Source: an uncultured Candidatus Saccharibacteria bacterium
Lineage (GTDB): Bacteria; Patescibacteriota; Minisyncoccia; UBA6257; 1-14-0-10-44-23
NCBI GenBank assembly: GCA_964394435.1
Contig: CAYMXN010000002.1
Span: 14,196 to 78,195 of the forward strand
DNA: 64,000 nucleotides
Direction of reading: 5' to 3'
Made by a program: the position numbers and the translations under genes
The notes under the pieces: model-generated
Told to the model about the DNA's origin: nothing
The model's database searches: none
The model's input: the letters and a program-made list of their open reading frames with translations, nothing else
In this document: one piece after another, positions 1 through 64,000 of the stretch
How the letters are laid out: each line of letters begins with the position of its first letter
Numbering within the stretch: the first letter of the stretch is position 1

Positions 1-303
1 CGAACTACCCGCTAACGCCCACCGCGGTGGCGGGCGTCTTCGAAGAGAGTTCCTCCCCCCAGACGCAAGTGCCACATCCCGCAACCTACCTTCAGGCAGA
101 GCTGGCACAGGGGCATGAACACCTCCTCGATCGTAGTCAGGGCGACCCCGCCCTCGGTTTCGGTCGTGAGGACCGTGCCATGACCACAGATTGGCCAAGA
201 CAGTCTGAACTTCTTCTATAACAAAAACTGCCCTACCAGCCTCAAGTACAGGCCTTGGACGGCTTTTTGGTTGGGGCGCTCCCTGCCCTCCTCTCCTTAT
301 CTC

Positions 304-795
304 TTAGTTACTCTCACGAAACGATTCTAAAACCTCCCGAACCGTGTCCGGCGTATTGAAATTAATCCACACCCGTTGCGCCTCGTCGAAGAACGTCTGA
401 CACTCGGCTACCCACTCCGCCCGACTCGCATCAGTTGCCTGCGCACTGCGAGTCCTACCGAGGATTATCATATCGTTACTACCAAGACGCTGCCTGACTC
501 CCATCAACCACCCGAACTGCGTGTTCGCGACAAAACTCGACTTTGCAGCCGATGCAGGCAAAAGATTATAAGCCTCAACCAGCTTGTCCCCTATTTTTCT
601 CATTTGCTGACCGAACTCAGTAGCATTTCTGACGGCCGCTTCAGGGTCCACCTTGCCGCCATTACGCCGCACAACCAACTCCGCCGAAGCCGCACACTCC
701 TCTAAAATCCGCTGAAATTGACCTAACTTCTCAAGAGCTTCCGGTGAGCCACCTCCCGCCCCCGCTGCGAAACTTTTTTCACCAGGCATCGCCAT
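304..795 (-). CDS. hypothetical protein, GC-rich orphan (163 aa)
   Basis: Intact ORF in a block (1-1600) whose GC is about 55 percent and whose codon third positions are GC-biased relative to the rest of the window. No motif recognised. Confidence 0.4.
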   Translation of the reverse strand: MAMPGEKSFAAGAGGGSPEALEKLGQFQRILEECAASAELVVRRNGGKVDPEAAVRNATEFGQQMRKIGDKLVEAYNLLPASAAKSSFVANTQFGWLMGVRQRLGSNDMIILGRTRSAQATDASRAEWVAECQTFFDEAQRVWINFNTPDTVREVLESFRESN

Positions 796-824
796 ATATG
801 TAGTGAATGTTTAATAGTAATATA

Positions 825-1082
825 TTAAATCAAGCCTATCACGAACAAATCCTGTTCGCAAACCCTTATTAAAAACTCCTTTGGTGGACCCCCTCTTATG
901 AGAAAACCCGCCGAAAAGTCGCGGAAGGTCTGGCCGAGGACGCAGAGCACCCGCCGTTTGAACTCTGCCCTGCTCGCGACCACCCCTGGAGTCACAAGAA
1001 CCTTCCCCCACTGGGAACCGTCCACGTGAGTCACGATGTGTCCGTGACCACACTCCGGAATCTTGATGCTGACCTTCTTGGG
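825..1082 (-). CDS. hypothetical small protein with CGHGH motif (start taken at MPKK, 86 aa)
   Basis: GGAGGG sits 4 nt before the ATG at 1082. A TTGACA-like box lies upstream at about 1150. GC-rich codons. Confidence 0.4.
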   Translation of the reverse strand, partial: PKKVSIKIPECGHGHIVTHVDGSQWGKVLVTPGVVASRAEFKRRVLCVLGQTFRDFSAGFLIRGGPPKEFLIRVCEQDLFVIGLI

Positions 1083-1260
1083 CATGACACCCTCCGCGAG
1101 CACGCAGACTATCTGCGCACCAACCCAAGCGCAATACATATTTTAAAAATAAAAGTCAATGTCAAATCTTTTGAAGTTATTTTTCCTATAGAAAATGAAA
1201 AGGCGCCAGATCTCCCAAAGGAAACCTGGCGCGATCGTAAAGCCAACTCGCTCTTCCCGA

Positions 1261-1581
1261 CTAATCTGGGTACGTCACCACTCGAAAACGAACTTCGTAC
1301 ACCTGCTCGCCGTGCGTGAACCGCTCGACTCGCTCGGTTGCTGGCGACGCAGATTCGTACGCCTGAGCCTTTTCCTTCTCAGGAAGGAGCGAACCGAGTC
1401 CAACCGGCTCACTAAGATGAGCCCTCATTGTGCGAAACAAGTTCTGCACCGCCTCGTCTTGGCTTGGGCCGAACTCATGCACCCAGGGATACAAGCAGTG
1501 TGCCACATAACAATTGTCAGAATACGGATCTTCTTCCAGCAACCCCAAGAGTTGCACGACCGCAGCTTGGACGCTCGACAT
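1261..1581 (-). CDS. hypothetical protein, GC-rich orphan (106 aa)
   Basis: ORF with an AAGGAG-like RBS (taaggagttctctcATG) directly upstream on the minus strand. Confidence 0.4.
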   Translation of the reverse strand: MSSVQAAVVQLLGLLEEDPYSDNCYVAHCLYPWVHEFGPSQDEAVQNLFRTMRAHLSEPVGLGSLLPEKEKAQAYESASPATERVERFTHGEQVYEVRFRVVTYPD

Positions 1582-1670
1582 GAGAGAACTCCTTAAGAAC
1601 TATCTTTAGGATACTCATCCGCAAACAAAAGTAAAACGGCCGGCTCTCGAAAGAGTCGACCGTACCAATA

Positions 1671-2018
1671 CTACTTCGCAAGCAGTGGCTCGAGCCACTG
1701 CCAAAATGGGCCGCGCATCTGAAACCCAAGCAACTTGCCGACTATACTGCCATCCTTCCAGACGAGGAAAAGCGGAACAGCCTTGGCTCCATAGCGACCA
1801 ATCAACTCGCCGTTCTTCTCCTCATCTACGTCTACCCGGACGAGCTTGAACCTATTCGGGTGAAGCTCGACGAGCTCGTCGATGACCTGCGTAGCGCGAT
1901 TGCATGGACCACACCAATCCGCGAAGAACTGCACCAGTACGGGGCCGGTCGCTTTGAGCACCTCGCGCTCAAAGCTGGCATCGCCCTTTACTGCGACAAA
2001 CGGAGCTTTTGCAGCCAC
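1671..2018 (-). CDS. trxA: thioredoxin
   Basis: Canonical WCGPC active site in FFADWCGPCNRATQVIDEL. Start reassigned to the GTG at 2018, which lies 6 nt after AAAGGAGGT. The longer listed ORF would run through the upstream terminator hairpin. Confidence 0.85.
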   Translation of the reverse strand: MAAKAPFVAVKGDASFEREVLKATGPVLVQFFADWCGPCNRATQVIDELVELHPNRFKLVRVDVDEEKNGELIGRYGAKAVPLFLVWKDGSIVGKLLGFQMRGPFWQWLEPLLAK

Positions 2019-2091
2019 AGGACCTCCTTTTTGCAGCCAGAGAACAATTGCAAGATGACCTACGCGCCACGATAGATTAGTTGAGCCAGCC

Positions 2092-2124
2092 CTAAAATGC
2101 AAATCCCGCCAGCTGGCGGGATTT
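2092..2124 (-). terminator. intrinsic terminator after rplK (hairpin AAATCCCGCC-AGCT-GGCGGGATTT plus T tract on minus strand)
   Basis: Perfect 10-bp inverted repeat at 2101-2124, followed on the minus strand by GCATTTT. Confidence 0.6.
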
Positions 2125-2174
2125 GTTTAGTACTATTTCTTAACTCTTCGCTGGACACTCAGAGTCTTCGAAGA

Positions 2175-2600
2175 TTACTTCTCGACCTCGATACCCATGT
2201 TGCGGGCGGTACCTTCGATGATGCGCATCGCTGCTTCATCGCTGTTGGCGTTGAGATCTGCCTTTTTCTGTTCGGCGATTTTCTTAACGTCAGCCTTGGT
2301 TACCTTTCCGACTTTCGTCGTGAGCGGGTTTCCACTTCCCTTTTCGATACCGGCTGCTTTCTTTAACAGCGCAGAAGCTGGAGGAGTCTTGAGGATGAAA
2401 TCAAACGTGCGGTCTTCGTAGATAGTGATAACGGCTGGGATTGTGTCACCGGCCATCGTCTTAGTTGCCTCGTTAAATTTCTTACAAAAATCCATCAGGT
2501 TGATACCATGAGGACCGAGAGCGGTTCCGATTGGAGGCGCTGGGTTAGCAGCTGCTCCCTGAATCTGGAGCTTGACGACTGATTTTACTGGTTTAGCCAT
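2175..2600 (-). CDS. rplK: 50S ribosomal protein L11
   Basis: 141 aa. [42 protein letters not shown] matches L11 along its length. Confidence 0.95.
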
Positions 2601-2609
2601 ATAATTTGT

Positions 2610-3191
2610 TTATAGTTTTTGCACTTGGAGACTGTCGAGTTCGAGTACGGTATCACGGCCGAAGATTGGAATAACCACTTTGATTACTGCACTCTTCTCG
2701 TCTACCTGACTGACTTTCGCCTCCTGGTCCTTAAATGGACCGTCGGTAATTTTTACCATGTCGCCTACAGCTAAGTCAACCGTAAAGCGCTTTTCGCCAC
2801 CACCCATCTTCGCCATCAAGCTATCAACTTCAGCCTGCGAGAGTGGGAGTGGAGTGGTCGTGTCAGAGCCGACAAATCCGGTAACGCGTGGCGTGTTTCG
2901 CACTACGTACCAGCTGTCATCGGTGAGAATCATATCAACGAGCACATAACCTGGAAACGTCTTTTCTTCGATCTCCTGGCGCTTGCCGTTTTTGATCTTA
3001 ATCTTCTTTTCCTTAGGAACGACAACACTGAAAATCTTATCGCCCATTTGGAGGCTGTCGACACGCTGGTTCAAATAGCGCGCAACTGCGTCTTCATATC
3101 CAGAGTACGTGTGTACCGCGTACCAGTGGCGGCCAGTGCTTCCCTGCTGCTTACCTCCGGTCGGAGCCTTTTTGTCCTTTTTTTCGTCCAT
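2610..3191 (-). CDS. nusG: transcription termination/antitermination factor NusG
   Basis: N-terminal WYAVHTYSGYE NGN motif and C-terminal KOW (GDMVKITDGPFKDQEAKV). Conserved secE-nusG-rplK order. Confidence 0.92.
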   Translation of the reverse strand: MDEKKDKKAPTGGKQQGSTGRHWYAVHTYSGYEDAVARYLNQRVDSLQMGDKIFSVVVPKEKKIKIKNGKRQEIEEKTFPGYVLVDMILTDDSWYVVRNTPRVTGFVGSDTTTPLPLSQAEVDSLMAKMGGGEKRFTVDLAVGDMVKITDGPFKDQEAKVSQVDEKSAVIKVVIPIFGRDTVLELDSLQVQKL

Positions 3192-3205
3192 AGGAAATGT
3201 ATAAA

Positions 3206-3394
3206 TTAGACGACTAATATTTTGCCTAAGAGATAGCTAAATGCGTAATCAAATACACCCAGGTAAATAGCTACAATGAGCGCGATCGCGATGACGGTAA
3301 TCGTCAAACCACGGGTTTGCGCGAAGGTTGGCCACTGGATGGACTTAAACTCCTGCTTGGCACCAATAAAGTATTCTTTGACTCGTGAGAACAT
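3206..3394 (-). CDS. secE: preprotein translocase subunit SecE
   Basis: 62-aa protein with a single TM helix, immediately upstream of nusG as in most bacteria. Confidence 0.8.
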   Translation of the reverse strand: MFSRVKEYFIGAKQEFKSIQWPTFAQTRGLTITVIAIALIVAIYLGVFDYAFSYLLGKILVV

Positions 3395-3434
3395 ATTGCT
3401 AGAGATTATACGATAAAGTTGGACAAAAAGTCAA

Positions 3435-5492
<2,058 letters not shown>

Positions 5493-5597
5493 TCAACTCA
5501 ATACGTCTAGTTTAGCAGATTTTGGGCTTAGAAACAAGGCGAAAATACTTGATTTTTATCGACGAAATCAGTCTAAATGTAAGCCTTTTCTTGCTAT

Positions 5598-6998
5598 TTA
5601 ATTATTACTATTTTGTGGGTTGGGCGTTGTCTGGGCACTACACGATGCGGGTGCACTACACGCGTAGCTCTGCCCTTTAGTGATCTCAACCCAGCTCAAC
5701 TCGCCCACTTTTTGATTATTAGCGTCATAGAGTACAACCGAGTTGTTGGTATAGGCGAGCGAGTATGAGGCGGGAAATGTAATGTCGGCCGAAACTGAAC
5801 CGGAGTATGATCCGTCATGACCAATTAAGAAATGCTTTCCGGCCGGGATCACCTTTCCTTCAAGCCTGCTTGTCGCAACCAGCGAGGACTCGGTGCCGGA
5901 AGAGGTTTTCTTTTTCAGCGAGTATCCGGTAAGGGTTATGTCACTCGCAGTCGTATTATACAGTTCGATAAACTCATCGCTGGCGTTTACTTCTGTGCCC
6001 GCCATCACCTCACTTATAAAGAGCGAGCCCACGGTTGTACTTGGCTGCGTAGGTTGCTCGGGCGCTGCTGGCGTCGAGGTTGGTTCTGATTGTGTTGGTG
6101 CTGGAGTTGGAGTTGACTCAACTGGTGCGGATGACGATGGCGCTTCGGCTACGGCAGAAGCTGGAGCGGGTGGTGGCGAGTTTTCGGCCTTAGGAGTACC
6201 GAAGATAGTACCTGCAGCACCTCCAAGATATGTGTGCCACGCGTAATTAGGTGATCGTTCCATCGAACGCTTTGCTTCTGCATCTCCAGCGGGCCAGTCC
6301 GGACTGGCGACCACCTCATCAATTAGAAAGCAGTTTTTATCAAACAGTCGCAGCGCCTCGTTGCTATTTGAAAGCGCACCAACATACACTGCGTCAGCTT
6401 TGATCGTTGGAAGTGCCGCCTCATCGCGCTCGAGCATAAAAAATCCGCCAATACCCAAATGGGTCTGCGGAGGAATACGAACCTTAATCTGCTCTGTCTT
6501 ATCGATGAGTTGCCAGCCGGAAATATCTAACTGACTCCCGCTGATATTTTTCAACTCTACCCACTCGTGATTACTATTAGCCGAACTGCCCATCCAACCA
6601 ACTTCATTTATAATCATTCCGCGGTAGCTCGGAAACTGATTAGTCATAAATGAGCATACCTTCTCTTCAACTGGCGGCGGAGCTTCTTTTGCGACTACCA
6701 CCGGTGAGGTGGTCGCCTCCTCGCTTTTTGTCGATTGCACACCAAGCACTGCGGGCGTATTCGTGTGACTAACTGGCACGCTCGACTTTTTTGCCACTAC
6801 CAAACCCTGCTCGGGTGCCTGACCTACTGTCGAGCTCGCCTCGGGACTCATCTGGGTACTCACCTGCGCCAAGTATTGAAAATTGCTTTGCGGTGAAGCT
6901 ACATTTTTCACGCTTGAAATACCGAGAATCGCCATCACTCCAACCAGCGCCGCACCGGCGATCCAGCCAATGAGAACTTTGAGTGATACCCCATTCAT
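5598..6998 (-). CDS. membrane-anchored protein with two lamin-tail domains (LTD)
   Basis: N-terminal TM helix. Two segments match the LTD signature (INEVGWMGSSANSNHEWVELKN.., FISEVMAGTEVNASDEFIELYNTT..). Pro/Ala/Ser-rich linkers. Confidence 0.75.
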   Translation of the reverse strand: MNGVSLKVLIGWIAGAALVGVMAILGISSVKNVASPQSNFQYLAQVSTQMSPEASSTVGQAPEQGLVVAKKSSVPVSHTNTPAVLGVQSTKSEEATTSPVVVAKEAPPPVEEKVCSFMTNQFPSYRGMIINEVGWMGSSANSNHEWVELKNISGSQLDISGWQLIDKTEQIKVRIPPQTHLGIGGFFMLERDEAALPTIKADAVYVGALSNSNEALRLFDKNCFLIDEVVASPDWPAGDAEAKRSMERSPNYAWHTYLGGAAGTIFGTPKAENSPPPAPASAVAEAPSSSAPVESTPTPAPTQSEPTSTPAAPEQPTQPSTTVGSLFISEVMAGTEVNASDEFIELYNTTASDITLTGYSLKKKTSSGTESSLVATSRLEGKVIPAGKHFLIGHDGSYSGSVSADITFPASYSLAYTNNSVVLYDANNQKVGELSWVEITKGQSYACSAPASCSAQTTPNPQNSNN

Positions 6999-7132
6999 AA
7001 AAAATTAACTGCCTTTTTGAATGATAATCGGTGGACGAGCGAACTCGCCCGAAACTAAAAATCCAATCCCAAAACTAATTGAGGCGATAAGAAGGAAGAG
7101 TAAAAAGATGAGAATGGTTTTGCGCTGCATAG

Positions 7133-7864
7133 CTAAAATGCGAGATACGTCTCCCACTTTTCATACAAGTCTCTGGTCGCAAATAAATCACGCGAGTTAT
7201 ATTTCGCGATATCTAAAAACTTTCCCTCTTTAAATAGCTTACCTACATCATCTCCGGTCACCCCGTCTTCCTTTGGGCTCTTAATGCCAAAAGCGCGCGT
7301 ATATAAGTGCAGCGTACCCTTGCGTCGCATCGAGCCGTAAAAACTCAACTGATCATATAGGTCGATATGCACCGCGTCAGCTGACTGTTGATAGAGGTAG
7401 CGGGCGCGCATTAAATCCTTCGTTGGACGAATCCCGTGAATCGCAGACCGGAGCATTAAGAATGGTGCGTCAAATTGGCGACCGTTAAACGTAATGAAGT
7501 GGTGATACTTCTGGCTAAGCTCCCAAAACTTTTTCAGCATCTCCGCCTCACTCATCTGCTTGAGCACGACGCCATTTTCGGTCTCTTCTTTGATTTTCTT
7601 TCCCGGAGCCTGGTAATATACCGCTCCTTGTTTTTTGTGATAGTCGAGCACTCCGATCGCAACTATCTCACCGGTAAGCGGCGAAAAGCCTAACCCTTGC
7701 TTAAGGTCTTCGAGTGCGATGCGATAGTCGTCTTCGTTGGTAGATTCTTTCTCTATCCAGCGCGTCAGATTGTCCTGCGTCGCCTCGTCTAACGAGTCAA
7801 AATCAGTGCCCACGGTCTCGATATCAAAAACGAGCTTTTGGGGAACCGAGTTGCTGTTTGACAT
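7133..7864 (-). CDS. predicted 3'-5' exonuclease, RNase H-like/DEDD fold (PolB-exo-like)
   Basis: LVFDIETVG acidic motif at the N-terminus and YNSRDLFATRDLY near the C-terminus, as in the predicted 3'-5' exonuclease family. Confidence 0.6.
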   Translation of the reverse strand: MSNSNSVPQKLVFDIETVGTDFDSLDEATQDNLTRWIEKESTNEDDYRIALEDLKQGLGFSPLTGEIVAIGVLDYHKKQGAVYYQAPGKKIKEETENGVVLKQMSEAEMLKKFWELSQKYHHFITFNGRQFDAPFLMLRSAIHGIRPTKDLMRARYLYQQSADAVHIDLYDQLSFYGSMRRKGTLHLYTRAFGIKSPKEDGVTGDDVGKLFKEGKFLDIAKYNSRDLFATRDLYEKWETYLAF

Positions 7865-7941
7865 ATGGCTTAATTATAGCGTATAATCCAATAATCATAA
7901 ATTGAGTAGCGGTATAGGCCGCAGCTCGCTTTACCAAGAAT

Positions 7942-8223
7942 ATGGCACATACAAAATCAGGTGGTTCCACAAAATTAGGACGAGATTCAGAAAGTAAGCG
8001 CCTTGGCGTCAAATTGAACCACGGCCAGTTAGCTCACGCCGGTCAGATTATCATCCGCCAGCGCGGTACCGCAGTTATCGCCGGAGTTAACGTTCGCCGC
8101 GGAGCTGATGACACCCTCTACGCTGCTAAGACTGGTACAGTCAACTTTAAACAGACCAAGAAGACTCGCTTTGATGGCACCCGCCGCTACGCGAAGATCG
8201 TCAGCGTTACTGTGGCTAAATAA
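7942..8223 (+). CDS. rpmA: 50S ribosomal protein L27
   Basis: [24 protein letters not shown] is the classic L27 N-terminus. A TATAAT lies about 40 nt upstream. Confidence 0.95.
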
Positions 8224-8235
8224 GAACTTCAAACT

Positions 8236-8259
8236 AAAAACCCGCTTGCGCGGGTTTTT
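8236..8259. terminator. bidirectional intrinsic terminator between rpmA(+) and rplI(-)
   Basis: AAAAACCCGC-TTGC-GCGGGTTTTT, a palindrome flanked by A and T runs. Confidence 0.65.
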
Positions 8260-8262
8260 AGT

Positions 8263-8685
8263 TTAGGCTTTAATCTCGATATTCATCTTGGCGTGAACGC
8301 CACGATGCAAGTCTATTTCTACTTGATGCTTGCCGAGTGATTTAATCGGATGATCGAGGAGCGGCTGAAAATTAGCATACCCTTTTTCCTTGAGTGCGAG
8401 CTCGATATCGTGCTTTGTGACCGAACCAAATACCTCACCTTTTACTCCCGCCTTAACTGTAAAGATAAAACTATCTTTACCGATTTTATCAGCGATGTTT
8501 TGAAGTTGCTTAAGCTCGGCGGCTAACTGCTCATCATTTTTTTCTTTTTCGGCGAGGTTTTTCACATTAGCTAATACGGCGAGCTTTTTAGGAAACAAAA
8601 AGTTGCGCGCGTAGCCGTCTGCTACCTCTTTAAGTTCGTTGCGTCGGCCGATCCCGCGCACATCTTGTAAAAGCACCACCTTCAT
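8263..8685 (-). CDS. rplI: 50S ribosomal protein L9
   Basis: MKVVLLQDVRGIGRRNELKEVADGYARNFLFP is the L9 N-domain. Confidence 0.93.
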   Translation of the reverse strand: MKVVLLQDVRGIGRRNELKEVADGYARNFLFPKKLAVLANVKNLAEKEKNDEQLAAELKQLQNIADKIGKDSFIFTVKAGVKGEVFGSVTKHDIELALKEKGYANFQPLLDHPIKSLGKHQVEIDLHRGVHAKMNIEIKA

Positions 8686-8700
8686 TGGATTGAATAATAA

Positions 8701-10041
8701 TTAAGGTTTACTGCTGGTTGCTGGAACGATTTGTATCTGCTGCCCAGTCACTCCGCCAAACGATGGAATCGTAGTTGGTTCAACGACGCTCCCGTTTGGA
8801 TTTTTTACAATCTCCTCCTGCAATACCTGTAAAGCCTTTGCGAGCTGTGGATCGCGCTTAGCCTTGATGTCTTCATCGGTAAGAGCTACCTCGTAGTCTG
8901 GTTTGATGCCGTTTTTGTCTAAGATCAATCCTTTTGGCATTACCCAGTGTGCGACGGTGATCTTGATGGTCGAGCCATCCTTTAGTTCGTTAATCTCTTG
9001 CACCGTACCCTTTCCAAAACTACGCTCACCGATAATCTTGGCGCCGCGGAGATCGCGCAACGCACCGGCAAGAATTTCGGATGCAGAGGCTGAACCGCGG
9101 TTAATCAGCACGACTACTGGAATATTCTTAAGCGAGGCGTTTCCATCAGCGCGCAACACCTTATCAGACCCCTCTCTAAAGCGCTCACTTACTACAACCG
9201 TACCACGATCAACGAAATAGCCGGCGAGATTCGAGGCCACTTCGAGATATCCGCCTGGGTTGTTGCGCAAATCAATAACCACTCCCTTCACATGACTATT
9301 GAGCAAGCCGTACACTGCTTTAAAGAACTGCAACGGAGCGTTCTCATTGAAACTGTAGAGCTGAATTTGGGCGATTTGATTGTTGTTGTGCAAAGTAAGG
9401 TCGAGCGTCGGAATCGTAATCAGCGCGCGGGTAAGCGTAAAGTCTTTAGCTTGCAACCAGCCTTCGCGAAAGATATTTAGTACCACCTTCGTCCCTACCG
9501 GCCCACGAATCTTTTTAACTGCTTCTGAAACATCTAACCCTTGAGTTGGCTCATCATCAATCTTTACGATAACGTCGCCACTCTTAAGTCCAGCAGCTTG
9601 CGAAGGAGTTCCTTTGAGTGGAGAAGTGATAGCGAGTTGTTCATTGAGAATTCCGATTTCAGCACCGATACCACCAAAGTTTCCATTGATATCCTCTTCG
9701 AACTTCTGCGCATCAGCTGGCTCGAAAAAGTTTGTGTGCGGATCGCCAAACGCGTTTGTGATTCCGCGGATTGCTCCATACACCAACTTCTGATCGGTTA
9801 ATTTGCCCGCATCAACGTGAAAACGCTTCAGTCGCTGCCACGCCTCCCAGAAAACTGAAAAGTCGGCATCAGTTGTTCCACTCCCATCAGTATTAGCGAC
9901 ATTGATCTGTACTTGGCTTGTTCCTACCTGTTCACCACGCTGATATCCAAACGCAAAGCCACCGAGGATAAGTCCGGCGACTACGAGCGCCCCAATCGCG
10001 CCAAGGGCTATCTTTTTAATACGTTCCTTTGATGTAGCCAT
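8701..10041 (-). CDS. ctpA: C-terminal processing (tail-specific) peptidase, family S41, with PDZ domain
   Basis: PDZ region followed by the S41 catalytic region (RGSASASEILAGALRD..GERSFGKGTVQ). N-terminal TM anchor. Start placed at MATSKER. Confidence 0.85.
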   Translation of the reverse strand: MATSKERIKKIALGAIGALVVAGLILGGFAFGYQRGEQVGTSQVQINVANTDGSGTTDADFSVFWEAWQRLKRFHVDAGKLTDQKLVYGAIRGITNAFGDPHTNFFEPADAQKFEEDINGNFGGIGAEIGILNEQLAITSPLKGTPSQAAGLKSGDVIVKIDDEPTQGLDVSEAVKKIRGPVGTKVVLNIFREGWLQAKDFTLTRALITIPTLDLTLHNNNQIAQIQLYSFNENAPLQFFKAVYGLLNSHVKGVVIDLRNNPGGYLEVASNLAGYFVDRGTVVVSERFREGSDKVLRADGNASLKNIPVVVLINRGSASASEILAGALRDLRGAKIIGERSFGKGTVQEINELKDGSTIKITVAHWVMPKGLILDKNGIKPDYEVALTDEDIKAKRDPQLAKALQVLQEEIVKNPNGSVVEPTTIPSFGGVTGQQIQIVPATSSKP

Positions 10042-10079
10042 AGTGTCGATACTACTACAAAACCCTGGCCATGACAAAA

Positions 10080-10637
10080 CTAGAAGGTAAAAGCGGAAAG
10101 CGACTCATACGTACTCCCTCCTCGGCTAAGATGCGACTCCATAAGTTCGATTTTCTCCGGTGTAAATACAAGCTCGAATGGTTCGGTCTTAGGAGCTTGA
10201 GCCGATCGACGCAATCTCCGTGCGAGCGTGATGTGTGCTGTATATTTTTTATAATCCTGACGAAACTGCACCCCTCCAGCTAACAACCGCTCAACGAGCT
10301 CGTCGCGAACTTGCCCGAGGACATGTGAAGTCTCCTCGCTCCCCTTGAGCCAGATCATATCCGGGTCTGCCTCGCTCGGCATCGGGGTGATTTCTGTAAA
10401 TCGAAGCTCGTCTATTTCAGCAAGCATCTCAACAACCCCTTCGGTCGCAGAAAGAATGGCTGGCATCTTCTCATCATCCTGATCACCAAGAAACGCGAGC
10501 GTAATATGCCAACTTTCTGGCTCGGTTAAACGAAAATCCTCTTCTGAAACCTCAGCACCAATGATATCTGACTGATATCGCAAAGACCTGGCTGCGTTAG
10601 TCGTTAACGGAATAGAGATGAATAATCGGCGCTTCAT
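10080..10637 (-). CDS. thpR: RNA 2',3'-cyclic phosphodiesterase / 2'-5' RNA ligase (2H phosphoesterase)
   Basis: Two H-x-T-x motifs (HITLAFLG and HITLARRL) spaced as in LigT/ThpR. Start taken at MKRRLFIS. Confidence 0.8.
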   Translation of the reverse strand: MKRRLFISIPLTTNAARSLRYQSDIIGAEVSEEDFRLTEPESWHITLAFLGDQDDEKMPAILSATEGVVEMLAEIDELRFTEITPMPSEADPDMIWLKGSEETSHVLGQVRDELVERLLAGGVQFRQDYKKYTAHITLARRLRRSAQAPKTEPFELVFTPEKIELMESHLSRGGSTYESLSAFTF

Positions 10638-10653
10638 ATGGTAGTATTCTAGC

Positions 10654-10938
10654 ATGCCAGAGATGAAATCAGTCCGTCCAGACAACTACCTCGCAACTCT
10701 TAAGTCTCGTGGTGCCAAAAACCGCGTTTCACAATCATTTCAGTTAGTAGGCTTAGAGATAGCAACGATTCTTCGTGATATGCCCCATAAGGCGCTGTAC
10801 ATCAAATTCGCGAAAGAGTACAATCCTGGCCAACTCCTTGCGCTCGCTAAAGACGTAGCTGAACGCCGGGAGGTTAAGAATCGGGGGGCCTATTTTATGC
10901 GCGTCGTACACGAGTTAAAATCAGGTAATACGCAGTAG
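10654..10938 (+). CDS. hypothetical protein (94 aa)
   Basis: ORF directly upstream of def. No motif recognised. Confidence 0.45.
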   Translation: MPEMKSVRPDNYLATLKSRGAKNRVSQSFQLVGLEIATILRDMPHKALYIKFAKEYNPGQLLALAKDVAERREVKNRGAYFMRVVHELKSGNTQ

Positions 10939-10942
10939 TACT

Positions 10943-11425
10943 ATGCACATCCTCAATAAAGACAATCCGACCGATAACGCTTTCCTGCGCACTAAGACGC
11001 GGGATTTCGACTTTGCAAAAATTGGCAAGCCAGAAATTCGCGAGCTGATTAAAACCATGCGAGAGATTATGCGCGACGCTCACGGTGTCGGCTTGGCCGC
11101 AAATCAAATTGGCATTGATGCGAATATGTTTGTCGCCCAGTGCGAGGGAAAATTCTACGCGATTTTTAATCCTAAAATAACTAAAACCTCAAAAGAGACC
11201 GCCCTTCTCGAAGAGGGTTGCTTAAGCGTCCCAGGATATCACGGCATAATGAAGCGCCATGAGCGCGTCACGCTCGATGGCCAAGATCAAAATGGCAAAA
11301 AAATAAAGATTAAGGCGTGGGGACTTTTAGCACAAATCTTTCAGCACGAAACTGATCATCTTGCGGGCAAGCTCTATATCGACAAGGCTCAAAACATTAT
11401 GAAGAATGCTGATGCTGAAGAATAA
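10943..11425 (+). CDS. def: peptide deformylase
   Basis: Three PDF motifs: GVGLAANQIG, EGCLSVPG, HETDHLAG. Confidence 0.95.
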   Translation: MHILNKDNPTDNAFLRTKTRDFDFAKIGKPEIRELIKTMREIMRDAHGVGLAANQIGIDANMFVAQCEGKFYAIFNPKITKTSKETALLEEGCLSVPGYHGIMKRHERVTLDGQDQNGKKIKIKAWGLLAQIFQHETDHLAGKLYIDKAQNIMKNADAEE

Positions 11426-11429
11426 TCCT

Positions 11430-12254
11430 ATGCGCTATATCTTTTTCGGAAGTCCTGAATTTGCAAAAGAAGTTCTCGCTACGCTGATTGAGGCCAACCT
11501 CCCTCCAGTGGCTCTTGTTTGTAATCCAGACAAACCGGTTGGACGCAAAAAAATCATTACCGCCCCGGACACCAAGCAATATATTCTTGACTCAAAACTT
11601 CCGATTGAGATTTTTCAACCTAAGCGCGTACTCGAAATCGAAGAAGCGCTCATCTCGCTGAAGCCGGACTTTTTTATCGTTGCGGCCTATGGTCAGATTA
11701 TCCCGAAAAAAATCCTCTCTCTTCCTCCGCTAGGCGTGTTAGGCGTGCACCCATCACTCCTGCCTAAATACCGCGGCGCCTCCCCGATTCAGTCCGCCCT
11801 CCTCGAAGGCGAGAGCGAAACGGGAACGACACTCTTTATGGTCGATGAGAAGGTTGATCACGGACCGATTGTCGCCCGCGAAGCGATGCCTATTGATATC
11901 GACGAGACATATATCTCTCTCGAGAAGAAACTCGCCCGCCTTGGTGGCGAACTACTGATTCGTACCCTGCCGAACTTTATCAAAGGAGGCATTTTAGCCG
12001 CCGTACAAAACGAAGAAGATGCGACGCTTACTAAAAAGTTCGAAACTGCGGATGCGGAGATTGATTTTGTAAAAGATAGCGCCCTCTCGGTCTATCGTAA
12101 GATTCAGGCGCTCAATCCGGAGCCGGGGGCGTATACAATGAACTATCCAGGTCACGAGGGTAAGCGCGTAAAGCTACTCGCAGCTGCGCTTGCTGACGGC
12201 AAGGTTGTACCAACTCAAATTCAGGTTGAGGGCAAAAAGCCCCAAGCACTGTAA
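11430..12254 (+). CDS. fmt: methionyl-tRNA formyltransferase
   Basis: Formyltransferase N-domain (IFFGSPEFA..., HPSLLPKYRGASPIQ) and C-terminal domain. ATG lies 4 nt after the def stop, giving the classic def-fmt operon. Confidence 0.92.
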   Translation: MRYIFFGSPEFAKEVLATLIEANLPPVALVCNPDKPVGRKKIITAPDTKQYILDSKLPIEIFQPKRVLEIEEALISLKPDFFIVAAYGQIIPKKILSLPPLGVLGVHPSLLPKYRGASPIQSALLEGESETGTTLFMVDEKVDHGPIVAREAMPIDIDETYISLEKKLARLGGELLIRTLPNFIKGGILAAVQNEEDATLTKKFETADAEIDFVKDSALSVYRKIQALNPEPGAYTMNYPGHEGKRVKLLAAALADGKVVPTQIQVEGKKPQAL

Positions 12255-12320
12255 TCTTGACTTTTTTCAAATAAATAGTAATACTATATTTTGTAGGCCA
12301 TTCAACCCTGGAGGCGTTTA

Positions 12321-12587
12321 ATGACTCGCGAAGAATTCCTTTCGCTCCTTTCGGAGCTGTACAAGAGCGGGAAGATCAAGGCGACCCTCGGACTCCGCAA
12401 GGGGTTCGATCGTGGGACGATTCTCCTGCGTAAGTCAGGCGACGAGGACTGCCACCTCTCTACCGGAACGGTGGTGGTGTTCATCGCCAAGTTCCTCAAC
12501 CCGGACAAGCCGAGCTGGCTCTGCATGGCCTACGTCAACGCGGGCAAGGACATCGACCTCTCCCCCGAGGACTCGACCGCGGCCTAG
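12321..12587 (+). CDS. hypothetical protein, GC-rich cassette A (88 aa)
   Basis: Promoter-like TTGACT-17-TAATAC at about 12266-12295 and GGAGG 6 nt before the ATG. The ORF is GC-rich (about 60 percent) and is followed by a hairpin terminator. Confidence 0.55.
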   Translation: MTREEFLSLLSELYKSGKIKATLGLRKGFDRGTILLRKSGDEDCHLSTGTVVVFIAKFLNPDKPSWLCMAYVNAGKDIDLSPEDSTAA

Positions 12588-12597
12588 ACCGACACGG

Positions 12598-12636
12598 CCT
12601 GACACTCGCATCGCGAGTGTCGGGCCGCTTTTTTTA
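12598..12636 (+). terminator. intrinsic terminator of cassette A
   Basis: GACACTCGC-ATC-GCGAGTGTC stem followed by GGGCCGCTTTTTTTATTT. Confidence 0.65.
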
Positions 12637-12651
12637 TTTCCAGCGATTTTT

Positions 12652-13266
12652 CTACTTACCCTCCCTGCTCGCTAGACCGTATTCAGCAACAATCTTATTA
12701 GCAAACTTCCAGTCGAGATTTTTAAAGAATGAGTCGATATACGCCTTACGGCTCGTGCCGTAATCAATAAAGTACGCGTGCTCGTACACATCTAATACGA
12801 TAACCGGAACTGCTGCCCAAACTGCTCCGACGTTGTGCGCGTCTGAAGCGTAGTTGTGCAAGCGGTTGTCCTTGAAGTCAAAAGCGGTGATCGCCCAGCC
12901 ACGCGCTGAAAGTCCCGTAGCAACAAGATCGGCCTTCCACTCATCAAGCGAGCCAAAGTCGCGCTCAATCATTTTCACGAGCTCACCTTCTGGCTTACCG
13001 TCGCCGCTTAAGTGACCAAAATATACTTCGTGCAGCTTCATTCCGTTAACTGCAAACGTCTCTTCGCGCTTAAGCTCACCAACTAAGCTATATACGCCAT
13101 TAGCCTCACTCTTGTCCGCCGTCTCAAGCTTAGCCTGAATCTCGTTGGTCTTTTTTACATACCCTTCGTACAGCTTAAAGTGCTGCTCGAGCATTTTTAC
13201 ACTAATCCCATCAATATCTTTCGTAAACGGAAACTTATCAGCTATAAAATCTTTTCTGTTTTTCAT
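12652..13266 (-). CDS. sodA: superoxide dismutase [Fe/Mn]
   Basis: Metal ligands in context (HHxKHH-type N-domain, DVYEHAYF near the C-terminus). 204 aa. Confidence 0.93.
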   Translation of the reverse strand: MKNRKDFIADKFPFTKDIDGISVKMLEQHFKLYEGYVKKTNEIQAKLETADKSEANGVYSLVGELKREETFAVNGMKLHEVYFGHLSGDGKPEGELVKMIERDFGSLDEWKADLVATGLSARGWAITAFDFKDNRLHNYASDAHNVGAVWAAVPVIVLDVYEHAYFIDYGTSRKAYIDSFFKNLDWKFANKIVAEYGLASREGK

Positions 13267-13298
13267 TTGTTTTGGGTTGAATTATCCCGTTAGAGGTA

Positions 13299-13407
13299 AT
13301 TATTAATAATTATTTCCAAGACTATACACCTTAATAGATTTTTATCATTATATCACCGCGAAAGTACGGATGTGCTTTAAGCACATCCTACCTCTAACGG
13401 GACGCCC
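13299..13407. repeat. inverted-repeat-bounded element (CCCGTTAGAGG ... CCTCTAACGGG), copy 1, in the sodA promoter region
   Basis: Perfect 11-bp terminal inverted repeats 98 bp apart. The same termini bound two further elements at 40726-40853 and 41107-41235. Confidence 0.55.
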
Positions 13408-13434
13408 TTAGTATATCTTGCTCGCCGCTAAACA

Positions 13435-13462
13435 AAAAGACCGCCCTTAGGCGGTCTTTTCT
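13435..13462 (-). terminator. intrinsic terminator after pilin gene 1
   Basis: AAAGACCGCCC-TTAG-GCGGTCTTTT. Confidence 0.65.
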
Positions 13463-13467
13463 AAATA

Positions 13468-13941
13468 CTAGCGAGTTACCGAGATCGTCTGTCCGAGCTC
13501 TGCCGATGGAGCAGAAACCGTCACGCGACCAGTCGTACCACCGGTCTGACTGACGTAGTAGCCGGAGTTGTATGAGCTCGTCGAGGTCCAAGCAGCATTC
13601 GCAGCCGATGGGTCAAACGGCATAGATGGAATATACGTGTCTACTAAACAAGGACCGATATTGTAGCCACCCGAAGACGCCATAAGACTCGAGCTAGCTG
13701 GAATTGCCGATCCGCAAGTAAAGACACCACGGTTATCAGCCATATTTTGGCCAATAGCGTTAAGGATCGCGTTCACGTTCGCAGAGCGCTGCGTGTTGCG
13801 AGCCTGGGCAAACTGACGGGCTGGGTTCAAAGCTACGATGACGACAGACGCCAAGATAGCGATGATACCGATTACTACTAATAACTCAATAAGCGTAAAA
13901 CCCTTCGACTGACTCAGGACGATGCCTTTTTGTTTGTTCAT
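13468..13941 (-). CDS. pilA: type IV pilin (major pilin paralog 1, extended leader)
   Basis: Class III signal peptide MNKQKGIVLSQSKG/FTLIELLVVIGIIAILA with Glu at +5. Divergent C-terminal domain. Confidence 0.85.
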   Translation of the reverse strand: MNKQKGIVLSQSKGFTLIELLVVIGIIAILASVVIVALNPARQFAQARNTQRSANVNAILNAIGQNMADNRGVFTCGSAIPASSSLMASSGGYNIGPCLVDTYIPSMPFDPSAANAAWTSTSSYNSGYYVSQTGGTTGRVTVSAPSAELGQTISVTR

Positions 13942-13997
13942 ATGGTAGAAATTATATCATATTCTGTTCAATTCCCTATCTAGGCTTATCCACAAAC

Positions 13998-14026
13998 AAA
14001 AAGAGCCCGTTGGGCTCTTTTTGTTT
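13998..14026 (-). terminator. intrinsic terminator after pilin gene 2
   Basis: AAAGAGCCCG-TTG-GGCTCTTTTTG. Confidence 0.6.
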
Positions 14027-14034
14027 GCTCATGA

Positions 14035-14484
14035 CTAGCGGCTAACGGAAATTACCTGGCCCAACTCTTGAGCTGGGGCGGCAACCGTTACGCGACCACT
14101 GGTCGCATCACGCAAAACTGTGTAACCAGTCTTGTATGAGCTCGTCGAGGTCCAAGCAGCATCTGCAGCTGATGGGTCAAACGGCATAGATGGAAGGTAG
14201 GTCGTGACTAAGCAAGAAGCGATGTCGTAACCACCTGACGAAGCCATCTCTGTCGCGGTTGATGGCAAAGCGCCGGCACCACACGTCCAGTTACCACGGT
14301 TATCGGCGATATTCTGACCGATAGCGTTAAGGATCGCGTTAATGTTCGCAGAGCGCTGCGTGTTGCGAGCCTGGGCAAACTGACGGGCTGGGTTCAAAGC
14401 TACGATGACGACAGACGCCAAGATAGCGATGATACCGATAACCACGAGAAGTTCGATGAGGGTGAAACCCTTTTGTTTGTTCAT
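14035..14484 (-). CDS. pilA: type IV pilin (major pilin paralog 2)
   Basis: MNKQKG/FTLIELLVVIGIIAILASVVIVALNPARQFAQARNTQRSAN. 97 nt are identical to paralog 1. Confidence 0.88.
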   Translation of the reverse strand: MNKQKGFTLIELLVVIGIIAILASVVIVALNPARQFAQARNTQRSANINAILNAIGQNIADNRGNWTCGAGALPSTATEMASSGGYDIASCLVTTYLPSMPFDPSAADAAWTSTSSYKTGYTVLRDATSGRVTVAAPAQELGQVISVSR

Positions 14485-14593
14485 TTTTTCGTTTTGAAAA
14501 TAAAACTCGACCTTTCCTATACCCTAAGAATAGCAAAGCTATGCAAAGCTCGCCATTTATCGCTGTGTATAACTACCCAAGCTATAGCCTTAT

Positions 14594-16087
14594 CTATCTC
14601 ACCTCTTCCCAGCTGATAATATCGTATTGACTCGCGGTAATTGGGAAACTCGGCGGTGGCCCGTAGAGCAAGTTCCCGTCGTACGTAATAATGCGCGTGT
14701 TATACCCCGTACCGTCCGTATACGCAAACCCGTAACGCTGATTAGTTGCGAGCATACCATAGAGCGTAATTTTGCTACGCTTATACTCTGTACCGCAGCT
14801 TGAGCTGTAGTAGTACCGGCCGATGCGACCGTTTTGAGCCACGAGCGCCGCATCAATCTCGAGATCATCATCACTCTTTAAGGCGGCGTTGATATTTCCC
14901 TGGGTCATCAAACTGATCACGTCTTGCCCGTCGTAGTTTGTATACAATAAGTCGCTGTTAATAGTGATGTTGGCGTAGGTATTAGAACTTACTGGGAAGC
15001 GGCCGGAGGCGATCGTAAGTCGCGCGGTGTTGATTTTGCCACGCACCCAAATATCATCTTCGAAAAAGAGTAGACCGTTAGCCGGGAACGCGACATTAGT
15101 CGCTACTGATGAGGTCGTGTTGATAGACCACGTTCCCCAGCCGGTCGACCCATCACTATTACAGTTATTTGGAGCATTTTTTAATCCCGTCACCTTATAC
15201 ACATCAAAGGTGTCGTTTGTTTTTAACACAATCTCATACCCCTTTGAGCCCGATGGTCCTTTGTAATATCCGCTTGATGAGGCGGCGGTTTTTATATTTG
15301 CGAGATCGGTTGTAATACCGTTAAAGTCAACGGCTGGTACGGGGAAGCTGCGACCGGCAGTAAATACATCGGTACGCGTCGGCACTGCGGCTGGCGGTAG
15401 CGGGTCAACAGTTCCCGAGTGCGTATGCACGCCAAACTCCTGTCCACCGGAGTGGTCCGGATCATCATACTTATCTTTCGCGCTCGTCACGACGTTATGC
15501 GCCACACCGTCAAAACGAATACCGCCATTACTGTGCAGCTGACCATACACATCGGTTCCCTCTCCAAAACGAATATCTGCATTAGCAGCAACCGAATAAC
15601 GCGCGAGTGATGGCAAACCCATCTTTACCTTAATCACCTTATACGCGGTTGGGTCCGAATCAACGCGACCAGTTGAAGTAATCGTGGTAATCGTAGTGCC
15701 ACTCGCTGGCGTAGTAATTTGTAGCTCAAACTGACCAAGCCGATTTCCGTCTTTGTCGTTATATACGTGTACATAAGGCTGTGTAGACGTTCCTGTTCCA
15801 TCCTTAAAATCTTGCGGGGCGTGGGCTAAGTGCCAGCGATAATACTCGATACCACTCTCGGCGATTGTAAAAGCGAGCGACTTATACTGATCACGGCTCA
15901 CGCTCTTTACATACGTATCAGACCAGAGCACAAATCCCGATATCAATAAGATTGAAATGAATCCGAATAAAAGAACCTGGATAGCCAGCTGACCTGACAT
16001 AGCTGATGGCCTTCGACTCGCAAATGTTAGTTTGAAAAAAGGAATATACATACTATTTGTATCGAAGATTACGAATCGTCGCCTCAT
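14594..16087 (-). CDS. pilus-associated large secreted protein (possible PilX/PilY-like tip or assembly factor; start may be the internal Met at 16000)
   Basis: N-terminal TM helix, then a long Thr/Ser/Gly-rich extracellular region. It sits between the minor pilins and the major pilin genes in one operon. Confidence 0.55.
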   Translation of the reverse strand: MRRRFVIFDTNSMYIPFFKLTFASRRPSAMSGQLAIQVLLFGFISILLISGFVLWSDTYVKSVSRDQYKSLAFTIAESGIEYYRWHLAHAPQDFKDGTGTSTQPYVHVYNDKDGNRLGQFELQITTPASGTTITTITSTGRVDSDPTAYKVIKVKMGLPSLARYSVAANADIRFGEGTDVYGQLHSNGGIRFDGVAHNVVTSAKDKYDDPDHSGGQEFGVHTHSGTVDPLPPAAVPTRTDVFTAGRSFPVPAVDFNGITTDLANIKTAASSSGYYKGPSGSKGYEIVLKTNDTFDVYKVTGLKNAPNNCNSDGSTGWGTWSINTTSSVATNVAFPANGLLFFEDDIWVRGKINTARLTIASGRFPVSSNTYANITINSDLLYTNYDGQDVISLMTQGNINAALKSDDDLEIDAALVAQNGRIGRYYYSSSCGTEYKRSKITLYGMLATNQRYGFAYTDGTGYNTRIITYDGNLLYGPPPSFPITASQYDIISWEEVR

Positions 16088-16685
16088 TTTCTACCCCAAC
16101 GATTGATGGCGTACTTGTTGAAGGGCTTTGATTTGCGATTAGCGATATTTTCACTGTCTTTATTTTCAGCGGATCAACCGGCGATGGAAGTGCTATAGAT
16201 TGAGTGCTGGTTGCGCTCGCGTCGTAATACGAAAATATCTGCCCACTCATCATATTATGAACCATATCTCTTACATCTTCACTGGAGCTTGGGTACGTTA
16301 CTGGGTTACCAGTTGGGCGAATCACCCCCTTCTGGAAGGTTGTACCGTTAAGAAAATATCGCACCTGATCGTACCCGCCATCACGATCAATGTCGCTGTA
16401 AAACGCAAATGAACCCGAAGCGGCGCTGATAATCGGATATGCTCCATTGTTTGATTGCGCGATCGAACGAATCTCCGGCAGCATAATCTGTAATGTTTGC
16501 TGCATCTCTTGCTGTACGATCAGACTGTTATTAAAACGAAGGCTATATTTTGTCAGATCACTTCCCAATAAACCGACCGCCATTGCGATTCCTGCAACAA
16601 TACCCATCACAATAAGAAGCTCGATAAGCGTAAAGCCACGCGTCTCGCCTTGATCCCTCCAGCTCTGTATCTGTATTTTTTTCAT
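16053..16685 (-). CDS. type IV minor pilin / pseudopilin
   Basis: Prepilin N-terminus ..ETRG/FTLIELLIVMGIVAGIA. Confidence 0.78.
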   Translation of the reverse strand: MKKIQIQSWRDQGETRGFTLIELLIVMGIVAGIAMAVGLLGSDLTKYSLRFNNSLIVQQEMQQTLQIMLPEIRSIAQSNNGAYPIISAASGSFAFYSDIDRDGGYDQVRYFLNGTTFQKGVIRPTGNPVTYPSSSEDVRDMVHNMMSGQIFSYYDASATSTQSIALPSPVDPLKIKTVKISLIANQSPSTSTPSIVGVENEATIRNLRYK

Positions 16686-16692
16686 ATATCTA

Positions 16693-18468
16693 TTATTGGA
16701 GAGTTAAGCGTTTTTCTTGCCAGCCACTTACGACCGAAACCGAACTGGTCGCAGTAGTATAGCCGGACTTACTAACCGTCATCGTATAGGTGCCGGTTGG
16801 GATATTACTAAATAATGTTTGCCCCTGTGGTACACAGCTTGATGTGAATCCGATCTGAACACTTGAGAGTGTCGGCGTATAGTTTTGATCAACCGTGTTT
16901 AAGTACGCCTTATAACGCAGATACCGATGCCCATCATGCATAGTTCCGATCGTACTTGTTGCGGTGTAATAGGTGCTGCCCGTGCCATCTGGGCCGAGGT
17001 AGTTCCATGTACTGTTGTCGGTATTTGATGCGATCTGGAATTTTAGACAGTTTGTTCCACACTGGCTTGGTTGGGTAGTCGGCGTCCAAACAAGGTCGTA
17101 CAGTACGGTGCCGGTAGTCGTGCCAAGGTCGTATGTGTTTGAGATTAAATAGCTATTCGTACTAGTTGGATATACTCCCCCATTTTGTGCGAGCTTCACA
17201 TCACCAGCCGGATTAGCGTCGGCAAGATTGCCGTCTTGTGCGTTGTAATTTCCATTAGACCAGTCGGTTTGGCTTAAAAACTTTTTACCAGTAATTTGCG
17301 TAAGGTTTGTGCCGGTCTTAGCGATAGTAACCGTCGCTCCCAAAATCGGCGTGCTTGAGGCGTCCACAACTGTCGCCATGAGCGATGTCGAAGCTTTTGG
17401 TTCAAGTAAAAACGAAAGTCCGACCGTCGTATTTGGATCGATCGTTAATGGGGCGAGCGGAATACTGCCCGCGAGATCATACACCGCAGAAGTGTTGGTA
17501 AACGTATAGGTATCCCACTCGAGTGATGAGATCGTTTTTAACCCAGAGGTATCAGTAGTAAAACTCGAGCTATATTTATTTACATTTGGGCCGGAGCCGA
17601 TTAATTTACTGCCTACCTGATTAAATGGAATTGAGGCGACTCCGTTACACTGCGCATCTTGCGTCTTCACGTTTAGCGTACTCACCCGGTCAACACCGAA
17701 ACTGATTGAAGTTATTTGCTGCGTCGCAACCGTCGCGTGCGGCTGAATTGGATTTGGGTTAGCGGCCGCACCTGGTTTATAGGTTTGCGCTGACGAGTAC
17801 CCATTTTTACTTACCGTAATCTGATACGCGGTTGTGCTAGTCGGAATATCAACTAATTGGAGCGTGCCGGAGTTGTTTGTGCTGTCTGTGATTGAGATGG
17901 CTGGTGAAGTGCTATTGTTTACAACACTCACCGAGACGTTTCCAACTGGCTGACCGTTCGCATCAAACGTGTTGATAAAGAGTGATCCATTTTTACTGGT
18001 GGACTCGAGCGTTTGCGGTGCGACCCAGGTCGTATAGGTAACTGGGGCGAACCTAAAACAAGTTGGACAGCTCACCTCGAGCTGCACCATACGATAGTCA
18101 GCTGGCGCGGTATCGTTTGGTGTCCCGCCCTGCTTGCCATCAAACGCGTCATCGATATTACGCACATACGACTTTACGACAAATGAGTTGTTTTCGTAGA
18201 GCACGGTCTTTTGAGCCAGCAACACTCCAGCTGGCGAACCGCTGACTGTACCGACTTGGTCAAACGGAACGTTGCGCAGGATTTCGATTTCTTTATTAAG
18301 CACTGATGTCGCGAGCGTACGGAGTCTCGTGCGTCCCATAATCTCTAGCACGTTGGCGAATGTAAAATAGATACCGCCAACTAAAATCAAAAAGATGCAG
18401 ATCGTGATGAGTACCTCGATCAAACTGACGCCAGATTGGCTGTGAAGTTTACTACGCGATTGAGACAT
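16693..18468 (-). CDS. large pilin-like protein with prepilin-type N-terminus (591 aa, candidate tip adhesin)
   Basis: N-terminus SGVSLIEVLITICIFLILVGG resembles a pseudopilin. The rest is a long T/S/N-rich extracellular domain. Confidence 0.7.
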   Translation of the reverse strand: MSQSRSKLHSQSGVSLIEVLITICIFLILVGGIYFTFANVLEIMGRTRLRTLATSVLNKEIEILRNVPFDQVGTVSGSPAGVLLAQKTVLYENNSFVVKSYVRNIDDAFDGKQGGTPNDTAPADYRMVQLEVSCPTCFRFAPVTYTTWVAPQTLESTSKNGSLFINTFDANGQPVGNVSVSVVNNSTSPAISITDSTNNSGTLQLVDIPTSTTAYQITVSKNGYSSAQTYKPGAAANPNPIQPHATVATQQITSISFGVDRVSTLNVKTQDAQCNGVASIPFNQVGSKLIGSGPNVNKYSSSFTTDTSGLKTISSLEWDTYTFTNTSAVYDLAGSIPLAPLTIDPNTTVGLSFLLEPKASTSLMATVVDASSTPILGATVTIAKTGTNLTQITGKKFLSQTDWSNGNYNAQDGNLADANPAGDVKLAQNGGVYPTSTNSYLISNTYDLGTTTGTVLYDLVWTPTTQPSQCGTNCLKFQIASNTDNSTWNYLGPDGTGSTYYTATSTIGTMHDGHRYLRYKAYLNTVDQNYTPTLSSVQIGFTSSCVPQGQTLFSNIPTGTYTMTVSKSGYTTATSSVSVVSGWQEKRLTLQ

Positions 18469-18482
18469 AGATAGGTACGCGC

Positions 18483-19616
18483 TTATACCTTGATGCTCTG
18501 ACTGATTTGATAGATTGGAGTGATAACCGAAAGTGCGATGAATCCGACAAGCAAACCCATAAAGAGCAACAAGGCTGGCTCGATAACGCTGCCGATATTT
18601 TTCAAAAACTCATCAACTTCAGACTGATAAAATTCGGAAAGGTACTTTAGGTTTTCAGTTAAGTTTCCTGTGTTCTCCCCCACCTCTATCATGTTAGCCA
18701 AAATAATCGGGAATAATCTCTCATTCTTTTTTAAATAGCTTGAGAAAAAATCACCGCGGCGGAGCGTCTCGCCGGCATTTTTGAGCTCGTGACGGTAGAC
18801 GAGGTTATCGAGTGTTTCGGCAGTAATATTTACCGCCTCGATAATTTTCACACCCGAGTTGAGCAACAATCCGAGCGTACGCGTCATCGTAGTTGCGTTT
18901 ACGCGCACTGACATCTTGCCGATAACAGGTAGGCGCAAAATGAAATGGTGCCACGCGTGACGATACCAGTAGTAGTGCGAAAGAATCCAGAGTACGGCGA
19001 TAAAGAGGAAAAAGCCCAGCGCGAGCCAGATACTATTAGCAGTCATAAACTTGGAACTGGCGATAAGAATCTTGGTTGTGATAGGTAAGTCTACGCGCAA
19101 ACTGGTAAAGACCGGCAAAATTTTTGGAAATACGCCGATCATAAGCGTGGCGACAATACCAATCGTCGCGAAAAAGATAACAGCTGGGTAAATAAGTGCA
19201 CCGCGAATCTTACTGCGCAACTCCTGCTTCTTTTTAAGCTCTTCGGCGAGGTAGTTAAGGTTTTCAGTTAATGTACCAGAGGTTTCACCGACGTGAACGA
19301 TGTTAATAAAGAGCTCACCAAACACGCTCTGGTACTTGCGCATACTCTCTGACAAAAACATACCGTTGGCAGTATCAGAAATAATTTGGTCAAGGATTTT
19401 CTTAAATGAGGGCGACTTGGTTTGTCTATAAATAAGACGCAAACTATCCTGCATCGTCATGCCCGAGCGAATACCAACAGCTAAGTGGCGGGCAAAAACA
19501 ACGCGCTCCTGAAGACCAACGCGCAAAAATATATTTTGAAAAATAGACTTAGCGACCGCACCCTTTGGCTGGTCGTCGTTTTCAGTTTTCTTAACTTTTT
19601 CGGGTAAGCCTAACAT
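18483..19616 (-). CDS. pilC: type IV pilus inner-membrane platform protein PilC (GspF family)
   Basis: Two GspF-type repeats, each with three TM segments. Located directly downstream of pilB. Confidence 0.9.
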   Translation of the reverse strand: MLGLPEKVKKTENDDQPKGAVAKSIFQNIFLRVGLQERVVFARHLAVGIRSGMTMQDSLRLIYRQTKSPSFKKILDQIISDTANGMFLSESMRKYQSVFGELFINIVHVGETSGTLTENLNYLAEELKKKQELRSKIRGALIYPAVIFFATIGIVATLMIGVFPKILPVFTSLRVDLPITTKILIASSKFMTANSIWLALGFFLFIAVLWILSHYYWYRHAWHHFILRLPVIGKMSVRVNATTMTRTLGLLLNSGVKIIEAVNITAETLDNLVYRHELKNAGETLRRGDFFSSYLKKNERLFPIILANMIEVGENTGNLTENLKYLSEFYQSEVDEFLKNIGSVIEPALLLFMGLLVGFIALSVITPIYQISQSIKV

Positions 19617-19657
19617 GAGAGTTCTGTATATAAGTATACACTAGAACTACTCCACTG

Positions 19658-20917
19658 TTATTCGTGAAAGACTCTTAACACTTCTTCGATAGTTGTCATC
19701 CCCTTTACCGCTTTCTCAAAGCCATCTTCCATCATCGTTTTCATTCCTTCAGCAATCGCCTGGCGACGGATTTCGTCTGCATTAGCTTTTTTCATAATAA
19801 GTTCACGAATTTTTTCTGTAATCTCAATAACCTCGTGAATACCAATACGGCCGCGGTACCCACTCCCGTTACAGCGTGCGCACCCCTGCCCTTTATAAAA
19901 CGCGTTGGTATCGCCAAGCATCTTTTCAGAAATCGAATCTTTGAGCGCCTTTAGCTCAACGTCAGTAAATACTTTTTTAACCTTACAGTCCGGGCAAATC
20001 GTGCGCACGAGACGCTGACCAATGGCGATGTTGAGTGTTGAGGCGATCAAAAATGGCTCGACGCCTAAGTCGAGTAAGCGCGGCAAGGTCGTCGGTGCAT
20101 CGTTAGTGTGAAGTGTTGAGAGCACTAAGTGACCAGTCATAGCGGCGTTGACGGCGATACTCGCTGTTTCGCCGTCACGAATCTCACCCACCATGATGAC
20201 GTTTGGGTCCTGACGCAAGATAGAACGCAGTCCGGTTGAAAATAGTAAGCCGGTTTTGACGTTGACCTGAATCTGGTCGACGCCCGGGAGTGAGTATTCG
20301 ATTGGGTCTTCGATGGTAACAATCGAGACGTCCGGCGTATTAATTTTTTTCAAAATCATGTATAGGGTCGTCGTCTTACCCGAACCAGTTGGACCGGTCG
20401 CGAGGATTAATCCATATGGCTTTTTCATCGCACGCGCGATGCGTCCAAGATTGAGCTCGGAAAATCCAAGCTTTTCCAAACTAAACTCATCACTCGAGTG
20501 GTCGGCGAGCAAACGCATGACGCAGTTTTCGCCGAAATAGGTCGGGGTAATAGAAACACGTACGTCGAGGTTAGCTCCGTCTTTTAAGACAATACGCAGA
20601 CGGCCGTCTTGAGCGGCTTGGTGTTCGTCGGTACGTAGTCCAGAGAGCACTTTGATACGCGTAATGATTTCCGAGTGGAGCTCTTTCGGAAACTTATAAA
20701 TATCGTGGAGTACACCGTCAACGCGAAAGCGCAGACGTAAGGCGTGCTCTTCTGGATCCATATGGATATCTGAAGCGCGCATTAAAAACGCCTGCTGAAT
20801 AATAACATCAACGATTTTGATGATTGAGCGAAACGCGTCAGCCTTTTTTACCTCCTTATCAAGCGCTTCTACGTCGGCTTGGAGTTGGGGTTCTTTTTCT
20901 GTTTCGGTTTCCGCCAT
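19658..20917 (-). CDS. pilB: type IV pilus assembly ATPase PilB (GspE family)
   Basis: Walker A GPTGSGKTT, Asp box, Walker B and a tetracysteine motif (CPDCKVK...CARCNGSGYRGR). Start set at MAETETE with TATAAT just upstream. Confidence 0.92.
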   Translation of the reverse strand: MAETETEKEPQLQADVEALDKEVKKADAFRSIIKIVDVIIQQAFLMRASDIHMDPEEHALRLRFRVDGVLHDIYKFPKELHSEIITRIKVLSGLRTDEHQAAQDGRLRIVLKDGANLDVRVSITPTYFGENCVMRLLADHSSDEFSLEKLGFSELNLGRIARAMKKPYGLILATGPTGSGKTTTLYMILKKINTPDVSIVTIEDPIEYSLPGVDQIQVNVKTGLLFSTGLRSILRQDPNVIMVGEIRDGETASIAVNAAMTGHLVLSTLHTNDAPTTLPRLLDLGVEPFLIASTLNIAIGQRLVRTICPDCKVKKVFTDVELKALKDSISEKMLGDTNAFYKGQGCARCNGSGYRGRIGIHEVIEITEKIRELIMKKANADEIRRQAIAEGMKTMMEDGFEKAVKGMTTIEEVLRVFHE

Positions 20918-21125
20918 AGCGATATATCTATTATAGTACAGTTTCATTTCGCTCACGAACAAAACCGGCGCATATTGCGAAAATATGTCAAAATCTATAG
21001 AATAACGGCACGCTTCAATATCGGTAGCCAAGTGCCCCTTCTCTGCACTTCGTGACGATATTGTGGGCTCGCCAAACCGAAAGTCTTAATCAAAAGGACT
21101 GTAGGTGCTGAGCGCAGTGAAGCAT

Positions 21126-21167
21126 TGCCAGATCGCCTGCCTGCGCAGGCAGGTCTAATGGTAGGAC
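21126..21167 (+). pseudogene. duplicated 5' fragment of tRNA-Gln (nt 1-24) interrupted by an 18-bp perfect palindrome
   Basis: TGCCAGATCG[CCTGCCTGCGCAGGCAGG]TCTAATGGTAGGAC matches the first 24 nt of the intact tRNA-Gln at 21425, apart from the palindromic insertion. Confidence 0.6.
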
Positions 21168-21171
21168 TAAT

Positions 21172-21420
21172 ATGTGGCACGTCTATCTTCTAAAAAGCCA
21201 GAAACAAAAATGGTATTATGTCGGGAGTACAAACCGACTCGAAGAAAGACTTAGCGAGCATAATCAGGGTCGAGTGCGATCGACTAAGAGCTATCGTCCA
21301 CTAGATATTGCCTACGCTAAGGAGTTCGGAAGCGAGAAAGAAGCGAGAAGTTATGAGAGAATGATAAAAGACAGGCGCATACTAAAGGAAGCGATTGTAC
21401 GAGAAATTGAAGGAAGGTAA
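21172..21420 (+). CDS. GIY-YIG nuclease family protein (YhbQ/Slx1-like, 82 aa)
   Basis: WHVYLLKS...KWYYVGSTNRLEERLSEHNQG is the GIY-YIG signature. The gene fills the gap between the tRNA fragment and the intact tRNA exactly. Confidence 0.8.
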   Translation: MWHVYLLKSQKQKWYYVGSTNRLEERLSEHNQGRVRSTKSYRPLDIAYAKEFGSEKEARSYERMIKDRRILKEAIVREIEGR

Positions 21421-21424
21421 ATAT

Positions 21425-21495
21425 TGCCAGATCGTCTAATGGTAGGACAGCGGACTCTGAATCCGCGAATCTTGGTTCGATTCCAGGTCTGGCAG
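21425..21495 (+). tRNA. tRNA-Gln (anticodon CUG)
   Basis: Manual cloverleaf: acceptor TGCCAGA/TCTGGCA, D arm GTCT..GGAC, anticodon stem GCGGA/TCCGC with loop CTCTGAA, T arm CTTGG-TTCGATT-CCAGG. U1-A72 as in bacterial tRNA-Gln. Confidence 0.85.
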
Positions 21496-21551
21496 CAAAG
21501 TTAAAATAGGTTCGGAGTCCGAGGAGCTTAACAGATTTAAATAATTAAATT

Positions 21552-21953
21552 ATGAATAATTTTGAGCTGGAAGGATGGGACGAAATAAATCAAAACGGAG
21601 GTACTATTGGAACGGGTATAAATAAATCTATTCACAAGCTCACCGTTGCAATATTCAACTCTGGCTCAAAAACCTCTACTCATGTAGGTTATCTTAAGGA
21701 TAAGGTTGAACAGCTAAATAAGAATCTGGAAGAATCGAGTAAATCCTCCGATAGGAATTCCAGAGCGATGAAGTATTTAACCGGAGCTTTGGTTTTTCTG
21801 GGTATCGTGCAAGTTCTAGTAGCTTGGTTAAGCTATTCTGCCGATCGATCAATAATTGGAACTAAGAAAAATTGCTATAAAACTGCACTTCAAACTTCTG
21901 ATATAGAATTAAACTATAGAAGCTGCCTTCATAGCAATGGACTTTCAGAATAA
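21552..21953 (+). CDS. hypothetical single-TM protein in AT-rich island
   Basis: 133 aa with one predicted TM helix (YLTGALVFLGIVQVLVAWLSY). About 33 percent GC. Confidence 0.4.
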   Translation: MNNFELEGWDEINQNGGTIGTGINKSIHKLTVAIFNSGSKTSTHVGYLKDKVEQLNKNLEESSKSSDRNSRAMKYLTGALVFLGIVQVLVAWLSYSADRSIIGTKKNCYKTALQTSDIELNYRSCLHSNGLSE

Positions 21954-21977
21954 ATATGCTTCAAATAGTGTAATTCT

Positions 21978-23009
21978 ATGGAAGAAAGAACAAGTCCTAA
22001 GCAACTTAAGTCAGATACAAGACAGTGGAATTCTGGCAGGGTTCATTTTGCAGTCATTGGTTGGCCAGGAAAACCTGAGGATAATTATATTGTTTTTCAA
22101 AAAAATTTCTTTGGAAAAACGAAAAACCAAGACCAAAAATTCAATTTACGTTTTAGAGATTGGCAAAATCTCAAGAAGCTTATTGATGGCGAGTTGACCC
22201 CTATTACTGAGTGGGAAAAGACAATTTCTGTCGTTGACAAAGAAAGTCTCGAAAAACTCATAAATGATGATCCTGATATTTTTTCAAAAGTCCTAGCAAG
22301 TCCGAATATATTAAAGTTGAGCGATTCCAGCTTCGAATCTCTTGATCGAATTGCAGTAAAAATATACGAAGTTAAGGCAGAAAAAATTGATCTAATCTTA
22401 AAAAAGATAGCTGAGACGCCATCAGCAGATCTCGAAAAGTTTAGTACCCTATTGAATGATTTGAGACTAAACCAGATTTCAATGATGACCACTTTGGTTT
22501 ACCAGAAATTAAAAATAATTGATTTGCTTGAAAAAGTTATCATATCTCCTAGAAGTAAAGAAAAGGATGTACATCAGATTTTTGAAAAACACCCATGGCT
22601 TTTGGGGAGAGCTTTCGAAATCGTTTCAAGTGATAAGGCGCTTATAAATTATCTAGAAACAAATTTACAAGAAGACCCAGAAACCCGCGTAAGACCTGAT
22701 ATAATCGCCAGCACTATTCCTTACACAAATGATGTCGTAATTATTGAACTTAAAAAACCAGGGATTAAACTTAAGGCAAAACATATTGGACAAGTCCTGG
22801 AGTATAAGGCATTAGTACAAAGACATAAGCCAAATGTAAAGAATATAAATTGTTTTGTTTTTGGTTACGAGAAAGATACCACTTTTACTTTTTCAAAAGA
22901 TGCAACAATAAAGACTTTCTCAGAATTAGTATCAGAGCTTAGGCATGAATACAAAGAATATCAAAAAGTATTAGATGTAGGAAAAGATCTTGAAGTAGAA
23001 AATTTATGA
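21978..23009 (+). CDS. PD-(D/E)xK nuclease-domain protein, Shedu(DUF4263)/NERD-like candidate anti-phage defense protein
   Basis: C-terminal region KEKDVHQIFEKHPWLLG...RPDIIAS...NDVVIIELKKP...QVLEYK shows the D...E-x-K restriction-endonuclease-fold motif and the hPWLlG element I associate with DUF4263. The N-terminal 200 aa were not recognised. Confidence 0.55.
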   Translation: MEERTSPKQLKSDTRQWNSGRVHFAVIGWPGKPEDNYIVFQKNFFGKTKNQDQKFNLRFRDWQNLKKLIDGELTPITEWEKTISVVDKESLEKLINDDPDIFSKVLASPNILKLSDSSFESLDRIAVKIYEVKAEKIDLILKKIAETPSADLEKFSTLLNDLRLNQISMMTTLVYQKLKIIDLLEKVIISPRSKEKDVHQIFEKHPWLLGRAFEIVSSDKALINYLETNLQEDPETRVRPDIIASTIPYTNDVVIIELKKPGIKLKAKHIGQVLEYKALVQRHKPNVKNINCFVFGYEKDTTFTFSKDATIKTFSELVSELRHEYKEYQKVLDVGKDLEVENL

Positions 23010-23107
23010 TATTCCGAAAAATGGTGAAGTGATAAGATTATTGTAATTATTATAAAACACTTGTGGGGGTGAGGTATGAAAATATCCAAATCCGATGAGG
23101 TCGACAA

Positions 23108-23704
23108 ATGAATAAAAACGAATTCCCTCGAGCAATTCAGTTTCTAGAAAGTTTAAATGTCTCCTACTATATCCATGCCGGATTTGCGATGCACCTACAT
23201 GGACTCCTGTCTGACCTCGATGATTTAGATGTGCGCATCGACCACCCAAATCTCGAGCAGGTTTTAAAACAAGCAAAGGAAAATTTTGCCTGCCCCGTGC
23301 TATTAACCATCGGTGGCGAATATGATAATGGGCAGTATCGCTTTGGTCGTATAGAGATCGAAGCATCAACCCCTATCGATATCTGCTCATCAATGGGAGT
23401 TATTAATGATTGGGGCACCGTCGACTTCCCTCCCTTCGCGACCTCTTCGCTGAATAGCACGGCAATCAACTATCATGGTGTGTCGGCGCGAGTTGCCTCC
23501 CCGGAGACATTGCTGTTGTATTACCTTATCTTACGCCGGAAGCAGAATAAAAATGACAAAGAAAAAATTAGAGCCCTATTTTTATCAGGGAAAATTAATG
23601 AGGATCGATTCCGCGCGCTCTTAAAAAATAACAAACATGAATCTCAAATCCTAAACCTATATCGGTATTATAAAAAAATAGCTTCTAAACCTAGGAATAA
23701 GTAG
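23108..23704 (+). CDS. nucleotidyltransferase, Lnu/ANT-like (Pol-beta superfamily)
   Basis: VSYYIHAGFAMHLHGLLSDLDDLDVRID follows the hG[GS]x9-13Dh[DE]h NTase signature. Overall pattern resembles lincosamide/aminoglycoside nucleotidyltransferases. Confidence 0.5.
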   Translation: MNKNEFPRAIQFLESLNVSYYIHAGFAMHLHGLLSDLDDLDVRIDHPNLEQVLKQAKENFACPVLLTIGGEYDNGQYRFGRIEIEASTPIDICSSMGVINDWGTVDFPPFATSSLNSTAINYHGVSARVASPETLLLYYLILRRKQNKNDKEKIRALFLSGKINEDRFRALLKNNKHESQILNLYRYYKKIASKPRNK

Positions 23705-23726
23705 TTTTTACCAAGAAAATAATTTT

Positions 23727-24503
23727 ATGCTTCACGATTTCCTCATCTTCGCCCTTAAACAGGCGCGGGCGGCGCTGTTTGCCGGAGTGTTTTTGTTTTT
23801 GATTTTCGCCTCAAAATATATTGCGATTCCGGGATTATATCGCTACGACTTTCTCTTTTTGGCCGCAGTAGCCATTCAGCTCCTGATGCTTCTGTTTAAG
23901 CTCGAGACAGTAGATGAAGCTAAGACTATCGTCCTCTTTCACCTCATCGGTCTTATCCTTGAGATTTATAAAACCAGTCCAGCGATTGGGTCGTGGACGT
24001 ATCCGGAGCCTGGGTACCTGAAGATTTTTACCGTGCCACTGTATAGCGGATTTATGTACGCTTCGATTGGCAGCTATATCGCTCACGCGTGGAAGGGCTT
24101 TAACCTTAAACTCATCAACTCCCCTCGCTATCTCTATAGCATCATCCTCTGCGCACTTATCTATCTCAACTTTTTTACCAACCACTTTATATATGACTTT
24201 CGTCTTTTTCTTATCGCGGGAATCTTTATCTTATACCGAAAAGCTTACGTTGAGTTTACGCCGGATAAGCGCACCTATCGCCTTCCGCTTAATGTCAGCT
24301 TTTTACTCATCTCGCTCTTTGTGTGGATAGCGGAAAATATCGGAACGTTTTATGGCGCGTGGCAGTACCCTTCGCAGATTCACGCGTGGCAAATTGTTTC
24401 GTTTCAAAAAATCACCTCGTGGTTTTTGATGGTGATTATCTCCTTTATCATCGTCGCGTATTTAAAACATGTTAAGGCGGAGCGTACTTTGAATGCCGCT
24501 TAG
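23727..24503 (+). CDS. polytopic membrane protein (DUF817-like)
   Basis: 258 aa, about 8 predicted TM helices. Length and hydrophobicity pattern are consistent with the DUF817 family. Confidence 0.5.
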   Translation: MLHDFLIFALKQARAALFAGVFLFLIFASKYIAIPGLYRYDFLFLAAVAIQLLMLLFKLETVDEAKTIVLFHLIGLILEIYKTSPAIGSWTYPEPGYLKIFTVPLYSGFMYASIGSYIAHAWKGFNLKLINSPRYLYSIILCALIYLNFFTNHFIYDFRLFLIAGIFILYRKAYVEFTPDKRTYRLPLNVSFLLISLFVWIAENIGTFYGAWQYPSQIHAWQIVSFQKITSWFLMVIISFIIVAYLKHVKAERTLNAA

Positions 24504-24575
24504 TTTCTTGGCTGGTTTTTTGCTTTATGTAAAAATACTGCTTCCGTTTGTCGGCGTAGTGTCGACGATGGACCT

Positions 24576-24989
24576 ATGAGGTGTACTTTGAAGCGTTCCT
24601 TTCTGCTCGCACTCGCGCTGATCGTGATGGCACTCGGCTTCCTGAACTCCCCGCTGGTCGAGCCGGCCAACGCTGGCGGCTTCACCATGCTGCTGCCGAA
24701 CACCCCGGTGTTCTCGATTGGGGTCTGGAGTCTGGAGACCGACGACTTCAAGTCGGTGGTCGTCCCTGCGGACCGGGCCGCCGACCTCTGCGCGGCGCTG
24801 GGCATCTCCATAAGCCAGGGCACGTTTAGCACGGCGGCCCAGGTCGTCACACTCAACCCGAACGCCACGGCGATCGTGACGTGCGATTGTCAGCCCACCC
24901 AGGGCCTATCCACGTACTGGGGAGTCCAGAGTACGTGCTGGCAGGACCAGTACGCACAGTTCTCTTTCGAGCAGGTCAACACACGCTGA
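24576..24989 (+). CDS. secreted Cys-containing small protein, GC-rich cassette B
   Basis: Signal peptide (..LLALALIVMALGFLNSPLVEPANA), mature domain with CDC...C...C. GC is about 62 percent. Terminator follows. The start could instead be the TTG at 24588. Confidence 0.5.
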   Translation: MRCTLKRSFLLALALIVMALGFLNSPLVEPANAGGFTMLLPNTPVFSIGVWSLETDDFKSVVVPADRAADLCAALGISISQGTFSTAAQVVTLNPNATAIVTCDCQPTQGLSTYWGVQSTCWQDQYAQFSFEQVNTR

Positions 24990-24995
24990 CCCGCT

Positions 24996-25032
24996 CTCGC
25001 CCCAACGACTTCGGTCTGCGGGGCTTTTTTAT
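24996..25032 (+). terminator. intrinsic terminator of cassette B
   Basis: GCCCC...GGGGC stem followed by TTTTTTAT. Confidence 0.55.
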
Positions 25033-25063
25033 ATCATAGCTTTTCGTGATACGATGCGTATAT

Positions 25064-25606
25064 ATGAAACTTTTTTACCGCCTCTTACTCGCACTGATTA
25101 TCGGCGCGGCGGCCTGGTTCTTTTTCTTGCGCGACACCACCTCTTCACTTAACACATATACAAGCGCTGAATATGGCATCTCATTTTCGTATCCTAGTAT
25201 GTATCTCCTAGAAGAAATGGACGCGCCAGGAAACGAACTACGCAAACATCACGTAATTACGTTGATGCGCAAAGACTCACTCCCAGCTCCCGAAGGTGGC
25301 GAGGGTCCGACCTATATCGCGCTGGAGATATATCAGAACAATTTAGATAACCAAACAGCGGAGGGTTGGATTAAACATACGAGCGAGTCGAACTACAAGC
25401 TTAGCGATGGAACGCTTACATCGATCACGCTCGCTAATGGACTCCCTGCCACCTCGTATCGCTGGTCCGGATTATATGAAGGAACGACGATTGTGACCGC
25501 CCAGCCGAAATGGATATATGCGTTTACGGCAACCTATATGGAGATGGGTGAACAGATTATTCAAGACTTTGTCGCGATTCGGGATAGTATTCGTATAACC
25601 AAATAA
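25064..25606 (+). CDS. hypothetical membrane-anchored/secreted protein
   Basis: N-terminal hydrophobic segment MKLFYRLLLALIIGAAAWFFFL. No domain recognised. Confidence 0.5.
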   Translation: MKLFYRLLLALIIGAAAWFFFLRDTTSSLNTYTSAEYGISFSYPSMYLLEEMDAPGNELRKHHVITLMRKDSLPAPEGGEGPTYIALEIYQNNLDNQTAEGWIKHTSESNYKLSDGTLTSITLANGLPATSYRWSGLYEGTTIVTAQPKWIYAFTATYMEMGEQIIQDFVAIRDSIRITK

Positions 25607-25622
25607 CCACTATACTGTTAGT

Positions 25623-26408
25623 ATGGAGCAACCAACAGGACTACATTTTGATGACGCGAATAAGTTTGAAGTGCCTCGCGGCATCGTTGACGAGAGTGGA
25701 ATCGAACAGGTGCGCAAGTTCGAGATACCGGGTGGACGATTTGCTTTTATTACTCACCGAGGTGGACGGCCGGAAAAACCAAACGAGGACTGTGTAGTGC
25801 TCGATCCTGAACATAAAGCGTTTGCGGTTGTTGACGCGATGGGTGGACAGAGCAACCCCCTACTCTCTAAGCAACTGACGAGCGAGGAGCTCTTGAAAGC
25901 GTTTACTACTAATGAGCCTCTTGTGCGCGCACACTATAGTGCGATGAGGCGAATGGAGAGCGAGAACCGTAATGGTGGTGCGTGTTATAGCGCCTTTCGT
26001 ATTAATGGCAAGATGCTCGAAGCTATCCAAGGAGGAGACACGAGCATTGTTGTTGTAAATACGATCAATAGAAAAGTAAAACTAGGAGCTACGGGAGGCG
26101 AAAACCTTGCAATGGATCTGCGCCAGGCGATACAAAAAAGCTATCATGGCGTAGAGCCTCCAAGTACCGCAGCTATTGAGCTCCAAAATGGTGATCGCAT
26201 CTATGCTATGAGTGATGGCGCGTGGGAAAACTTCAGCACCGAAAGACTCTTAAGCAAAGAGATGCTTCGACTTCCTATTGATACGGTCCTTAAAATGGCA
26301 TACGAAGAAGCACTTCAGGAGATGTTTCAAAAAACAAGAGGACCTGAATGGGGCAATCCTGATAACTTTACGCTTTTCGTCTACGAAAAAGACTCTGCGA
26401 TTACATAG
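25623..26408 (+). CDS. PP2C-family Ser/Thr protein phosphatase
   Basis: NEDCVV...AVVDAMGG (motifs 1-2) and AMSDGAWENF (the xSDG motif) of PPM phosphatases. Confidence 0.78.
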   Translation: MEQPTGLHFDDANKFEVPRGIVDESGIEQVRKFEIPGGRFAFITHRGGRPEKPNEDCVVLDPEHKAFAVVDAMGGQSNPLLSKQLTSEELLKAFTTNEPLVRAHYSAMRRMESENRNGGACYSAFRINGKMLEAIQGGDTSIVVVNTINRKVKLGATGGENLAMDLRQAIQKSYHGVEPPSTAAIELQNGDRIYAMSDGAWENFSTERLLSKEMLRLPIDTVLKMAYEEALQEMFQKTRGPEWGNPDNFTLFVYEKDSAIT

Positions 26409-26412
26409 CTTT

Positions 26413-26447
26413 AAAAAAATACTCGCTCATTGAACGAGTATTTTTTA
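26413..26447. terminator. bidirectional terminator between the PP2C gene (+) and the TPM gene (-)
   Basis: AAAAAAATACTCGCTCATTGAACGAGTATTTTTTAC. Confidence 0.6.
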
Positions 26448-27302
26448 CCATTTTCCGGAGGCGCCGCCACCACCTGAACCTCCTCCACCGAATCCACCAA
26501 ACCCGCCGCCGCCGCTGTGCCCGCCTCCGCCAAACCCGCCACCAAATCCACCTCCACCACGGAACCAGTTTGAGCCACCGGCTTTTGAAGCTATGAAATC
26601 AATAAGGAGACCGAGCGGAATTAAGACTATGGCTGAAAGTGCACCATAAACAAATGAGGCGAAGACAAAACCGATAGCGGTACCAGCTACTCCGCCCAAG
26701 ACTCCGCCAAGCCACCACGACTTTGTGCGAGCGAGGACTCCAAGTACTAAACTCAAGAAAAACCAGATGCCAAAAATTAAAAATGGAAAGAGGTCGCCAA
26801 TAGACTGACTAGATACTGGGACTGGCGGAGCGTACTCGCTGGCGATCGCCTGCTCAATCGCACCCACTCCTTGCGTAATGCCCGCATCAAAATCACCCTG
26901 CGCAAATGCGGGCACGATCACCTTGTCGATAATCTGCTTACTTTCTAAGTCGGTGAGCGCGCCCTCGAGACCGTAACCGACTTCGATACGCACTTCGCGC
27001 TCATCGCGGGCGATAAGCAGTAAGACTCCATTGTCTTTTTCTTTGCCTCCAATCCCCCACTCGGCAAATAGTTTTACCGCGTACGTCTCGATCGTTTCAT
27101 CTGTAAGCGTTGGGATAGTTACTACCGCTATCTCGTGCGCTTTTTCAGCACGAAAATTTTTCAACTCTTGCTCGAGTGAGGCGCGCACCCCACTACTCAT
27201 CATCTGCGCAAAGTCGTTCACAAATCCGACCGGCTTTCCTGGGCTGGTGTACGCAAAAACAGTTAGCGGCAAAAATACTATCAGTGCGAACAAACGTCGC
27301 AT
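26445..27302 (-). CDS. TPM-domain protein (TLP18.3/Psb32/MOLO-1 family) with Gly-rich C-terminus
   Basis: Signal peptide, TPM phosphatase-like domain, TM helix, then a GGGFGGG repeat tail. Classic partner of LemA. Confidence 0.85.
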   Translation of the reverse strand: MRRLFALIVFLPLTVFAYTSPGKPVGFVNDFAQMMSSGVRASLEQELKNFRAEKAHEIAVVTIPTLTDETIETYAVKLFAEWGIGGKEKDNGVLLLIARDEREVRIEVGYGLEGALTDLESKQIIDKVIVPAFAQGDFDAGITQGVGAIEQAIASEYAPPVPVSSQSIGDLFPFLIFGIWFFLSLVLGVLARTKSWWLGGVLGGVAGTAIGFVFASFVYGALSAIVLIPLGLLIDFIASKAGGSNWFRGGGGFGGGFGGGGHSGGGGFGGFGGGGSGGGGASGKW

Positions 27303-27314
27303 ATCGTGTTGAGA

Positions 27315-27869
27315 TTATTGGAGATCGACTTTCGGAGCCTCTTCTGCGCCCTGCGCGGCTTCAAAATATGCGCGCTCATCAAACCCAGAGATACCGGCGA
27401 TGAGGTTAGATGGGAAACGCTTAATCGCGAGGTTGAATGCTTTGACCGCTTCGTTAAAGCGCATACGCTCTACGCTCACCCGGTTTTCGGTTCCCTCGAG
27501 CTGCGTCATTAAGTTCGTTACTGCTTCCGAACTGCGCAGCTGCGGATAGTTTTCGATAATTACGAGCAAACGAGAAAGCGCCCCTTCTACCTCGGTTGCG
27601 GCGGAGGCTTTTTGATCAATGGTCTGGGCGCCGGAGTATTTCGCGCGAGCGTCAGCGAGCGCGGTGAATACTGTTTTTTCTTGCGTGAAAATGCCCTTTA
27701 CGGATTCGGTTAAATTTGGAATCAAATCAAAGCGACGCTGATACTGACTCTCAACTTGTGCCCACTGACTGTCGACTCCTTCATTTAAACTTACAAAGCG
27801 GTTGTACGAACTAATACCCCAGACTGCGAGAACGATGACGATTGCGAGAACAATAAGTGATTTTTTCAT
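27315..27869 (-). CDS. lemA: LemA family protein
   Basis: N-terminal TM helix followed by the LemA domain (NRFVSLNEGVDSQWAQVESQYQRRFDLIPNL). Start taken at MKKSLIV. Confidence 0.85.
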   Translation of the reverse strand: MKKSLIVLAIVIVLAVWGISSYNRFVSLNEGVDSQWAQVESQYQRRFDLIPNLTESVKGIFTQEKTVFTALADARAKYSGAQTIDQKASAATEVEGALSRLLVIIENYPQLRSSEAVTNLMTQLEGTENRVSVERMRFNEAVKAFNLAIKRFPSNLIAGISGFDERAYFEAAQGAEEAPKVDLQ

Positions 27870-27915
27870 ATGAGATGTATTGATTACTGAATAATACTGA
27901 CAACGACTCAATCGC

Positions 27916-28116
27916 CTAGAGCTTACCGAGCTCTTTGAGGTCGTGGTCGGGAATGTAGAGGATAAGAAGCCCAAGGATTAAGCCGGCGATAGTGGTGATG
28001 ATATGGCTTCCTCCGAAGACTACTTTATCAATCCAATCGAGAACGTACCAAATGCCGCGCCAGACGAGAACGATACCGATAATGACCGAAAGATTTTTTA
28101 GCAAGTTTAGTTTCAT
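27916..28116 (-). CDS. small two-TM membrane protein (66 aa)
   Basis: Hydrophobic ORF immediately upstream of lemA. Weak support. Confidence 0.3.
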   Translation of the reverse strand: MKLNLLKNLSVIIGIVLVWRGIWYVLDWIDKVVFGGSHIITTIAGLILGLLILYIPDHDLKELGKL

Positions 28117-28200
28117 ACCTCAACAATATCATCCTCTTCATTCTCATTCAATTGCGCAAAGCGATTTGATTTTTACCCTACTTCCTATACTCTAGCAATC

Positions 28201-29211
28201 ATGGATACTACACTGCTCGCCCTGGCGACTAAGAACATCGGAGATACTGTCCGCCTCGCACTCGAACACACTTCTAACCATAAAGCTTTGGTGGTTTATG
28301 ATACGCAAAATGGACTGACTAATATTTTGACGGCTGCGTATCGTGCCACCCTGCCAGACGCGACCTATATCGATTTTGATAAGACCTCGCGCGAAGAGGT
28401 TATTGCTGCGTTTGATACGATGAGCCCGGGCGACTTGGTTGTTTTGATTCAGTCATCAAACTTCCGCTTAAACGAGTTTCGTATTCGTCTGCATCTCTTT
28501 AGCAAAAAGCTCAAAGTGATTGAGCATATGCACCTCTACCGCAATACCCCGGATGTGTGGGACGTGTATATCAACTCGATCGCGTATGATATCAATTGGT
28601 ATCGTAATGTTGGTCCAAAACTTAAGGCTAAGCTTGAGCCGATCAAGACATTGCGCATCCAGGCGATGGGTCAGGAGCTTGCTATTACCGGCGGACTGGA
28701 AACTCCAAAGTTAAATATCGGAGACTACACAGGGATGGAAAATGTCGGGGGAACGTTTCCGATTGGCGAAGTGTTTACCGAGGCACTCGACTTCAGCACG
28801 ATGAACGGCTCATTTATGATTTATGCGTTTGCGGGTGCGGAGTTTACCGTTGATATGCATGAACCGTTTCGCGTTGATATCAAAGAGGGTCAGGTAGTTG
28901 GCTGGGGAGAAAACACACCGAAAAATTTTATTGAAATTGTCGGAGCGATTAAGGCTGAAGAGCGCGCTATTATTCGCGAGATCGGGTTTGGACTTAACCG
29001 TGCGATTACCCGCCAGCGCTATATGCAAGATATTACCGCGTTTGAACGTATCTTAGGCATGCACCTCTCGCTCGGCGAAAAGCACGCGGTCTATAAAAAA
29101 GAAGGTATTGTTACCGCAAAAGCACGTTTTCACGTCGACCTCTTCCCTGTTGTCGATAAAGTAATCGCTGACGAGACGGTTATTTTTGAAAACGGTCAGT
29201 ACGTTGTCTAG
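28201..29211 (+). CDS. aminopeptidase-like protein (distant peptidase M29/AmpS resemblance)
   Basis: [13 protein letters not shown] and [14 protein letters not shown] resemble the PDGEVFTGP and GEFAIGLN motifs of M29 aminopeptidases. Assignment is tentative. Confidence 0.45.
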
Positions 29212-29435
29212 CCGTTATCTGCGTAAACTGTTTCGACATACAACCCCTCTACTTTCTCCCGCGCCCACGGTGTTTTACGCAAAAATGTCAGACTCGAGTT
29301 AATACTCGGGTTGCTCATAAAGCAGTTGATTTTGATACGCGCGCCCAACTCGGCCCAGCCGTAACGCTCAACTAAAAATTCTAAAATCGCCTGGAGTGTT
29401 TTGCCATGCAGCGGATTATTGAGGTGCGCGTGCAT
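29208..29435 (-). CDS. small conserved protein, DUF2132/VF530-like
   Basis: 75 aa with [34 protein letters not shown], as I recall for DUF2132. Confidence 0.45.
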
Positions 29436-29437
29436 AC

Positions 29438-30076
29438 TTATTGTCCTAATCCGGTACAGCGCCAGTTTATTTCGGCGGTCTTGCTTTCTTCGAGCACTAC
29501 GCAGGCCGGATTACAGCCAGGCTTGGTTGCGTTTAGGTTTGCGTCAAACCACCAGGTCTTCGTTATTTCGTTATACTGCCCGGCGGCGAGCGCCTCCCCT
29601 CCTTTGATGCAGGCTTGTTCGGCGATGGTGCGCGCTTGAGCCTCGGTGAGCGAACTCTTTATTTCAACGATTGGCGTAGGAGAGTTGGTGGTCGCGATAG
29701 TGAGTTGAAGTACGGTCGCAAAACTACCCCACAGCAAATATGGAAGTAAGAGCCAGAAGATAAGCTTGGAGAATTTAACTACTTTTACTTCTAGAATAAG
29801 CAGCGTGATTAAAACCGCGAGGATGTCGATTGAGGCTGGCCAAAATGCGGCGTAGTCAAGTTGAAGCGGCGTAAAGAGCAGGTTGGCAACAATGTTAAGC
29901 GCAAACACAATGATTAGATATGGCGGGACGCGTTTTTTGACCGTGAGATACAGCAAATAAATACCAGCGATAATAATCAGCGGATAGATAATCCCCCACG
30001 CGACTCCAAACACCCAGTCAGGCGGAGCAAATGATGGCTTGATAATACCCGCATAAAATTCTTGATAGGTACGCAT
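29438..30076 (-). CDS. tspO: TspO/MBR (tryptophan-rich sensory protein) fused to a C-terminal Cys-containing extracytoplasmic domain
   Basis: [22 protein letters not shown] and 5 TM helices (about 150 aa), then a roughly 60-aa tail with 4 Cys. Confidence 0.7.
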
Positions 30077-30093
30077 ATAGTATCAGTATACTC

Positions 30094-30609
30094 TTACATC
30101 TTTCGGCTGTCGTACGCCCAGTGGAGTAAGGCTTGGCGCTGTTTCGTGTGGCAACTAAAATCCCCTATGCGGCAGCTCTTTTTGATTTGCGCGATATGGC
30201 GCACCATCGCCTTCCAGCGCTTAATTTGGCGGACATCTTCATCTGGAATGCGCCTGCCCATATAGTAGCGACAGTACCACTGAAACCAACCACGCGGATC
30301 ATCTTTATATATCCACCCCTTCGCCTGCCAGACTGCGATCGGCTGACTCGCGTCTACTTTAAAAAAGTTAAGCTTGGGGTCGTGTCCCGCCACCCCCTGG
30401 GGTAACAGAATAGCTTTTGCAAACCAAGCTGCGGGAAATTCTTTTTGGCAGTCTCGCATATAGCGCCCACCAAATACGCCAAGCTCGAGCATCTGCTTTG
30501 GTGTCAGATCGGGCTTAAAGTCTGACGCAAAATTACGTCCCTCTGGCTCGGTGAGCTCGTAGGAGTAGTTTTTCTGCATCAGGTCATTTACCGTTATTCG
30601 ATTACCCAT
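30094..30609 (-). CDS. conserved hypothetical protein (171 aa)
   Basis: Intact ORF with Trp-rich motifs (KGWIYKDDPRGWFQWYCRYY). Family not recognised. Confidence 0.45.
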   Translation of the reverse strand: MGNRITVNDLMQKNYSYELTEPEGRNFASDFKPDLTPKQMLELGVFGGRYMRDCQKEFPAAWFAKAILLPQGVAGHDPKLNFFKVDASQPIAVWQAKGWIYKDDPRGWFQWYCRYYMGRRIPDEDVRQIKRWKAMVRHIAQIKKSCRIGDFSCHTKQRQALLHWAYDSRKM

Positions 30610-30610
30610 A

Positions 30611-31087
30611 CTATTCTTTTGCTTCTTTAAGGTCGGTGAGCACCTCGCCAGCGTGTAGCTCGGGCTTTACCTTTTCGTACACTTTAGCAATCCTTCCTTT
30701 TGGGTCGATTAAAAATGAGGTGCGGAGCGTACCCATATACTCACGACCCATAAACTTTTTCAGCTGCCAGACGCCGTACCGTGCGACTACTTTCTTTTCT
30801 TCGTCAGACAGTAGTGTAAATGGGAGCTTATATTTTTTCGCAAACTTCTCATGACTTTTCACCGAGTCGGTACTTATGCCAAACACCTTCGCCTTGAGCT
30901 TTTCAAACTTTGGAAACTCGGCGGCGATTGAGCACGCTTCTTTTGTGCACCCTGGAGTGTCATCTTTTGGATAGAAATACAACAAAACCCACTGACCCTG
31001 ATAGTCAGAGAGTGTATGTTGTTTGCCTTGTTGATCGAGTAATTGGAAATCCGGAGCCTGGTCGCCGACTGATAGGTTATTGGCCAT
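30611..31087 (-). CDS. bcp: peroxiredoxin Bcp (thiol peroxidase, PrxQ type)
   Basis: PKDDTPGCTKEAC with the peroxidatic Cys in a thioredoxin fold. 158 aa. Confidence 0.9.
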   Translation of the reverse strand: MANNLSVGDQAPDFQLLDQQGKQHTLSDYQGQWVLLYFYPKDDTPGCTKEACSIAAEFPKFEKLKAKVFGISTDSVKSHEKFAKKYKLPFTLLSDEEKKVVARYGVWQLKKFMGREYMGTLRTSFLIDPKGRIAKVYEKVKPELHAGEVLTDLKEAKE

Positions 31088-31106
31088 ATATCCGGATTAT
31101 AGCACT

Positions 31107-32408
31107 TTAGCCCTGATGGCGGCTGCCGTGAAACCCTCCACCCCTGCTGCGATTGCCCTGGCGACGCCACGGACCACGCTGCGGATGATTCGATGAACCG
31201 CGACGGTGATGATTTGATCCTGACTCACGAAATCCGCGCTGTGGCAGATCTGGCTGCAGATGAGCGAGTTTAATCTTTGGACGAGCTGGCGGAAGAATTG
31301 GAAGCTTAGAAACTGGAAGCGTTGCTTTAATTAAGCGTTCGATCGACATAACGTCGCGGCGCTCGGTCGGCATCGCAAATGAGATCGCGTGGCCACTGCC
31401 TCCGGCACGGCCGGTACGACCGATGCGGTGCACGTAGTCTTCGCTCGCTGCCGGTAAGTCGTAGTTGATAACGAGCTCGATATTATTGACGTCGATACCA
31501 CGGGCGGCGATGTCGGTCGCGACCAATACGCGATAACGACCGGTCTTAAATCCCTCTAAAGCGTCTTTGCGCTGATTCAGTGAGCGGTTGGCGTGAATCT
31601 CGCTCGCCTGGTGCCCCATTTCGCGGACTGCGGCAGCGACACGCTTCGCCTGAAACTTCATACGACAAAATACTAATACTGAACCACGATACTCCTGAAG
31701 TAATTTTTCGAGCAAGCGCGACTTGTCGTCTTTAGAAACGAAAAATACTTCTTGCGTAACATCTTTCGCGGTCGTTCCCGGACGGGCGATCTCGACGCGA
31801 ATTGGCAACTTTAAATAAGTGTTTGCGATTTTTACAATTTGTTCAGGCATCGTCGCTGAAAATAGCATCGTTTGACGCTCTTTTGGAACGGCCATCAAAA
31901 TCTGCTTCAGCTGTACCTCAAAACCCATATCAAGCATGCGATCGGCCTCATCTAATACGAGCGTCTTTACCTTCGCGAGATTAACGGTCTTTTGCATCAT
32001 ATGGTCGAGCAAGCGACCCGGGGTAGCGATAATCACATGCGGATTGGCACGTAAGCGCTGGTGCTGACGAAACATTGGTTCGCCACCGATTAAGCACGCG
32101 TTGCGCATACCAAGCGGGCGACCGATTTTCTCAAATGTTTCAGCGATTTGCAGAGCGAGCTCGCGCGTTGGAGCGATGACCAAGCCGATGCCGGCTCCCT
32201 TTAATACCGACTGAAGAAGCGGTACGCCAAAAGCGAGCGTCTTCCCTGTTCCGGTTTGGGCGATACCCATTAGGTCTTTTCCTTCGATGGCGATAGGAAT
32301 CGACTGTTTTTGAATTGGAGTCGGCGCCTTATACCCGATTTGATCGAGGACCGTTAAAATACCCGGTGCGATGCCCAACCCCTGAAAGCTTTGTTCACTG
32401 TTTTCCAT
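31107..32408 (-). CDS. DEAD-box ATP-dependent RNA helicase with R/G-rich tail
   Basis: Q motif, AQTGTGKT, DEAD, SAT and HRIGRTGRAG. C-terminal RGG-like low complexity. Confidence 0.93.
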   Translation of the reverse strand: MENSEQSFQGLGIAPGILTVLDQIGYKAPTPIQKQSIPIAIEGKDLMGIAQTGTGKTLAFGVPLLQSVLKGAGIGLVIAPTRELALQIAETFEKIGRPLGMRNACLIGGEPMFRQHQRLRANPHVIIATPGRLLDHMMQKTVNLAKVKTLVLDEADRMLDMGFEVQLKQILMAVPKERQTMLFSATMPEQIVKIANTYLKLPIRVEIARPGTTAKDVTQEVFFVSKDDKSRLLEKLLQEYRGSVLVFCRMKFQAKRVAAAVREMGHQASEIHANRSLNQRKDALEGFKTGRYRVLVATDIAARGIDVNNIELVINYDLPAASEDYVHRIGRTGRAGGSGHAISFAMPTERRDVMSIERLIKATLPVSKLPILPPARPKIKLAHLQPDLPQRGFRESGSNHHRRGSSNHPQRGPWRRQGNRSRGGGFHGSRHQG

Positions 32409-32503
32409 AAGAACATCACTCTAGCAGACTATTGCCAAAATAGCTAATATTTGTTGCTATAAAGAAAAACCCGCCAAACCATTGCTGCTTTGGCGGGTGC
32501 GAT

Positions 32504-33610
32504 TTATTTGTGGCGCGAAAGGTTGAAATTACTCCATTCTGGATTACCAGTCACCTCTTTGATGACCGTGATGAACGGTGGTAACTCAACGCGTTGCTGC
32601 TCTTCGGTAAGCTCAACCTCTAGCAGGTACATCCCCGCTAGATGATCGCAAAATCGGTCGAGCTCGAAGTACTGGTTTTTCCAGAGAAATGGATATCGCA
32701 TCTTGCGTATGCGTCGCCTAGACGGATCCGCCTCTTCGAGCAGGAGATTGTATCCGCCTAAATCCAGCTGACGCGTGCGCTCACCCCGAGCGTTTGTGTC
32801 CGGGAGCTTACGTTTCGTCGTCTGGAAAAAGGTAGAACACCCATCAAGCGTGCGCCGGCGCACACGGCGCTCTTCTCCCGGTCTGTGCGAGTGCAAATAC
32901 TGCTGCGTAATCATCACGCCGCGAGTATGCACGGGAAACTCTGACGGCTTACACGCCATAACGACAAACTTTCGTTCGTCCTCGATTGGCACAGGGATAC
33001 CCAGTCCGCGCGCCAACACCTGCTTGAGGCGCAACAACTTTCTGGGAAAGTCAGTCGAGTTATCGATGACGCGCAAGTGCTCGGCACCAACCCAGGCGTT
33101 TTGCGTGAGCAGATCTAACTCGCGCGCCCTACTTGGACTCTCGGTGCGCACCTTGTTGTTCTCGAGCGTGTAAAACGCCTCGGCACCATTCGCAGCGGTT
33201 ATCAAGTGAGCAATCACATCGTATCTATCCAAAAGCGCTAGCTCTCTGACGCCGGTACGCTTTAAGATTTTCTCGACGTGAATGGGATCTACATACGCCC
33301 TGAAATCGAGCGCTCCGCGATCACACAGCAGAATTCGTCCGCGCTCCCCTGGCTCAACTTGAGCGAGCGCTTCTGCATACGCCTGTTCAGTTGCGAGCTG
33401 AAGCTTGAGCAGATGGACTTGAAATGCGAGTGGGTCTTTCCATCGCTGCATCGGACTCAAGCCCGCGTTTGCAATGCGAGTCGCCTGCTCTTCAACCACT
33501 GCGACCGAGTATCCCGCCGCCCTAAGCCAGTCGGGAATTTCGAGCACTGCCGTCGTCTTGCCGCTGCAAGGACCGCCGGTGATTACTGCACGACTAAGCT
33601 TTTCTTCCAT
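32504..33610 (-). CDS. P-loop NTPase/kinase domain fused to C-terminal CYTH (triphosphate tunnel) domain
   Basis: Walker A GGPCSGKTT at the N-terminus. IEDERKFVV (the ExExK hallmark of CYTH) begins the C-terminal half. Confidence 0.6.
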   Translation of the reverse strand: MEEKLSRAVITGGPCSGKTTAVLEIPDWLRAAGYSVAVVEEQATRIANAGLSPMQRWKDPLAFQVHLLKLQLATEQAYAEALAQVEPGERGRILLCDRGALDFRAYVDPIHVEKILKRTGVRELALLDRYDVIAHLITAANGAEAFYTLENNKVRTESPSRARELDLLTQNAWVGAEHLRVIDNSTDFPRKLLRLKQVLARGLGIPVPIEDERKFVVMACKPSEFPVHTRGVMITQQYLHSHRPGEERRVRRRTLDGCSTFFQTTKRKLPDTNARGERTRQLDLGGYNLLLEEADPSRRRIRKMRYPFLWKNQYFELDRFCDHLAGMYLLEVELTEEQQRVELPPFITVIKEVTGNPEWSNFNLSRHK

Positions 33611-33684
33611 GACTACCAACCTCCGTAGGATGTACCGCAGGCATCATACCCCACCTGTCTTCTCCTAATCAAGCTATCCAAAAC

Positions 33685-33713
33685 TAAAAACCACCAGGCA
33701 GCCTGGTGGTTTT
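33685..33713. terminator. intrinsic terminator downstream of membrane protein gene 33719-34177
   Basis: AAAAACCACCAGG-CAGC-CTGGTGGTTTTT. Confidence 0.65.
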
Positions 33714-33718
33714 TAGTT

Positions 33719-34177
33719 TTACTTTTGCTGCGGAGGAATCATCGGCTCCATCTGCCCAGTGTAGAGCGGGCGAACCTGGAACAAGATGTAAAACCCAATC
33801 GCGAGACTAATAATCATTCCGACAATATTCATCATTAGGAGATTTTGTAATCCACTTACAAGCACTCCATAAAATATGAAGTTCCAACCAACAAGCGAGC
33901 GCTTGCGAAGCCCTGGAATAGCAAGGGCGTTTAAAATAACGCCCACTAAAAGAAAGATCCAGGCGGCACCAAATCCACTATACGCCATATAGCCGTACCC
34001 TCCCATCATCGCGAAACGCGAAAATCCAAATACGGTAAGGATTGCCGGAATGGCCAATACGACACCGATAATTGCGAGCCATGGCGCGATTTTCACCAAA
34101 AACTCTTTCGCCTTTCCTGGTAGCTGCGGAGCCTTTTGCCCAAAGTACAGATCAAGCCACTTGATAAGCTGATTCAT
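33719..34177 (-). CDS. hypothetical polytopic membrane protein
   Basis: 152 aa with 4 predicted TM helices. Confidence 0.5.
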   Translation of the reverse strand: MNQLIKWLDLYFGQKAPQLPGKAKEFLVKIAPWLAIIGVVLAIPAILTVFGFSRFAMMGGYGYMAYSGFGAAWIFLLVGVILNALAIPGLRKRSLVGWNFIFYGVLVSGLQNLLMMNIVGMIISLAIGFYILFQVRPLYTGQMEPMIPPQQK

Positions 34178-34255
34178 AGGTATGTTTATAATTACTTAAT
34201 TAGTATCTAGTATACTCCTTCTGCTTGCGAGCGCAAAAACTGATATACTTTATAT

Positions 34256-35752
34256 ATGATGCGCTTACGCGGCCTCTTTCTTTTCTTTACTCTTCTTTCT
34301 TCACTCACCTCACCACTCATTACCCAGGCGCATGACGAAGGATTTTTTGAGTTCGCACCAGATGCGTGGCAGTCAGAACGAGTACTCGTCTCCAGCCTCC
34401 AAACTCCGATTCAAATATTTCAACCGGCTATTAGCACTACCTTAACCGGTTTTTCATTTTGGGTAGACAACACTGGAAGTGCGGGCGATGTAAGCTTTGC
34501 ACTTATTGATAGCGACTACAATACACTTGCTACAAAAACTGTAACTCTCCCCGCTACCGCAGCAGTTGATGGTGGCACAAAATTTCACGTAGACCTCACA
34601 ACCCCGATTACTCTGACTGCCGGAGCTACCTATGGAATTCAGATCAACTCCACACTCCCGGGATTTGGCATATATTACGCTAACCGCATCACCATCCTTG
34701 AACACAACCTCCCCTACACCCTAACCTACCAGTATGGTGCGGCTCGCGTTGGTGGCGACGATCAGTCGTATACTTTTAAATTCGCACTCTATCGTCCGCC
34801 GACCGGCTCGGCGACTATCACCAGCCCAACACCAGATCCGACGCCAACTAGCACTGCACCGACATCGGCCGTGATGAATAATGTGCACGCGGTACTCATC
34901 ACTGGTACGAGTGCGACGTTTGCCTGGTCAACAAATATCGCCACTGACTCACGTATTGCGATTCGTACCCAGCTCAACTCACTCTATACCATCGCCACGA
35001 CCTTTGATCCGACGCTTGAACTCGAACACACGCTCACCATCTACGGACTTAGTCCAAGTATCGCCTACTTTGCGGATATCAGCTCGGGCTTAGGAGAGCA
35101 ATACACCCTCGCAACTTATACGCTCGGGTTTAGTACGACAGCCAGCGGACAAGAGAGTACGACGGTGTATCAAAATCCAGGAACAACAACCAACTCAACG
35201 ACTACGAGTAATACGAATACGAACTCAAACACTTCGACGACAAACACAAATACATCAAGCTCGAGCACTTCCAATAACACAAATTCGAATACTACCGGGA
35301 GCCAATCTAACACTTCTAACTCCGGACAGAGCACTTCAAATACAACTAGCTCAAACACTCCTCCTGATTTAGTAGTCGAGTCAGGTACTAAAGCTGACAA
35401 CTTTACGCTCGCCTGGGAAGAGCCAACTACTGGCGCGCCAGCAAACGGATATCGTGTCGATATCTTTGATGCAAATAATGGCCTTGAGCGTCAGTTTCAT
35501 GTTGGCGCGAGCACTACCGAACAGGTCATTGGAGGTTTACCAGCTGGCGATCACCGCGCGATTGTGTATGCGAATAATGAGGGAACGTTTACGAAAGTAG
35601 CGCCAAGCAAGGAGTTTAGTATTAAGTCGCAAGTTAATAAGCATATCTGGATTTCGGTCACTCTCGCCGCGCTCTTTTTCCTCCTCTCGTCTGCGGCAGT
35701 AATCTGGTGGTTTACTAAAGAGAAATCTCCGTTGCCGGTTATTGAGGAGTAG
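34256..35752 (+). CDS. cell-surface protein with signal peptide, S/T/N-rich linker and C-terminal TM anchor
   Basis: Signal peptide LLSSLTSPLITQA/HD, a roughly 60-aa Thr/Asn/Ser-only linker, and a C-terminal hydrophobic anchor WISVTLAALFFLLSSAAVIWWF. Confidence 0.6.
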   Translation: MMRLRGLFLFFTLLSSLTSPLITQAHDEGFFEFAPDAWQSERVLVSSLQTPIQIFQPAISTTLTGFSFWVDNTGSAGDVSFALIDSDYNTLATKTVTLPATAAVDGGTKFHVDLTTPITLTAGATYGIQINSTLPGFGIYYANRITILEHNLPYTLTYQYGAARVGGDDQSYTFKFALYRPPTGSATITSPTPDPTPTSTAPTSAVMNNVHAVLITGTSATFAWSTNIATDSRIAIRTQLNSLYTIATTFDPTLELEHTLTIYGLSPSIAYFADISSGLGEQYTLATYTLGFSTTASGQESTTVYQNPGTTTNSTTTSNTNTNSNTSTTNTNTSSSSTSNNTNSNTTGSQSNTSNSGQSTSNTTSSNTPPDLVVESGTKADNFTLAWEEPTTGAPANGYRVDIFDANNGLERQFHVGASTTEQVIGGLPAGDHRAIVYANNEGTFTKVAPSKEFSIKSQVNKHIWISVTLAALFFLLSSAAVIWWFTKEKSPLPVIEE

Positions 35753-35770
35753 GAGCGTTACTTATAGTAG

Positions 35771-35796
35771 GTCTGGCTTATAAGCCAGACTTTTTA
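35771..35796 (+). terminator. intrinsic terminator of the surface-protein gene
   Basis: GTCTGGCTTATAAGCCAGAC followed by TTTTTA. Confidence 0.6.
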
Positions 35797-35878
35797 TTAG
35801 GATATTTTCGAAAATAAAAACAGCCCAGTGACAGACGCTTGCGCGTATGCACCGGGCTGAACAGGGCCGAACTGCTGA

Positions 35879-36562
35879 CTACCCCTTGCCCCCTGGAGGA
35901 GGCGCGAAGGCGGCGATCGGAGTCCAGCCGAGCAACTTGTCACCTGGCTTGGACCCCTCCGGACCCTGGATCATCGGGAGCGGATCGGTCCGCTGCCCGA
36001 AGTTGAGCTCGAAGCCCGTCGCCAGACGCGAGATGAGCACGTACTCCTTCTCCTGCCCCACCGGAGCCGTGGGCAGGACCGTCGCCCCGTTGAGGACCCA
36101 GGCGCGGCGCTTGTCGCACGTGCCGACGTTGCCGCAGACCTTGACCCAGCCCGCCTCGCCGACCTGCAGCGTCGCCACCGTGAGGTGGTAGAACTGCGAG
36201 GGAACGACGGCCGGGACCGGCTTGGACGACTCGCTGGGCGACTTCATCGCCGGCACCGTCGGGCAGTCCATGTCCGACTGCGGGAGACCCGGTACGGTCG
36301 GAGCCATGAGCCACTCGTTGAAGCCCGAGGCCTCCTTGGAGTTCGGCGAGGACGTGAACGTCTTCACCGCCTGCTTCGTCTCCTTGTCGTCGCCGCTGTT
36401 CCAGCAGAGGCCGACGATGATGACGATGATCAGGACGATGATACCCCCGATCGCCACGAGGCGACCGCGGGTGATCCCCCCGGGCACCTCGTGCGGGACG
36501 GGGTCGCCGCCGGACGAAGCCGGGGCGTGGGGGTCGTGGGAATCGTGGGAATCGGCGGACAC
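35879..36562 (-). CDS. single-pass membrane protein, very GC-rich cassette E (about 66 percent GC)
   Basis: His/Asp-rich cytoplasmic N-terminus, TM helix LVAIGGIIVLIIVIIVGLCW, Pro/Cys-containing ectodomain. AGGAGG 5 nt before a GTG. Strong promoter immediately upstream. Confidence 0.55.
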   Translation of the reverse strand: MSADSHDSHDPHAPASSGGDPVPHEVPGGITRGRLVAIGGIIVLIIVIIVGLCWNSGDDKETKQAVKTFTSSPNSKEASGFNEWLMAPTVPGLPQSDMDCPTVPAMKSPSESSKPVPAVVPSQFYHLTVATLQVGEAGWVKVCGNVGTCDKRRAWVLNGATVLPTAPVGQEKEYVLISRLATGFELNFGQRTDPLPMIQGPEGSKPGDKLLGWTPIAAFAPPPGGKG

Positions 36563-36600
36563 AGACACCTCCTTATTGGACTAGAGACATAGCCGTTTTG

Positions 36601-36640
36601 GCTTTTACTATAATAGCATACTATTTATATAAAGTCAATA
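36601..36640 (-). promoter_or_regulatory. near-consensus sigma70 promoter (TTGACT-17-TATTAT) driving cassette E
   Basis: Minus strand reads TTGACTttatataaatagtatgcTATTATagt, about 35 nt before the RBS. Confidence 0.55.
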
Positions 36641-36744
36641 GTTCGGGCAAAGGCGGCAATTCGAACATACCCCCTTCGACTTCCTATCTCAGGCCATTCG
36701 GCTCTGAAAGCTTCAGGCTCGATGAGGTCATTTCCCTTTGGAAA

Positions 36745-36980
36745 ATGAAATAAAAAGCAGCGCCGAAGGAAGGTCCTTCTGCGCTGCGGAGAGAAAGCCG
36801 GGTGACTCTTTGGTTTGCTTTGGCCTGGGAAATGGGGATGTGGAGGTCGAGGTCCGCAGGGACGCCCGACGAAAGCCTTAGCTCACCGCTAAGCCACCCG
36901 GAAAAGCGGTATCGCCGAGGGTTTGGAGACTACCCTCTTTGATGTACTCAAAGAGTACCCTTCCTCCGAAGGCTCGTCAA
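36745..36980 (-). other. structured noncoding region downstream of ftsX (about 235 nt) ending in an intrinsic terminator
   Basis: Multiple nested inverted repeats (CCGGGTG...CACCCGG, GCTTAGC..GCTAAG, GTCCCTGCGGAC). Terminal hairpin CAGCGC-N17-GCGCTG plus CTTTTTATTT. Confidence 0.4.
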
Positions 36981-37889
36981 CTAGACTTTGAGGTAGCGCC
37001 TGATAGCGATCCAACTACTGATAATACCGAGACCACAGCCGGCTAAGATGAGATATCCAAACAATTGAAATAGATTTGAGTAGAAATACACTTCGATATT
37101 AACCTCGGGTATAACTGCAGCAAAATATGGCGAGGCGAAGTTGATTGCCGGAGCGGCGATAAGCATCGTAAAGACGGCTCCAAATACTCCGTACAAGATT
37201 CCGTTTACAATATATGGCCCTTTGATAAAGGTGTTAGACCCTCCGACTAAACGCATAATCGCGATCTCTTCTCGATTGCTGTAAATCGCCAGACGAATCG
37301 TGTTGAATGCGACAAGACAAGCGGCGATGGCGATAAATACAGCGAGAACAAATCCAACTTTATTGACCGTATCAATAATCTTGTTGAGGCGCTCGATCGC
37401 TTTTTGGTTTTGGGCGTAGGTAATTTTCTCGACAATTGATTTAAAGTTGTCGTTTTCTAAATATGAGGCGATGATTGGATAATCCTTTGTGTCGTTCGCT
37501 TTAATGTTTACCGAGGCACGCAACGGATTAGCACTTAACTCCTGAAGCGCCTGACTGATGGTCGGGTCTTCTTTGTGGTTCTCTTTAAAAATTTCAAGCG
37601 CTTTGTCGCGCGAGATATACTCGACGCTCTTTACCTCCGGGAGTTGCTCGAGTGCTTTTTCGATTTTCAAAATATCATCTTCTGGAGCGGCAACTTTGAA
37701 ATACACGGCGATGTCTATTTTGTCGCGTAATGAGTCGGTAGCGGTCTTAGTTAACACATCAAACATCGTAAGTCCGTTGAATAAGAGTAGCGCCAATACC
37801 ATAACCACGATGGTCGCGATTGAAAGTGAGCTGTTACGCCAAAAGCTCTGGAAGCCGTATTTAATCATTCGTAATAGTCCGGTAAGCAT
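36981..37889 (-). CDS. ftsX: cell division permease FtsX
   Basis: 4-TM FtsX topology with a large first periplasmic loop. Follows ftsE. Confidence 0.88.
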   Translation of the reverse strand: MLTGLLRMIKYGFQSFWRNSSLSIATIVVMVLALLLFNGLTMFDVLTKTATDSLRDKIDIAVYFKVAAPEDDILKIEKALEQLPEVKSVEYISRDKALEIFKENHKEDPTISQALQELSANPLRASVNIKANDTKDYPIIASYLENDNFKSIVEKITYAQNQKAIERLNKIIDTVNKVGFVLAVFIAIAACLVAFNTIRLAIYSNREEIAIMRLVGGSNTFIKGPYIVNGILYGVFGAVFTMLIAAPAINFASPYFAAVIPEVNIEVYFYSNLFQLFGYLILAGCGLGIISSWIAIRRYLKV

Positions 37890-37893
37890 ATGA

Positions 37894-38577
37894 TTACATT
37901 ATGACGTATTTACCGTTTGCCTCATCTCGTACGATGCGCCCATCAACGAGGGTAATAACGCGCTTATTTAACTTATTAACCACATCTTTGTTATGGCTCG
38001 CTAAAATAATCGTCGTGCCAAGCTCGTTAATGCGCTGAAGCAACTTAATAATTTCATCGGTATTTAAATCATCGAGGTTTCCGGTCGGCTCGTCAGCGAC
38101 GATGACTGATGGGTGGTGGATCATAGCTCTTGCGATTGCGACGCGTTGCTTTTCACCGCCAGACAGTTCGTGTGGAAAGTTGTGATGTTTGTCGGAAAGA
38201 CCGACGAGGTCGAGCACCTGCGGTACAAACTCTTCGATCTCATCTTGAGCGCGTCCCCCTACTTCGAGCGCGAATGCAACGTTTTCATACGCAGTTTTTT
38301 TCGGCAATAATTTAAAGTCTTGGAATACGATGCCGATTTGTCGGCGCAGTCGTGGAAGCTCATTATTTTTAAGCTTATTCACTTCTTTGTCTTCAATAAC
38401 AATCCGCCCTTTGCTTGGGCGGTCTTCGCCGATCATTAGCTTAATAAGCGTGCTCTTACCCGCTCCGGACTTACCTACCAGCGACACAAACTCACCCGGC
38501 TTTATCTTAAAGCTAATATCTTCGACACCAACAGACTTATTACTGTAGATTTTAGAAACGCCAAAAAATTCAATCAT
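37894..38577 (-). CDS. ftsE: cell division ABC ATPase FtsE
   Basis: Walker A GKSGAGKST, signature LSGGEKQRVAIARA, Walker B IVADEPTGNLD. Start set at MIEFFG. Confidence 0.92.
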   Translation of the reverse strand: MIEFFGVSKIYSNKSVGVEDISFKIKPGEFVSLVGKSGAGKSTLIKLMIGEDRPSKGRIVIEDKEVNKLKNNELPRLRRQIGIVFQDFKLLPKKTAYENVAFALEVGGRAQDEIEEFVPQVLDLVGLSDKHHNFPHELSGGEKQRVAIARAMIHHPSVIVADEPTGNLDDLNTDEIIKLLQRINELGTTIILASHNKDVVNKLNKRVITLVDGRIVRDEANGKYVIM

Positions 38578-38647
38578 AGTAGGTGCGCTTTTTCTGACTA
38601 CAACGCTCACTTAGCGCATACCGTATAGTATAGCAAATTTTCACCTC

Positions 38648-39391
38648 TTACGGCAGTTGCAACTCGGCCTCGATAAACTTATCAAGATCACCCTTGAGTA
38701 CGTTTTCAACTTGCGTTGTTTCTGCCTTAGTGCGGTGGTCCTTAACCATCTTGTATGGGTTGAGCACGTACGAGCGAATCTGGCTCCCCCACTCCGGCTT
38801 GGCGTGGACGCGCAAATCCGACATCTCCTGTTTTTGATGCACCTCCATCAAATGAATCAATTTTGATTTTAACAATGCGACCGCCTTTTCTTTGTTTTGC
38901 GCCTGGCCGCGCTCGGCCTGACTTTCGGTCGCAATACCGGTCGGAATATGTACGACTCGCACCGCGGTCTCGCGCTTGTTCACATTTTGTCCGCCCGGAC
39001 CCGATGAGCGCGTAGTCTCAAATCGCAAGTCAGCATCTGGAATACGAAACTTCATATGTTCAACAGCCGGCAAAATTGGAACAACCTCAACGAGCGCGAA
39101 GCTCGTATGGCGAGCTTTTTTTGAATCAAATGGACTGATACGTACGAGACGATGTACGCCTGATTCTTTTCTAAGCGTTCCATACGCAAAATCACCCTTA
39201 ATCTCAATCGCACGATCAGTAATAAGCGAAACTTTAAATCCTCGCTTACCGCAGTACTTGATATACATCTCGACAAGCATATTTGCCCAATCTTTAGCAT
39301 CATCGCCGCCGACGCCAGGATAGACTGAAAGATGAGCCGAACCTTTGTCATATTTGCCGGTAAGAGGTTTTAACGGAAGTGTTGTTTCCAT
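38648..39391 (-). CDS. prfB: peptide chain release factor 2 (domains 2-4 only, 247 aa)
   Basis: SPF tripeptide (RISPFDS) and GGQ (SSGPGGQNVNK). No N-terminal domain and no CUU-UGA frameshift site upstream. Confidence 0.78.
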   Translation of the reverse strand: METTLPLKPLTGKYDKGSAHLSVYPGVGGDDAKDWANMLVEMYIKYCGKRGFKVSLITDRAIEIKGDFAYGTLRKESGVHRLVRISPFDSKKARHTSFALVEVVPILPAVEHMKFRIPDADLRFETTRSSGPGGQNVNKRETAVRVVHIPTGIATESQAERGQAQNKEKAVALLKSKLIHLMEVHQKQEMSDLRVHAKPEWGSQIRSYVLNPYKMVKDHRTKAETTQVENVLKGDLDKFIEAELQLP

Positions 39392-39415
39392 GATTTGTTT
39401 ACTGTAACAGACTTA

Positions 39416-39913
39416 TTAAACTATCTCCATCTCATCTTTATGCCTCGCTTTTATCAGCCCGCGCCCTTCTTTTGCCCGCTTACTTAAAACCCGATTTCCT
39501 CTTCCCCTCCCTCTATTCAAACCAGCATACGTTGCAGTAAGCGAATCGCAATTTGGACAGATCAACCGTAAATTCCTTTCGCTATTATTACGCCAATTCC
39601 CATCAATATGATCAGCTACTAATGGAGAGTATCCTATCTTCGTGTTAATTTTTGCCCATCCACAGAGACAGCATTTATCTTCAAATTTCCGCCTTAAATA
39701 TCTCTTGATGTATCCCGATACAATACCAAGACCTTGTAGCCCGCTCACCTCTCCCGCCTGCCACTTTTTTATATACAGTTGATACTGATATTCAATCTGG
39801 CAAGCATTACTACAATACTTGTATTGAGAACGTGCAGTTTGGCTACCGCATAAGAGACAAGCGGCTCTCGGCTTTTTAATTTGAGGCATACTAATATACT
39901 TCAATATTATCAA
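39416..39913 (-). CDS. HNH endonuclease
   Basis: CxxC...HIDGNWRNNSERNLRLICPNCDS is the HNH/His-Me finger with a zinc-binding Cys pair. Probable start at MPQIKK. Confidence 0.8.
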   Translation of the reverse strand: MIILKYISMPQIKKPRAACLLCGSQTARSQYKYCSNACQIEYQYQLYIKKWQAGEVSGLQGLGIVSGYIKRYLRRKFEDKCCLCGWAKINTKIGYSPLVADHIDGNWRNNSERNLRLICPNCDSLTATYAGLNRGRGRGNRVLSKRAKEGRGLIKARHKDEMEIV

Positions 39914-39957
39914 AAAACAACCAGTTTTGAAATATAGACTGGTCGCATTTTATCTTG

Positions 39958-40030
39958 AGCCACCTCGCGGATTTGCACCGCGGACCTTCTCGTTACGAGT
40001 GAGATGCTCTACTATCTGAGCTAAGGTGGC
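39958..40030 (-). tRNA. tRNA-Thr (anticodon CGU), probable
   Basis: Reverse-complement folds as acceptor GCCACCT/AGGTGGC, D arm GCTC..GAGC, anticodon loop CTCGTAA, T arm CGCGG-TGCAAAT-CCGCG. One A-C mismatch at 31-39 lowers confidence. Confidence 0.6.
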
Positions 40031-40073
40031 AGTTAGTGCCTACTATACCGATTTTAGAAAGTAATTTCAATGC

Positions 40074-40147
40074 TGGAGCGGGTAACGAGAATCGGACTCG
40101 TGTCTCAACCTTGGGAAGGTCGCGTTCTACCACTGAACCATACCCGC
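40074..40147 (-). tRNA. tRNA-Gly (anticodon CCC)
   Basis: Reverse-complement GCGGGTA..TACCCGC acceptor, D arm GTTC-AGTGGTA-GAAC, anticodon loop TTCCCAA, T arm ACGAG-TCCGATT-CTCGT, encoded CCA. Confidence 0.8.
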
Positions 40148-40151
40148 GCTT

Positions 40152-40721
40152 TTAACGCGTCAGTAGCTCACCTTCTTGCCATTGATAACTGGCGAGGAAG
40201 ATACTGACATCTGCGTCTTTACGCTTCTGTAGTATCCAATCATTTAGATTGGTTTTTTGCAAGATAAGCGAACTGCTTAAGATATTTCGCTGCGCCTGTG
40301 GAACTAAAATAAGGCGGGTAAAATCTCCGGGCATCAGACCATAGAGCTCGTTGATCGCTGGCGCGAGAGCTTGCGAGCTGGTTGTATTACCAATCATTTT
40401 CGAAAGGTCTTCTTCTCCCTGTTTGCCAAGCGTCAGAAATCCAGCCTCTACGACCTTATTTTCAATAAGCGTATCAAGACTTACTCGACGGAGTTCGATT
40501 AAAAACTTCGGATCAGCTAATTTTTCTTTTTCAGCAACAGAAGCGTTTCTCGAGGCTTTCTCGTAATAGTGATAGGCGGCATCAAAATGCTTCTGTACAT
40601 CTCCCGCCCAGATCATCTCACCGTTTACGCTTGCAACTGGATATAAATTAAAAACACTCGCAAAGTATACAATCCCGAAAATACCAACAAGCGCGGCAAG
40701 AATAATCGCGGTTCGTTTCAT
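40152..40721 (-). CDS. hypothetical secreted/membrane-anchored protein (189 aa)
   Basis: N-terminal TM/signal MKRTAIILAALVGIFGIVYFASV. The start codon abuts the end of IR element copy 2. Confidence 0.5.
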   Translation of the reverse strand: MKRTAIILAALVGIFGIVYFASVFNLYPVASVNGEMIWAGDVQKHFDAAYHYYEKASRNASVAEKEKLADPKFLIELRRVSLDTLIENKVVEAGFLTLGKQGEEDLSKMIGNTTSSQALAPAINELYGLMPGDFTRLILVPQAQRNILSSSLILQKTNLNDWILQKRKDADVSIFLASYQWQEGELLTR

Positions 40722-40725
40722 TGCG

Positions 40726-40853
40726 CTAGAGGCAATCCTGATGTTGTATAAGCGACCGGTAGGAGTTCATAGGTATTGATATATTGTAGCGTATATTCGT
40801 ATGTAGCATCGGCGGCAGAGCCGCTCTGCCTCTAACGGGATTCATTGGTAGTT
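40726..40853. repeat. inverted-repeat-bounded element, copy 2 (GCGCTAGAGG ... CCTCTAACGGG)
   Basis: About 128 bp and about 90 percent identical to copy 3 in direct orientation. The right terminus contains the stop codon of the ftsB-like gene. Confidence 0.6.
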
Positions 40854-41113
40854 GAAGGCACGAGAATAAAGAGCTTCTCGTCTGGCTTCTTGTAATTAAA
40901 CTGGGCGGTAGATTCTTTGGCAAGATTTGGATCTTGACGATAGTACTCAAGGTCCTGCTCAAGCTTAGCATTTTCCGCCTCGAGCGCCTTCATCTGCAGA
41001 CCCAACTCGTCTGAACGCTTAGTTAGCTCATTTTTCTGATCAATAAGCTGGTATAGCTGAAAGCTTGCAAAGACTAGAATAGCAGCTAAAAACAATATGA
41101 GAAAGAATTTCAT
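40832..41113 (-). CDS. FtsB/DivIC-like septum formation initiator (TM plus coiled coil, 93 aa)
   Basis: N-terminal TM helix followed by a coiled coil (ELGLQMKALEAENAKLEQDLEYYRQD). The gene is bracketed by IR element copies 2 and 3. Confidence 0.55.
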   Translation of the reverse strand: MKFFLILFLAAILVFASFQLYQLIDQKNELTKRSDELGLQMKALEAENAKLEQDLEYYRQDPNLAKESTAQFNYKKPDEKLFILVPSTTNESR

Positions 41114-41235
41114 CCCGTTAGAGGCAACTCTTATATTGTATAAGCGACCGGTAGGAGTTCATGGGTATTGATATATTGTAGCGTATATTCGTATATAGCA
41201 CGGGTGGCAGAGCCGCCCTGCCCCTAACGGGATGA
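41107..41235. repeat. inverted-repeat-bounded element, copy 3 (CCCGTTAGAGG ... CCCCTAACGGG)
   Basis: On the minus strand the terminus CCTCTAACGGG is directly followed by the ATG of the ftsB-like gene. The internal sequence carries TACAAT/TATAAG -10-like boxes. Confidence 0.6.
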
Positions 41236-41272
41236 GTCGCCTTTCATTATAGCGGAAAATGTACGACCAACC

Positions 41273-41296
41273 AAAAAACCGCTGACGCGGTTTTTT
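41273..41296 (-). terminator. intrinsic terminator after the SIMPL gene
   Basis: AAAAAACCGC-TGAC-GCGGTTTTTT. Confidence 0.65.
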
Positions 41297-41308
41297 GAAA
41301 GGAAAGGA

Positions 41309-42067
41309 TTACTTAATCTCGTATGTAACGTTAACCGTTACGTTGATGTCCTGCTCTCCCGGCTGAATGCTTGGAGCAACTGGCGCAGAAGATCCAGCTT
41401 CTGCCTTTACTGCGTACACTCGGTCGTAGTATGGCATAGGGTATCCGCCGTTTGACTCACTAAATGTGATCACACGAGCGATGCGGACTCCATTGGCGCG
41501 CGCCATTGACTCGGCCTTGGCGCGTGCCTGCTCAAACGCTTCGGCGCGTGCCTCTGCTTGCTTTGCCTCTGGGTTCTCAACGCTAAAGCTTAATTGACTA
41601 ATCTGATTAACCCCCTGCGCAGTGAGCCCACCCATTACCTCGCCCACCTTGGCAAGATTACGCATCTTTACCGTAACCGTCTGACTTAGCTCATATCCGA
41701 TAATGTTTGATTGGCTTGAGAGCTTGTCGTACTGATATCGTGGGTACAAGTTGTAGCCAGTGGTCGTGATATCCTTTTCGGCAATATCTTTTGACTTCAA
41801 GTACTCGATTACTTTATTGATTTTCGTGGTATTCGCGGTTTGAATTGCGGCTGGATCGGTTCCATTAGAAACGACCGAGAAAGAAGCCGTGGCGATATCT
41901 GGAGCGACACTTACCTTGCCCTCTCCGCTTACCATAATCGTGCGACTTGGATTTACCGCGTTACTTCCTCGAACAATTGCCTGAATGCCTACAAGCCCGA
42001 ACACAATCGCTACAATGAGCGAAACATTTACGAGCTTCCACATAATCGACTTTACTGAATAATCCAT
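41309..42067 (-). CDS. SIMPL-domain protein (DUF541, YggE-like)
   Basis: Signal/TM segment, then the fold-typical VSGEGKVSVAPDIATASFSV ... QPGEQDINVTVNVTYEI. Confidence 0.78.
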   Translation of the reverse strand: MDYSVKSIMWKLVNVSLIVAIVFGLVGIQAIVRGSNAVNPSRTIMVSGEGKVSVAPDIATASFSVVSNGTDPAAIQTANTTKINKVIEYLKSKDIAEKDITTTGYNLYPRYQYDKLSSQSNIIGYELSQTVTVKMRNLAKVGEVMGGLTAQGVNQISQLSFSVENPEAKQAEARAEAFEQARAKAESMARANGVRIARVITFSESNGGYPMPYYDRVYAVKAEAGSSAPVAPSIQPGEQDINVTVNVTYEIK

Positions 42068-42121
42068 ACTGTTTAATAAATTAATTGTTAATACTTGCTT
42101 ATATACTGTACAACGCGCGGA

Positions 42122-42859
42122 CTATGCTTTTGTGACAATTTTAGTAATCGATTTTATTTCTGCCACTTTGAGACTCGCTCCCCCAATCAACACTCCATCA
42201 ATCTGCGCCTCTGTTAAAAATGAAAGGATGTCTGACGAACTTACCGAACCACCATATAACACCTTTACTGGTTTTGAGAGGTCAGTAGTTTGACTCTTGA
42301 TATACGAAGCAATCTCATTTGCATCAGTCGGCGTCTCCACGCTTAATCCGGCAGTCTTTTCGGAAGTTGAGATCGCCCAAACTGGCTCGTAGGCTACGAT
42401 GAGCGGCTTTTTAAACTCGCGACCTCTTACTTGGACTAATGCGACTCGCAACTGATGATCAAGAACTTCGTGCGTCTGTCCAAGCTGTCGCTGCTCACCG
42501 GTTTCACCCACGCACAAAATTGGGGTAAGTCCGGCTTCAAATGCACATACGAGCTTTTGCCCAATCTCCTCATCAGTCTCCCCTAATGCTCGCCGCTCGG
42601 AGTGCCCAATAATTACATACTCTGCTCCCACTGCTTTAATTTGATCCGCAGAATACTCGCCCGTCAGCGGGCCCATTCGTTTTACTGATACGTTTTGCGC
42701 ACCCACCTTTGCCTTCGTTAATACCTTCTTCGCCTCGCCAATAAACGGTGCTGGTGGACAGACTACCCACTGGACAGCATCTGTTGCCTTAAATAATTTC
42801 AGCGCTTCAGCCTTGGTTTGCGGATTCATCTTCCAGTTTGCGATAAGTAGTTTTTTCAT
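42122..42859 (-). CDS. tpiA: triosephosphate isomerase
   Basis: IANWKMN, catalytic IIGHSERR, YGGSV. 245 aa. Confidence 0.93.
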   Translation of the reverse strand: MKKLLIANWKMNPQTKAEALKLFKATDAVQWVVCPPAPFIGEAKKVLTKAKVGAQNVSVKRMGPLTGEYSADQIKAVGAEYVIIGHSERRALGETDEEIGQKLVCAFEAGLTPILCVGETGEQRQLGQTHEVLDHQLRVALVQVRGREFKKPLIVAYEPVWAISTSEKTAGLSVETPTDANEIASYIKSQTTDLSKPVKVLYGGSVSSSDILSFLTEAQIDGVLIGGASLKVAEIKSITKIVTKA

Positions 42860-42862
42860 AGA

Positions 42863-43321
42863 TTAGAAAATAGCGGCGATACCGAGCGTGGCGACCAGCA
42901 CGATACAGCCAGCAGTAATTACCCCTAATGATATCGCATAGAATGACTTCCTCAAAGGTAGGTCAAAGATGAATGCGGCGATGGTCGCACTCCACGCACC
43001 GGTCAGCGGAAACGGAACAGCGGTAAAGATAAATAACCCAATCACCCCCATTGCGGTGAACAACTGGGTATGTCTTACCCGTGTACGCTCAAATAGCCAG
43101 TTAAAAAATCGATTTGCCCAATACAAATGCTGACTCAATACTTTTGAAAGCTTGTGCCAGAAATACAGAAGTGGAAGTATCGGCGCAATATTACCAATTA
43201 CTGACAAGAGGAGTGCCTTGATCGCTGAAAAATGAAACACCCCGATGGCGAGCGGAATAGCGCCACGCAATTCAGAAATAGGCGCAGCTGCGACAAGCAT
43301 CGTGATTAGTTCTTGCTTCAT
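42863..43321 (-). CDS. small polytopic membrane protein (COG2426 / small multidrug export-like)
   Basis: 152 aa, 4 TM helices, ELRGAIPLA motif near the N-terminus. Confidence 0.45.
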   Translation of the reverse strand: MKQELITMLVAAAPISELRGAIPLAIGVFHFSAIKALLLSVIGNIAPILPLLYFWHKLSKVLSQHLYWANRFFNWLFERTRVRHTQLFTAMGVIGLFIFTAVPFPLTGAWSATIAAFIFDLPLRKSFYAISLGVITAGCIVLVATLGIAAIF

Positions 43322-43324
43322 AGA

Positions 43325-45211
43325 TTATTCAGTCGGCGCTACATTAATACGATTATCGTAATACCATTGTAGTACATCTTTAGCGATTGGCACTGCGTTT
43401 AAGCTTCCCTCTTTTGCATCTTCGACGAGCACGAGAATTGCGATCTCCGGCTCGTCAGCAGGAGCGTACCCGACAAAAAAGGCGTTTGTTTTTGTGTTGT
43501 TTTGAATCTGTGCACTACCTGTTTTCGCCGCCACTGACATTGGTAAATCGGCGAGCTTATACGACGTACCATAACTCTTACTCGCACCATCACGCATACC
43601 CTGCCTGACATCAGCTAGCTCACTCTTAAATGCTGAACTGTAATCAAGTAAGAGCTGGGGTTCTTGTAAGTCTTTTGTTATCTTTCCACCCGCACTCATC
43701 TCTAAGGCGAGCTTAGGCGCGAATAACTTACCGCCATTAGCGATCGAGGAGATAAAGTTAATCAACTGAATCGGCGAGACGAGGAGATCTCCCTGTCCAA
43801 TCGAAACGTTATACGTATCACCAATACGCCACGGCTGTCCGGTGCGTTTTTCCTTTTCGGCGGCGTCTGGAAGAAATCCTGTATTTTCAGAATCAGCATC
43901 GATATTGGTTTTTTGTCCAAATCCAAAATACTGCCAATACTGCTTAAGCTTATCAATACCTAACCCTTTTATCGCTGGCTCACCCGGACTTCCCGGAAAG
44001 CCACCACCAACCTCATAGAAGTATACGTTTGAAGAACGCGCGAGTGCCGAGTGCACATCTACCCATCCCTGCGGTCGCCAGTCAACAAATCGGCTCGGTT
44101 TATCCGGGAAAAACGGGTTAGCGATCTCAATATAGCCTTTTGAGTAAATCTGAAAATCTGGCGTGACAATATTTTCTTTTAAAGCGGCGAGTGCTACCAA
44201 TGGCTTAATGATTGATCCTGGGTTGTATGCTCCTAATAATGCGCGATTAAATAATGGCTTGCGCTTATCAGTAAAGAGCGAGGTAAGCTCGCTACCTGCA
44301 CCGGGAGTGACGAACAAATTGTTGTCATAGCTTGGCTCACTAATGAGTGCCAATACCTGGCCAGTCTTTGGCTGCATCGCAATCCCAACGCCACCACTCA
44401 CCCCAAGACTGCGCAGACTTTGTGATAGTCTTTGATGAAAATACTCTTGGAGCTTGGCATCGATTGTCGTCTTTAATATCTGCCCCGCCTCTGGCTCGCT
44501 GACAATGCGCTCATCAATCTGCTTACCCTTAGCATCTTTATATATAGCTTTCGCACCGTCGGTTCCGCGCAGCGATGCATCATAATAACTCTCGAGCCCA
44601 CTTTTTCCGACGATATCATTACTCGTCTTACTCACCCCGGTATAGCCAATCACCTGACTAAATACTGGCCCCTCAACATACTCTCGTCGATAGTCATTGC
44701 GCACCTCTACTTCAGGAATCGCCAACCCTTTAATCGCAATCGCTGTCTCTGGCGAGACGTTGCGCGCTACAGCAACAGTGCTTTTTTTCTCAAAATCATT
44801 GGTTTGAATAATCGTACGAACCTCATCTGGAGCAAGCTCAAGCGCCTGGGAAAGTTTATCAATCACCTCTTCAAAATGACGCCTATCTTTTAAAAGACTC
44901 GCGGTACTCACAAACACACTGAATGTTTCGGCATTTTTCGCGAGCACCTCACCGTACCGATCGGTAATTAATCCACGATGCGCCGGAAGCGAAACTTCTT
45001 GGTTAGCGTTAGCCTGTGCACGAGCTGCGTAGAAACTCTTTTTCGTCATATTTAAAAACGCAACGCGCCCAAGGACAATAAAGCTTGTAATCCCAGCGAG
45101 AATCAATACAAACAAAAAGACGCGTTGCGAAATCGGAAGCTCTACATAGCCAGCATCCTTATCTGCAAACGCTTCTGACACAAAATCATCGAATTGAAGA
45201 TCGTGCTTCAT
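43325..45211 (-). CDS. mrdA: penicillin-binding protein 2 (class B transpeptidase)
   Basis: SxxK (GSIIKPLV), SxN (SSNVYFY) and KTG (KTGSAQ) motifs. N-terminal TM anchor. Downstream of mreBCD. Confidence 0.9.
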   Translation of the reverse strand: MKHDLQFDDFVSEAFADKDAGYVELPISQRVFLFVLILAGITSFIVLGRVAFLNMTKKSFYAARAQANANQEVSLPAHRGLITDRYGEVLAKNAETFSVFVSTASLLKDRRHFEEVIDKLSQALELAPDEVRTIIQTNDFEKKSTVAVARNVSPETAIAIKGLAIPEVEVRNDYRREYVEGPVFSQVIGYTGVSKTSNDIVGKSGLESYYDASLRGTDGAKAIYKDAKGKQIDERIVSEPEAGQILKTTIDAKLQEYFHQRLSQSLRSLGVSGGVGIAMQPKTGQVLALISEPSYDNNLFVTPGAGSELTSLFTDKRKPLFNRALLGAYNPGSIIKPLVALAALKENIVTPDFQIYSKGYIEIANPFFPDKPSRFVDWRPQGWVDVHSALARSSNVYFYEVGGGFPGSPGEPAIKGLGIDKLKQYWQYFGFGQKTNIDADSENTGFLPDAAEKEKRTGQPWRIGDTYNVSIGQGDLLVSPIQLINFISSIANGGKLFAPKLALEMSAGGKITKDLQEPQLLLDYSSAFKSELADVRQGMRDGASKSYGTSYKLADLPMSVAAKTGSAQIQNNTKTNAFFVGYAPADEPEIAILVLVEDAKEGSLNAVPIAKDVLQWYYDNRINVAPTE

Positions 45212-45656
45212 ATAATCGTCTTAGCACTGCAGCAAGCAGTAAACCAATACACCCATTATAGATGATTTCTTTCACGACAATGACTGGGTGGGTATAGATA
45301 AAGTCTGGAGCGACAATTAGCGTATTAATGAGCGTCGCAACGACTACCACAATCAGGGTCGCTCCAGTAGCAACTTGTACTACGCGCTCTTTGAGCCAAA
45401 AAATAATAAGCATCGCGCTTAATAGACCGATCGCCTCCTTGCTTACCCCAGGCGTAAATCTGGCAAAAATAAGACTGAAGAATAATAGCCAACCATATGC
45501 TGCGAAGTCTTGCGCAAAGAGCGTGCAGACTGCGGCCACTACAAGAATAAGGTTGGGTTTTATACCAAACGCAGTCAACACTCCCATTTGCTCAACTACA
45601 GCAGAAAAAAATAGGAGGGAGAAAAAAACTACTACCTGATAATTACCTTGGCGCAT
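45186..45656 (-). CDS. mreD: rod shape-determining protein MreD
   Basis: About 156-aa polytopic membrane protein in the canonical mreC-mreD-pbp2 position. Confidence 0.65.
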   Translation of the reverse strand: MRQGNYQVVVFFSLLFFSAVVEQMGVLTAFGIKPNLILVVAAVCTLFAQDFAAYGWLLFFSLIFARFTPGVSKEAIGLLSAMLIIFWLKERVVQVATGATLIVVVVATLINTLIVAPDFIYTHPVIVVKEIIYNGCIGLLLAAVLRRLYEARSSIR

Positions 45657-45659
45657 ATA

Positions 45660-46379
45660 CTATTTAACTCGGACCAGTACGGTTTCAATATCGCTCATTT
45701 GGTATGGAATTGTGATGTCGGCCTCACGAAACACTCCTTCAACCGTCTCTCGCAACTCACCTACCTGACCAAGCTCAATCCCGAATGGTAAATCCTTACT
45801 CGCACTGATTACCGTCTCGCCACCAAGCACTGTTTTCTTCTTGGAGATCAGCGTTAGCTTTGGCGTATGCCCTCCAACATAGAGTGCATCAACTTTATTC
45901 GCCCCAATCTTTACCGGAATCTCCCAATTAGGAGTTAAGATCGTCTTTACGACACTCTGATTGCTATACACGTTAATAATCTGACCCAGTAAAATACCCT
46001 TATCGGCGTATACTGCCATTCCTTCTTTGATGCCCTGTTCGCTTCCCGCATTGATGAGCAGCTCATCGCTCACATTGAGCGGATAGTATGAGTACACGCT
46101 CGCGCTTACATATAACTCCTTCCCCTCCTCTACAAACTGCGGCCGCTGGAGCAACTCAACGAGTTGAGCGCGCAAGCTCTGATTTTCCAATTGTAATGTT
46201 TGGATCTGCCGTGAAAGTGCGACGCGATTAAATAAACTTTGAATGAACACCACTGGCGCCTGAAACGCCTGGCCAAATCTCGAAACAAGATATGTCTTAG
46301 GGGCGAACAAAAGCTGGCTTAAAAAAAACAATACTGAAAGCGCTAGTACGAGCGCCAAGATAGTACTTCGTCCTCTCAT
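45660..46379 (-). CDS. mreC: rod shape-determining protein MreC
   Basis: N-terminal TM, coiled coil (LQLENQSLRAQLVELLQ), C-terminal beta domain. Confidence 0.8.
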   Translation of the reverse strand: MRGRSTILALVLALSVLFFLSQLLFAPKTYLVSRFGQAFQAPVVFIQSLFNRVALSRQIQTLQLENQSLRAQLVELLQRPQFVEEGKELYVSASVYSYYPLNVSDELLINAGSEQGIKEGMAVYADKGILLGQIINVYSNQSVVKTILTPNWEIPVKIGANKVDALYVGGHTPKLTLISKKKTVLGGETVISASKDLPFGIELGQVGELRETVEGVFREADITIPYQMSDIETVLVRVK

Positions 46380-46384
46380 AGATG

Positions 46385-47434
46385 TTAAAGCTTAATATCC
46401 CGTGGCTTAAGCGGGTTGTCGAGAATGTAATCGTACTTCTCGAGATTTTCTACTGCCAGGCCGGTGCCGCGAGCAACACATGTAAGTGGGTCATCTACGA
46501 TATTCACGAGCACAGAAAGTTCCTTGCTGATTAGCTGATCAATCCCACGCAAAAGTGATCCCCCACCACACATATAAATACCACGTTTTAAGATATCGCC
46601 GACGAGCTCTGGTGGTGCGACCTCAATAACCTCGCGCACCGACTCAACGATCTGCTTAAGCGATTTTGCGAGTGCGGCTCGAATATGCGTGTCTTTTAAA
46701 AGAATTTCTTTCGGCAACCCCGTGGCGAGATCGCGCCCGCGCACCGGCATCTCAAGCTTTTCAGTTGGCGGAATTGCTGACCCGATTGATATTTTTAAAT
46801 CTTCTGCGGTCGGCTCGCCAATTGCCAAGTGGAACTCATCGCGAACGAACTTAATAATATCGTCATTAAACTTATCGCCGGCAACCTTCAAGCTTTTTAC
46901 AGTAACCGTGCCACCCATTGAGATAATCGCCATCTCGGTCGTTCCTCCGCCGATGTCGATAATCATATTCGCAACTGGCTCGTGAACCGGTAAGCGCGCG
47001 CCTAATGCGGCAGCGAGTGCGGACTCGATTACGTACGCCTTAGAAACTCCGGCGCCAATAACCGCATCTTCAACTGACTTGCGCTCAACTTCGGTTAGGT
47101 CGGCTGGTACGCCGATAACTGCTTTGTGGTAGTAGCTGAAAAAATTATTCTGCCCGAGCTTTTTTAAAAATGCGCGCAAAATCTCCTGCGCCATTTCGAA
47201 GTCAGAAATAACTCCATTAACGAGCGGACGGATAACGCTGATCTGCAGCGGTGTGCGCCCAAGCATCTCTTTGGCCTCTTTGCCAACCGCAACCACCTTA
47301 CCGGTTTTGTTGTTGACGGCGACGCAGCTCGGCTCATTAATCACAATGCCCCGCCCCGCGAGATACACGAGAGAGTTGGCTGTGCCTAAGTCGATACCGA
47401 CGTCACGCTTAAAGATGCCAAATGGATTCTTCAT
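46385..47434 (-). CDS. mreB: rod shape-determining protein MreB (actin homolog)
   Basis: DVGIDLGTANSLVY phosphate-1 motif, IIDIGGGTTE phosphate-2, adenosine motif. A TTGAAT-18-TATGAT promoter lies upstream. Confidence 0.93.
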   Translation of the reverse strand: MKNPFGIFKRDVGIDLGTANSLVYLAGRGIVINEPSCVAVNNKTGKVVAVGKEAKEMLGRTPLQISVIRPLVNGVISDFEMAQEILRAFLKKLGQNNFFSYYHKAVIGVPADLTEVERKSVEDAVIGAGVSKAYVIESALAAALGARLPVHEPVANMIIDIGGGTTEMAIISMGGTVTVKSLKVAGDKFNDDIIKFVRDEFHLAIGEPTAEDLKISIGSAIPPTEKLEMPVRGRDLATGLPKEILLKDTHIRAALAKSLKQIVESVREVIEVAPPELVGDILKRGIYMCGGGSLLRGIDQLISKELSVLVNIVDDPLTCVARGTGLAVENLEKYDYILDNPLKPRDIKL

Positions 47435-47532
47435 ATCGTGCCCGTATCATAGCAGACGGCCCGTAGATTATTCAATAGGACCCTTCGGGCATACTCAGGG
47501 CGAGCACGACTTGACTAAATCGACTGAAATCT

Positions 47533-47555
47533 AAAACCGCCCAGCGGGCGGTTTT
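47533..47555 (-). terminator. intrinsic terminator after proS
   Basis: AAAACCGCCC-AGC-GGGCGGTTTT. Confidence 0.65.
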
Positions 47556-47564
47556 AGGCAGTCA

Positions 47565-48806
47565 TTATTTGATGTGGTCGATGAGATGGTCGGCTTTCAC
47601 TATCTTCTCCTCACCTGTCCGGCGGTGGCGTACTTCGTACCCACCTTTCTCGAGCGTCTTCTCGCTTACTACTATACGATATGGAATACCAAGCAAATCG
47701 GCGTCATTGAGTTTTTGGCCGGCGGTTGCGTCGCGATCGTCAAACAATACTTCGACATTTTCGTTACGAAGTTTTTTATACAACTCTTCAGCCGCTTTTT
47801 CTGCCTCTCCGGTTTTACTCTTAAGCGAGATCAAGTGTGCGCGAAATGGCGCGACTGATTCTGGCCAGACAATTCCCTTTTCGTCTGAAAGCACTTCGAC
47901 GATCGTACCCATCACGCGCCCCAAACCGATACCATAACAACCCATTACCACCGGCTGAAGCTCACCCTTTTCATCTTTATAGGTAACTTTAAACGGCTCG
48001 GTAAACTTAGTCTTGAGCTCAAAGATGTTTCCCACCTCAATCGCCTTTTCTTCTCGTAGGCCGGTCGCGCCACATTGCGGACAGTTCGGTTGATCGGCTT
48101 TGATTTCTTTGTTCACTGCGATCGCGCACTGGTCGCAAAGATAGATGATATCCTCACCAGCCGAGGTAAGTGTCTGAAACTCGTGGCTATACTTACTAAA
48201 ACTTCCACCTGAAGCGTAGGTTACATAGGTGCGCTCACCAATACCAACGCGCTTAAATATTTCGCGATACGCCTGCTTCATAATCTCGTAGTACATCTTT
48301 AAATCTTTCTCATCGCGATGGAACGAATAGAAGTCCTTCATAATAAACTCACGGCCGCGCAAAATACCGCTCTTCGCGCGCAGCTCCATACGGAACTTGT
48401 TTTGGAATTGATAGACGCCAAACGGCAGGTCTTTATAGGAAGAGATAAACTGCTTAGCGAGCGGAACTACGATTTCTTCGTGGGTTGGACCGAGAGCGTT
48501 TTCACGACCCGAAGCGTCTTTGACTTTGTACAAGTCATCCATCGTCGTCCAGCGACCGGTCGTCTCCCAGTTTTCTTTTGGATGGAGCGACGGCATCAGT
48601 ACCTCTTGTCCGCCAACCTTATTCATCTCCTCGCGGATAATCGTTTCGATTTTTCGCAGCACGCGAAGACCAAGCGGTAAGTAGGTGTATACCCCGGCTT
48701 GAAGCTTATCGATATAGCCAGCACGAATTAAGAGCTGGGCGTTTTTAGCCACCTCTTCAGACGGATTGTCTTTTTGAGTGCGGGTAAATAGTTCGGTTTG
48801 TCTCAT
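47565..48806 (-). CDS. proS: prolyl-tRNA synthetase (short form lacking the INS editing domain)
   Basis: Class II motifs 1-3 (e.g. FRMELRAKSGILRGREFIMKDFYSF) and C-terminal anticodon-binding domain. 413 aa. Confidence 0.88.
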   Translation of the reverse strand: MRQTELFTRTQKDNPSEEVAKNAQLLIRAGYIDKLQAGVYTYLPLGLRVLRKIETIIREEMNKVGGQEVLMPSLHPKENWETTGRWTTMDDLYKVKDASGRENALGPTHEEIVVPLAKQFISSYKDLPFGVYQFQNKFRMELRAKSGILRGREFIMKDFYSFHRDEKDLKMYYEIMKQAYREIFKRVGIGERTYVTYASGGSFSKYSHEFQTLTSAGEDIIYLCDQCAIAVNKEIKADQPNCPQCGATGLREEKAIEVGNIFELKTKFTEPFKVTYKDEKGELQPVVMGCYGIGLGRVMGTIVEVLSDEKGIVWPESVAPFRAHLISLKSKTGEAEKAAEELYKKLRNENVEVLFDDRDATAGQKLNDADLLGIPYRIVVSEKTLEKGGYEVRHRRTGEEKIVKADHLIDHIK

Positions 48807-48910
48807 ACGCCCATTATACAGAAATAATCGTCCTATACAAAAATTGACACCCCACTCGGCTTTTGATAAAAATCAGCTAGCACCTTTCATCCTCTTTTGG
48901 AGAATGCGTT

Positions 48911-49291
48911 ATGCGCAAGCACCAGGCTGGTTATACGGGAACTGAAGTAATCATCACTTTCGCCCTCATCGCCCTTTTAGCGTCGGCGGTGGCCGGGCTT
49001 CTAAGCGTGACTCGAAGATACAAAGAGCAGACTGAACGAACGACTGCTCTCGCAGGCTGGCTCACTGCCAACAACCCCGAGATGAACTTCTCGGCGAAGG
49101 TTGGTGATACGTGCGGATGCGATCACGGCAAGACCGTCCCCTATCAGCTCGAGCTGATGGACAAGGTCTCGGACAAGTTCGCTCCCGGACTCATCTTCGT
49201 CGTCGAGCAACCGAAAGAACGCCCACTCCAGAAGGGGCAGCTCGTCACGCTCCACCTAGTCGACGGCAAGATCGAAGTCGAAAGCCCTTGA
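48911..49291 (+). CDS. prepilin-like small protein, GC-rich cassette D
   Basis: N-terminus AGYTGTEVIITFALIALLASAVAGLL has Gly then Glu at +5 and a hydrophobic helix, a class III signal-like pattern. TTGACA-17-TAAAAAT promoter, GGAG RBS, about 58 percent GC. Terminator follows. Confidence 0.5.
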   Translation: MRKHQAGYTGTEVIITFALIALLASAVAGLLSVTRRYKEQTERTTALAGWLTANNPEMNFSAKVGDTCGCDHGKTVPYQLELMDKVSDKFAPGLIFVVEQPKERPLQKGQLVTLHLVDGKIEVESP

Positions 49292-49298
49292 TTCTCAA

Positions 49299-49330
49299 AG
49301 CCCCACCTCCCTGCGGAGGTCGGGCTTTTT
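49299..49330 (+). terminator. intrinsic terminator of cassette D
   Basis: CCCCACCTCC-CTGC-GGAGGTCGGG followed by CTTTTTAATTTTT. Confidence 0.55.
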
Positions 49331-49335
49331 AATTT

Positions 49336-50382
49336 TTAAAATAATCGAATGATATCCCGACCCGTAATTGCAATCATCAGAATAAAGAGTAGCCCAAACC
49401 CAACGAGGTTAAAGACAAGCTCTTTTTTCTGACCAATTGGCGAACCCTTTATTTTTTCAATGATGATAAATAAGAAACGACCGCCGTCTAAAGCAGGAAA
49501 TGGAATCGCGTTAAGAATTGCGAGGTTGAGCGAGATCATGCCAAGTAGCTGCATCAGATAAACGAGACCGAGGCCGCCAAGCTGATTGGCTACGCCCCAG
49601 ATACCAATTGGCCCAACTACGCCCTCAAGTAGTTCCGCGTGTACAAATAGCCGACTCACCATCGAGCCGAATGTCTGAAGAATCTGACCCATCACTTCGA
49701 GCGAGGTCGTCAGCCCTTTCCAAAGAGCGGTGAAAAATGGAAGCTTTTCAAATCCGGCTTCAGAAATAATAACGCCGGTTGCGCCCTGCCCTTTTATATT
49801 TTCTAAGCGCGGCGTAACTTCAACATTTATTTTCTCTCCATTGCGGGTTATCTCAATCGGAAATACTTGGCCACGATGAGCCTCGGTTGCCTGAATAAAA
49901 TCTGAAGCGGTTTTAAACTGTAATACTTGGTCGCCTGGAAGGATACCGGCGAGTGCGGCCGGAGAGTCCGGCATCACATTGGTAATCACTACCGCTTGCG
50001 GTGCGCCCACCATAAATACTGCCGAGAGTAAGAGCCAGCCGGCGAAGAAGTTAATCGCCACCCCGGCAAATACAATCGTTAAACGGCGCCAGGCGCTTTG
50101 GTGCGCAAAGCTACGCGAAGGTTCGATGATCTCCCCGGTCTGTGCGGCTCGGCGCTCCATCTGCTCCTTGCTTTCACCATAGATTTTTACAAATCCGCCA
50201 AACGGGATCCAGTTAAAGCTGTACTCGGTCTCCCCTTTTTTAATCGCAAAGATGCGCGGCGGAAACCCAAAGCCAAACTCCTCGACTTTCAGCCCCGCTT
50301 GCTTAGCGGCGATAAAGTGACCAGCCTCGTGGACGATAATAAGCAGTGAGATTCCAATAACAATGATTAATCCAAATAACAT
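49336..50382 (-). CDS. rseP: RIP metalloprotease RseP (site-2 protease, M50) with PDZ domain
   Basis: HEAGHFIAAK zinc motif in TM1, PDZ insert, C-terminal LDGG motif (PALDGGRF). Confidence 0.88.
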   Translation of the reverse strand: MLFGLIIVIGISLLIIVHEAGHFIAAKQAGLKVEEFGFGFPPRIFAIKKGETEYSFNWIPFGGFVKIYGESKEQMERRAAQTGEIIEPSRSFAHQSAWRRLTIVFAGVAINFFAGWLLLSAVFMVGAPQAVVITNVMPDSPAALAGILPGDQVLQFKTASDFIQATEAHRGQVFPIEITRNGEKINVEVTPRLENIKGQGATGVIISEAGFEKLPFFTALWKGLTTSLEVMGQILQTFGSMVSRLFVHAELLEGVVGPIGIWGVANQLGGLGLVYLMQLLGMISLNLAILNAIPFPALDGGRFLFIIIEKIKGSPIGQKKELVFNLVGFGLLFILMIAITGRDIIRLF

Positions 50383-50427
50383 ATGTGCTTATTGTAAGGG
50401 AAAATAGGTACTAGCGCCACTCAATGA

Positions 50428-50464
50428 ATCACCCCCACTAGAAGTCTGGTGGGGGTGATTTTTA
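50428..50464 (-). terminator. intrinsic terminator after frr
   Basis: ATCACCCCCAC-N9-GTGGGGGTGAT followed by TTTTAT. Confidence 0.65.
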
Positions 50465-51013
50465 TTCCAAGATTTCTTTTTCCTTTTTCTTGAGCAAGTT
50501 CTCGATTTCCATATTACCCTTATCGATCAACTCCTGAATCTTTTTGCGTCCGCGGGTTTTTTGATCTTCGGTGATCGCTTTCATCTTTTCAGCAGCATCG
50601 GTTTTTTTATTCGCATCATCGCGAATACCGCGAAGCTGAATCTTTGACTTCTCTGTAGTTGCTTTTAATAACTTAATGAGCTCGTCGCGACGCTCCTGAC
50701 TAAGTGGCGGAAGCGAAACACGGATACTACTCCCTTGGGCAGCGAGAGAAAACCCGCGCTTAGAATCTTCGAGCGCTTTCATTACTTGTTCAGTGCCTGA
50801 TGGGTCCCAGAGTGTGATGACCATTTCGCGTGGTGGGACAACTGAAATTGAGCCAAGCTGCTTAATCTGAAGCTGCTGACCCATGTAGTCGATTTTTACA
50901 TCCTCAACCAACGCCGGAGACGGGCGGTTGGTTCGAATCGCGCCCGCCTCACCTACTAAGGCGGCAAGGGCGGAAGCGATGCGCTGTTCTAACTCTTTAA
51001 TGATTTGGTCCAT
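50462..51013 (-). CDS. frr: ribosome recycling factor
   Basis: 183 aa. ALVEDVKIDYMG...IRVSLPPLSQERRDELIK match RRF. Confidence 0.95.
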   Translation of the reverse strand: MDQIIKELEQRIASALAALVGEAGAIRTNRPSPALVEDVKIDYMGQQLQIKQLGSISVVPPREMVITLWDPSGTEQVMKALEDSKRGFSLAAQGSSIRVSLPPLSQERRDELIKLLKATTEKSKIQLRGIRDDANKKTDAAEKMKAITEDQKTRGRKKIQELIDKGNMEIENLLKKKEKEILE

Positions 51014-51017
51014 AATT

Positions 51018-51305
51018 TTATTTTAAGAAATTCTCGATAAGCTTTTCTACTTGTTTTCCATTCGCCCTCTCTAGATCGAAATCCCAATCCTTTGGAACTT
51101 CATATACTGCATTGCAGTATCCGCACTTGAAACACTCCTTTGTATCGCTAGTTGGGAAAAGTGAAATGAAAAACATCTGGAAATACCTCCTACCCCTCAC
51201 CCTAATTAACGGGGCCTCTTTCTTGCAATGTGGACATGTCGCTTTTTGCACCTTTGCATAAGGGACTTCCTCATTTACAAACTTTTCACCAAAGATAGCA
51301 AACAT
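51018..51305 (-). CDS. zinc-ribbon domain protein (two CxxC pairs)
   Basis: CPHCK ... CFKCGYC pattern. 95 aa. Confidence 0.5.
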   Translation of the reverse strand: MFAIFGEKFVNEEVPYAKVQKATCPHCKKEAPLIRVRGRRYFQMFFISLFPTSDTKECFKCGYCNAVYEVPKDWDFDLERANGKQVEKLIENFLK

Positions 51306-51306
51306 A

Positions 51307-52065
51307 TTAACTGATAAATGGTAAGACTGATTCTAATTGTAATCGTTTATTGGTTGAGTAGTCGCCCATCGCGGTCTGGCGATAGAGCAGTGCTTTGAGC
51401 GCGCGCCAGTTGAGTTCGGGCTTTTTCGCCAGCTCCTCAATTAGTGCGTCGACGAAAGTATCTATCATTTTGTCCCCTTTTTCAAGAATCTCTTTCTCAT
51501 TCGTCGCCAACTCTTTAATCATATCACTGCGCCCTTTTGCGGTTGAGCCAAGAAACTTACGCACGAGCTCATCTGCCTGACTTTCGATTTCAGAGCGATT
51601 TGGACGGGCACCTTTGGCCGCACTGATATACAGTTTTTGAAAGCGTGAAAGGAGCGGAGGAAGTAAGACCCCGAGATCTCGCACCACTAAAATAATCAGC
51701 GCGTGCTTTGGGGGCTCTTCGGCGATTTTCAGCAAAGCGTTTTGCGCTTGCGTAGTCAGGTCACCGGCGGCATGAACGATGAGCGTACGCTTTTGTGAGG
51801 CGACTGGCTGCTTATATAAAAAGGATGAGAACTCGCGCGCTACATCAACGCCCAAGTCTTGCTTTTTGCCGTCGATAACCAACGCATCAAACAAAACTGC
51901 TTGTGATTGCTCCCATTGTTTGGTTTCTAAGTAATTTGCGATTGAGTGTGCGGCAAGAAACGCCTGCGCCATATCCGGACCAAAAAAAATATATCCTTGA
52001 GCGAGGGTTTCTTTTTCGGCGAGCTTTTTAAAATCAGACTCTATTTCTTTAATTGACGCCATCAC
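51307..52065 (-). CDS. holB: DNA polymerase III delta-prime-like clamp-loader subunit (degenerate P-loop)
   Basis: NALLKIAEEPP matches the clamp-loader sensor region (LLKtLEEPP). The Walker A position reads IFFGPDMA, which lacks Lys/Thr. Confidence 0.6.
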   Translation of the reverse strand: MMASIKEIESDFKKLAEKETLAQGYIFFGPDMAQAFLAAHSIANYLETKQWEQSQAVLFDALVIDGKKQDLGVDVAREFSSFLYKQPVASQKRTLIVHAAGDLTTQAQNALLKIAEEPPKHALIILVVRDLGVLLPPLLSRFQKLYISAAKGARPNRSEIESQADELVRKFLGSTAKGRSDMIKELATNEKEILEKGDKMIDTFVDALIEELAKKPELNWRALKALLYRQTAMGDYSTNKRLQLESVLPFIS

Positions 52066-52072
52066 CCTTATC

Positions 52073-52687
52073 CTACCTCTTCTTACTGATTATTTGTATC
52101 CAGTTCGTTTTGCCAGTCTTTTCAATCTGTTTGTGCACTACCTGAAGTCCCACCTGCTTGAAATATCCCTCGAGCTCCGGGATAGTGTAATAGCTGAAGA
52201 AGATCTCCTGCGGCTGGTCATAGTCGGTATCGATCTTCACCTCTTCATCAGGTTGCCCCTCCCACACCTCTTTGACGGCGACATAGAACAATCCACCTGG
52301 TTTCAACTTACTATTAAGCGCTTTCATCGTTGCGAGAATATCTTTCTTGGCGACGTGTAAAAGTGAAGCCTGCGCAAAAATAGCATCAAACTCTTTCGTT
52401 AGTTTTCCTGTCTCTTCGAGACTCAGCACCTGATACTCCCCCGCCGGTGCGGTCTTTTTGGCGATCTCAATGAAAGATTCTGCGATGTCAGTCCCATACA
52501 CCTTCATCCCTCGGTCAATTAAGTATTTCGACTTCATGCCGCCGCCACAGCCAGCGTCTAGAACAAGTGAGCCCGACTTGAGCATCGAAATAAACCGGTC
52601 CGTCCCGGCAACCCACCAGGTATCAGAAGAGTGAGTAGCGTGCCAATCTGCAGCTATTTTGTTATAGGTTTCTTTTAATGAAGCCAT
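52073..52687 (-). CDS. class I SAM-dependent methyltransferase
   Basis: Motif I VLDAGCGGGMKS, motif II spacing, and the acidic residue of post I (YGTDI). Confidence 0.8.
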   Translation of the reverse strand: MASLKETYNKIAADWHATHSSDTWWVAGTDRFISMLKSGSLVLDAGCGGGMKSKYLIDRGMKVYGTDIAESFIEIAKKTAPAGEYQVLSLEETGKLTKEFDAIFAQASLLHVAKKDILATMKALNSKLKPGGLFYVAVKEVWEGQPDEEVKIDTDYDQPQEIFFSYYTIPELEGYFKQVGLQVVHKQIEKTGKTNWIQIISKKR

Positions 52688-52911
52688 TATGCTCGGCCTC
52701 GAATAATTAATTCTACTTGTCTAAGAAATTTATCGAGGTTTTTCTGATCTTTCTCCCGAATGATTCTTTCTCGCTCTGCATTAAATTGAGCGACAAGAGC
52801 GTCTATTCTTTTGACGTTCTCTGCATTACTTAACTCTACTATCTTCTTTACTTCACTTCCCCACCCCTTCTCTCGAAAATATTCCTCATAGGATCGGACA
52901 GGCTTTTCCAT
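52687..52911 (-). CDS. hypothetical small protein (74 aa)
   Basis: Charged, helical ORF between mreB2 and the methyltransferase. Confidence 0.4.
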   Translation of the reverse strand: MEKPVRSYEEYFREKGWGSEVKKIVELSNAENVKRIDALVAQFNAERERIIREKDQKNLDKFLRQVELIIRGRA

Positions 52912-52914
52912 ATT

Positions 52915-53922
52915 TTACCTCTTATTTAAGAGTGTACGCTTGTATACGTCGAGGTGGCCCAAGATAAGGCCGGTGCCTTTAGCAACGCAGAACAGTGGCT
53001 CGTCGGCGATATAGGTCGCGACGCCAGTAATACGCTTAAAGAACTCATCAATATTGCGGAGATTCGCACCACCGCCGGAAACGATAATACCCTTTTCCAT
53101 AATGTCAGCAACGAGCTCCGGAGGCGTGTTGTTAAAGACACTCTGTACCCCACCGGCGATATCCATCAAATGTGGGTTAAGTGCCTCGGCGATTTCGTTG
53201 GAGGTAAGCGTGATGTCTTTTGGAAGTCCGCTGGCGATATCGCGTCCGCGAACTTTAGTTGAAAGTTTTTCTTTGGTCGGAAGTGCGGAACCGATTTCAA
53301 TCTTTACCGCTTCGGCAGTTTGCTCACCGATAAAGACGCCATATTTCTTTTTCACATAATCCATAATCGCCTGGTCAAACTTGTTACCGGCGACGCGCAG
53401 CGACGACCAGCTCACGATGCTCCCCAGGGATACCACCGCGACTTCAGCCGTTCCACCTCCGATATTAATGATCATATTACCCGAGTGTGAGTTGATAGGA
53501 ATATCAGCGCCGAGCGCGGCGAGAATTGGTTCTTTGACGATATAGACTTCTTTCGCTCCGGCTTCACGCGTTGCGTTAGTTACCGCACGACGCTCGGTCT
53601 GCGTAATACCTGCAGGAACAGAGATAACAACGTCTGGGCGGAAGACGTTAAATGAACCGGTAGCTTTGGCGATAAAATACTTGAGCATCGCCTTAGTAAT
53701 ATAGTAGTCGGCGATCACTCCATCTTTGAGAGGCTTGTACGCGGTAATATCTTGCGGAGTGCGGCCGATCATATTCTTTGCTTCTTGGCCGACGGCGAGT
53801 ACTTGGTTATCCGGAGAACCCAACGCGACAATAGTCGGCTCATTCACAATAAACCCTCTTCCTGGAACGAAGACGATGGTGTTTGCGGTACCTAAGTCTA
53901 TGCCGATTTTGCGTACAAACAT
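52915..53922 (-). CDS. MreB-like actin homolog (second paralog)
   Basis: KIGIDLGTANTIVFV, IINIGGGTAEVAV and the same motif order as the mreB at 46385. It is not followed by mreCD. Confidence 0.88.
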   Translation of the reverse strand: MFVRKIGIDLGTANTIVFVPGRGFIVNEPTIVALGSPDNQVLAVGQEAKNMIGRTPQDITAYKPLKDGVIADYYITKAMLKYFIAKATGSFNVFRPDVVISVPAGITQTERRAVTNATREAGAKEVYIVKEPILAALGADIPINSHSGNMIINIGGGTAEVAVVSLGSIVSWSSLRVAGNKFDQAIMDYVKKKYGVFIGEQTAEAVKIEIGSALPTKEKLSTKVRGRDIASGLPKDITLTSNEIAEALNPHLMDIAGGVQSVFNNTPPELVADIMEKGIIVSGGGANLRNIDEFFKRITGVATYIADEPLFCVAKGTGLILGHLDVYKRTLLNKR

Positions 53923-53961
53923 GTGCAGGTATCCTAGCAGATAGGCATTAAGAATTCAATA

Positions 53962-54004
53962 ATATTTAAAAATAAACGGGGCGCGACTAACTAGTCACGC
54001 CCCG
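53962..54004 (-). terminator. intrinsic terminator after membrane protein gene 53987-54577
   Basis: GGGGCG-N16-CGCCCC with a T-rich stretch on the minus strand. Confidence 0.55.
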
Positions 54005-54577
54005 AGAACGATCCGCCATTAACCCCACCGCTGCATGCAACATCAGGCAATTGACCGGATAGACGAAATCCTGCCATTGCCCTCGCCATCGCATAACAAT
54101 GACAACGATACTGAGAACATACGCCACACTCCAAATGAACCACGGAAGAGGCTTTTCACTTGTTCGGTCGAGCCTTATGCTCCGCAGGGTTGGCGCAAAC
54201 GAGATAGCGATCGAACCCTGAAGGATTAGGTTCGCGTACGTAGCAGAGTTGTATTGCCACCACGCAAAGCCGGCAATGATGCCAACTCCGAGTGCCGCCC
54301 CATCCCAAGGATCGATTTTTGAAAGCTTCCCTTTCGCGAGAGCAAAGATAAAGGTGAAAAGGCAGGCAGTCGAACTCGCCAATGGAAGAATGCTCTTCAC
54401 CCAATCGCCGCTCATCGCGCGGTAACTTCCGAGATTCAGAAACGTAAGAAACACCCACAGTGTCCAAGTCGCCGTATTAGGACGAGAAACGCCCTTGAGC
54501 ATCTGTCTATTGTAAAGAACAAACGCTACCACATGCATCACCCCAGCAATCACGCCAAGAAAAAGATCGGTAGACAT
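53987..54577 (-). CDS. hypothetical polytopic membrane protein (196 aa)
   Basis: 6 to 7 predicted TM helices. Confidence 0.5.
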   Translation of the reverse strand: MSTDLFLGVIAGVMHVVAFVLYNRQMLKGVSRPNTATWTLWVFLTFLNLGSYRAMSGDWVKSILPLASSTACLFTFIFALAKGKLSKIDPWDGAALGVGIIAGFAWWQYNSATYANLILQGSIAISFAPTLRSIRLDRTSEKPLPWFIWSVAYVLSIVVIVMRWRGQWQDFVYPVNCLMLHAAVGLMADRSRGVTS

Positions 54578-54753
54578 GATTACCTTTCTCCCAGTGAAAT
54601 ACTGAGGCTTGGAGAAAAATGTCAGTAAATATTATACAATACTTCTCAATTTTTGCAATTCCTAACTAAGAATTCAACCAGATGCGTTTTAAAATAATAA
54701 CGCCCCGAACCTCTTGCGAAGGCGCGGGGCAGGAACGAGGCGAGACGCGAAGA

Positions 54754-55104
54754 CTAGGGCCGCTGACCAACCAGCTGGGCCACCAACCTCTTCGTCTTCG
54801 GATCGCCGCGGCACTCGAAGCTCCACGTCGGCTCGCCGTGACGAATGAGATTGTTCGGAGGAAGCTGGATCTGGATGGATCCTTCCAAGCCCTGAACGAT
54901 CGCATTCGCAGAAACGTGGACGTCCGGGTAGATGAGGATGCTGAGAACCACGCGCCTCTCCGAGGCATCATGACCCTCCATCTCGAAGTTCATCTGCATG
55001 AACATCGAACTGAGCTCGAGTTCACGCCCTGGGATGAGGGGCAGGCACGCGCGGACCATCTCGAGCGCGAACACAACACTTCTGCTGAGTTGGATCTTGG
55101 ACAC
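54754..55104 (-). CDS. hypothetical cytoplasmic protein, GC-rich cassette F (116 aa, GTG start)
   Basis: Perfect TTGACA-17-TATAAT promoter upstream, GGAG 7 nt before the GTG, GC-rich hairpin terminator downstream. The (+) overlapping ORF reads as an Arg-rich antisense artefact. Confidence 0.5.
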   Translation of the reverse strand: MSKIQLSRSVVFALEMVRACLPLIPGRELELSSMFMQMNFEMEGHDASERRVVLSILIYPDVHVSANAIVQGLEGSIQIQLPPNNLIRHGEPTWSFECRGDPKTKRLVAQLVGQRP

Positions 55105-55170
55105 GAGAAACTCCTGTCAAAGGAGGCGCATGGGCGAGCTGCCCACACGAATGCCGTCAAAGCATTAGAT

Positions 55171-55201
55171 ATATTATACTCTTAATTATGATAAGTGTCA
55201 A
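55171..55201 (-). promoter_or_regulatory. consensus sigma70 promoter (TTGACA-17-TATAAT) for cassette F
   Basis: Minus strand reads TTGACActtatcataattaagagTATAATat. Confidence 0.6.
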
Positions 55202-55256
55202 TAGTAAATAGCCCTTGTTTCAAGGTTTTTGTAGCTTCCTAGTACTAAATAAGCTA

Positions 55257-56561
55257 CTAGTCTACCCTCTGAATATCCGCACCGAGACTGCGAAGGCGTT
55301 CATCAAGATACTGATAGCCACGGTCGATTTCTTCAACACCGGTAATGGTCGACGGACCTTCGGCGATAAGTGCGGCGATGACATTTACCATACCGCTGCG
55401 TAAGTCCTTAACGGTTGTGTCGGCGGCTTTCAGTTTGGTCGGACCACTGATAATCGCGCTGTGTGGAAAGTTTTGTCCGTTGAATCGGCAAGTTAGCTCA
55501 CCCATACATTTAGAGAGCACTTTGATATCCGCGCCCATGCTATTTAAATCTTTCGTGTAGCTAAAACGGTCTTCGTAAATTGTTTCGTGAATAACCGAGA
55601 GGCCAGCGGCTTGAGTAAGCACAACTGAAAATGGCTGCTGCCAGTCAGTCATAAATCCCGGGTGAGTGTCGGTTTCGATTTCGATACCCTTGAAGTGTTT
55701 TAGATTTTTCGGTCGATAAAAAACGATACCATCTTCGCGCACCTCGTACTCCCCTCCGATACGGCGTACCGCGTTTAAAAAGGTGATGAGGTCGTGCTGG
55801 CGCGCGTCTTTAACCAGCACCGGCCCACCACAGGCGAGACCGAGACAGGCGAAACTTACCGCTTCGTTGCGGTCCGGGATAATCTTGTGCTTTACGCCAT
55901 GTAGGCGCTCAACACCCTCAACGCTAATAACACGATTAGCTCCGCGCTCGATAATCGCGCCCATATTTTGGAGCATCTTAATCAAGTCAACGATTTCCGG
56001 CTCAACGGCGCAGTTGTTAATCACCGTGCGCCCTTTCGCGAGTACGGCGGCGAGAATCGTATTTTCGGTAGCGCCGACGCTCGGAAACTTTAAATCGATA
56101 CGCGTACCTTTGAGGCCGTTTTTCGCAATCGCATAATAACTGTTTTCACGCACTTCGATTTGCGCACCCATCGCGGTTAACGCAGCGAGGTGTAAATCAA
56201 CCGGACGTGGGCCGATCTTGTCCCCGCCTAAAAACGGTACTTCGGCTTCGCCAACGCGTGCGAGCAAAGGACCGAGCGCGAGAATTGGAATACGATTACG
56301 ACGAGAGAGTGAAACTACGCGATGATTTTTTATTTTCGGCGTGCTAATGGTGACCACCGACCCGTCACGCTTCACATTGCTACCAATCGCCTCGCAAAGC
56401 TCGGTAACAATTTCCGTCTCACCAATATTTGGAGCGTTTTCGATTACACACTCGTCTTCAGTTAAGAGCGTAGCGATCATCGCCTTACTGATACTGTTTT
56501 TCGCGCCAGCTAAGGTGATTTCTCCGGTTAGATTTTTTCCACCGTTAATAACGAATCTCAT
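55257..56561 (-). CDS. murA: UDP-N-acetylglucosamine 1-carboxyvinyltransferase
   Basis: 434 aa. Active-site loop with Cys (LACGGPV... / KNSISKAM.. pattern) and EPSP-synthase fold repeats. Confidence 0.93.
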   Translation of the reverse strand: MRFVINGGKNLTGEITLAGAKNSISKAMIATLLTEDECVIENAPNIGETEIVTELCEAIGSNVKRDGSVVTISTPKIKNHRVVSLSRRNRIPILALGPLLARVGEAEVPFLGGDKIGPRPVDLHLAALTAMGAQIEVRENSYYAIAKNGLKGTRIDLKFPSVGATENTILAAVLAKGRTVINNCAVEPEIVDLIKMLQNMGAIIERGANRVISVEGVERLHGVKHKIIPDRNEAVSFACLGLACGGPVLVKDARQHDLITFLNAVRRIGGEYEVREDGIVFYRPKNLKHFKGIEIETDTHPGFMTDWQQPFSVVLTQAAGLSVIHETIYEDRFSYTKDLNSMGADIKVLSKCMGELTCRFNGQNFPHSAIISGPTKLKAADTTVKDLRSGMVNVIAALIAEGPSTITGVEEIDRGYQYLDERLRSLGADIQRVD

Positions 56562-56622
56562 ATAGCTCTATAGTACTTTACTCCTATGTACTAAGTACAT
56601 AGCCTGGTGGTATTCTATATAT

Positions 56623-56976
56623 ATGATTTCACGTATTATCCGCTCGCTGATCGCTAATGGTATCGCGTTTGCGCTCGCCGCCTACTTTTTACCGGGATTT
56701 GTTCTTTCGGGAGATATTGTCTCCATAGCAGCGCTTGTCCTTGTCTTTACCGCGATTAACGCGTTTATCTATCCAATTATCAAGCTTGTCTTGAGTCCGA
56801 TCATCTTTTTCACTCTCGGACTCTTTACGATTGTCATTCACGCAGGAATCCTCTATATCATTGACATTTACTCTACAAACATTAGTATAAGTGGACCAAT
56901 TACCCTGCTCTACGCGACCCTGATTATTACCGCAGTTAACATCCTGTTCGGCGTAGGCAGTAAACTATCTAAGTAA
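56623..56976 (+). CDS. phage-holin-4-2 / DUF360 (YvlD-like) family membrane protein
   Basis: 117 aa, 4 TM helices. The N-terminal pattern LIANGIAFALAAYFLPGFVLSG matches YvlD-like proteins. Confidence 0.55.
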   Translation: MISRIIRSLIANGIAFALAAYFLPGFVLSGDIVSIAALVLVFTAINAFIYPIIKLVLSPIIFFTLGLFTIVIHAGILYIIDIYSTNISISGPITLLYATLIITAVNILFGVGSKLSK

Positions 56977-56980
56977 TCAT

Positions 56981-57205
56981 ATGCAAACAATCATCTCAAT
57001 CGCTCAAATCGTCGTTTCGGTTCTTTTAATGATCTTGATCCTTCTTCAGGAGCGTGACAGCGATATGTCTGGATTTTTAAGCGGCGGTAGCGCCGGTGGT
57101 GGTTTCTATCAACAGCGCCGCGGCCTCGAGAAAGTCATGTTCTATGCTACGATTATTTTAGTGTTCGTATTCGCAGGTTTGGCGCTTGCCAGCCTTTTCG
57201 TCTAG
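56981..57205 (+). CDS. secG: preprotein translocase subunit SecG
   Basis: 74 aa with two TM helices, LLQERDSDMSGFLSGGSAGGGFYQQRRGLEK central loop. Confidence 0.78.
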   Translation: MQTIISIAQIVVSVLLMILILLQERDSDMSGFLSGGSAGGGFYQQRRGLEKVMFYATIILVFVFAGLALASLFV

Positions 57206-57286
57206 ACCCTCCTCTCGTCGGAATCGATTTTTGTTTTGAATTAGCTCTCGTATCATTAGGAGCTTACTCTTTTATATCTCGACTTC

Positions 57287-58945
57287 ATGTTTTCCGATAT
57301 TGTCAGTCTTCTCAAATCCCTAACCCGACGCGAACGACTAGTCTTTTTTGGCTCGGTCCTCATTTTTTTCGTCGCTCTTATCTTTACACTCATTGCTGTT
57401 TTTTATCGCAATACGGTACTCGAACCAGCCCAGGGTGGTGAGTATCGCGAAGGACTTGTTGGTCAGCCGGTAGTCATCAACCCGATTCTTGCGGGCAATA
57501 ACGATGTCGACCGGGACTTATCAGAAATTTTATTTTCAGACCTCATTACGCTTGCCGACCGCTTTGCGACGAGCACTGACGGAAAAACATTTACGATTAC
57601 ACTCAAGCCAGATCTTCGCTGGAGTGATGATGAGCCGCTCACCTCTGACGATGTTATTTTTACGCTTGAGATGATTCAAAATCTCGACACCAACTCCCCG
57701 CTTCTTACCAACTGGCAGGGTGTAATTGCGGAGCGTTTGAGTGAGCGCGAAATTCGCTTTACCATTCGCACCCCATACGCGTTTTTCATCGACAACTTGC
57801 GCATGCTCCGCCCGATTCCAAAACATATCTTTGAAAGTGTTCCACCGGCCAATCTCCGTCTCTCAACATACAACCTTGAGCCGATTGGCAGCGGGCCGTA
57901 CCAATTTAGCCGATACGAAAAACAAAAGACCGGATTCCTCTCTTCTTACGTCCTCGAACTTAATCACAACTTCGCAGGCACGAAGCCACACATTCAGACT
58001 ATTCGGCTCGTCTTCTACCAAACCTACAAGGATGCGCTAACCGCGTTTAATACGAAAGAGATTGATGGCTTGGGCGGACTCGACCCTGCGCAACTCCCCG
58101 ATTTACGTGTTGTACATCAGATTTTTGAACTCAATATTCCTCGCTACTACGCGATCTTCTTTAACCAGACCGTTCAGCCGCTCCTTAAAGAGCTCGCAGT
58201 ACGCCAAGCCCTTGAGCTCGCAACTGACAAAGAAGAGATTATTAAAGCGGTGTTTGATAATCACGCACTCATTGTTAACGGCCCACTCCTTCCTTATATC
58301 GAAGGATATGATGCGGCCAGGTATGCGAGCGATACGCTCTCGCTTGAGCTCGCCTCTTCAACACTCAACAAGGCTGGGTGGAAGCTCGGTGACGACGGAA
58401 TACGCGCCAAGACGGTCAATAAAACTGTCCAGAGACTTTCGTTTGAAATCGTAGTTCCGCAAATTCCTTTCCTAGTTAACACCGCCAACCTACTCAAGGC
58501 GCAATGGGGAAAAGTTGGTATCGAACTCACGCCTATCGTGCTTACCCCGCAAGAAGTTGCCAATAATGCGATCAAGACTCGTAGTTATCAGATGCTTCTT
58601 TTTGGAAACATTCTTCGTGGCAATCCAGACATCTTCTCCTTCTGGCACAGCAGTCAGCGCTTCTCGCCAGGACTTAACTTATCGCTCTATGAAAATAAAT
58701 CGGTAGACGCCCTCCTCGAGTCACTTCGCAAAGACAGCAAAAAGGAGTCTCGCCAACAGAGCCTCGCTAAGATTCAAAAATCAATCGCAGACGATCGCCC
58801 AGCTATCTTCTTGTACTCGCCAACCTATCTGTATGCCGGCCCGAAAGACTTAGGTGGATTTGGTGCGCCATTTATCACCTCGCCCGCAGAACGTCTCCGC
58901 ACTATCGAGTCCTGGTATCTCGAAACGACTCGCGTCTTTAAATAA
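57287..58945 (+). CDS. ABC transporter substrate-binding protein, family 5 (peptide/oligopeptide-type)
   Basis: N-terminal TM anchor, then the SBP_bac_5 fold (e.g. LRWSDDEPLTSDDVIFTLE.., GSGPYQFS..). Confidence 0.82.
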   Translation: MFSDIVSLLKSLTRRERLVFFGSVLIFFVALIFTLIAVFYRNTVLEPAQGGEYREGLVGQPVVINPILAGNNDVDRDLSEILFSDLITLADRFATSTDGKTFTITLKPDLRWSDDEPLTSDDVIFTLEMIQNLDTNSPLLTNWQGVIAERLSEREIRFTIRTPYAFFIDNLRMLRPIPKHIFESVPPANLRLSTYNLEPIGSGPYQFSRYEKQKTGFLSSYVLELNHNFAGTKPHIQTIRLVFYQTYKDALTAFNTKEIDGLGGLDPAQLPDLRVVHQIFELNIPRYYAIFFNQTVQPLLKELAVRQALELATDKEEIIKAVFDNHALIVNGPLLPYIEGYDAARYASDTLSLELASSTLNKAGWKLGDDGIRAKTVNKTVQRLSFEIVVPQIPFLVNTANLLKAQWGKVGIELTPIVLTPQEVANNAIKTRSYQMLLFGNILRGNPDIFSFWHSSQRFSPGLNLSLYENKSVDALLESLRKDSKKESRQQSLAKIQKSIADDRPAIFLYSPTYLYAGPKDLGGFGAPFITSPAERLRTIESWYLETTRVFK

Positions 58946-58948
58946 TCC

Positions 58949-59932
58949 ATGAACTCACTCGATCGCTTTGAAAAGCACATTTTCACCCTTGGCGAGCAGT
59001 TTTCGCCGAGTGCGGTTATCGTTGAAGACGTAAAGCAGCTTAAAGGCGCAAAGCCTGATGTAGTGGTGCTTTGTGGCATGGGCGGCTCGGGGATTCCGGC
59101 CGCGGTCTTGCAAAATATCGCAGAGTATGCTAATATAACTATACCGTTAGTTTCTTGGCATGATTTCGGCTTGCCTGCCCTTTCCTCCTATAGGCGGCCA
59201 CTCTTCATTTTTGTTTCCTTTTCCGGAGACACCGAAGAGACACTTTCCAGCTTTGAATTGGCACACAAAGCAAAGCTACGAGCGGTTGTCACTAGTGGTG
59301 GCAAGCTACTGGATCACGCACGCACCGAAGGGATAGCGCGTGCGATCGTTCCGGTTGCGCCAGGTATTTTAGCTCGGCAAACGAGTGGTGCTCTTCTTTA
59401 TGGAGTCCTATCGATACTGCAAGCCGTACTAACTACCACTGCCCTCCCTGATCTTTCAAACTCACTCCGCCCAGAGCTTTTTCGCACTATCGGCAAAGAT
59501 ATCGCCCGCGAACTGCTCTATAAAACGGTTTTAATCTACACCCCTACGCGCGAAAGCCATATCGGGCAGCTGATTAAAATCCAGCTGAATGAGTCGGCAA
59601 AAACACCGGCCTTTGCAAACACGTATCCACATATAAATCATTTTGAGATATCGGGGTTTGATCGAAAGCCGCAACACTTTGTCGCGCTACTCCCTGCGAG
59701 TCAGCATCAAAACGCGATTACTAAGAAGCTCTTAAAAATCGTGCGCGAAACACTTGAAAATGATGGGGTCAAAACAATAACCGTGAGCATCCCTGGGGAG
59801 AGCTCACTGGAAATTGTCGCTAACTCGTTTATACTGGCAAATTGGATTGGCCTTGAGCTTGCGAGACTGCTTAACCTCGACCCTTCGCAAAATGAGACGG
59901 TCGCTAAAATTAAGCGGAAGCTGCGAAGCTAG
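58949..59932 (+). CDS. SIS-domain bifunctional phosphoglucose/phosphomannose isomerase
   Basis: CGMGGSG and SFSGDTEET motifs of the archaeal-type PGI/PMI family. Confidence 0.68.
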   Translation: MNSLDRFEKHIFTLGEQFSPSAVIVEDVKQLKGAKPDVVVLCGMGGSGIPAAVLQNIAEYANITIPLVSWHDFGLPALSSYRRPLFIFVSFSGDTEETLSSFELAHKAKLRAVVTSGGKLLDHARTEGIARAIVPVAPGILARQTSGALLYGVLSILQAVLTTTALPDLSNSLRPELFRTIGKDIARELLYKTVLIYTPTRESHIGQLIKIQLNESAKTPAFANTYPHINHFEISGFDRKPQHFVALLPASQHQNAITKKLLKIVRETLENDGVKTITVSIPGESSLEIVANSFILANWIGLELARLLNLDPSQNETVAKIKRKLRS

Positions 59933-59954
59933 AGACTGATCAGGGTTTAAACGG

Positions 59955-60035
59955 GGGGATGTGGCGAAATGGCAGACGCGCACGTTTCAGGTACGTGTGA
60001 GGCAACTCATGTGGGTTCAAGTCCCACCATCCCCA
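59955..60035 (+). tRNA. tRNA-Leu (anticodon CAG), type II with long variable arm
   Basis: Acceptor GGGGATG/CATCCCC, anticodon stem CACGT/ACGTG with loop TTCAGGT, long variable arm, T arm GTGGG-TTCAAGT-CCCAC. Confidence 0.85.
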
Positions 60036-60203
60036 CCCTTCGGTGCGCTCAGGGCGTGCCAGAAATAGCAAAAAGTTTATAGTTGTGAGTTGAGGTTTGT
60101 CCCTCATCTGACCACTGTAAGCTTACAGCTATAAGCTACGTTATCTTGTCGGAGATATACGAACTACAAAAATTATAATTTATTATTAACATTAAAATTA
60201 TTT

Positions 60204-62315
60204 ATGGCACCAAAGCCACCGAAAATTAGGCCTCGTCCGCAGCGAACCGTGATTACCAATGACGTTTCTCGTGGACCATCGGCCCACCCTGCCCCAAAGC
60301 AGGACGCACCAAAACACGTCGCCCATTCAGCAAAAGCGAAAGATTTCGACCAAGTGAAGGATGCGATGTTTTATAAACCACAAGCTTCGTCAGCACCGAT
60401 TGATCCGAGCGCTATTGTCGTTCGCAAGCGAACTGACCCAGAGCACTCTTCGCATCGCCACGCACCACACCAACACGGTGCGGCCCGTCCACACGGACAC
60501 GGCGACGCGAGTCGGCGCACAGAAAAGATGTACCGCATGTCTTCAGCGATTAAGCGCAACCCGATTGCTGACAAGAAACTTTACGCTCAAGAGAACTCAC
60601 TCAAAGGACATGAGCAAAAAGACGAACACGGCACTACCGGCGGACTCAAGCGCGACACACTCTACTACGTCCCGCTCGGAGGACTCGAAGAGGTTGGACG
60701 CAACTCGATGTTTTTCGAATACAACGATGAGATCGTTATTGTTGATATGGGTATTCAGTTCCCGGTTGAAGAAACGCCGGGCGTAGACTGGATTATTCCA
60801 AACGTCAGCTACCTCGAAAAGAAAAAACAGAATATCAAAGCACTTATTATTACCCACGCACACTACGACCACTTTGGCGCCGTGCCGTATGTACTTGAGA
60901 AACTTGGTAATCCGACCATTTATGGAACTGCACTTATTCGTGCTGTTTTGGAAAAGCGCTTAGCTGAAATTCCTAACGCACCGAAAATGAAGTTCCACGA
61001 AATCAAGAATCACGACAAGATTAAGCTTTCTGAAAACTTCACCTCCGAGTTCTTTGGCGTAAGCCACACCGTACCGGATACGACCGGCGTCGCGCTCCAC
61101 ACCCCTGCCGGACTGATGGTGCACTTTGCCGACTTCCGCTTGGACTACAACGAAGAAGGAACGGCAGAAAATCTTCAAGAGTTTGAGCGCCTCGGTAAGA
61201 TGAACGTGCATACGCTCTGCATCGACTCAACTAACGCTTGGGAGTCTGGACACTCGGTTTCCGAGAAGATTGTTGAAGCGAACTTGGAAAAGATGATGCT
61301 TGAAGCCGAGGGACGTATTATTCTCTCGACCTTTGCTTCGATGATCACGCGTATCGCCGAGATCGTAAAAATCGCCGAGAAAATTGGGCGCAAAGTTATG
61401 ATTAACGGGCGCAGTATGAAAGAAAACCTGGAGATTGCGCGCAGCCTTGGTTATGTGAAGTTTAAACCAGGTAGTGTTGTTCCAATTGAAGACATTGCTA
61501 AGTATAAAGACGACAAAATTTTGATCCTCTCTACTGGAGCACAGGGTCAAGAAAATGCTGGACTTATGCGCATCGTGAATGGCGAACACCGCTTTGTGAA
61601 GGTAAAAGCTGGCGACACCGTCATCTTTTCTTCCTCGGTCATCCCGGGTAACGAGCGTGGCGTACAGACGCTTAAAGATAACTTTGCCCGTCAGGGAGCG
61701 ACAGTTATTACAAACAACGACCTCGACATTCACTCCTCCGGACACGCTCCGGGAGCAGACCTGGGCCTCGTCGCACAACTCTGTAAGCCAAAGTTTGTTA
61801 TTCCAGTTCACGGCCACTACTTTATGCGCGCGTCTAACGTGCTCAACATGAAGCGTATTGGCATCGCAAAAGAACGCGTCATTTTGATGGATAACGGACA
61901 GATCGCTGAAGTTACTCCAGATAATGTAAAAATCACTGATAAAACTGTTGATGCGTTTTACGTACTCGTCGACGGTCTCGGCGTCGGTGATGTCGAAGCG
62001 GTTGTACTTCGCGATCGCAAACTCCTCTCACAAGAAGGAATGGTGGTTATTATCTCGACCGTCGACCGTCGCACGGGTAGGTTAATGAAAAATCCAGACG
62101 TGATTAGCCGTGGATTTATTTACCTCAAAGACCATACCTCGCTCATTGATGAGATTCGCACAAAGATTCGCAATATTCTTACGCAAACCCAGCATAAGAA
62201 ACAGGCTCCAGAAAGCGACTACATCAAGGGACTGATTCGCGATCAAGTTGGGCTCTTCCTGTACAACAAGACGATGCGTCGTCCGATGATTCTTCCGGTA
62301 ATTATCGAAGTCTAG
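60204..62315 (+). CDS. rnj: ribonuclease J (beta-CASP metallo-beta-lactamase) with an extension of about 150 aa that is basic/His-rich
   Basis: HAHYDHFGAVPY (HxHxDH), beta-CASP motifs, C-terminal domain. The first 150 aa are low-complexity and the true start is uncertain. Confidence 0.88.
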   Translation: MAPKPPKIRPRPQRTVITNDVSRGPSAHPAPKQDAPKHVAHSAKAKDFDQVKDAMFYKPQASSAPIDPSAIVVRKRTDPEHSSHRHAPHQHGAARPHGHGDASRRTEKMYRMSSAIKRNPIADKKLYAQENSLKGHEQKDEHGTTGGLKRDTLYYVPLGGLEEVGRNSMFFEYNDEIVIVDMGIQFPVEETPGVDWIIPNVSYLEKKKQNIKALIITHAHYDHFGAVPYVLEKLGNPTIYGTALIRAVLEKRLAEIPNAPKMKFHEIKNHDKIKLSENFTSEFFGVSHTVPDTTGVALHTPAGLMVHFADFRLDYNEEGTAENLQEFERLGKMNVHTLCIDSTNAWESGHSVSEKIVEANLEKMMLEAEGRIILSTFASMITRIAEIVKIAEKIGRKVMINGRSMKENLEIARSLGYVKFKPGSVVPIEDIAKYKDDKILILSTGAQGQENAGLMRIVNGEHRFVKVKAGDTVIFSSSVIPGNERGVQTLKDNFARQGATVITNNDLDIHSSGHAPGADLGLVAQLCKPKFVIPVHGHYFMRASNVLNMKRIGIAKERVILMDNGQIAEVTPDNVKITDKTVDAFYVLVDGLGVGDVEAVVLRDRKLLSQEGMVVIISTVDRRTGRLMKNPDVISRGFIYLKDHTSLIDEIRTKIRNILTQTQHKKQAPESDYIKGLIRDQVGLFLYNKTMRRPMILPVIIEV

Positions 62316-62324
62316 CACTTCATC

Positions 62325-62354
62325 AAAAAACCAGCTCGCGAGGGCTGGTTTTTT
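62325..62354 (+). terminator. intrinsic terminator after rnj
   Basis: AAAAAACCAGCTCGCGAGGGCTGGTTTTTTGATTTTT. Confidence 0.65.
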
Positions 62355-62425
62355 GATTTTTAAAGCATAATTCGTTAGGGTTGGGGTAGAACCTTTCACT
62401 AATCCAAACTTCATGGAGGGATGTC

Positions 62426-63220
62426 ATGAAGAAGATTTCAGACAAAGAGGTCGCCCCTCTCTGGACAGCCTACCACGATGGGTGCACGGACGAGCAAAAA
62501 CTCGACCTGCGTAATCGCCTAGCTACTCACTATTACCTTCTTGTTAGATTTCATGCAGAACGCATGGCCTCAACCCTTCCTGCTTCGGTTGATGTTGATG
62601 ATCTGATTTCTATGGGTACTTTTGGTCTCCTGGAGGCGATTGAGAATTTTGATCCCACTCGAGGATTCCAATTCAAGACATACGCAGTAGATCGTATCCG
62701 TGGAGCGATGTTTGACGGGCTAAGAAAAAGTGACTGGGTTGCTCGCCTCGTCCGGATCAGGCAAAAACTTTACCGGCGAACGCTTGATGGGCTTCGCGCA
62801 ACGCTTGGTCATGAGCCGTCTGACGATGAGGTGCGAGCTAAGCTCAAAATGAGTCGTCAGGAATACGAGAACTTCATGTCTGATGCCCAGGAAGAGATCT
62901 CGGTCCTCTCGCTCACCGATGAGGCTGAAGGTGCCGAAGATGAGGGCGGGGCACGAATGATCGACCTGATTGAGGATAAGAGTACACCCTCTCCGCTCAC
63001 CTCCAGTCTCCAAAATGACAACTTCAGATGGATACTGCGCGCCCTACCGAGAACAGAGCGCGCAATACTACTCCTCTACCTAAGCAGCGGAATGACTATG
63101 GCAGAGATTGCCGAAGAGCTTTTGCTCACCGAAAGTAGAATATGCCAACTCTATTCCCGAGCGCTTGAACGCCTCCGCGAACATCTCTCACGGCATAATT
63201 ACCTCGAACGCAATACCTAA
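62426..63220 (+). CDS. RNA polymerase sigma factor, group 3 (FliA/WhiG/SigB-like)
   Basis: Region 2 (GLLEAIENFDP..FKTYAVDRIRGAM), region 3 and region 4 HTH (MTMAEIAEELLLTESRICQLYSRAL). Confidence 0.85.
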   Translation: MKKISDKEVAPLWTAYHDGCTDEQKLDLRNRLATHYYLLVRFHAERMASTLPASVDVDDLISMGTFGLLEAIENFDPTRGFQFKTYAVDRIRGAMFDGLRKSDWVARLVRIRQKLYRRTLDGLRATLGHEPSDDEVRAKLKMSRQEYENFMSDAQEEISVLSLTDEAEGAEDEGGARMIDLIEDKSTPSPLTSSLQNDNFRWILRALPRTERAILLLYLSSGMTMAEIAEELLLTESRICQLYSRALERLREHLSRHNYLERNT

Positions 63221-63356
63221 ACAGAGCTTTCCGCGAAGATGCCATTGGTTTTCTTGGCCGCCCACTTAGAGATGAGTAGGCGGCCATTTATTTTAGAAAC
63301 CCTTGAAAAGAATCTTTCAATTGTATAGGATTCAGCTAGTCTTAGGAGGATTTCCC

Positions 63357-64000
63357 ATGGCTTCCCAACCCGCACTGAAGATCGACAACCAGATCGTTCT
63401 AATTCCGCGCGTACGGATTCGGCCCTTCAAAGACCAGCCGCGTACCTACTTTGATCCCGATGCCCTTGAGGAGCTCGCAAATAGCATCTCCGAGGTTGGA
63501 CAGCTAACCCCCGTACTCGTTCGCCGCATCGATGGCGACCCTGAGCATGACTATCAGCTTATCGCCGGGCAACGACGCTGGCATGCGTGTGAGGCTGCGG
63601 GTGTGGCGTTGATGCGTGCCGAGATCAAGGACGTTAAGAGCGAAGAAGAGGCTTATCTCCTTTCTGCAGTTGAGAACTTTGCTCGCCTTGACCTTTCGGA
63701 CATCGAGACGGCTCGGACACTCAAGAAGGTCAGGGATCAGCAAAACTGGACCGCTGATCGACTCGCTCGTGCTTTCGGTCGAACGAGATCTTGGGTTACC
63801 CAGCGTCTCCAACTTCTCACGCTACACCCTGGCGTTCAGGCAATGATGGAGCCGAGGCCGGGCGTCCCAGAAAATCAGCGCATCACCTTCTCGTTTGCGC
63901 TTCGTCTCGCCGGTATCCGCCGTGATCTCCAGCTGGATATTGCGCGTACCGTCATCGAACGTGGAATGAAACTCAATCAGGCGACCGCCTTTTTGAAGCG
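63357..64000 (+). CDS. ParB/Srx-like nuclease-domain protein (partial, continues past window end)
   Basis: IRPFKDQPRTYFDPDALEELANSI...LIAGQRRWHACEAAG is the ParB N-terminal box with the GxRR motif. AGGAGG RBS 7 nt upstream. Confidence 0.7.
   Translation, partial: MASQPALKIDNQIVLIPRVRIRPFKDQPRTYFDPDALEELANSISEVGQLTPVLVRRIDGDPEHDYQLIAGQRRWHACEAAGVALMRAEIKDVKSEEEAYLLSAVENFARLDLSDIETARTLKKVRDQQNWTADRLARAFGRTRSWVTQRLQLLTLHPGVQAMMEPRPGVPENQRITFSFALRLAGIRRDLQLDIARTVIERGMKLNQATAFLK

Follow-up and report, generated by a model that had tools for sequence, protein, structure and literature searches.

Two adjacent type IV pilin genes from an uncultured member of the Patescibacteria (CPR), hereafter pil1 and pil2, are mosaics: two internal tracts group by genome, and the remaining sequence of both genes groups by paralog. 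They lie in the 64-kb stretch of DNA that was analyzed (hereafter the window). The mosaic was very probably produced by gene conversion between old tandem, complete, separately transcribed pilin genes. Alignment with two syntenic loci, L081 and L082, showed that the duplication is old and that gene conversion has taken place since the split from these loci. The first-pass annotation had suggested ongoing gene conversion between the pilins, and our results agree with this if "ongoing" is taken to mean only after that split: within the tracts, the synonymous divergence (dS) of paralogs is below that of orthologs. The pair is a case of concerted evolution, a known process of which it is a new example.

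Two pilin genes at the end of a type IV pilus operon

The tandem pilin paralogs reported by the first-pass annotation are two complete prepilin ORFs. The features of the locus are as follows.

19658-21031, minus strand: PilB ATPase (T2SSE, 421 bits)
18483-19616, minus strand: PilC platform (T2SSF, 171 bits)
16693-18468, minus strand: 591-aa prepilin-type protein (prepilin motif scan)
16053-16685, minus strand: 210-aa prepilin-type protein (prepilin motif scan)
14594-16087, minus strand: 497-aa protein, operon member
14594-21031, minus strand: whole of the operon apart from the two pilin genes (Pfam and NCBIfam matches, prepilin motif scan)
14485-14570, minus strand: pil2 5' region, nearly invariant (three-genome alignment)
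14506-14515, minus strand: family-wide leader motif AAAGGTCGAG, inside the pil2 5' region
14035-14484, minus strand: pil2, the upstream pilin gene (ORF, 149 aa)
13992-14028, minus strand: terminator-type hairpin with U-run after pil2 (-24.1 kcal/mol, z = -6.65)
13951-13959, minus strand: extended -10-like box TGATATAAT, 9 nt upstream of the pil1 start codon
13468-13941, minus strand: pil1, the downstream pilin gene (ORF, 157 aa)
13903-13926, minus strand: in-frame 24-nt insertion in the pil1 leader (GIVLSQSK), with the KG/F cleavage context kept
13434-13461, minus strand: terminator-type hairpin with U-run after pil1 (-20.5 kcal/mol, z = -4.84)

A single PilB/PilC set precedes pil2 and pil1, which are separated by 93 nt and end the operon. 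No prepilin peptidase was found among the scanned ORFs of the 64-kb window. The two proteins align from end to end at 75% identity (BLASTP, E = 5e-83), and further exact nucleotide matches of 31, 25, and 20 nt lie downstream of the long identical block described below; the earlier description of their C-terminal domains as unrelated is thus incorrect. It had also been stated that the same 50 N-terminal residues are encoded by both genes. This holds approximately, with mature residues 1-41 and 43-52 identical and residue 42 differing (V vs I).

Both proteins share the mature start that follows a class III signal peptide (MNKQKG/FTLIELLVVIGIIAILASVVIV in pil2) and have the features of a pilin N-terminus, namely, a short basic leader, Gly(-1), Phe(+1), Glu(+5), and a hydrophobic stretch of ~20 residues. 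PF07963 matched pil2 and pil1 with 40.4 and 31.9 bits, respectively (cut-off 21.2), and TIGR02532 with 34.3 and 31.2 bits (cut-off 16.3). The leader of pil2 has 6 residues (MNKQKG/FTLIE) and that of pil1 has 14 (MNKQKGIVLSQSKG/FTLIE). The 8-aa longer leader that had been noted for pil1 is due to the 24-nt insertion, which is missing in the L081 and L082 orthologs and has no second copy within the window that could be its source.

An AF2 model of pil2 (mean pLDDT 84.1, pTM 0.70) contains a helix at 9-61 followed by strands at 78-81, 110-113, 116-125, 132-135, and 146-148. As modeled, the fold is a lollipop, with an N-terminal helix of ~50 residues on a small beta sheet. Solved pilins were matched by sequence (Geobacter pilin, Thermus PilA, Neisseria PilE, and PAK pilin; E = 1e-5 to 7e-3), mainly in alpha1, and a Foldseek search of the PDB with the model gave no significant structural match. 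We infer that pil1 and pil2 may be major (filament-forming) subunits because each is small (143 mature residues) and has its own terminator, because their synonymous divergence is below that of the neighboring genes, and by analogy with PilA1 and PilA2 of TM7x (PMC11623550).

Both terminator hairpins were found by direct folding, having been missed by a consensus promoter/terminator scan, and the one after pil2 is kept in L081 and L082. The last 25 nt 5' of the pil1 ATG are invariant across the window, L081, and L082, and the extended -10-like box suggests a separate pil1 promoter that would yield a nearly leaderless mRNA. Of 170 non-redundant family genes, 86 have the motif AAAGGTCGAG in their upstream sequence, where 0.028 occurrences are expected per 160 nt. 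The 5' regions of pil1 and pil2 are unrelated to each other, which suggests that the two genes are separately regulated.

An exact shared block within longer conversion tracts

The segments shared by pil1 and pil2, and the segment adjoining them on the 5' side, are as follows.

13777-13872, minus strand: exact 96-nt identity block, pil1 copy (mature codons 10-41, inside the alpha1 helix)
14344-14439, minus strand: exact 96-nt identity block, pil2 copy (offset 567 from the pil1 copy)
13873-13899, minus strand: unconverted FTLIELLVV codons of pil1, TTTACGCTTATTGAGTTATTAGTAGTA (same in the downstream copy of 3/3 genomes)
14440-14466, minus strand: unconverted FTLIELLVV codons of pil2, TTCACCCTCATCGAACTTCTCGTGGTT (same in the L081 upstream copy; L082 is partly of the downstream type)
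13739-13872, minus strand: conversion tract 1, maximal extent in pil1 (quartet site patterns)
14306-14439, minus strand: conversion tract 1, maximal extent in pil2 (quartet site patterns)
13567-13632, minus strand: conversion tract 2, pil1 copy, within the globular domain, IPSMPFDPSAANAAWTSTSSYN (7 consecutive informative sites grouping by genome)
14131-14196, minus strand: conversion tract 2 in pil2, LPSMPFDPSAADAAWTSTSSYK (quartet patterns, three-genome alignment)

The exact block encodes IGIIAILASVVIVALNPARQFAQARNTQRSAN, and its 41-nt core occurs only at these two sites within the window. The first-pass annotation had reported a perfect block of 97 nt at 13781-13877 and 14341-14437. A long exact block is indeed present, but its length is 96 nt and it lies at the positions listed above; the two ranges given earlier are out of register (offset 560) and match at 29 of 97 positions. 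The longest run of unchanged codons between the paralogs is 32 of 148, a length reached in none of 200,000 permutations. Between genomes, a mean of 63.5% of the amino-acid-identical codons in the block differ synonymously (n = 4003 pairs), and zero synonymous differences were seen in 0.025% of these pairs; the window paralogs differ at 0 of 32. In addition, the tandem pairs at L016, L022, and L096 differ throughout the block region. These results indicate that the identity of the block is not imposed by the protein sequence.

The first-pass annotation had observed different codons in the FTLIELLVV segment; this segment, directly 5' of the block, is recoded synonymously at 9 of 9 codons (11/27 nt). 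Recoding of all nine has a chance of ~4% under saturated dS (a hand estimate) and P = 0.001 by permutation within the gene pair. Selection for this recoding was considered and rejected, given that other tandem loci (L003, L007, L017, L085, and L088) convert through these codons, and partial conversion there in L082 likewise disfavors reading the segment as a special feature. We treat it as ancestral sequence that was left unconverted where the homology ends.

For the three-genome comparison, the window was aligned with L081 and L082, which carry the same tandem pair, giving six genes, all from metagenome assemblies. The window and L081 are ~85% identical in nucleotide sequence over 16 kb, and the three genomes have kept the same gene order as well as the two intergenic and the two 5' regions. 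In the quartet of window and L081 genes, 51 informative sites group by paralog (O), 15 by genome (C), and 1 otherwise (X), in the order OOOOOOOOOOO CCCCCC OOOOOOOOOOO C OOOO C OOOO CCCCCCC OOOOO X, then 16 O. These 67 sites form 9 runs, and as few were obtained in none of 200,000 shuffles (P < 5e-6); the longest genome-grouping run comprises 7 sites (P = 0.0004). With its limits set at the nearest sites grouping by paralog, tract 1 has 6 differences in 134 nt between pil1 and pil2, and 6/6 of its informative sites group by genome. Tract 2 (66 nt) has 5 differences.

Distances among the six genes followed the same division. In tract 1, the distance was 0.020 within a genome and 0.047 between orthologs, whereas in segments A, C, and E it was 0.33-0.38 within a genome and 0.10-0.155 between orthologs. 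By the NG86 method, paralog dS outside the tracts was saturated (1.1-1.5 or undefined), whereas it was 0-0.115 in tract 1, to be set against an ortholog dS of 0.29-0.32, and 0.14-0.20 in tract 2; ortholog dS ranged from 0.26 to 0.5. Because 51 sites group by paralog and paralog dS is saturated, the duplication predates the split of the three genomes. The unconverted variable segments have a dN/dS of ~0.2 and give no sign of diversifying selection.

Mosaicism, which the first-pass annotation had set beforehand as a test of its proposal, is evident in tract boundaries that differ among the three genomes; in L082, tract 1 reaches into FTLIELLVV. Both ancestral types of tract 2 are kept in L082 (SASGASW upstream and SATNAAW downstream), whereas both copies in the window have the downstream type and both copies in L081 the upstream type. 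Conversion has therefore occurred in both directions, with donor and recipient assigned by parsimony over three genomes. The two tracts coincide with the most conserved stretches of the genes, namely, alpha1 and the PxMPxDP...Y region.

A wider survey covered 161 loci with a family member, of which 24 (~21 non-redundant) carry two or more copies. Most loci have one copy, ~20 have two, and L003 and L083 have three. The mosaic recurs in ~13 of the ~21 non-redundant tandem loci as runs of 20-134 identical codons that mostly start in alpha1. The tandem copies in L054, L017, and L085 are 91-100% identical overall, with an identical stretch of ~400 nt in L054 and 315 nt in L017. An exact 62-nt pattern from the block had no match in metagenome_contigs; a protein scan found only relatives at 77% identity or less, which served as a survey and not as a population sample. 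Look-ups of the exact sequences of both window pilins returned no record.

Origin of the mosaic

Taken together, the data are best described by the following course of events. An old tandem duplication produced two complete type IV pilin genes at the end of a PilB-PilC-minor-pilin operon in a patescibacterial, probably Paceibacteria-like, genome. Non-reciprocal homologous recombination between these direct repeats, presumably of the RecA type, has since repeatedly overwritten short internal stretches of one copy with the other: tract 1, of at most 134 nt (96 exact) in the middle of the alpha1 helix, and tract 2, of 66 nt, which encodes the conserved globular-domain stretch PSMPFDPSA..AWTSTSSY. 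Conversion would persist where purifying selection on the protein holds the DNA similar enough to recombine and would halt at saturated divergence, that is, in the 5' regulatory region together with mature codons 1-9, in the alpha-beta loop, and along the C-terminal strands; the 5' boundary of tract 1 may reflect such an edge or a mismatch barrier. The outcome is two pilins with an identical assembly helix and different surfaces and 5' control regions, both probably expressed and probably using one assembly machine.

Repeated unequal crossing-over, in which duplication to three copies is followed by deletion and hybrid junctions fall in the shared blocks, would fit the variation in copy number from 1 to 3 among related loci, and identical blocks are where crossovers are expected. 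We nevertheless consider this origin improbable: both tracts are internal, with paralog-specific sequence on both sides, so that each would require two exchanges, the usual signature of conversion, and the order and the intergenic and 5' regions are conserved in three genomes.

Selection on the nucleotides themselves (codon bias under high expression, mRNA structure, or a regulatory element), with no exchange of DNA, is a very unlikely source of the block identity. Synonymous divergence of the pilin genes is lower than that of their neighbors: between the window and L081, 18-22% of amino-acid-identical codons differ in the pilin genes and 38% in neighboring genes. Judging from this comparison, some nucleotide-level constraint, e.g., codon bias, exists on the pilin genes, but it cannot yield 0 differences at 32 codons. 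Folding of the sense strand across the block is slightly more stable than that of shuffles (z = -1.9, 8/200), and Rfam gave no match for the block at gathering or E-value thresholds; an RNA element was rejected as an explanation on the basis of that negative search and of folding only marginally above shuffles. Moreover, the block does vary between genomes, with changes at 7-8 of 43 codons when the window is compared with L081, each change being common to both paralogs of a genome, and the synonymous divergence of the block across the family and in several tandem pairs argues against such selection.

Grouping by genome would also arise if an assembler had fused repeats of nearly the same sequence, through bubble popping or repeat collapse; all sequences here come from MAGs or metagenome contigs, and the extreme cases, L054 and L017, exceed typical k-mer sizes. 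For pil1 and pil2, such an artefact is highly improbable, given that typical reads and final k-mers are longer than the 96-nt block and can span it directly, and that the 6 differences in the other 38 nt of tract 1, which collapse would erase, are preserved. The same architecture is found in contigs named NODE_, k141_, and JGI, pointing to different assemblers and projects.

The first-pass annotation had also raised the possibility that pilin cassettes vary the pilus in its antigenicity or host range. A programmed system of the Neisseria pilE/pilS kind, in which one copy is a donor cassette and antigen or phase changes at high frequency, could account for the movement of amino acid differences in tract 2 (SAADAAW, SAANAAW, SASGASW) both ways between the copies. 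We regard it as very doubtful. Both copies are full length, each with an ATG, a signal peptide, a conserved 5' region, and a terminator, and the main tract covers the invariant alpha1 helix, so that it homogenizes the most conserved portion of the protein and does not diversify the surface. The low dN/dS points the same way, as does the retention of paralog-specific variable regions by the orthologs across three genomes. A regex search of the 64-kb window placed no G4 motif within 20 kb of the locus, the sole one being at 36522, ~22 kb off, and the window contains no silent cassettes in the form of a further block copy or another pilin of the pil1/pil2 family.

A recent duplication, with fast divergence outside the block afterward, for which the near-identical copies in L054, L017, and L085 would speak, is hardly conceivable here: it is contradicted by the 51 informative sites that group by paralog, with a window paralog dS outside the tracts of ~1.5 vs ~0.36 for orthologs and both paralog types present as orthologs in L081 and L082.

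Implications and comparison with known systems

In ultrasmall Patescibacteria, type IV pili are regarded as key to host attachment and DNA uptake, and to our knowledge almost nothing is known about the pilins of this group outside Saccharibacteria. Many of these genomes hold two or three tandem copies of a very conserved pilin family that exchange sequence. Pilin trees in the group are consequently mosaic and have to be inferred for each segment separately, and MAG assembly is put at risk by identical blocks of 100-400 nt. Because pil1 and pil2 combine an identical helix with different surfaces and 5' control regions, heteropolymeric or alternately expressed pili are a testable idea. A more elaborate proposal is that the pair is actively maintained: conversion would keep alpha1 identical so that one PilB/PilC set can polymerize either or both pilins, selection would shield two 5' modules (the family-typical AAAGGTCGAG leader of pil2 and the nearly leaderless extended -10 promoter of pil1), and occasional conversion of globular-domain patches in both directions would reshuffle surface residues and thereby tune attachment of the episymbiont to its hosts. 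We offer this tentatively and think it rather unlikely as a whole.

The conversion mechanism itself is not new; tufA and tufB in enterobacteria are the textbook case of concerted evolution by partial gene conversion. Like concerted paralogs generally, pil1 and pil2 have segments that are closer within a genome than between orthologs, with short mosaic tracts in the most conserved sequence. They differ in that two internal patches are homogenized, whereas the 5' control and surface-coding parts remain paralog-specific. A full-text literature search found no paper on pilin gene conversion in Patescibacteria.

In Neisseria gonorrhoeae and N. meningitidis, one expressed pilE gene is accompanied by many silent, 5'-truncated, promoterless pilS cassettes, the system depends on a G4 structure and an sRNA located upstream of pilE, and the C-terminal surface varies at high frequency (PMC2188579, PMC3547852, PMC13463697). 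The pilin genes described here likewise swap sequence by gene conversion, but both copies are complete, the main tract is the conserved helix, and there is no nearby G4.

Streptococcus sanguinis PilE1 and PilE2 are highly similar major pilins that co-polymerize stochastically into a heteropolymeric type IV pilus (PMC10628169, PMC6497953). As in that species, pil1 and pil2 are adjacent, similar, full-length pilin genes in one locus whose products differ in the globular part and share the N-terminal helix. By contrast, the 5' regions of pil1 and pil2 are unrelated, and between the two systems there is no sequence relation beyond the generic pilin N-terminus. By analogy, two pilins that have the same alpha1 could plausibly function through co-assembly of the S. 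sanguinis type.

In the saccharibacterium TM7x, PilA1 and PilA2 are the major pilins of two distinct type IV pilus systems encoded at different loci with separate machineries, and type IV pili are implicated in host binding and motility (PMC11623550). The present proteins resemble PilA1 and PilA2 in being small lollipop-type pilins from Patescibacteria. However, the TM7x pilins are not described as converting paralogs, whereas pil1 and pil2 lie side by side downstream of one PilB/PilC set.

Organization of the tandem pilin genes and their operon

The two pilin genes form the end of a pilus operon on the minus strand.

Features of the pilin pair and the pilus operon (window coordinates)
13434-13461: strong hairpin and U-run after pil1, -20.5 kcal/mol
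13468-13941, minus strand: pil1, downstream pilin ORF, 157 aa, head to tail with pil2
13992-14028: strong hairpin and U-run after pil2, -24.1 kcal/mol
14035-14484, minus strand: pil2, upstream pilin ORF, 149 aa, head to tail with pil1
14594-16087: 497-aa protein
16053-16685: larger prepilin-type protein
16693-18468, minus strand: larger prepilin-type protein, 591 aa
18483-19616: PilC-type platform
19658-21031: PilB-type ATPase

Both pil1 and pil2 carry the class III signal peptide MNKQKG/FTLIELLVV (slash, cleavage site) and exceeded the curated cut-offs of PF07963 and TIGR02532 in a profile search. The two proteins share 75% identity along their whole length (E = 5e-83), and downstream of their identity block the genes have three more exact matches (31, 25, and 20 nt). 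This contradicts the first-pass description of the C-terminal domains as unrelated. An AlphaFold model of pil2 (52 homologues; mean pLDDT 84) contains a helix of 53 residues (9-61) and, after it, five strands, a predicted fold corresponding to the usual pilin lollipop. As annotated earlier, pil1 has the longer leader; an in-frame 24-nt insertion (13903-13926, minus strand) encoding GIVLSQSK extends it from 6 to 14 residues and recreates the KG/F cleavage context. This insertion is missing from the pil1 orthologs of L081 and L082, two close relatives carrying the same tandem pair, and no donor sequence was found in the 64-kb window. The 591-aa protein contains CarboxypepD_reg, PEGA, and weak SpaA-like Ig-fold domains, and this large modular pilin is a candidate tip adhesin.

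The 93-nt spacer between pil2 and pil1 is conserved in the window, L081, and L082. At its end, 9 nt short of the pil1 ATG, the sequence TGATATAAT is invariant (13942-13959, minus strand). This suggests that pil1 may have a separate promoter, an mRNA with little or no leader, and regulation unlike that of pil2. The 85-nt region upstream of pil2 is almost invariant, contains AAAGGTCGAG (14506-14515, minus strand), a leader motif that pil1 lacks, and shows no relationship to the 5' region of pil1. Because each gene has its own hairpin and its own, unrelated 5' region, pil1 and pil2 are complete genes, predicted to be separately controlled, and not silent cassettes.

The motif A(A/G)GGTC(A/G)(A/G/T), typically AAAGGTCGAG, is conserved among highly diverse Patescibacteria in the 5' leaders of the pilin family. 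It was found upstream of 86 of 170 non-redundant family genes (expected, 0.028 per 160 nt), for example in family loci L005 (5968-5977), L017 (5364-5373 and 5963-5972), and L095 (1652-1661 and 2200-2209), and occurred at chance level elsewhere in the loci. An extended -10-like box (TGnTATAAT or TGnTATACT) precedes it by 11 to 17 nt, and the ATG, with no obvious Shine-Dalgarno sequence, usually follows 22 to 60 nt later; no Rfam match was found.

The remaining window is ordinary chromosome (gyrB, two mreB, mreC, a PBP2-type penicillin-binding protein, tRNAs, and a sigma factor). This small-genome bacterium has two MreB paralogs (46385-47434 and 52915-53922), and MreC and the PBP2-type transpeptidase lie between and around them. 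A low-GC stretch (21425-24000; 37.6% versus ~48%) adjoins tRNA-Gln (21425-21496) and includes an ORF (21978-23009) with a weak, sub-threshold match to Shedu SduA_C. Because L081 has different genes at the equivalent position (PIF1-type helicase, GIY-YIG, and DUF2726), this stretch resembles a variable island next to the pilus operon.

Identity block and mosaic structure of pil1 and pil2

The block of perfect identity reported in the first-pass annotation exists, but it spans 96 nt (13777-13872 and 14344-14439) rather than 97, and the ranges originally assigned were 7 nt out of register (29 of 97 positions match as written). It encodes IGIIAILASVVIVALNPARQFAQARNTQRSAN. Directly 5' of it, all nine FTLIELLVV codons, the first of the mature pilin, differ synonymously (11 of 27 nt), as had been noted. 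Among 148 aligned codons, 67 of which are changed, the unchanged run of 32 codons was reached in none of 200,000 permutations, and using amino-acid-identical codons alone gave the same outcome. Between genomes (4003 pairs of family members), 63.5% of the amino-acid-identical codons in the block differ synonymously, so its DNA identity is not forced by protein conservation. Zero synonymous differences occurred in 0.025% of these pairs; 9 of 16 within-genome pairs had at most one difference.

L081 (GCA_964523595.1) and the window are collinear along ~16 kb, with ~85% nucleotide identity, and the same superoxide dismutase gene comes after the pilin pair in both. Along the four-gene alignment, 11 informative sites that group by paralog are succeeded by 6 that group by genome, 11 more by paralog, a mixed stretch, 7 by genome, and finally 21 by paralog together with 1 other. 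Overall, 51 sites follow the paralog, 15 follow the genome, and 1 shows another pattern; shuffling never gave as few runs. The by-genome tracts, with flanks grouping by paralog, support the gene conversion proposed earlier. Tract 1, in the alpha1 helix, covers 13739-13872 (pil1) and 14306-14439 (pil2); tract 2, in the globular domain, covers 13567-13632 and 14131-14196.

Among six genes from three genomes, tract 1 distances were 0.020 for within-genome paralogs and 0.047 for orthologs, versus 0.33 to 0.38 and 0.10 to 0.155 in the FTLIELLVV codons and the middle and C-terminal segments. The NG86 paralog dS was saturated outside the tracts (1.1-1.5 or undefined), 0 to 0.115 in tract 1, and 0.14 to 0.20 in tract 2; the ortholog dS was 0.26 to 0.5. 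These site patterns, segment distances, and dS values show that the duplication is much older than the split of the window, L081, and L082 genomes and that the tracts were homogenized after it. Between the window and L081, 18 to 22% of the amino-acid-identical codons changed synonymously in the pilin genes and 38% in seven neighbouring genes; this approximately half rate fits the strong codon bias of highly expressed genes.

L082 retains two distinct tract 2 sequences, the upstream copy encoding SASGASW and the downstream copy SATNAAW. Both window copies are of the downstream type and both L081 copies of the upstream type, and by parsimony, conversion ran in opposite directions in separate lineages. 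Exact identity in tract 1 extends over ~130 nt in L081 and L082 and over 96 nt in the window, where the next 38 nt contain 6 differences; in L082 the tract also extends into the FTLIELLVV codons (5 differences versus 11). The mosaicism named as a test in the first-pass annotation is thus present, with both tract 2 types in L082 and boundaries varying among the three genomes.

Tandem pilin loci across the family

Pilin homologues are very numerous (thousands of database matches), nearly all from Patescibacteria metagenome bins, including Paceibacterota, Harrison-, Colwell-, Jorgensen-, Wolfe-, and Yanofskybacteria. Family identity is 55 to 75% across many patescibacterial candidate phyla, unusually conserved for a putative major pilin; the first ~50 mature residues, including NPARQFAQARNTQR, are nearly invariant, and two cysteines are invariant. 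Two or three tandem copies occurred in 24 of 161 fetched loci with a family member (~21 non-redundant), and ~13 of these ~21 had identical runs of 20 to 134 codons between copies. The runs usually start at mature codons 0 to 17; those of L094 and L111 are located elsewhere, and L016, L022, and L096 have none. Because the tract passes straight through FTLIELLVV in several loci, the best interpretation of the nine recoded window codons is ancestral sequence, lying at the margin of homology, that escaped conversion; the chance of nine differences in nine codons under saturation is ~4% (hand estimate). At the extremes, the copies of L054 (5408-5920 and 5998-6423) are identical over ~134 codons and those of L017 (5351-5851 and 5950-6453) over 105 codons plus 74 nt upstream, explained by a duplication that is very recent, conversion along the full length, or collapse during assembly.

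Mechanism, alternatives, and known systems

Patch-wise gene conversion between tandem direct repeats is the best-supported reading. Conversion, presumably by RecA-type recombination, is limited to stretches held similar by purifying selection, namely alpha1 and the PxMPxDP...Y region, both of which coincide with invariant columns in the family alignment. Saturated divergence or the end of homology blocks it, presumably through a mismatch or edge barrier. Since dN/dS is ~0.2 in the unconverted segments, there is no sign of diversifying selection.

Unequal crossing-over between the repeats is not fully separable from conversion, although internal patches are not its natural product. Assembly collapse is an unlikely source of a 96-nt block, given that single-base differences are preserved beside it and independent assemblies have the same architecture. 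Nucleotide-level selection on the block without DNA exchange fails: the block does vary between genomes, each change being common to both paralogs, it has no RNA family match, and it folds only marginally better than shuffles. The antigenic or host-range variation raised in the first-pass annotation is not supported, and a Neisseria-type system fails in its defining features, as the genes are complete, truncated cassettes are absent from the window, no G4 lies nearby, and the tracts lie in conserved, not variable, parts of the pilins. The saturated paralog dS also rules out a recent duplication.

Gene conversion here is ordinary concerted evolution, a new example of a known process; full-text literature searches turned up no account of gene conversion between pilin genes in Patescibacteria. 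Both genes are probably expressed and would share one assembly machine. Two major pilins are also present in Saccharibacteria, but in separate systems (PMC11623550). The closest functional analogue is the Streptococcus sanguinis pair PilE1/PilE2, major pilins of high similarity whose co-polymerisation is stochastic (PMC10628169); co-assembly of pil1 and pil2 is putative.

Follow-up and report, generated by a model that had tools for sequence, protein, structure and literature searches.

A putative homing-type GIY-YIG nuclease cassette at the 5' end of tRNA-Gln in Patescibacteria

Free-standing endonuclease open reading frames (ORFs) in mitochondria, such as that at atp6 of Allomyces, bring in a replacement gene end and leave the displaced end as a pseudogene. 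The yeast mitochondrial GC clusters and the Rickettsia palindromic elements are GC-rich palindromes of small size that move into genes and leave the reading frame open. Among GIY-YIG enzymes, SegB is a free-standing homing endonuclease of the T4 tRNA gene cluster that acts in the tRNA gene region (PMC13096335, PMC2988022). GIY-YIG-encoding insertions belonging to neither the group I nor the group II introns have been described in CPR rRNA genes, in a paper that reports no palindrome and no association with tRNA (PMC11270868), and group I introns, some with endonuclease ORFs (HNH in tRNA-Asn), are known from Patescibacteria tRNA genes, in a paper from which tRNA-Gln and GIY-YIG are absent (PMC13011429).

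The locus described here lies in a 64-kb stretch of DNA (the window) and consists of a small GIY-YIG ORF between a tRNA-Gln 5' fragment, split by a palindrome (PAL), and the intact tRNA. It resembles the T-even Seg proteins and I-TevI, and Seg in particular, in that a GIY-YIG gene outside any intron or intein is wedged against a conserved gene; as with Seg, it is patchy among relatives, and spread by break and repair with co-conversion of the flanks would be expected. Those enzymes, however, have 200 to 250 aa and a separate DNA-binding domain, whereas the window nuclease has 82 aa and a catalytic domain only; they show no partial duplication of the target gene and no conserved palindrome, and their host is a phage rather than a cellular chromosome. 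In the Allomyces atp6 case an endonuclease ORF likewise enters an essential gene with a restoring copy of a segment, and the displaced fragment stays adjacent, but it is the 3' end of a protein-coding gene that is targeted in that case rather than the 5' 24 nt of a tRNA, and the fragment in the GIY cassette, which PAL splits, is usually identical to the resident tRNA. A LAGLIDADG cassette in one relative (L282) is nearer the mitochondrial case because its fragment differs from its intact tRNA.

Within the same phylum, the CPR rRNA insertions also place small GIY-YIG ORFs in structural RNA genes, at the tips or bases of stem-loops and without a ribozyme; unlike those interrupted genes, the cassette tRNA is intact because its 5' part is duplicated. 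The Patescibacteria group I introns are mobile elements in tRNA genes too, some with endonuclease ORFs, but they occupy the anticodon loop and carry a ribozyme, whereas the window cassette lies at the D arm and 5' end of an uninterrupted tRNA with no ribozyme detectable by Rfam. PAL resembles the GC clusters and Rickettsia elements as a GC-rich palindrome that occurs in AT-rich genomes and in frame in conserved protein genes, but it has only 18 bp, is identical across many lineages and is associated with the sequence 5' of GIY-YIG genes. The protein itself resembles UPF0213/COG2827 (the E. coli YhbQ type), which has about 80 to 100 aa, GIY-YIG only, and the same motif order; its nearest solved relatives belong to this family (BH0048, 1zg2, and EF2693, 1ywl), although the sequence similarity is weak (E=0.004 and 0.014). 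We found no description of this cassette family in the literature, nor anything on the palindrome, on the peptide LPAQAG that it can encode, or on GIY-YIG with tRNA-Gln outside fungal mitochondria.

Layout of the locus and its nuclease

As the first-pass annotation of this DNA had noticed, nucleotides 1 to 24 of tRNA-Gln are copied at positions 21126 to 21167, with a perfect 18-nt palindrome inside the copy. The palindrome, CCTGCCTGCGCAGGCAGG, lies at 21136 to 21153 between nt 1 to 10 and nt 11 to 24; its boundary can be moved by 1 nt because a G is present on either side. The left half (plus strand, 21124 to 21135), comprising an AT leader and the 5' strand of the acceptor stem, is an exact copy of 21423 to 21434, so that the duplication extends to 2 nt 5' of the tRNA (AT; 21124 to 21125 equal 21423 to 21424), and the right half (plus strand, 21154 to 21167), covering the D arm, is an exact copy of 21435 to 21448. 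The 82-aa ORF (plus strand, 21172 to 21420), with a single GIY-YIG nuclease domain (PF01541, E=3.5e-16), and the 4-nt spacing (ATAT) between its stop and the tRNA that begins at 21425 were also borne out. This second copy is the intact, functional tRNA-Gln(CTG) (plus strand, 21425 to 21496; ARAGORN; Rfam tRNA, 60.9 bits, E=3e-12). The pattern TGCCAGATCG-N{0,18}-TCTAATGGTAGGAC has exactly two matches in the 64 kb, the tRNA (gap 0) and 21126 to 21167 (gap 18), and 0 matches in any of 100 shuffles; PAL occurs once in the window, also when up to 3 mismatches are tolerated. The nuclease ORF lies in no intron or intein but between the fragment and the tRNA, and in an Rfam search of 20500 to 22500 with E up to 1 the tRNA was the sole match, with no intron or ribozyme. 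A group I intron in the tRNA gene was rejected on the same grounds: no Rfam intron match and a continuous tRNA.

A promoter-like site, TTGCGA-17-TAGAAT, found by consensus scan on the plus strand at 20975 to 21003 and alone not above shuffle expectation, has a -10 region, TATAGAATAACGGCACG, that is invariant in the window and in two relatives with the same layout (L007 and L008); L008 differs by an indel of about 70 nt between the -10 region and the fragment. This site is likely the original tRNA-Gln promoter, which would now drive the fragment, ORF and tRNA jointly. An AGGA in the D-arm copy sits 5 nt 5' of the ATG of the ORF and may conceivably serve as its ribosome-binding site, a role given tentatively because no more than 23 of 50 cassettes have a Shine-Dalgarno-like core at a usable distance.

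The match to PF01541 (59.7 bits against a cutoff of 22.6) covers residues 1 to 68 of the 82 and is the only Pfam domain, leaving no separate DNA-recognition domain such as those of I-TevI and the Seg enzymes. It is hard to see how an 82-aa protein consisting of a catalytic domain only would recognize a long specific sequence, and this counts against a homing model. Across 50 cassette proteins Y5, Y16, G18, R26, H30 and E62 are invariant, with catalytic roles assigned by motif order rather than from a structure, and the dN/dS ratio of the ORF is 0.088 relative to L007 and 0.05 to 0.24 in other pairs. Judged by these substitutions, the nuclease is under purifying selection, with its presumed catalytic residues invariant. 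The PADLOC defense families gave the nuclease nothing past a marginal match (E=0.003), and phage family libraries gave no informative match. Farther members of the clade, P0012 (56% identity) and P0015 (47%), have neither PAL nor a tRNA neighbor.

Forty-five nucleotides over the fragment and PAL, together with the entire tRNA, are identical in the window, L007 and L008, and the fragment and PAL are thus 100% conserved among genomes whose ORF dS ranges from 0.66 to saturated. In homologous cassettes PAL is identical down to 63% protein identity, with a 1-mismatch variant in L254. The ORF and PAL are both strongly constrained.

Recurrence, replacement and decay of the cassette

Relatives were retrieved by protein, in a search blind to PAL, and metagenomes were separately scanned for PAL followed by TCTAA. 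The protein search recovered the same layout in L007 (87% identity), L008 (76%), L009 (64%), L010 (63%) and L254 (60%), in each of which the fragment matches the genome's own tRNA-Gln, and the scan found at least 54 nonredundant complete cassettes with identical order in Patescibacteria, with ORFs mostly of 79 to 89 aa. The order [tRNA nt 1-10]-PAL-[nt 11-24]-nuclease ORF-intact tRNA thus recurs in many diverged genomes, and all cassettes found carry PAL, exact or with 1 mismatch. The gap from stop codon to tRNA is mostly 1 to 9 nt among the cassettes listed, and in at least nine cassettes the ORF ends at a TAA within the tRNA. Among the matches listed, the 10 acceptor-side nucleotides of the fragment equal the resident tRNA in 42 of 53 nonredundant cassettes, spanning 17 arm types, and acceptor pairing is 7/7 in all 51 scorable cassette tRNAs; the GIY tree does not track tRNA acceptor type. 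Chance or an assembly artifact was rejected, since the same layout occurs with diverged ORFs in independent Logan, JGI, ENA and NCBI assemblies. The first-pass annotation had treated the arrangement as a footprint of insertion, but a passive footprint does not fit the conservation of fragment and PAL at dS of 0.66 to saturated, nor a layout shared by at least 54 cassettes. These loci also bear on annotation, as tRNA finders miss or miscall PAL-bearing tRNA copies and gene callers run GIY ORFs through PAL.

A check of relatives for an empty site identified one: L285 is empty in shared pilB/tRNA-Gln synteny. In the same synteny, L282 and L283 have a LAGLIDADG ORF with its own PAL-less tRNA 5' fragment in the same slot and the window, L007 and L008 have GIY cassettes, which amounts to presence/absence polymorphism at one site. 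An HNH-like ORF fills the slot in L047 (recognized by the motif DH...N...CANCHR only; Pfam gave no match), L120 carries a GIY-YIG pseudogene with an in-frame stop, and ORF-less remnants consisting of a PAL fragment and tRNA occur at no fewer than about 19 distinct loci (at least 23 sites before removal of duplicates). The cassette therefore degenerates as homing endonuclease genes do, by pseudogene formation, ORF loss and replacement. The earlier proposal of a selfish GIY-YIG element tied to a tRNA gene whose 5' part it duplicates is backed by L285, L282 and L283 and by this decay and loss of the ORF.

As a further sign of turnover, L143 and L149 have an orthologous flank in common, yet their fragments and tRNAs differ in parallel. 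In the window lineage the cassette looks vertically inherited because relative to L008 the GIY protein is 76% identical and PilB 79%, a pattern equally compatible with domestication. Comparisons of near-identical genomes revealed no gain event, and dS values of flank and cassette (L143/L149, window/L008) are too saturated, or come from sequences too short, to bear on horizontal replacement.

Full-length PAL-bearing copies of tRNA-Gln beside GIY genes retain T stems with 5/5 pairs in 12 of 13 cases, and 10 of the 13 have acceptor-stem defects, which lie on the strand next to PAL. Foreign or defective 5' acceptor strands together with intact T stems hint at co-conversion of the sequence around the insertion, although relaxed selection or error-prone repair could also produce them. 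The contrast between acceptor defects (10/13) and intact T stems (12/13), with 7/7 acceptor pairs in all 51 intact cassette tRNAs, was counted in favor of break activity near position 10/11.

Mechanism, palindrome and rival readings

The cassette is probably a free-standing, homing-type GIY-YIG element specialized on the 5' end of tRNA-Gln in Patescibacteria, one that rebuilds the tRNA it invades. The cassette would lie downstream of the tRNA's native promoter and ahead of the tRNA itself; that promoter would then also drive the nuclease gene, and the tRNA would be freed from the shared transcript. The nuclease would cut tRNA-Gln genes that lack the cassette, within the D arm or close to it, at about position 10/11, where PAL sits, and the break would be repaired from a cassette-bearing copy, with the 5' fragment as left homology arm and the intact tRNA as right; with these two as arms, the essential tRNA would therefore always be rebuilt. 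PAL would be part of the element, and by dividing the 24-nt direct repeat into 10 + 14 nt it would destroy the site in the spare copy, which may protect against recleavage and repeat-mediated deletion; it is possibly also the binding site of the domain-only nuclease. Both the cleavage site and the role of PAL are inferred. Counting against this model, the D-arm sequence of the intact window tRNA is that of the empty-site L285, and a target wholly inside the tRNA would therefore persist in cassette-bearing genomes.

The palindrome is not private to the tRNA-Gln locus, being dispersed in Patescibacteria genes and present also 5' of several GIY-YIG subfamilies. It occurs in frame, as six codons, in UvrD, GatB, TopA, PolA and other housekeeping genes, and most coding copies read LPAQAG. 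A PAL-type peptide is found in 12 of the best 150 cluster representatives, in several GIY subfamilies, and directly upstream of the GIY domain in 10 or 11 of these 12, which speaks for PAL as a companion of the nuclease. PAL as a chance GC-rich word was rejected as a general account: it holds for some GC-rich genomes and for most viral-contig matches, but of 125 copies in genomes, 96 are at loci whose GC content is under 50%. The role of PAL is not confinable to the cassette, because PAL stands in many genes without a nearby GIY ORF.

An alternative that we consider unlikely makes PAL the mobile or recognized unit and the small GIY-YIG protein a PAL-specific nuclease (a dimer on the palindrome or a hairpin/cruciform enzyme), with the tRNA-Gln cassette as an autonomous "master" at a strong promoter and the PAL-only copies in genes and tRNA pseudogenes as nonautonomous derivatives or former insertion sites. 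It would account for a PAL that is constant while its flanks vary with tRNA type (Gln, Glu, Thr), for PAL or its variants 6 to 30 nt 5' of several GIY subfamilies, for an in-frame GIY-YIG domain inside HsdR bracketed by inverted PAL arms (L080), for tRNA-Gln pseudogenes beside GIY genes with a second PAL in the anticodon loop (L181, L202 and L247) and a PAL-like insert in a T loop (L182), and for PAL as exactly six added residues in UvrD and GatB in comparison with homologues of known structure. Most PAL copies, however, have no GIY ORF within 8 kb; L080 is the only full-length element found with cargo between split PAL arms; and the flanks of PAL show no target-site duplication or inverted-flank signature (longest direct repeats of 5.70 nt versus 5.33 nt in controls; longest inverted repeats of 5.35 versus 5.16 at control positions). 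Moreover, the duplication does not need PAL, because LAGLIDADG cassettes duplicate the tRNA fragment without it, and to our knowledge GIY-YIG enzymes are hydrolytic nucleases with no strand-transfer activity. Much the same constancy could be read in terms of RNA, with a leader of the form [nt 1-10]-PAL hairpin-[nt 11-24] guiding the nuclease, the hairpin as its handle and the flanks pairing with the tRNA-Gln gene. A constant hairpin whose flanks covary with the neighboring tRNA (the 17 arm types among the matches listed), its presence with tRNA-Glu and tRNA-Thr flanks, and a nuclease without a DNA-binding domain would all suit such a guide, but covariation is equally expected under duplication or gene conversion, LAGLIDADG cassettes have a fragment without a hairpin, ORF-less PAL fragments persist, and PAL lies inside unrelated genes. 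The PAL hairpin does form in the predicted leader RNA, but shuffled sequences fold as well overall (z=-0.11; DNA z=-1.59), and we know of no precedent for guided GIY-YIG enzymes. We hold this reading to be highly improbable.

It is also doubtful, a little more so than for a PAL-specific nuclease, that the nuclease and PAL leader form a domesticated, host-beneficial unit, stable, immobile, vertically inherited and cotranscribed with tRNA-Gln, that might maintain, regulate or defend the locus. Strong purifying selection (dN/dS of about 0.09), a position syntenic in the window, L007 and L008, GIY divergence that tracks PilB, and the constraint on PAL and fragment are what such a unit would show; set against it are syntenic relatives with no cassette or with another endonuclease family, the common ORF pseudogenes and ORF-less remnants, a GIY tree that does not follow tRNA acceptor type, and the marginal PADLOC result. 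The suggestion in the first-pass annotation that the locus may mark the attachment junction of the adjacent AT-rich island is already contradicted, and we give almost no credence to the idea that the tRNA fragment is an att junction of an island carrying an integrase. Beyond the tRNA, 21552 to 23704 does have a GC content of 33 to 41%, compared with about 48% in the rest, and relatives differ there, but there is no integrase among the ORFs of 21552 to 24503; the 22-nt tRNA 3' end has no second copy in the window when as many as 3 mismatches are permitted; the fragment derives from the 5' part and precedes the tRNA, whereas the island follows it; and in L007 and L008 the genes after the fragment-ORF-tRNA unit are unrelated. 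Synteny that would define the ends of an island was not found downstream in L007, L008 or L285.

Implications for Patescibacteria

As a homing-type element, the cassette would be a selfish nuclease that settles in an essential tRNA gene, with no other tRNA-Gln observed in these loci, and leaves it functional; since the first 24 nt are duplicated by the cassette, the tRNA would always be rebuilt. At least three endonuclease families, GIY-YIG, LAGLIDADG and HNH-like, have come to use the same slot.

A more speculative proposal, to which we assign a modest chance at best, is that PAL and a minimal GIY-YIG protein make up a two-part mobile system, which we did not find described in the literature. 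PAL, acting either as DNA or as a hairpin in RNA whose flanks match the tRNA, would give specificity and would spread across Patescibacteria as a 6-codon in-frame or tRNA-loop insertion, with the tRNA-Gln cassette as its autonomous source. The nuclease, with 82 aa and no recognition domain, is tightly linked to a palindrome that varies only by the one single-mismatch form, and should specificity come from the palindrome, the pair would make a nuclease system of very small size that looks programmable. The in-frame copies in UvrD, GatB, TopA, PolA and other genes would represent a new micro-mobile element in extremely reduced genomes.

Layout and family of the tRNA-Gln cassette

The window contains a single tRNA-Gln(CTG) gene (21425-21496; Rfam, 60.9 bits), the 5' end of which is present a second time upstream as a fragment split by a perfect 18-bp palindrome, here called PAL (CCTGCCTGCGCAGGCAGG, 21136-21153). 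The two duplicated pieces, tRNA nucleotides 1-10 (TGCCAGATCG, 21126-21135) and the 14 nucleotides 11-24 (TCTAATGGTAGGAC, 21154-21167), keep their order in the tRNA, and two leader bases (AT) are duplicated too; a GIY-YIG ORF of 82 aa follows (21172-21420; PF01541, E=3.5e-16), with 4 bases between its stop codon and the tRNA start. Coordinates, a pattern scan and the PF01541 match bore out every detail of this layout as described in the first-pass annotation (a copy of tRNA nucleotides 1-24, the palindrome, the 82-aa ORF and the 4-nt gap). The gapped pattern of both tRNA pieces occurs at exactly two places in the window, the tRNA and the fragment, with 0 matches in 100 shuffles, and allowing up to 3 mismatches reveals no further PAL in the window.

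Homologues of the ORF were gathered by protein sequence, blind to PAL, and their contigs were then fetched. Five homologous loci (L007, L008, L009, L010, and L254, with 87, 76, 64, 63, and 60% protein identity) all have nucleotides 1-10 of their own tRNA-Gln, PAL, nucleotides 11 to about 24, the ORF, and an intact tRNA-Gln. The acceptor 5' strand of the tRNA is TGCCAGA in L007 and L008, TGGGGGA in L009, and TGCGGGA in L010 and L254, and in 5/5 loci the fragment carries the acceptor strand of its own locus's tRNA; PAL is exact in 4/5, with 1 mismatch in L254. PAL and the tRNA neighbour are both absent at the remoter homologues P0012 (56%) and P0015 (47%). A distant homologue in L251 lacks both PAL and a neighbouring tRNA-Gln, and the sole tRNA in that locus is a tRNA-Pro ~450 nt upstream; a Y1 (IS200/IS605-type) transposase gene lies ~600 bp upstream of it (L251:243-890), which may be coincidence.

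A metagenome scan for PAL+TCTAA (at least 120 loci), together with genome hits, yielded at least 54 complete non-redundant cassettes; the metagenome sample was picked by exact PAL, and PAL variation is therefore under-sampled. Among the matches listed, the ORF is 79 to 89 aa long in 51/54 cassettes (64, 117, and 118 aa in the rest), pairwise identity is 43 to 100% (median, 58%), and the gap from stop to tRNA is mostly 1 to 9 nt (mode, 4). In nine of these cassettes (L009, L179, L183, L232, L236, L148, L160, L223, and L147) the ORF has no stop of its own and enters the tRNA by 15 nt, ending at the D-loop TAA with C termini such as CGIV, GIV, and CPIV. The left 10 nt equal the first 10 nt of the tRNA in 42/53 of the cassettes among the matches listed, representing 17 different sequences, and the duplication at times extends up to 6 to 8 nt upstream of the tRNA (L182, L236, and L037). 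The gene upstream of the cassette is orthologous in L143 and L149, but their acceptor arms differ, each fragment following its own tRNA.

Residues Y5, Y16, G18, R26, H30, and E62 are invariant across 50 cassette proteins, and dN/dS is 0.088 between the window and L007 (0.05 to 0.24 for other pairs). Among the window, L007, and L008, ORF dS ranges from 0.66 to saturated, and fragment plus PAL (45 nt) and the entire tRNA are unchanged; the locus offers no other PAL as a conversion donor, and the absence of change in PAL therefore points to selection or to repeated renewal. Between the window and L008, the nuclease (76% identity) has diverged about as far as the adjoining PilB (79%), and the cassette has therefore probably been long kept in this lineage. 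Upstream, in 21020-21123, ~70 nt separate a conserved -10-like box from the tRNA fragment; this spacer is only ~50 nt in L007, because an 18-nt stretch is absent, and the box-to-fragment segment is wholly absent in L008. A hairpin in the spacer (stem at about 21082-21100) shows paired stem changes, with AGTCTT/AAGGACT in the window versus GGTCCC/GGGACC in L007.

Occupants and remnants beside tRNA-Gln

Syntenic loci reached through PilB homologues included the empty site that the first-pass annotation had proposed seeking in relatives: in L285 (PilB, 74%), a plain tRNA-Gln(CTG) stands beside pilB, and fragment, PAL, and ORF are all absent. In L282 and L283 (PilB, 77 to 78%), the nuclease slot between pilB and tRNA-Gln holds a minus-strand LAGLIDADG ORF (228 aa at L282:1480-2330 and 230 aa at L283:1600-2450; PF14528, 28 to 36 bits versus a 22.5-bit cutoff), with a PAL-less 5' piece of tRNA-Gln before it and an intact tRNA-Gln after it. 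In L282 the fragment (TGCCAGCTTCGCTTAGTGGTAGGA) and the intact tRNA (TGGGGGATAGTGCAATGGTCACAC) are not the same, their D arms being quite unlike, as would be expected had the endonuclease brought along a replacement gene piece or an entire replacement tRNA. In L047 the slot holds an HNH-like ORF, so called from its motif only, which lies behind a PAL-split pseudo-tRNA and likewise lacks its own stop, entering the tRNA by 15 nt to end at the D-loop TAA. The GIY ORF of L120 has an in-frame stop, and remnants with PAL-fragment and tRNA 30 to 170 nt apart and no ORF occur at no fewer than about 19 distinct loci (23 sites with duplicates). Judged from these sequences, the slot shows the pattern typical of homing endonuclease genes (gain, decay, loss, and replacement), with no gain event observed between near-identical genomes.

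PAL also occurs inside fuller tRNA copies. In one alternative layout, an intact tRNA-Gln and the GIY gene precede a full-length tRNA-Gln with PAL at 10/11 (L181, L171, and L202; the L146 contig begins within the GIY ORF, leaving only GIY and PAL-tRNA visible); in another, the order is fragment-PAL, GIY, tRNA, and PAL-tRNA (L220, L244, and L182), and in L180 PAL flanks the ORF on both sides. At three distinct loci the anticodon loop holds a second PAL, at 37/38 (L181 and L247) or 35/36 (L202), in addition to the D-arm copy at 10/11, within tRNA-Gln pseudogenes next to GIY genes (L181:810-871; L202, about 1656-1715, minus strand; L247, 25-86, minus strand), and the T loop of a pseudogene in L182 (1066-1160) contains a PAL-like insert. 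These pseudogenes keep their T and anticodon stems intact, and ARAGORN misses or miscalls them.

T-stem pairs are complete (5/5) in 12/13 PAL-bearing tRNA copies, and the acceptor stem is defective in 10/13, because the PAL-side 5' strand mismatches its own 3' strand; intact cassette tRNAs have 7/7 acceptor pairs in 51/51 scorable cases. The damage is confined to the PAL side, as would be expected from break repair or donor-sequence import. PAL at 9/10 or 10/11 is also found in short 5' fragments of tRNA-Glu (L135 and L200) and tRNA-Thr (L104, two sites, minus strand), each lying immediately ahead of the intact tRNA and without an ORF. The L200 fragment also holds a second, different GC-rich hairpin, and at L130:538 an unrelated pseudo-tRNA carries PAL in its D loop.

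Downstream of the tRNA, the window is AT rich (21552-23704; 33 to 41% GC) with three ORFs, one of which (343 aa, 21978-23009) matches phrog_6203 (E=3.7e-23) and, below threshold, the Shedu SduA C-terminal domain (23.6 bits versus a cutoff of 27). Unrelated genes replace this region in L007 and L008, and we found neither integrase nor att repeat within it; it is a variable islet, and the suggestion that the cassette marks an attachment junction for an AT-rich island is not supported.

The palindrome outside the cassette

A genome scan for exact PAL, with one genome per species, recovered at least 120 stretches. Among the matches listed, 96/125 PAL copies lie in loci of <50% GC, mostly from Patescibacteria, and open frames of at least 150 aa contain 78 copies, 56 of which read LPAQAG. 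Comparison with solved homologues shows PAL as an insertion of exactly 6 residues in UvrD (L054:1378-4314, against 4c2u) and in GatB (L039:4321-5853, against 3kfu); it is also present in TopA (L021:5158-7431), PolA (L038:163-2622), and RecJ (L050:4913-6802) genes and, among the matches listed from L011 to L130, in conserved housekeeping genes of low-GC genomes at ~70 further loci. Neither flanking duplication nor a nearby GIY ORF was found at the housekeeping-gene copies, and PAL in these genes resembles an in-frame micro-insertion element of a kind not yet described. In GC-rich genomes and viral contigs, by the look of them, the copies arose by chance or are native coding sequence.

At the protein level, a PAL-type peptide is present in 12 of the best 150 representatives (of 1.84 billion clusters), and in ten or eleven of these it directly precedes the GIY domain. 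The GIY-linked peptides lie in overextended gene calls from several subfamilies (41 to 62% identity), and at least one representative has another tRNA's 5' fragment around the peptide. Taken together, the PAL copies outside the cassette therefore tie the palindrome to this GIY-YIG clade as a whole and not just to the window locus. A WOR-3 gene for HsdR, a type I restriction subunit (L080:3958-7494, minus strand), contains an in-frame GIY-YIG domain (PF01541, E=4.8e-16) bracketed by inverted PAL arms (CCTGCCTGCGCC... / ...GGCGCGGCAGGCAGG) and three further PAL-type inserts, of which one is PAL without mismatch and the others are PAL-like palindromes that are longer or variant.

Proposed mechanism and related systems

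The systems closest to the cassette are mitochondrial endonuclease ORFs that bring a replacement end for a gene, GIY-YIG homing endonucleases of the Seg and I-TevI type, and the insertions with GIY-YIG ORFs found in rRNA genes of CPR bacteria (PMC11270868). Group I introns in tRNAs of Patescibacteria (PMC13011429) are elements of another kind. Our literature search found neither the palindrome nor LPAQAG mentioned, and no bacterial arrangement of GIY-YIG with tRNA-Gln. The in-frame micro-insertion of PAL is a separate lead, which may be newer than the cassette.

All conclusions rest on sequence, from which we could establish the architecture, constraint, slot polymorphism, decay series, and local damage beside PAL. 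Two alternative readings, one in which the nuclease is specific for PAL as the mobile or recognized unit and one in which a leader RNA directs the nuclease, are kept alive because the intact cassette tRNA retains the D arm of the empty-site tRNA and the nuclease protein is without a recognition domain. The best-supported reading is that the window element is a free-standing, homing-type cassette. The tRNA promoter, with a conserved TAGAAT upstream, would drive nuclease expression, and the nuclease would cut cassette-free tRNA-Gln genes near position 10/11. Fragment and intact tRNA would then act as homology arms in break repair, so that the tRNA is rebuilt, and PAL would divide the 24-nt direct repeat and spoil the site in the spare copy.

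Follow-up and report, generated by a model that had tools for sequence, protein, structure and literature searches.

A Shedu-like nuclease gene beside tRNA-Gln in a CPR bacterium, most likely a mobile single-gene cassette and missed by current defence finders

Introduction

Shedu (SduA) is a validated family of single-gene anti-phage immune nucleases, and its member from Bacillus cereus B4264 (Type 1A; PDB 8TI8 and 8TI9) is the closest well-described relative of the gene reported here. In B. cereus Shedu, the active site is built from motif I (E204), motif II (D249), motif III (E264/K266) and motif IV (Q295) of a PD-(D/E)xK nuclease domain (Gu et al., 10.1101/2023.08.10.552793). For the N-terminus of the same protein an sPC4/Whirly/PUR fold of the order beta-beta-beta-beta-alpha is predicted, which defines Type 1A, the largest Shedu class, and a conserved arginine of this domain, R29, is needed for immunity (Gu et al., bioRxiv 10.1101/2023.08.10.552793). 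The same authors list GHKL and receiver fusions among Shedu architectures, and count 602 Shedu genes within Type I-IV restriction-modification (R-M) operons; they also describe Shedu as frequently associated with transposable elements. In CPR/Patescibacteria, a computational survey detected few defence systems per genome, and some systems were suggested to be invisible to the tools used (PMC12259885).

Here we describe a Shedu-like (SduA-type) nuclease gene, ORF343 (21978-23009, + strand, 343 aa), in a 64-kb stretch of DNA from an uncultured Candidatus Saccharibacteria bacterium, hereafter called the window, and compare it with these systems. The gene had been noticed in an original prediction, made from the sequence alone, as part of a horizontally acquired defence islet next to a tRNA gene.

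Results

The tRNA-Gln(CTG) gene (21425-21496, + strand; found by ARAGORN and Rfam) is directly followed by an AT-rich islet (21497-23107, unstranded) with a GC of 0.339, about 4.6 SD below the mean of the window (0.478, with an sd of 0.030 across 1.6-kb windows). No other 1.6-kb stretch of the window is as low in GC, and in 400-bp windows the islet is the sole region of the 64 kb lying more than 3 sd under the mean. The drop in GC past the tRNA gene that had been noted before was thus reproduced, and both ORFs reported within it were present: ORF133 (21552-21953, + strand, GC 0.366), which encodes a 133-aa single-TM protein, and ORF343. The right edge of the islet at about 23107 was set by composition alone, at the point where GC recovers at the start of ORF198. 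A scan for promoters and terminators returned promoter sites below the chance number and no terminator on the + strand.

Several features of the surroundings may be recorded as well. ORF198 (23108-23704), directly past the islet, is an orphan with a GC near native; it had no match in Pfam, PADLOC, NCBIfam or PDB and no relatives in a JGI metagenome scan, and its G...DLDDLD stretch may recall nucleotidyltransferase motifs. ORF137 (24576-24989), 1.5 kb from the islet, is a second compositional outlier (GC 0.63 vs 0.48 for the genome, more than 3 sd above), has a signal-peptide-like N-terminus and found no match in Pfam. A high-GC patch at 35800-36600 reaches 0.66-0.70 in 400-bp windows, also more than 3 sd above the mean.

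The C-terminal part of ORF343, residues ~189-343 (22542-23006, + strand), is a PD-(D/E)xK nuclease domain, as judged from conserved motifs, from their B. cereus Shedu-like spacing and from a pLDDT of about 90 in the AF2 model. It carries the same motifs I-IV as B. cereus Shedu, all on the + strand: E195 (22560-22562), D241 (22698-22700), E257-x-K259 (22746-22754) and Q272 (22791-22793). In alignment A1, which comprises 38 family members, E195, W207, G210, R239-P240-D241, E257, K259, Q272 and Y276 are invariant. The peptides KHPWLLG, RPDIIAS, VVIIELKKP and QVLEYK, on which the original prediction had relied, are all found in ORF343 and map to these invariant columns from W207 onward. In alignment A2, which comprises 47 sequences and reaches 17% identity, E195, W207, D241, E257, K259, P261 and Y276 were still invariant, and Q272 was kept in at least 90%. 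The distances from motif I to II and from II to III are 46 and 16 residues in ORF343, compared with 45 and 15 in B. cereus Shedu, whereas the motif III lysine lies 13 residues before motif IV in the former and 29 in the latter. The two proteins further differ in length (343 vs 380-382 aa) and in host (CPR/Patescibacteria-type vs Firmicute), and their nuclease domains are only ~19% identical.

The predicted fold of the nuclease domain was nearest to solved Shedu structures, with lower structural scores for NucS/EndoMS and HSDR_N. By comparison of sequences, the tie to Shedu is weak. The Pfam model SduA_C (PF14082) matched ORF343 over profile positions 2-56 of 159 with 23.6 bits (E 6.4e-5), below the gathering score of 27. 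The same model was matched individually by 28 of the 38 family members (E<=0.01), a PF14082 match is precomputed for some homologs, and one distant relative, P0167, clears the cut-off with 28.0 vs 27 bits. Neither PADLOC nor NCBIfam gave anything usable for ORF343, ORF133 or ORF198, and ORF343 matched none of the PADLOC SduA models; these models are the most frequent match among its distant relatives (best E 2.8e-8). Searches of PDB sequences by phmmer and by hmmsearch with family profiles gave no significant Shedu match, the best being 8ti8 with an E of 0.85 (broad profile). For NERD (PF08378) no match was obtained for ORF343 at E<=1, nor in the 38 or 47 relatives at E<=0.01. Hence, of the likeness to DUF4263/Shedu and NERD nucleases proposed initially, the Shedu half stands on motifs, fold, architecture and context, and the NERD half has to be dropped.

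The first 200 residues had been regarded as unrecognisable. The AF2 model makes them assignable: strands at 8-17, 20-29, 32-43 and 53-58 are followed by a helix at 59-72 and then by a helical region. Residues ~1-76 (21978-22205, + strand) would accordingly constitute a PUR/sPC4/Whirly-like beta-beta-beta-beta-alpha domain, a putative nucleic-acid sensor, for which Foldseek returned PUR-alpha and plant Whirly proteins with a probability of up to 1.0. Residues ~77-188 (22206-22541, + strand), delimited by the secondary structure and pLDDT of the AF2 model, form a helical linker with a low-confidence part (80-140) and a long helix (149-189). This order, an N-terminal sPC4/Whirly-fold domain and then a helical linker, is the one that characterizes Type 1A, a class for which confident modelling of the N-terminal domains as homodimers is a further criterion. 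Within the first two strands T14, R15, W17, G20 and R21 are invariant in A1, and by analogy these residues might play the part of R29 of B. cereus Shedu. E. coli SduA (PDB 8PS4; Loeff et al., bioRxiv 10.1101/2023.08.10.552762) is 14% identical to ORF343, and its N-terminus is a novel clamp on dsDNA ends, in contrast to the PUR/Whirly fold of the ORF343 model.

We therefore consider it likely that ORF343 is a divergent Shedu (SduA) single-protein immune nuclease of Type 1A, with a PUR/sPC4/Whirly-type N-terminus, a helical linker and a DUF4263-like PD-(D/E)xK domain. By analogy with the Shedu proteins of B. cereus and E. coli, it would assemble into a tetramer via its nuclease domains; the tetramer-octamer activation is a feature of B. 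cereus Shedu, and the ORF343 model is one of a monomer only. The protein would be activated when its PUR/Whirly-type domains bind a single-stranded or end-type nucleic-acid feature of invading DNA, upon which the active site of E195, D241, E257, K259 and Q272 would nick or cut that DNA.

One observation against membership in Shedu comes from profile matches: among the 47 distant relatives, HSDR_N_2 and SduA_C were matched equally, by 22 each. Both NucS/EndoMS and HSDR_N (the Type I HsdR N-terminal domain) have the PD-(D/E)xK core fold of ORF343 and give weak Pfam cross-matches. Alternatively, ORF343 could be a stand-alone restriction-type endonuclease, for instance a Type II/IV REase or an HsdR-N-like module working with neighbouring R-M genes, which would serve in defence and not be a sensor-regulated enzyme of the Shedu type. 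The domain architecture, distribution and context of NucS/EndoMS and HSDR_N differ from those of ORF343, and we hold this reading to be unlikely. With a still smaller probability, the CPR-wide clade of ORF343, which is unusually conserved even in its putative sensor domain, could stand beside DUF4263 as a sister family of its own. Its PUR/Whirly-type domain would then sense a conserved single-stranded nucleic-acid signal specific to CPR episymbiosis and not phage ends; DNA imported through the neighbouring type IV pilus/competence machinery, or nucleic acids derived from the host, could be such signals.

The homologs of ORF343 form at least 115 clusters at 90% identity, near-constant in length (~345 aa), from groundwater, soil and similar metagenomes. 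Those with names belong to Parcubacteria-type CPR (Yanofsky-, Ryan-, Adler-, Doudna- and Roizmanbacteria) and to MAGs labelled 'Saccharibacteria', and these labels point to a CPR/Patescibacteria origin of the window as well. This CPR clade is unusually conserved over its full length, putative sensor domain included, at 44-100% identity. When 1.84 billion representatives were searched exhaustively by HMM, the group grew to 937 relatives at E<=1e-3. Distant relatives have the linker and nuclease core in common with ORF343 (profile positions ~55-340) and carry other N-terminal modules, which include a GHKL ATPase, a receiver domain, zinc ribbons and LRR-Roc-COR. The GHKL-fused homologs (phrog_6203, E 3.7e-23; P0159, E 3.8e-33) are ~600 aa long, with a GHKL ATPase (HATPase_c_3) replacing the small PUR/Whirly domain, and occur on conjugative plasmids and in phage protein families; all plasmid matches to ORF343 are such distant, GHKL-fused relatives. 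A phage origin was considered and rejected: a tblastn search against GenBank phages gave no match to ORF343, and IMG/VR only three, all distant. Compared with a 91%-identical copy at another locus (L009), ORF343 showed a dS of ~1.3 and a dN/dS of 0.036. These values indicate strong purifying selection on a functional, constrained gene, and show that neither copy derives from the other by recent transfer.

The surroundings of the gene differ from locus to locus. Between copies, DNA similarity is limited to ORF343 itself (21971-23005), beginning no more than a few bases from the start codon and reaching to the stop, so that the entire gene is the mobile unit. It was AT-richer than its flanks in all 12 non-identical loci. 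The neighbours in the window, namely the GIY-YIG gene, ORF133, ORF198 and the DUF817 gene, occur at none of these 12, and no neighbour gene is common to them, as expected of a single-gene unit. Homologs were found in defence-island, R-M or mobile-element settings at four loci. In L023 the gene separates Mod from Res of a Type III system, close to integrases and a PIN/MazE pair; in L022 it separates HsdM from HsdS of a Type I system, and Fic and Bro-N genes are close by; in L021 it neighbours a BglII R-M pair, AIPR and a serine recombinase (resolvase); and in L008 it follows tRNA-Glu, a serine recombinase and an XRE regulator. Elsewhere, in L005 and L020, the gene stood alone amid housekeeping genes, and in the window no other defence gene adjoins ORF343.

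Two of these loci were observed at codon level. In L022 (hsdM/hsdS, 4114-8391) and L023 (mod/res, 4006-9707), the start and stop codons of the Shedu-like gene abut or overlap those of its neighbours, which implies its co-transcription with the R-M systems. At L021, a 347-aa neighbour was considered as a tandem paralog of the nuclease and rejected (hhalign probability 0.3).

Taken together, these contexts suggest that ORF343 is most likely an accessory, horizontally moving single-gene cassette. It most likely arrived in a variable region just 3' of tRNA-Gln, while elsewhere in CPR its homologs sit in R-M operons or recombinase-bearing islands.

The tRNA-Gln locus was then compared in related genomes. 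In relatives whose PilB is 62-77% identical, tRNA-Gln lies directly upstream of pilB, and the tRNA-Gln/PilB junction is kept in L027, L028, L032 and L038. None of the window genes from 21.1 to 26.4 kb is present in the PilB-anchored relatives, which have unrelated genes there. Sequence similarity stops at the 3' end of tRNA-Gln, which bounds the variable region on the left. The orthologous flank of L028 carries NUDIX and TspO genes and a low-GC Type I R-M system. Together with the unrelated genes of the other relatives, this cargo shows the tRNA-Gln flank to be variable, with defence genes in more than one lineage, and suggests a recurrent landing site for such genes. The R-M system of L028 (198-4104, PilB 76%) comprises HsdM, three unannotated ORFs and HsdS at a GC of 0.31-0.42, 2-5 kb past the orthologous tRNA-Gln.

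We found no integrase or recombinase gene within 21.4-26.4 kb and no flanking direct repeats, and the 3' end of tRNA-Gln does not recur anywhere in the window, even when up to 3 mismatches are allowed. The PilB-anchored relatives, with their unrelated genes past the junction, gave neither a clean empty site nor a right border, and ORF198 has no relatives in JGI metagenomes. Since integrase, att repeat and empty site are all lacking, integration at the tRNA itself stays an inference, and the locus does not show the features expected of a tRNA-targeted integrative genomic island, namely an integrase or recombinase gene and a direct repeat of the tRNA 3' end at the far border. The proposal of a horizontally acquired defence islet is thus borne out as to foreign composition and mobility of the gene, and tRNA-targeted integration is left unproven. 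Likewise, the synteny comparison confirmed a conserved junction with a variable flank and did not fix the borders of the island. The island is not universally conserved: it is absent from the orthologous locus of the nearest relatives, and its composition is non-native.

Upstream of the intact tRNA gene, signs of another probable insertion were observed. At 21124-21167 the initial 24 nt of tRNA-Gln occur a second time, together with the 2 nt that precede them, and this copy is interrupted by the 18-nt perfect palindrome CCTGCCTGCGCAGGCAGG. Directly after it, an 82-aa GIY-YIG ORF (21172-21420; Pfam E 3.5e-16) ends 4 nt before tRNA-Gln. In L027, L028 and L032, tRNA-Gln lies ~100 nt from pilB without a GIY-YIG gene. 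It looks as if a small GIY-YIG cassette (21124-21424) inserted into tRNA-Gln and regenerated its 5' part.

Such a cassette at the same locus brings to mind a selfish, homing-endonuclease-like gene, and ORF343 itself could be a free-standing mobile nuclease gene that cuts target sites and confers no immunity on its host. The shared DNA unit, which is the ORF without conserved flanks, and its presence in many settings that bear no relation to one another, among them operons whose genes it now separates, would suit this explanation. In contrast, the dS of ~1.3 and dN/dS of 0.036 point to long-term constraint on the entire protein, with its putative sensor domain; the gene is without target-site duplication or flanking repeat; and fold, architecture and context fit a validated immune nuclease family. 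We regard a purely selfish gene as very unlikely, and retain a Shedu-type immune nuclease as the preferred identity of ORF343.

We further asked whether ORF133 belongs to the system. As had been described, a small single-TM protein precedes the nuclease: residues 76-94 of ORF133 form one strong hydrophobic segment (Kyte-Doolittle mean 2.1). The two genes are co-oriented, 24 nt apart and both AT-rich, and two-component Shedu variants exist (see KELShedu, PMC12577705), so that ORF133 and ORF343 might be a membrane-linked pair with the TM protein as sensor or effector. However, ORF133 is missing from all 12 non-identical nuclease loci, its homologs are present without the nuclease, and the DNA shared between nuclease copies leaves it out. 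Its family consists of ~105-aa membrane proteins in contexts unrelated to Shedu. This lack of co-occurrence largely refutes a two-gene system, whose probability we put at very little, and ORF133 was rejected as a partner and is a neighbour only. In another CPR-type contig (L024, 1045-1810), the ORF133 family is represented by two tandem 108-aa paralogs.

Least probable of all, ORF343 could serve CPR bacteria in housekeeping, as a NucS/EndoMS-like endonuclease for mismatches or repair. Against this stand the patchy distribution (11 loci in 185,579 species-representative genomes, by a pattern-based, non-exhaustive scan), the lack of the gene where the nearest relatives have the orthologous locus, the foreign composition in 12 of 12 loci, the defence and mobile-element contexts, and no Pfam match of ORF343 to NucS.

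Discussion

Our results uphold the earlier interpretation of the locus with four corrections: similarity to NERD is absent, the N-terminus is assignable, ORF133 lies outside the system, and integration at the tRNA is unproven. ORF343 most likely adds an unannotated member to a known family, and is not a new kind of system. Apart from its invisibility to the tools, it confirms existing knowledge of Shedu.

This invisibility bears on the defensome of CPR bacteria. The ORF343 clade is a concrete case of a defence family missed by tools, having a Shedu-like structure, being missed by PADLOC and falling below the Pfam cut-off. If the clade were indeed a sister family of DUF4263, a family would be missed entirely by present defence finders. 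A profile built from this clade and included in defence-finder databases would lead to better estimates of the defensome of ultra-small bacteria. Moreover, ORF343 is compact (343 aa) and well conserved, which makes it tractable for studying how Whirly/PUR-type sensor domains activate Shedu nucleases.

Follow-up and report, generated by a model that had tools for sequence, protein, structure and literature searches.

A divergent family of small nucleotidyltransferases, distantly related to ANT(2'')-Ia, TM1012 and Lnu(A), and its independence from a neighboring Shedu-like nuclease at a Candidatus Saccharibacteria locus

A 198-residue open reading frame in the DNA of an uncultured Candidatus Saccharibacteria bacterium raises two questions, namely what reaction its product catalyzes and whether it does so in partnership with the nuclease gene that precedes it. 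The gene occupies positions 23108..23704 of the plus strand (ATG start, stop codon included in the span) in a 64-kb window, the window being the whole stretch of 64,000 nucleotides that was analyzed. The original prediction assigned the product a Pol-beta nucleotidyltransferase (NTase) signature, likened it to lincosamide/aminoglycoside NTases or minimal NTase toxins, placed it beside a defense-like island, and suggested that it may form a two-gene immunity or resistance module with the nuclease. The motif quoted in support of the signature, ...VSYYIHAGFAMHLHGLLSDLDDLDVRID..., is contained exactly in the ORF. The ATG is preceded at a distance of 7 nt by GAGG (23097..23100, plus strand), a Shine-Dalgarno-like element that was read from the sequence and is putative in function; scans for promoters and terminators in its vicinity gave results no better than those for shuffled sequence. 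No paralog was found within the 64-kb window. The encoded protein is basic, with a pI of 9.0, and its C-terminal domain has a pI of 10.3.

Scans with the Pfam, NCBIfam and PADLOC models did not recognize this protein, their sole match being to Imm8 (E=0.23), which is noise. Neither the ORF nor its neighbors match NTP_transf_2/MNT-type Pfam models, and the single sequence has no match in the PDB. When 1.84 billion representatives were searched exhaustively with HMMER, however, 32 relatives were recovered at E<=1e-3, counted as representatives at 50% identity; they are about 190-220 residues long, are matched over their full length and are all metagenomic. A word-indexed search of 5.8 billion proteins with the single sequence returned two proteins, the NTase itself and one relative of 78% identity, and the same type of search with the family profile returned four. 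Four loci were obtained from a metagenome collection searched with a sub-alignment of the family, genome contigs searched with the single protein yielded no relative, and a tblastn search of plasmids and phages gave no match.

The Pol-beta-like nucleotidyltransferase fold superfamily is defined by three motifs, [DE]h[DE]h, h[DE]h and hG[GS] (PMC2794190), of which the first two are present, and the third has a variant, in the alignment of 33 family members, on which the conservation figures given here are based. The metal-binding [DE]h[DE]h motif is D39-L-D41-V (23222..23233, plus strand), which the alignment and the model place on strand beta2 (residues 40-44 of the model) and which is followed by a conserved arginine, R43; D39 and D41 are invariant in all 33 sequences, and the motif aligns through the family profile with the DIDI of TM1012 and LnuA. 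The third carboxylate, a putative catalytic base, is D91 in the h[DE]h motif I90-D91-I92 (23375..23383, plus strand; strand 90-93); it is conserved in at least 90% of the sequences, is replaced by Glu in the three members without Asp, and is always Asp or Glu in full-length members. Where the superfamily has hG[GS], this family has hAG (H23-A24-G25). The A24-G25 pair (23177..23182, plus strand) lies at the beta1/alpha2 junction, and G25, which is at least 90% conserved, opens the helix spanning residues 24-30 of the model and is aligned with the serine in the "GS" of TM1012. The other residues conserved at this level are R43, P108, Y138, R143, R144 and D150. The last four belong to a family-specific C-terminal motif, Y138-Y-L-x-L-R143-R144-(G)-x4-K148-x-D150 (23519..23557, plus strand), which occupies the first helix and turn of the bundle, and they show little or no variation in alignments A2, A3 (the C-terminal domain alone) and A5 (residues 86-198). 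Searches of the PDB and Pfam with the C-terminal profiles from A3 and A5 gave no genuine match and no residue-level alignment to MenT1 or ANT(2''); a match of these profiles to EF-hand/troponin-like proteins is spurious.

With the family profile, in contrast to the single sequence, a significant match was obtained in the PDB to TM1012, a "putative nucleotidyltransferase" from Thermotoga (E=5.7e-9, positions 8-137). A second match, to LnuA, covers positions 5-81 (E~9e-4), and that to an AbiEii toxin is weak (E=0.13). The TM1012 fragment is a clear member of PF10706 (Aminoglyc_resit; 3e-31), and weak PF10706 matches are found in 9 of the 33 family members, with a best value of 6.4e-5, but the query NTase has no match to this model, which has a gathering threshold of 21 bits, even at E<=1. 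None of the 33 members matches AbiEii/DUF1814 (PF08843) at E<=1, and none matches the LicD Pfam model. In the profile comparison with the ANT(2''), Lnu, MNT and AbiEii families, which had been proposed as a check on the original prediction, remote relationships to TM1012/PF10706 and LnuA were detected; the AbiEii model matched no member, no MNT match was found, and the query itself falls below the PF10706 threshold.

A structural model was generated with AlphaFold from the 33-sequence alignment (pLDDT 95.7, pTM 0.91), which was used in place of a two-sequence alignment that gave an unusable AF2 model (pLDDT 42.6). [quoted passage not shown] A Foldseek search of the PDB returned 22 matches at E<=1e-3, all of which have the NTase fold. 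The top match is MenT1, over the full length (E=7e-6, TM 0.55-0.66), followed by TM1012 (8e-6), 5UVD, LnuA (1e-4) and ANT(2'')-Ia (2e-4), with FKRP, JHP933 and CCA-adding enzymes lower in the order. It should be noted that, although the Foldseek probability is 1.0 for MenT1, TM1012, LnuA and ANT(2'')-Ia, the TM-scores are only 0.5-0.66. The BFVD structure search gave weak matches to LicD-type viral models alone. The Pol-beta NTase signature is thus borne out by the motif as quoted, the two aspartates common to all 33 sequences, the TM1012 match and the modeled fold, and the resemblance to lincosamide/aminoglycoside NTases or minimal NTase toxins is reflected in the nearest relatives, PF10706, Lnu(A) and MenT/AbiEii.

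Comparison with these relatives places the family as a distant sister of PF10706, the group of ANT(2'')-Ia and TM1012, and of Lnu(A). TM1012 (PDB 2EWR/2FCL/4HX0) and PF10706 are the best relatives at the level of sequence and share the G...DxD...D catalytic layout and an "hPVxSxE" entry to the C-terminal domain, but identity is only about 12-18%, and the family has a motif of its own, YY..RRG....K.D, together with a C-terminal bundle of greater length. In ANT(2'')-Ia the NT domain is followed by two beta-hairpins and then by a helical bundle; Asp44 and Asp46 bind Mg2+, and Asp86 acts as the catalytic base (PMC4313920). The secondary structure of the model reproduces the published domain order, and D39, D41 and D91 correspond to Asp44, Asp46 and Asp86; the separation of D41 and D91 is 50 residues, as compared with 40 in ANT(2'')-Ia, reflecting a longer beta3-beta4 insert. 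Lnu(A) (PDB 4FO1/4WH5) has a similar N-terminal NT domain with the motif GG..(x)..DIDI (Foldseek TM 0.50-0.60) but is shorter (161 residues), and the sequence alignment is confined to its N-terminal 80 residues. MenT1/AbiEii resembles the NTase in its bilobed form, the NT lobe being built on a beta-sheet and the other of helices, in its DxD and in a similarly spaced C-terminal Asp, whereas the NTase lacks a match to the Pfam model PF08843, the Lys of motif III, a cognate antitoxin and a conserved neighbor. MNT-HEPN proteins are likewise small Pol-beta-fold NTases, but the present enzyme is larger, has a different C-terminal domain and has no HEPN gene nearby. The ORF therefore represents a divergent, previously unannotated family within a well-known superfamily, and nothing in the family is contrary to the expectations for that superfamily.

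The second question, that of a partnership with the nuclease, can be addressed from the chromosomal setting. The window contains genes for GyrB, MreB, PBP2, MurA, RNase J, an aminoacyl-tRNA synthetase and a type IV pilus and is ordinary chromosome with core genes, not a large defense island. GyrB has its best match, at 79%, in a "Candidatus Saccharibacteria" MAG, with a Wolfebacteria (CPR) MAG among those that come next, which identifies the host as a CPR/Patescibacteria bacterium. The NTase gene lies in a small variable spot (21.4-25.0 kb) between a tRNA-Gln and a PsbP_2-like gene, which holds a low-GC nuclease cassette, the NTase, a DUF817 gene and an orphan ORF of 63% GC. The tRNA-Gln(CUG) was identified at 21425..21496 (plus strand) by ARAGORN and Rfam, and the cassette follows as 1,609 bp at 21500..23108 (plus strand), flanked on both sides by CAAA (21496-21499 and 23105-23108). 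The cassette contains a 133-residue ORF (21552-21953) and the nuclease gene next to the NTase to which the original prediction referred (21978-23009), which encodes 343 residues with a PD-(D/E)xK-like stretch (...VVIIELKKP...). The nuclease is Shedu-like in that it matches the Pfam model SduA_C (SduA_C/DUF4263) at E=6.4e-5, a sub-threshold score of 23.6 bits (cut-off 27); PADLOC reported no Shedu match for it.

The closest relative of the NTase is encoded in a 997-bp metagenomic contig, designated L006, with a gene that is 79% identical to that in the window. The first 56 nt of this contig match the 3' part of the window tRNA-Gln at every position, the NTase ATG is located 2 nt past the last base of the tRNA, and a core gene begins 18 nt downstream of the NTase; the 133-residue ORF and the nuclease are both missing, as judged by blastn. 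Since L006 places the tRNA-Gln directly before the NTase, positions 21500-23108 of the window represent extra DNA. The GC3 of the cassette is 27-31%, against 45% for the NTase gene, in a window of 48% GC, and this composition favors insertion of the cassette in the lineage of the window, although a microhomology-mediated deletion in L006 could instead account for the difference. In either case the NTase has been retained without the nuclease. The DUF817 gene has also been lost from L006, by deletion, and the orphan ORF of 63% GC is missing there as well. An integrative island anchored at the tRNA was considered as the location of the NTase and rejected: the 3' end of the tRNA-Gln occurs only once in the window, without an att-like repeat, and no direct repeats of note were found there.

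The nuclease has a distribution of its own. Its family comprises at least 115 clusters at 90% identity; those with a named source come mostly from CPR phyla, and eight of the 115 clusters carry a precomputed PF14082 (Shedu SduA_C) tag. Homologs of 70-84% nucleotide identity were found in six other loci, representing three distinct neighborhoods, and there the similarity ends at the borders of the nuclease gene. None of the six contains a match to the NTase profile even at E<=10 or a homolog of the 133-residue ORF and, conversely, no Shedu-like gene is a neighbor in any NTase context examined. The proposal that the two genes form an immunity or resistance module, for example with the NTase as sensor or regulator and the nuclease as effector, draws on their common strand, the 98-nt gap between them and the Shedu-like character of the nuclease. 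It is refuted by the L006 ortholog, which has neither nuclease nor 133-residue ORF, by the foreign composition of the cassette and by the separate occurrence of the two genes, which also differ in abundance (at least 115 nuclease clusters at 90% identity versus 32 NTase representatives at 50% identity), and such a module is accordingly most improbable. The nuclease cassette is separable from the NTase and functionally unrelated to it.

An all-versus-all comparison of about ten NTase contexts was also made. No neighbor family is common to them, with the exception of non-adjacent ABC/MacB/NUDIX genes present in both L106 and L107. The NTase gene is accompanied by an upstream tRNA-Gln and a weak DUF3990-like ORF downstream in L011, by a divergent Schlafen/AlbA_2 gene and a trypsin-like peptidase in L014/L015, by a 712-residue methyltransferase-like protein in L007, by a MazE/AbrB-domain protein 63 nt upstream in L010, by a VanW-like protein in L103, by two AA_kinase genes in L106 and by an MFS transporter in L107. 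In the window, a gene for a DUF817 membrane protein (23727..24503, plus strand; Pfam PF05675, E=7e-93) begins 22 nt downstream of the NTase and may be co-transcribed with it; as a conserved partner it can be dismissed, being adjacent to the NTase in the window alone and absent beside every other family member examined. Pfam, NCBIfam and PADLOC scans found no HEPN or antitoxin-like gene flanking the window NTase, and in L006 the gene is so tightly enclosed between the tRNA-Gln (2 nt) and the core gene (18 nt) that there is no room for a partner. Adjacency to tRNA-Gln is not borne out as a family trait, as it is seen among the approximately ten contexts only in the window/L006 pair and in L011; the NTases of these two lineages, both right behind tRNA-Gln, are only 40% identical. 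The NTase therefore works as a stand-alone protein and not in a two-gene system with the nuclease.

The gene also has the appearance of a long-term resident. Its dN/dS relative to the 79%-identical ortholog of L006 is 0.088, with dS saturated at about 1.6, and this ratio, which is similar to that of the flanking core gene (0.077), indicates purifying selection and suggests that the enzyme is probably active. Across lineages the GC content of the NTase gene follows that of the host contig, from 0.28 to 0.48, so that the gene looks like a resident and not a recent import. The conservation of the quoted motif in the 33-member alignment, together with the profile relatives, the modeled fold and the dN/dS, shows that it is not a chance match. 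The basic character of the query is not general in the family, which has a median pI of 5.9, with values below 7 in 24 of the 33 members.

The analysis thus establishes an NTase fold with three catalytic carboxylates, under purifying selection and with no conserved partner gene. The likeliest reading, held with moderate confidence, is that the protein is a stand-alone, catalytically competent, two-domain minimal NTase that acts on a hydroxyl group of a small molecule, whether an antibiotic, a xenobiotic or a metabolite. By analogy with the chemistry of the superfamily (PMC2794190, PMC4313920), D39 and D41 would bind two Mg2+ ions that hold the NTP, and D91 would act as a third ligand or as a general base to activate the substrate hydroxyl, which would then attack the alpha-phosphate to give an O-nucleotidylylated acceptor and PPi. 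The acceptor is predicted to bind between the NT domain and the helices of the C-terminal bundle, in a cleft that would be lined by the conserved Y138/Y139, R143/R144, K148 and D150. A small-molecule acceptor is favored because PF10706 and Lnu are the only significant sequence relatives, and because of the domain architecture of the ANT(2'')-Ia type, the lack of an antitoxin and the mostly acidic character of the members. The neighbors seen in single contexts, an MFS transporter, MacB-type ABC exporters, a VanW-like protein and an APH-family kinase, lean weakly in the same direction. The absence of the family from plasmids and phages makes it a poor fit to a mobile resistance gene, though it fits an intrinsic one.

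Some features do not sit easily with a small-molecule acceptor. The best Foldseek E-value belongs to a tRNA-modifying toxin, MenT1, matched over the full length; the TM-scores are in the range of 0.5-0.66, the query is basic and does not reach the PF10706 threshold; and the invariant RR...K...D motif has no alignable counterpart in ANT(2'') or Lnu. The neighbors with a resistance flavor are, for their part, members of common gene families, each of which was seen once.

Some CPR/Saccharibacteria-like bacteria live on antibiotic-producing Actinobacteria. Should aminoglycosides or lincosamides prove to be its substrates, the enzyme would count as a determinant of intrinsic resistance in bacteria of this type. 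In practical terms the gain is modest. For a small family that escapes the Pfam, NCBIfam and PADLOC models, annotation as an ANT(2'')/Lnu/TM1012-like NTase is now possible, together with a structural model of high confidence and a defined catalytic triad, and an assignment by genomic association has been corrected: the Shedu-like nuclease and the NTase are not partners.

The main alternative to small-molecule modification is that the protein is an NTase toxin like MenT or AbiEii, which would add nucleotides to the 3' ends of tRNAs, possibly tRNA-Gln, and so block aminoacylation, its activity being restrained either by an antitoxin encoded elsewhere or by the protein itself, for instance through auto-phosphorylation. 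The position of MenT1 at the head of the Foldseek matches (full length, E=7e-6, TM 0.55-0.66) is consistent with such a role, as are the weak AbiEii profile match (E=0.13) and the arrangement of D39/D41 and D150, which are spaced nearly like D41/D43 and D152 of MenT1 (PMC10435456). However, the AbiEii/DUF1814 model matches none of the 33 members, and no conserved lysine is found at the start of the C-terminal helix, where that of motif III (K137 of MenT1) would be expected and the family has Y138/Y139. The basic C-terminal domain of the query (pI 10.3) might suit a tRNA substrate, but most members of the family are acidic; similarly, the NTase gene is located directly 3' of tRNA-Gln in two lineages only 40% identical, but tRNA adjacency is absent in about eight of the ten contexts. 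The MazE/AbrB-domain protein 63 nt upstream of the L010 gene counts in favor of such a role; against it, no adjacent antitoxin is present, with no physical space for one in L006, and neighbors are not conserved across the approximately ten contexts. A toxin of this kind is, on balance, unlikely. A phosphotransferase of the LicD/FKRP type, which would transfer a phospho-alcohol (phosphocholine, ribitol-phosphate or glycerol-phosphate) from a CDP-donor to a glycan or lipid, is a minor alternative and an improbable one. FKRP was among the Foldseek matches (E~4e-4, TMq ~0.4), viral LicD-family models were found in the structure search, and for fukutin and FKRP the closest template was TM1012 (PMC2794190), but the TM-scores are lower and the coverage partial in comparison with ANT, Lnu and MenT, no member matches the LicD Pfam model, and genes for cell-envelope or glycan biosynthesis are not consistently nearby.

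A further proposal, of slim probability, is that the protein is an antitoxin-less relative of MenT that acts on tRNA, perhaps tRNA-Gln, as a regulatory or housekeeping modifier of tRNA 3' ends in CPR bacteria and is neither a toxin nor a resistance enzyme. The 2-nt spacing in L006 would then allow the gene to be co-transcribed with tRNA-Gln, with a near-leaderless mRNA being freed by processing of the tRNA 3' end. Were the enzyme to act on tRNA, MenT-type chemistry would be extended to antitoxin-free enzymes.

The low-GC cassette of 1,609 bp that lies between tRNA-Gln and the gene for the stand-alone nucleotidyltransferase (NTase) in the window (21500-23108) has a GC3 of 27-31% and carries the motif CAAA at either edge. 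Its gene content is an orphan 133-aa ORF, which has a TM segment at its C-terminal end, and the 343-aa Shedu-like PD-(D/E)xK nuclease, a representative of a family that is common across CPR genomes and is mobile as a single gene. A homolog of the nuclease with 84% nucleotide identity is found in GCA_964524915.1 (L016, 4215-7932), flanked by a 526-aa ABC/SMC-type ATPase and a DUF4145 protein; these surroundings look more like a defence island than those of the nuclease in the window.

An ORF of 82 aa encoding a GIY-YIG protein (window 21172-21420) is followed by the intact tRNA-Gln (21425-21496), and directly 5' of the ORF, at 21124-21170, the first ~25 nt of tRNA-Gln are duplicated in a partial copy that is split by a GC-rich palindrome of 18 nt (ttgccagatcg[CCTGCCTGCGCAGGCAGG]tctaatggtaggac). 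Because it is flanked by the split copy and the intact tRNA, the GIY-YIG gene has a tRNA-Gln 5' end on both sides, one partial and one complete, an arrangement that looks like the outcome of a mobile GIY-YIG cassette inserting into the tRNA gene, with regeneration of its target.

In the 997-bp contig of the closest relative (L006), the counterpart of window 21444-23110 is positions 1-60, where the last base of tRNA-Gln is followed by 2 nt and then by the ATG of the NTase gene. Given this spacing, the NTase mRNA of the relative must, as judged from the sequence, be co-transcribed with the tRNA, and 3' processing of the tRNA would leave it essentially leaderless. At the other end of the gene, the final 31 nt (L006 613-643) match the 3' end of the window's downstream DUF817 membrane protein gene (24445-24475) with 97% identity and are read in a different frame (...RRVFKTC*). 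The DUF817 gene has therefore been deleted in the relative, the deletion of ~0.8 kb having both removed it and re-coded the C terminus of the NTase. Missing from the same contig is a 137-aa ORF (window 24576-24989) with a GC content of 63% and a GC3 of 84%, as compared with 48% GC for the window; its N terminus is signal-peptide-like, it has no Pfam match, and it is probably a foreign gene.

A family member with only 40% identity to the query NTase (L011, 5001-5627) is likewise located 209 nt directly downstream of a tRNA-Gln gene with the anticodon UUG (4720-4791) on the same strand, in a 279-kb contig that is otherwise non-syntenic with the window; the remaining members of the NTase family lack this adjacency. 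Intergenic repeats of ~87-93 nt and 72-83% identity are present in this contig at 5645-5731, 6921-7007, and 9691-9777, and also at 6829-6921 and 8036-8128. They terminate in a TATAAT-like box together with the start codon of the gene that follows, and make up a promoter-like repeat family between the genes of this CPR contig.
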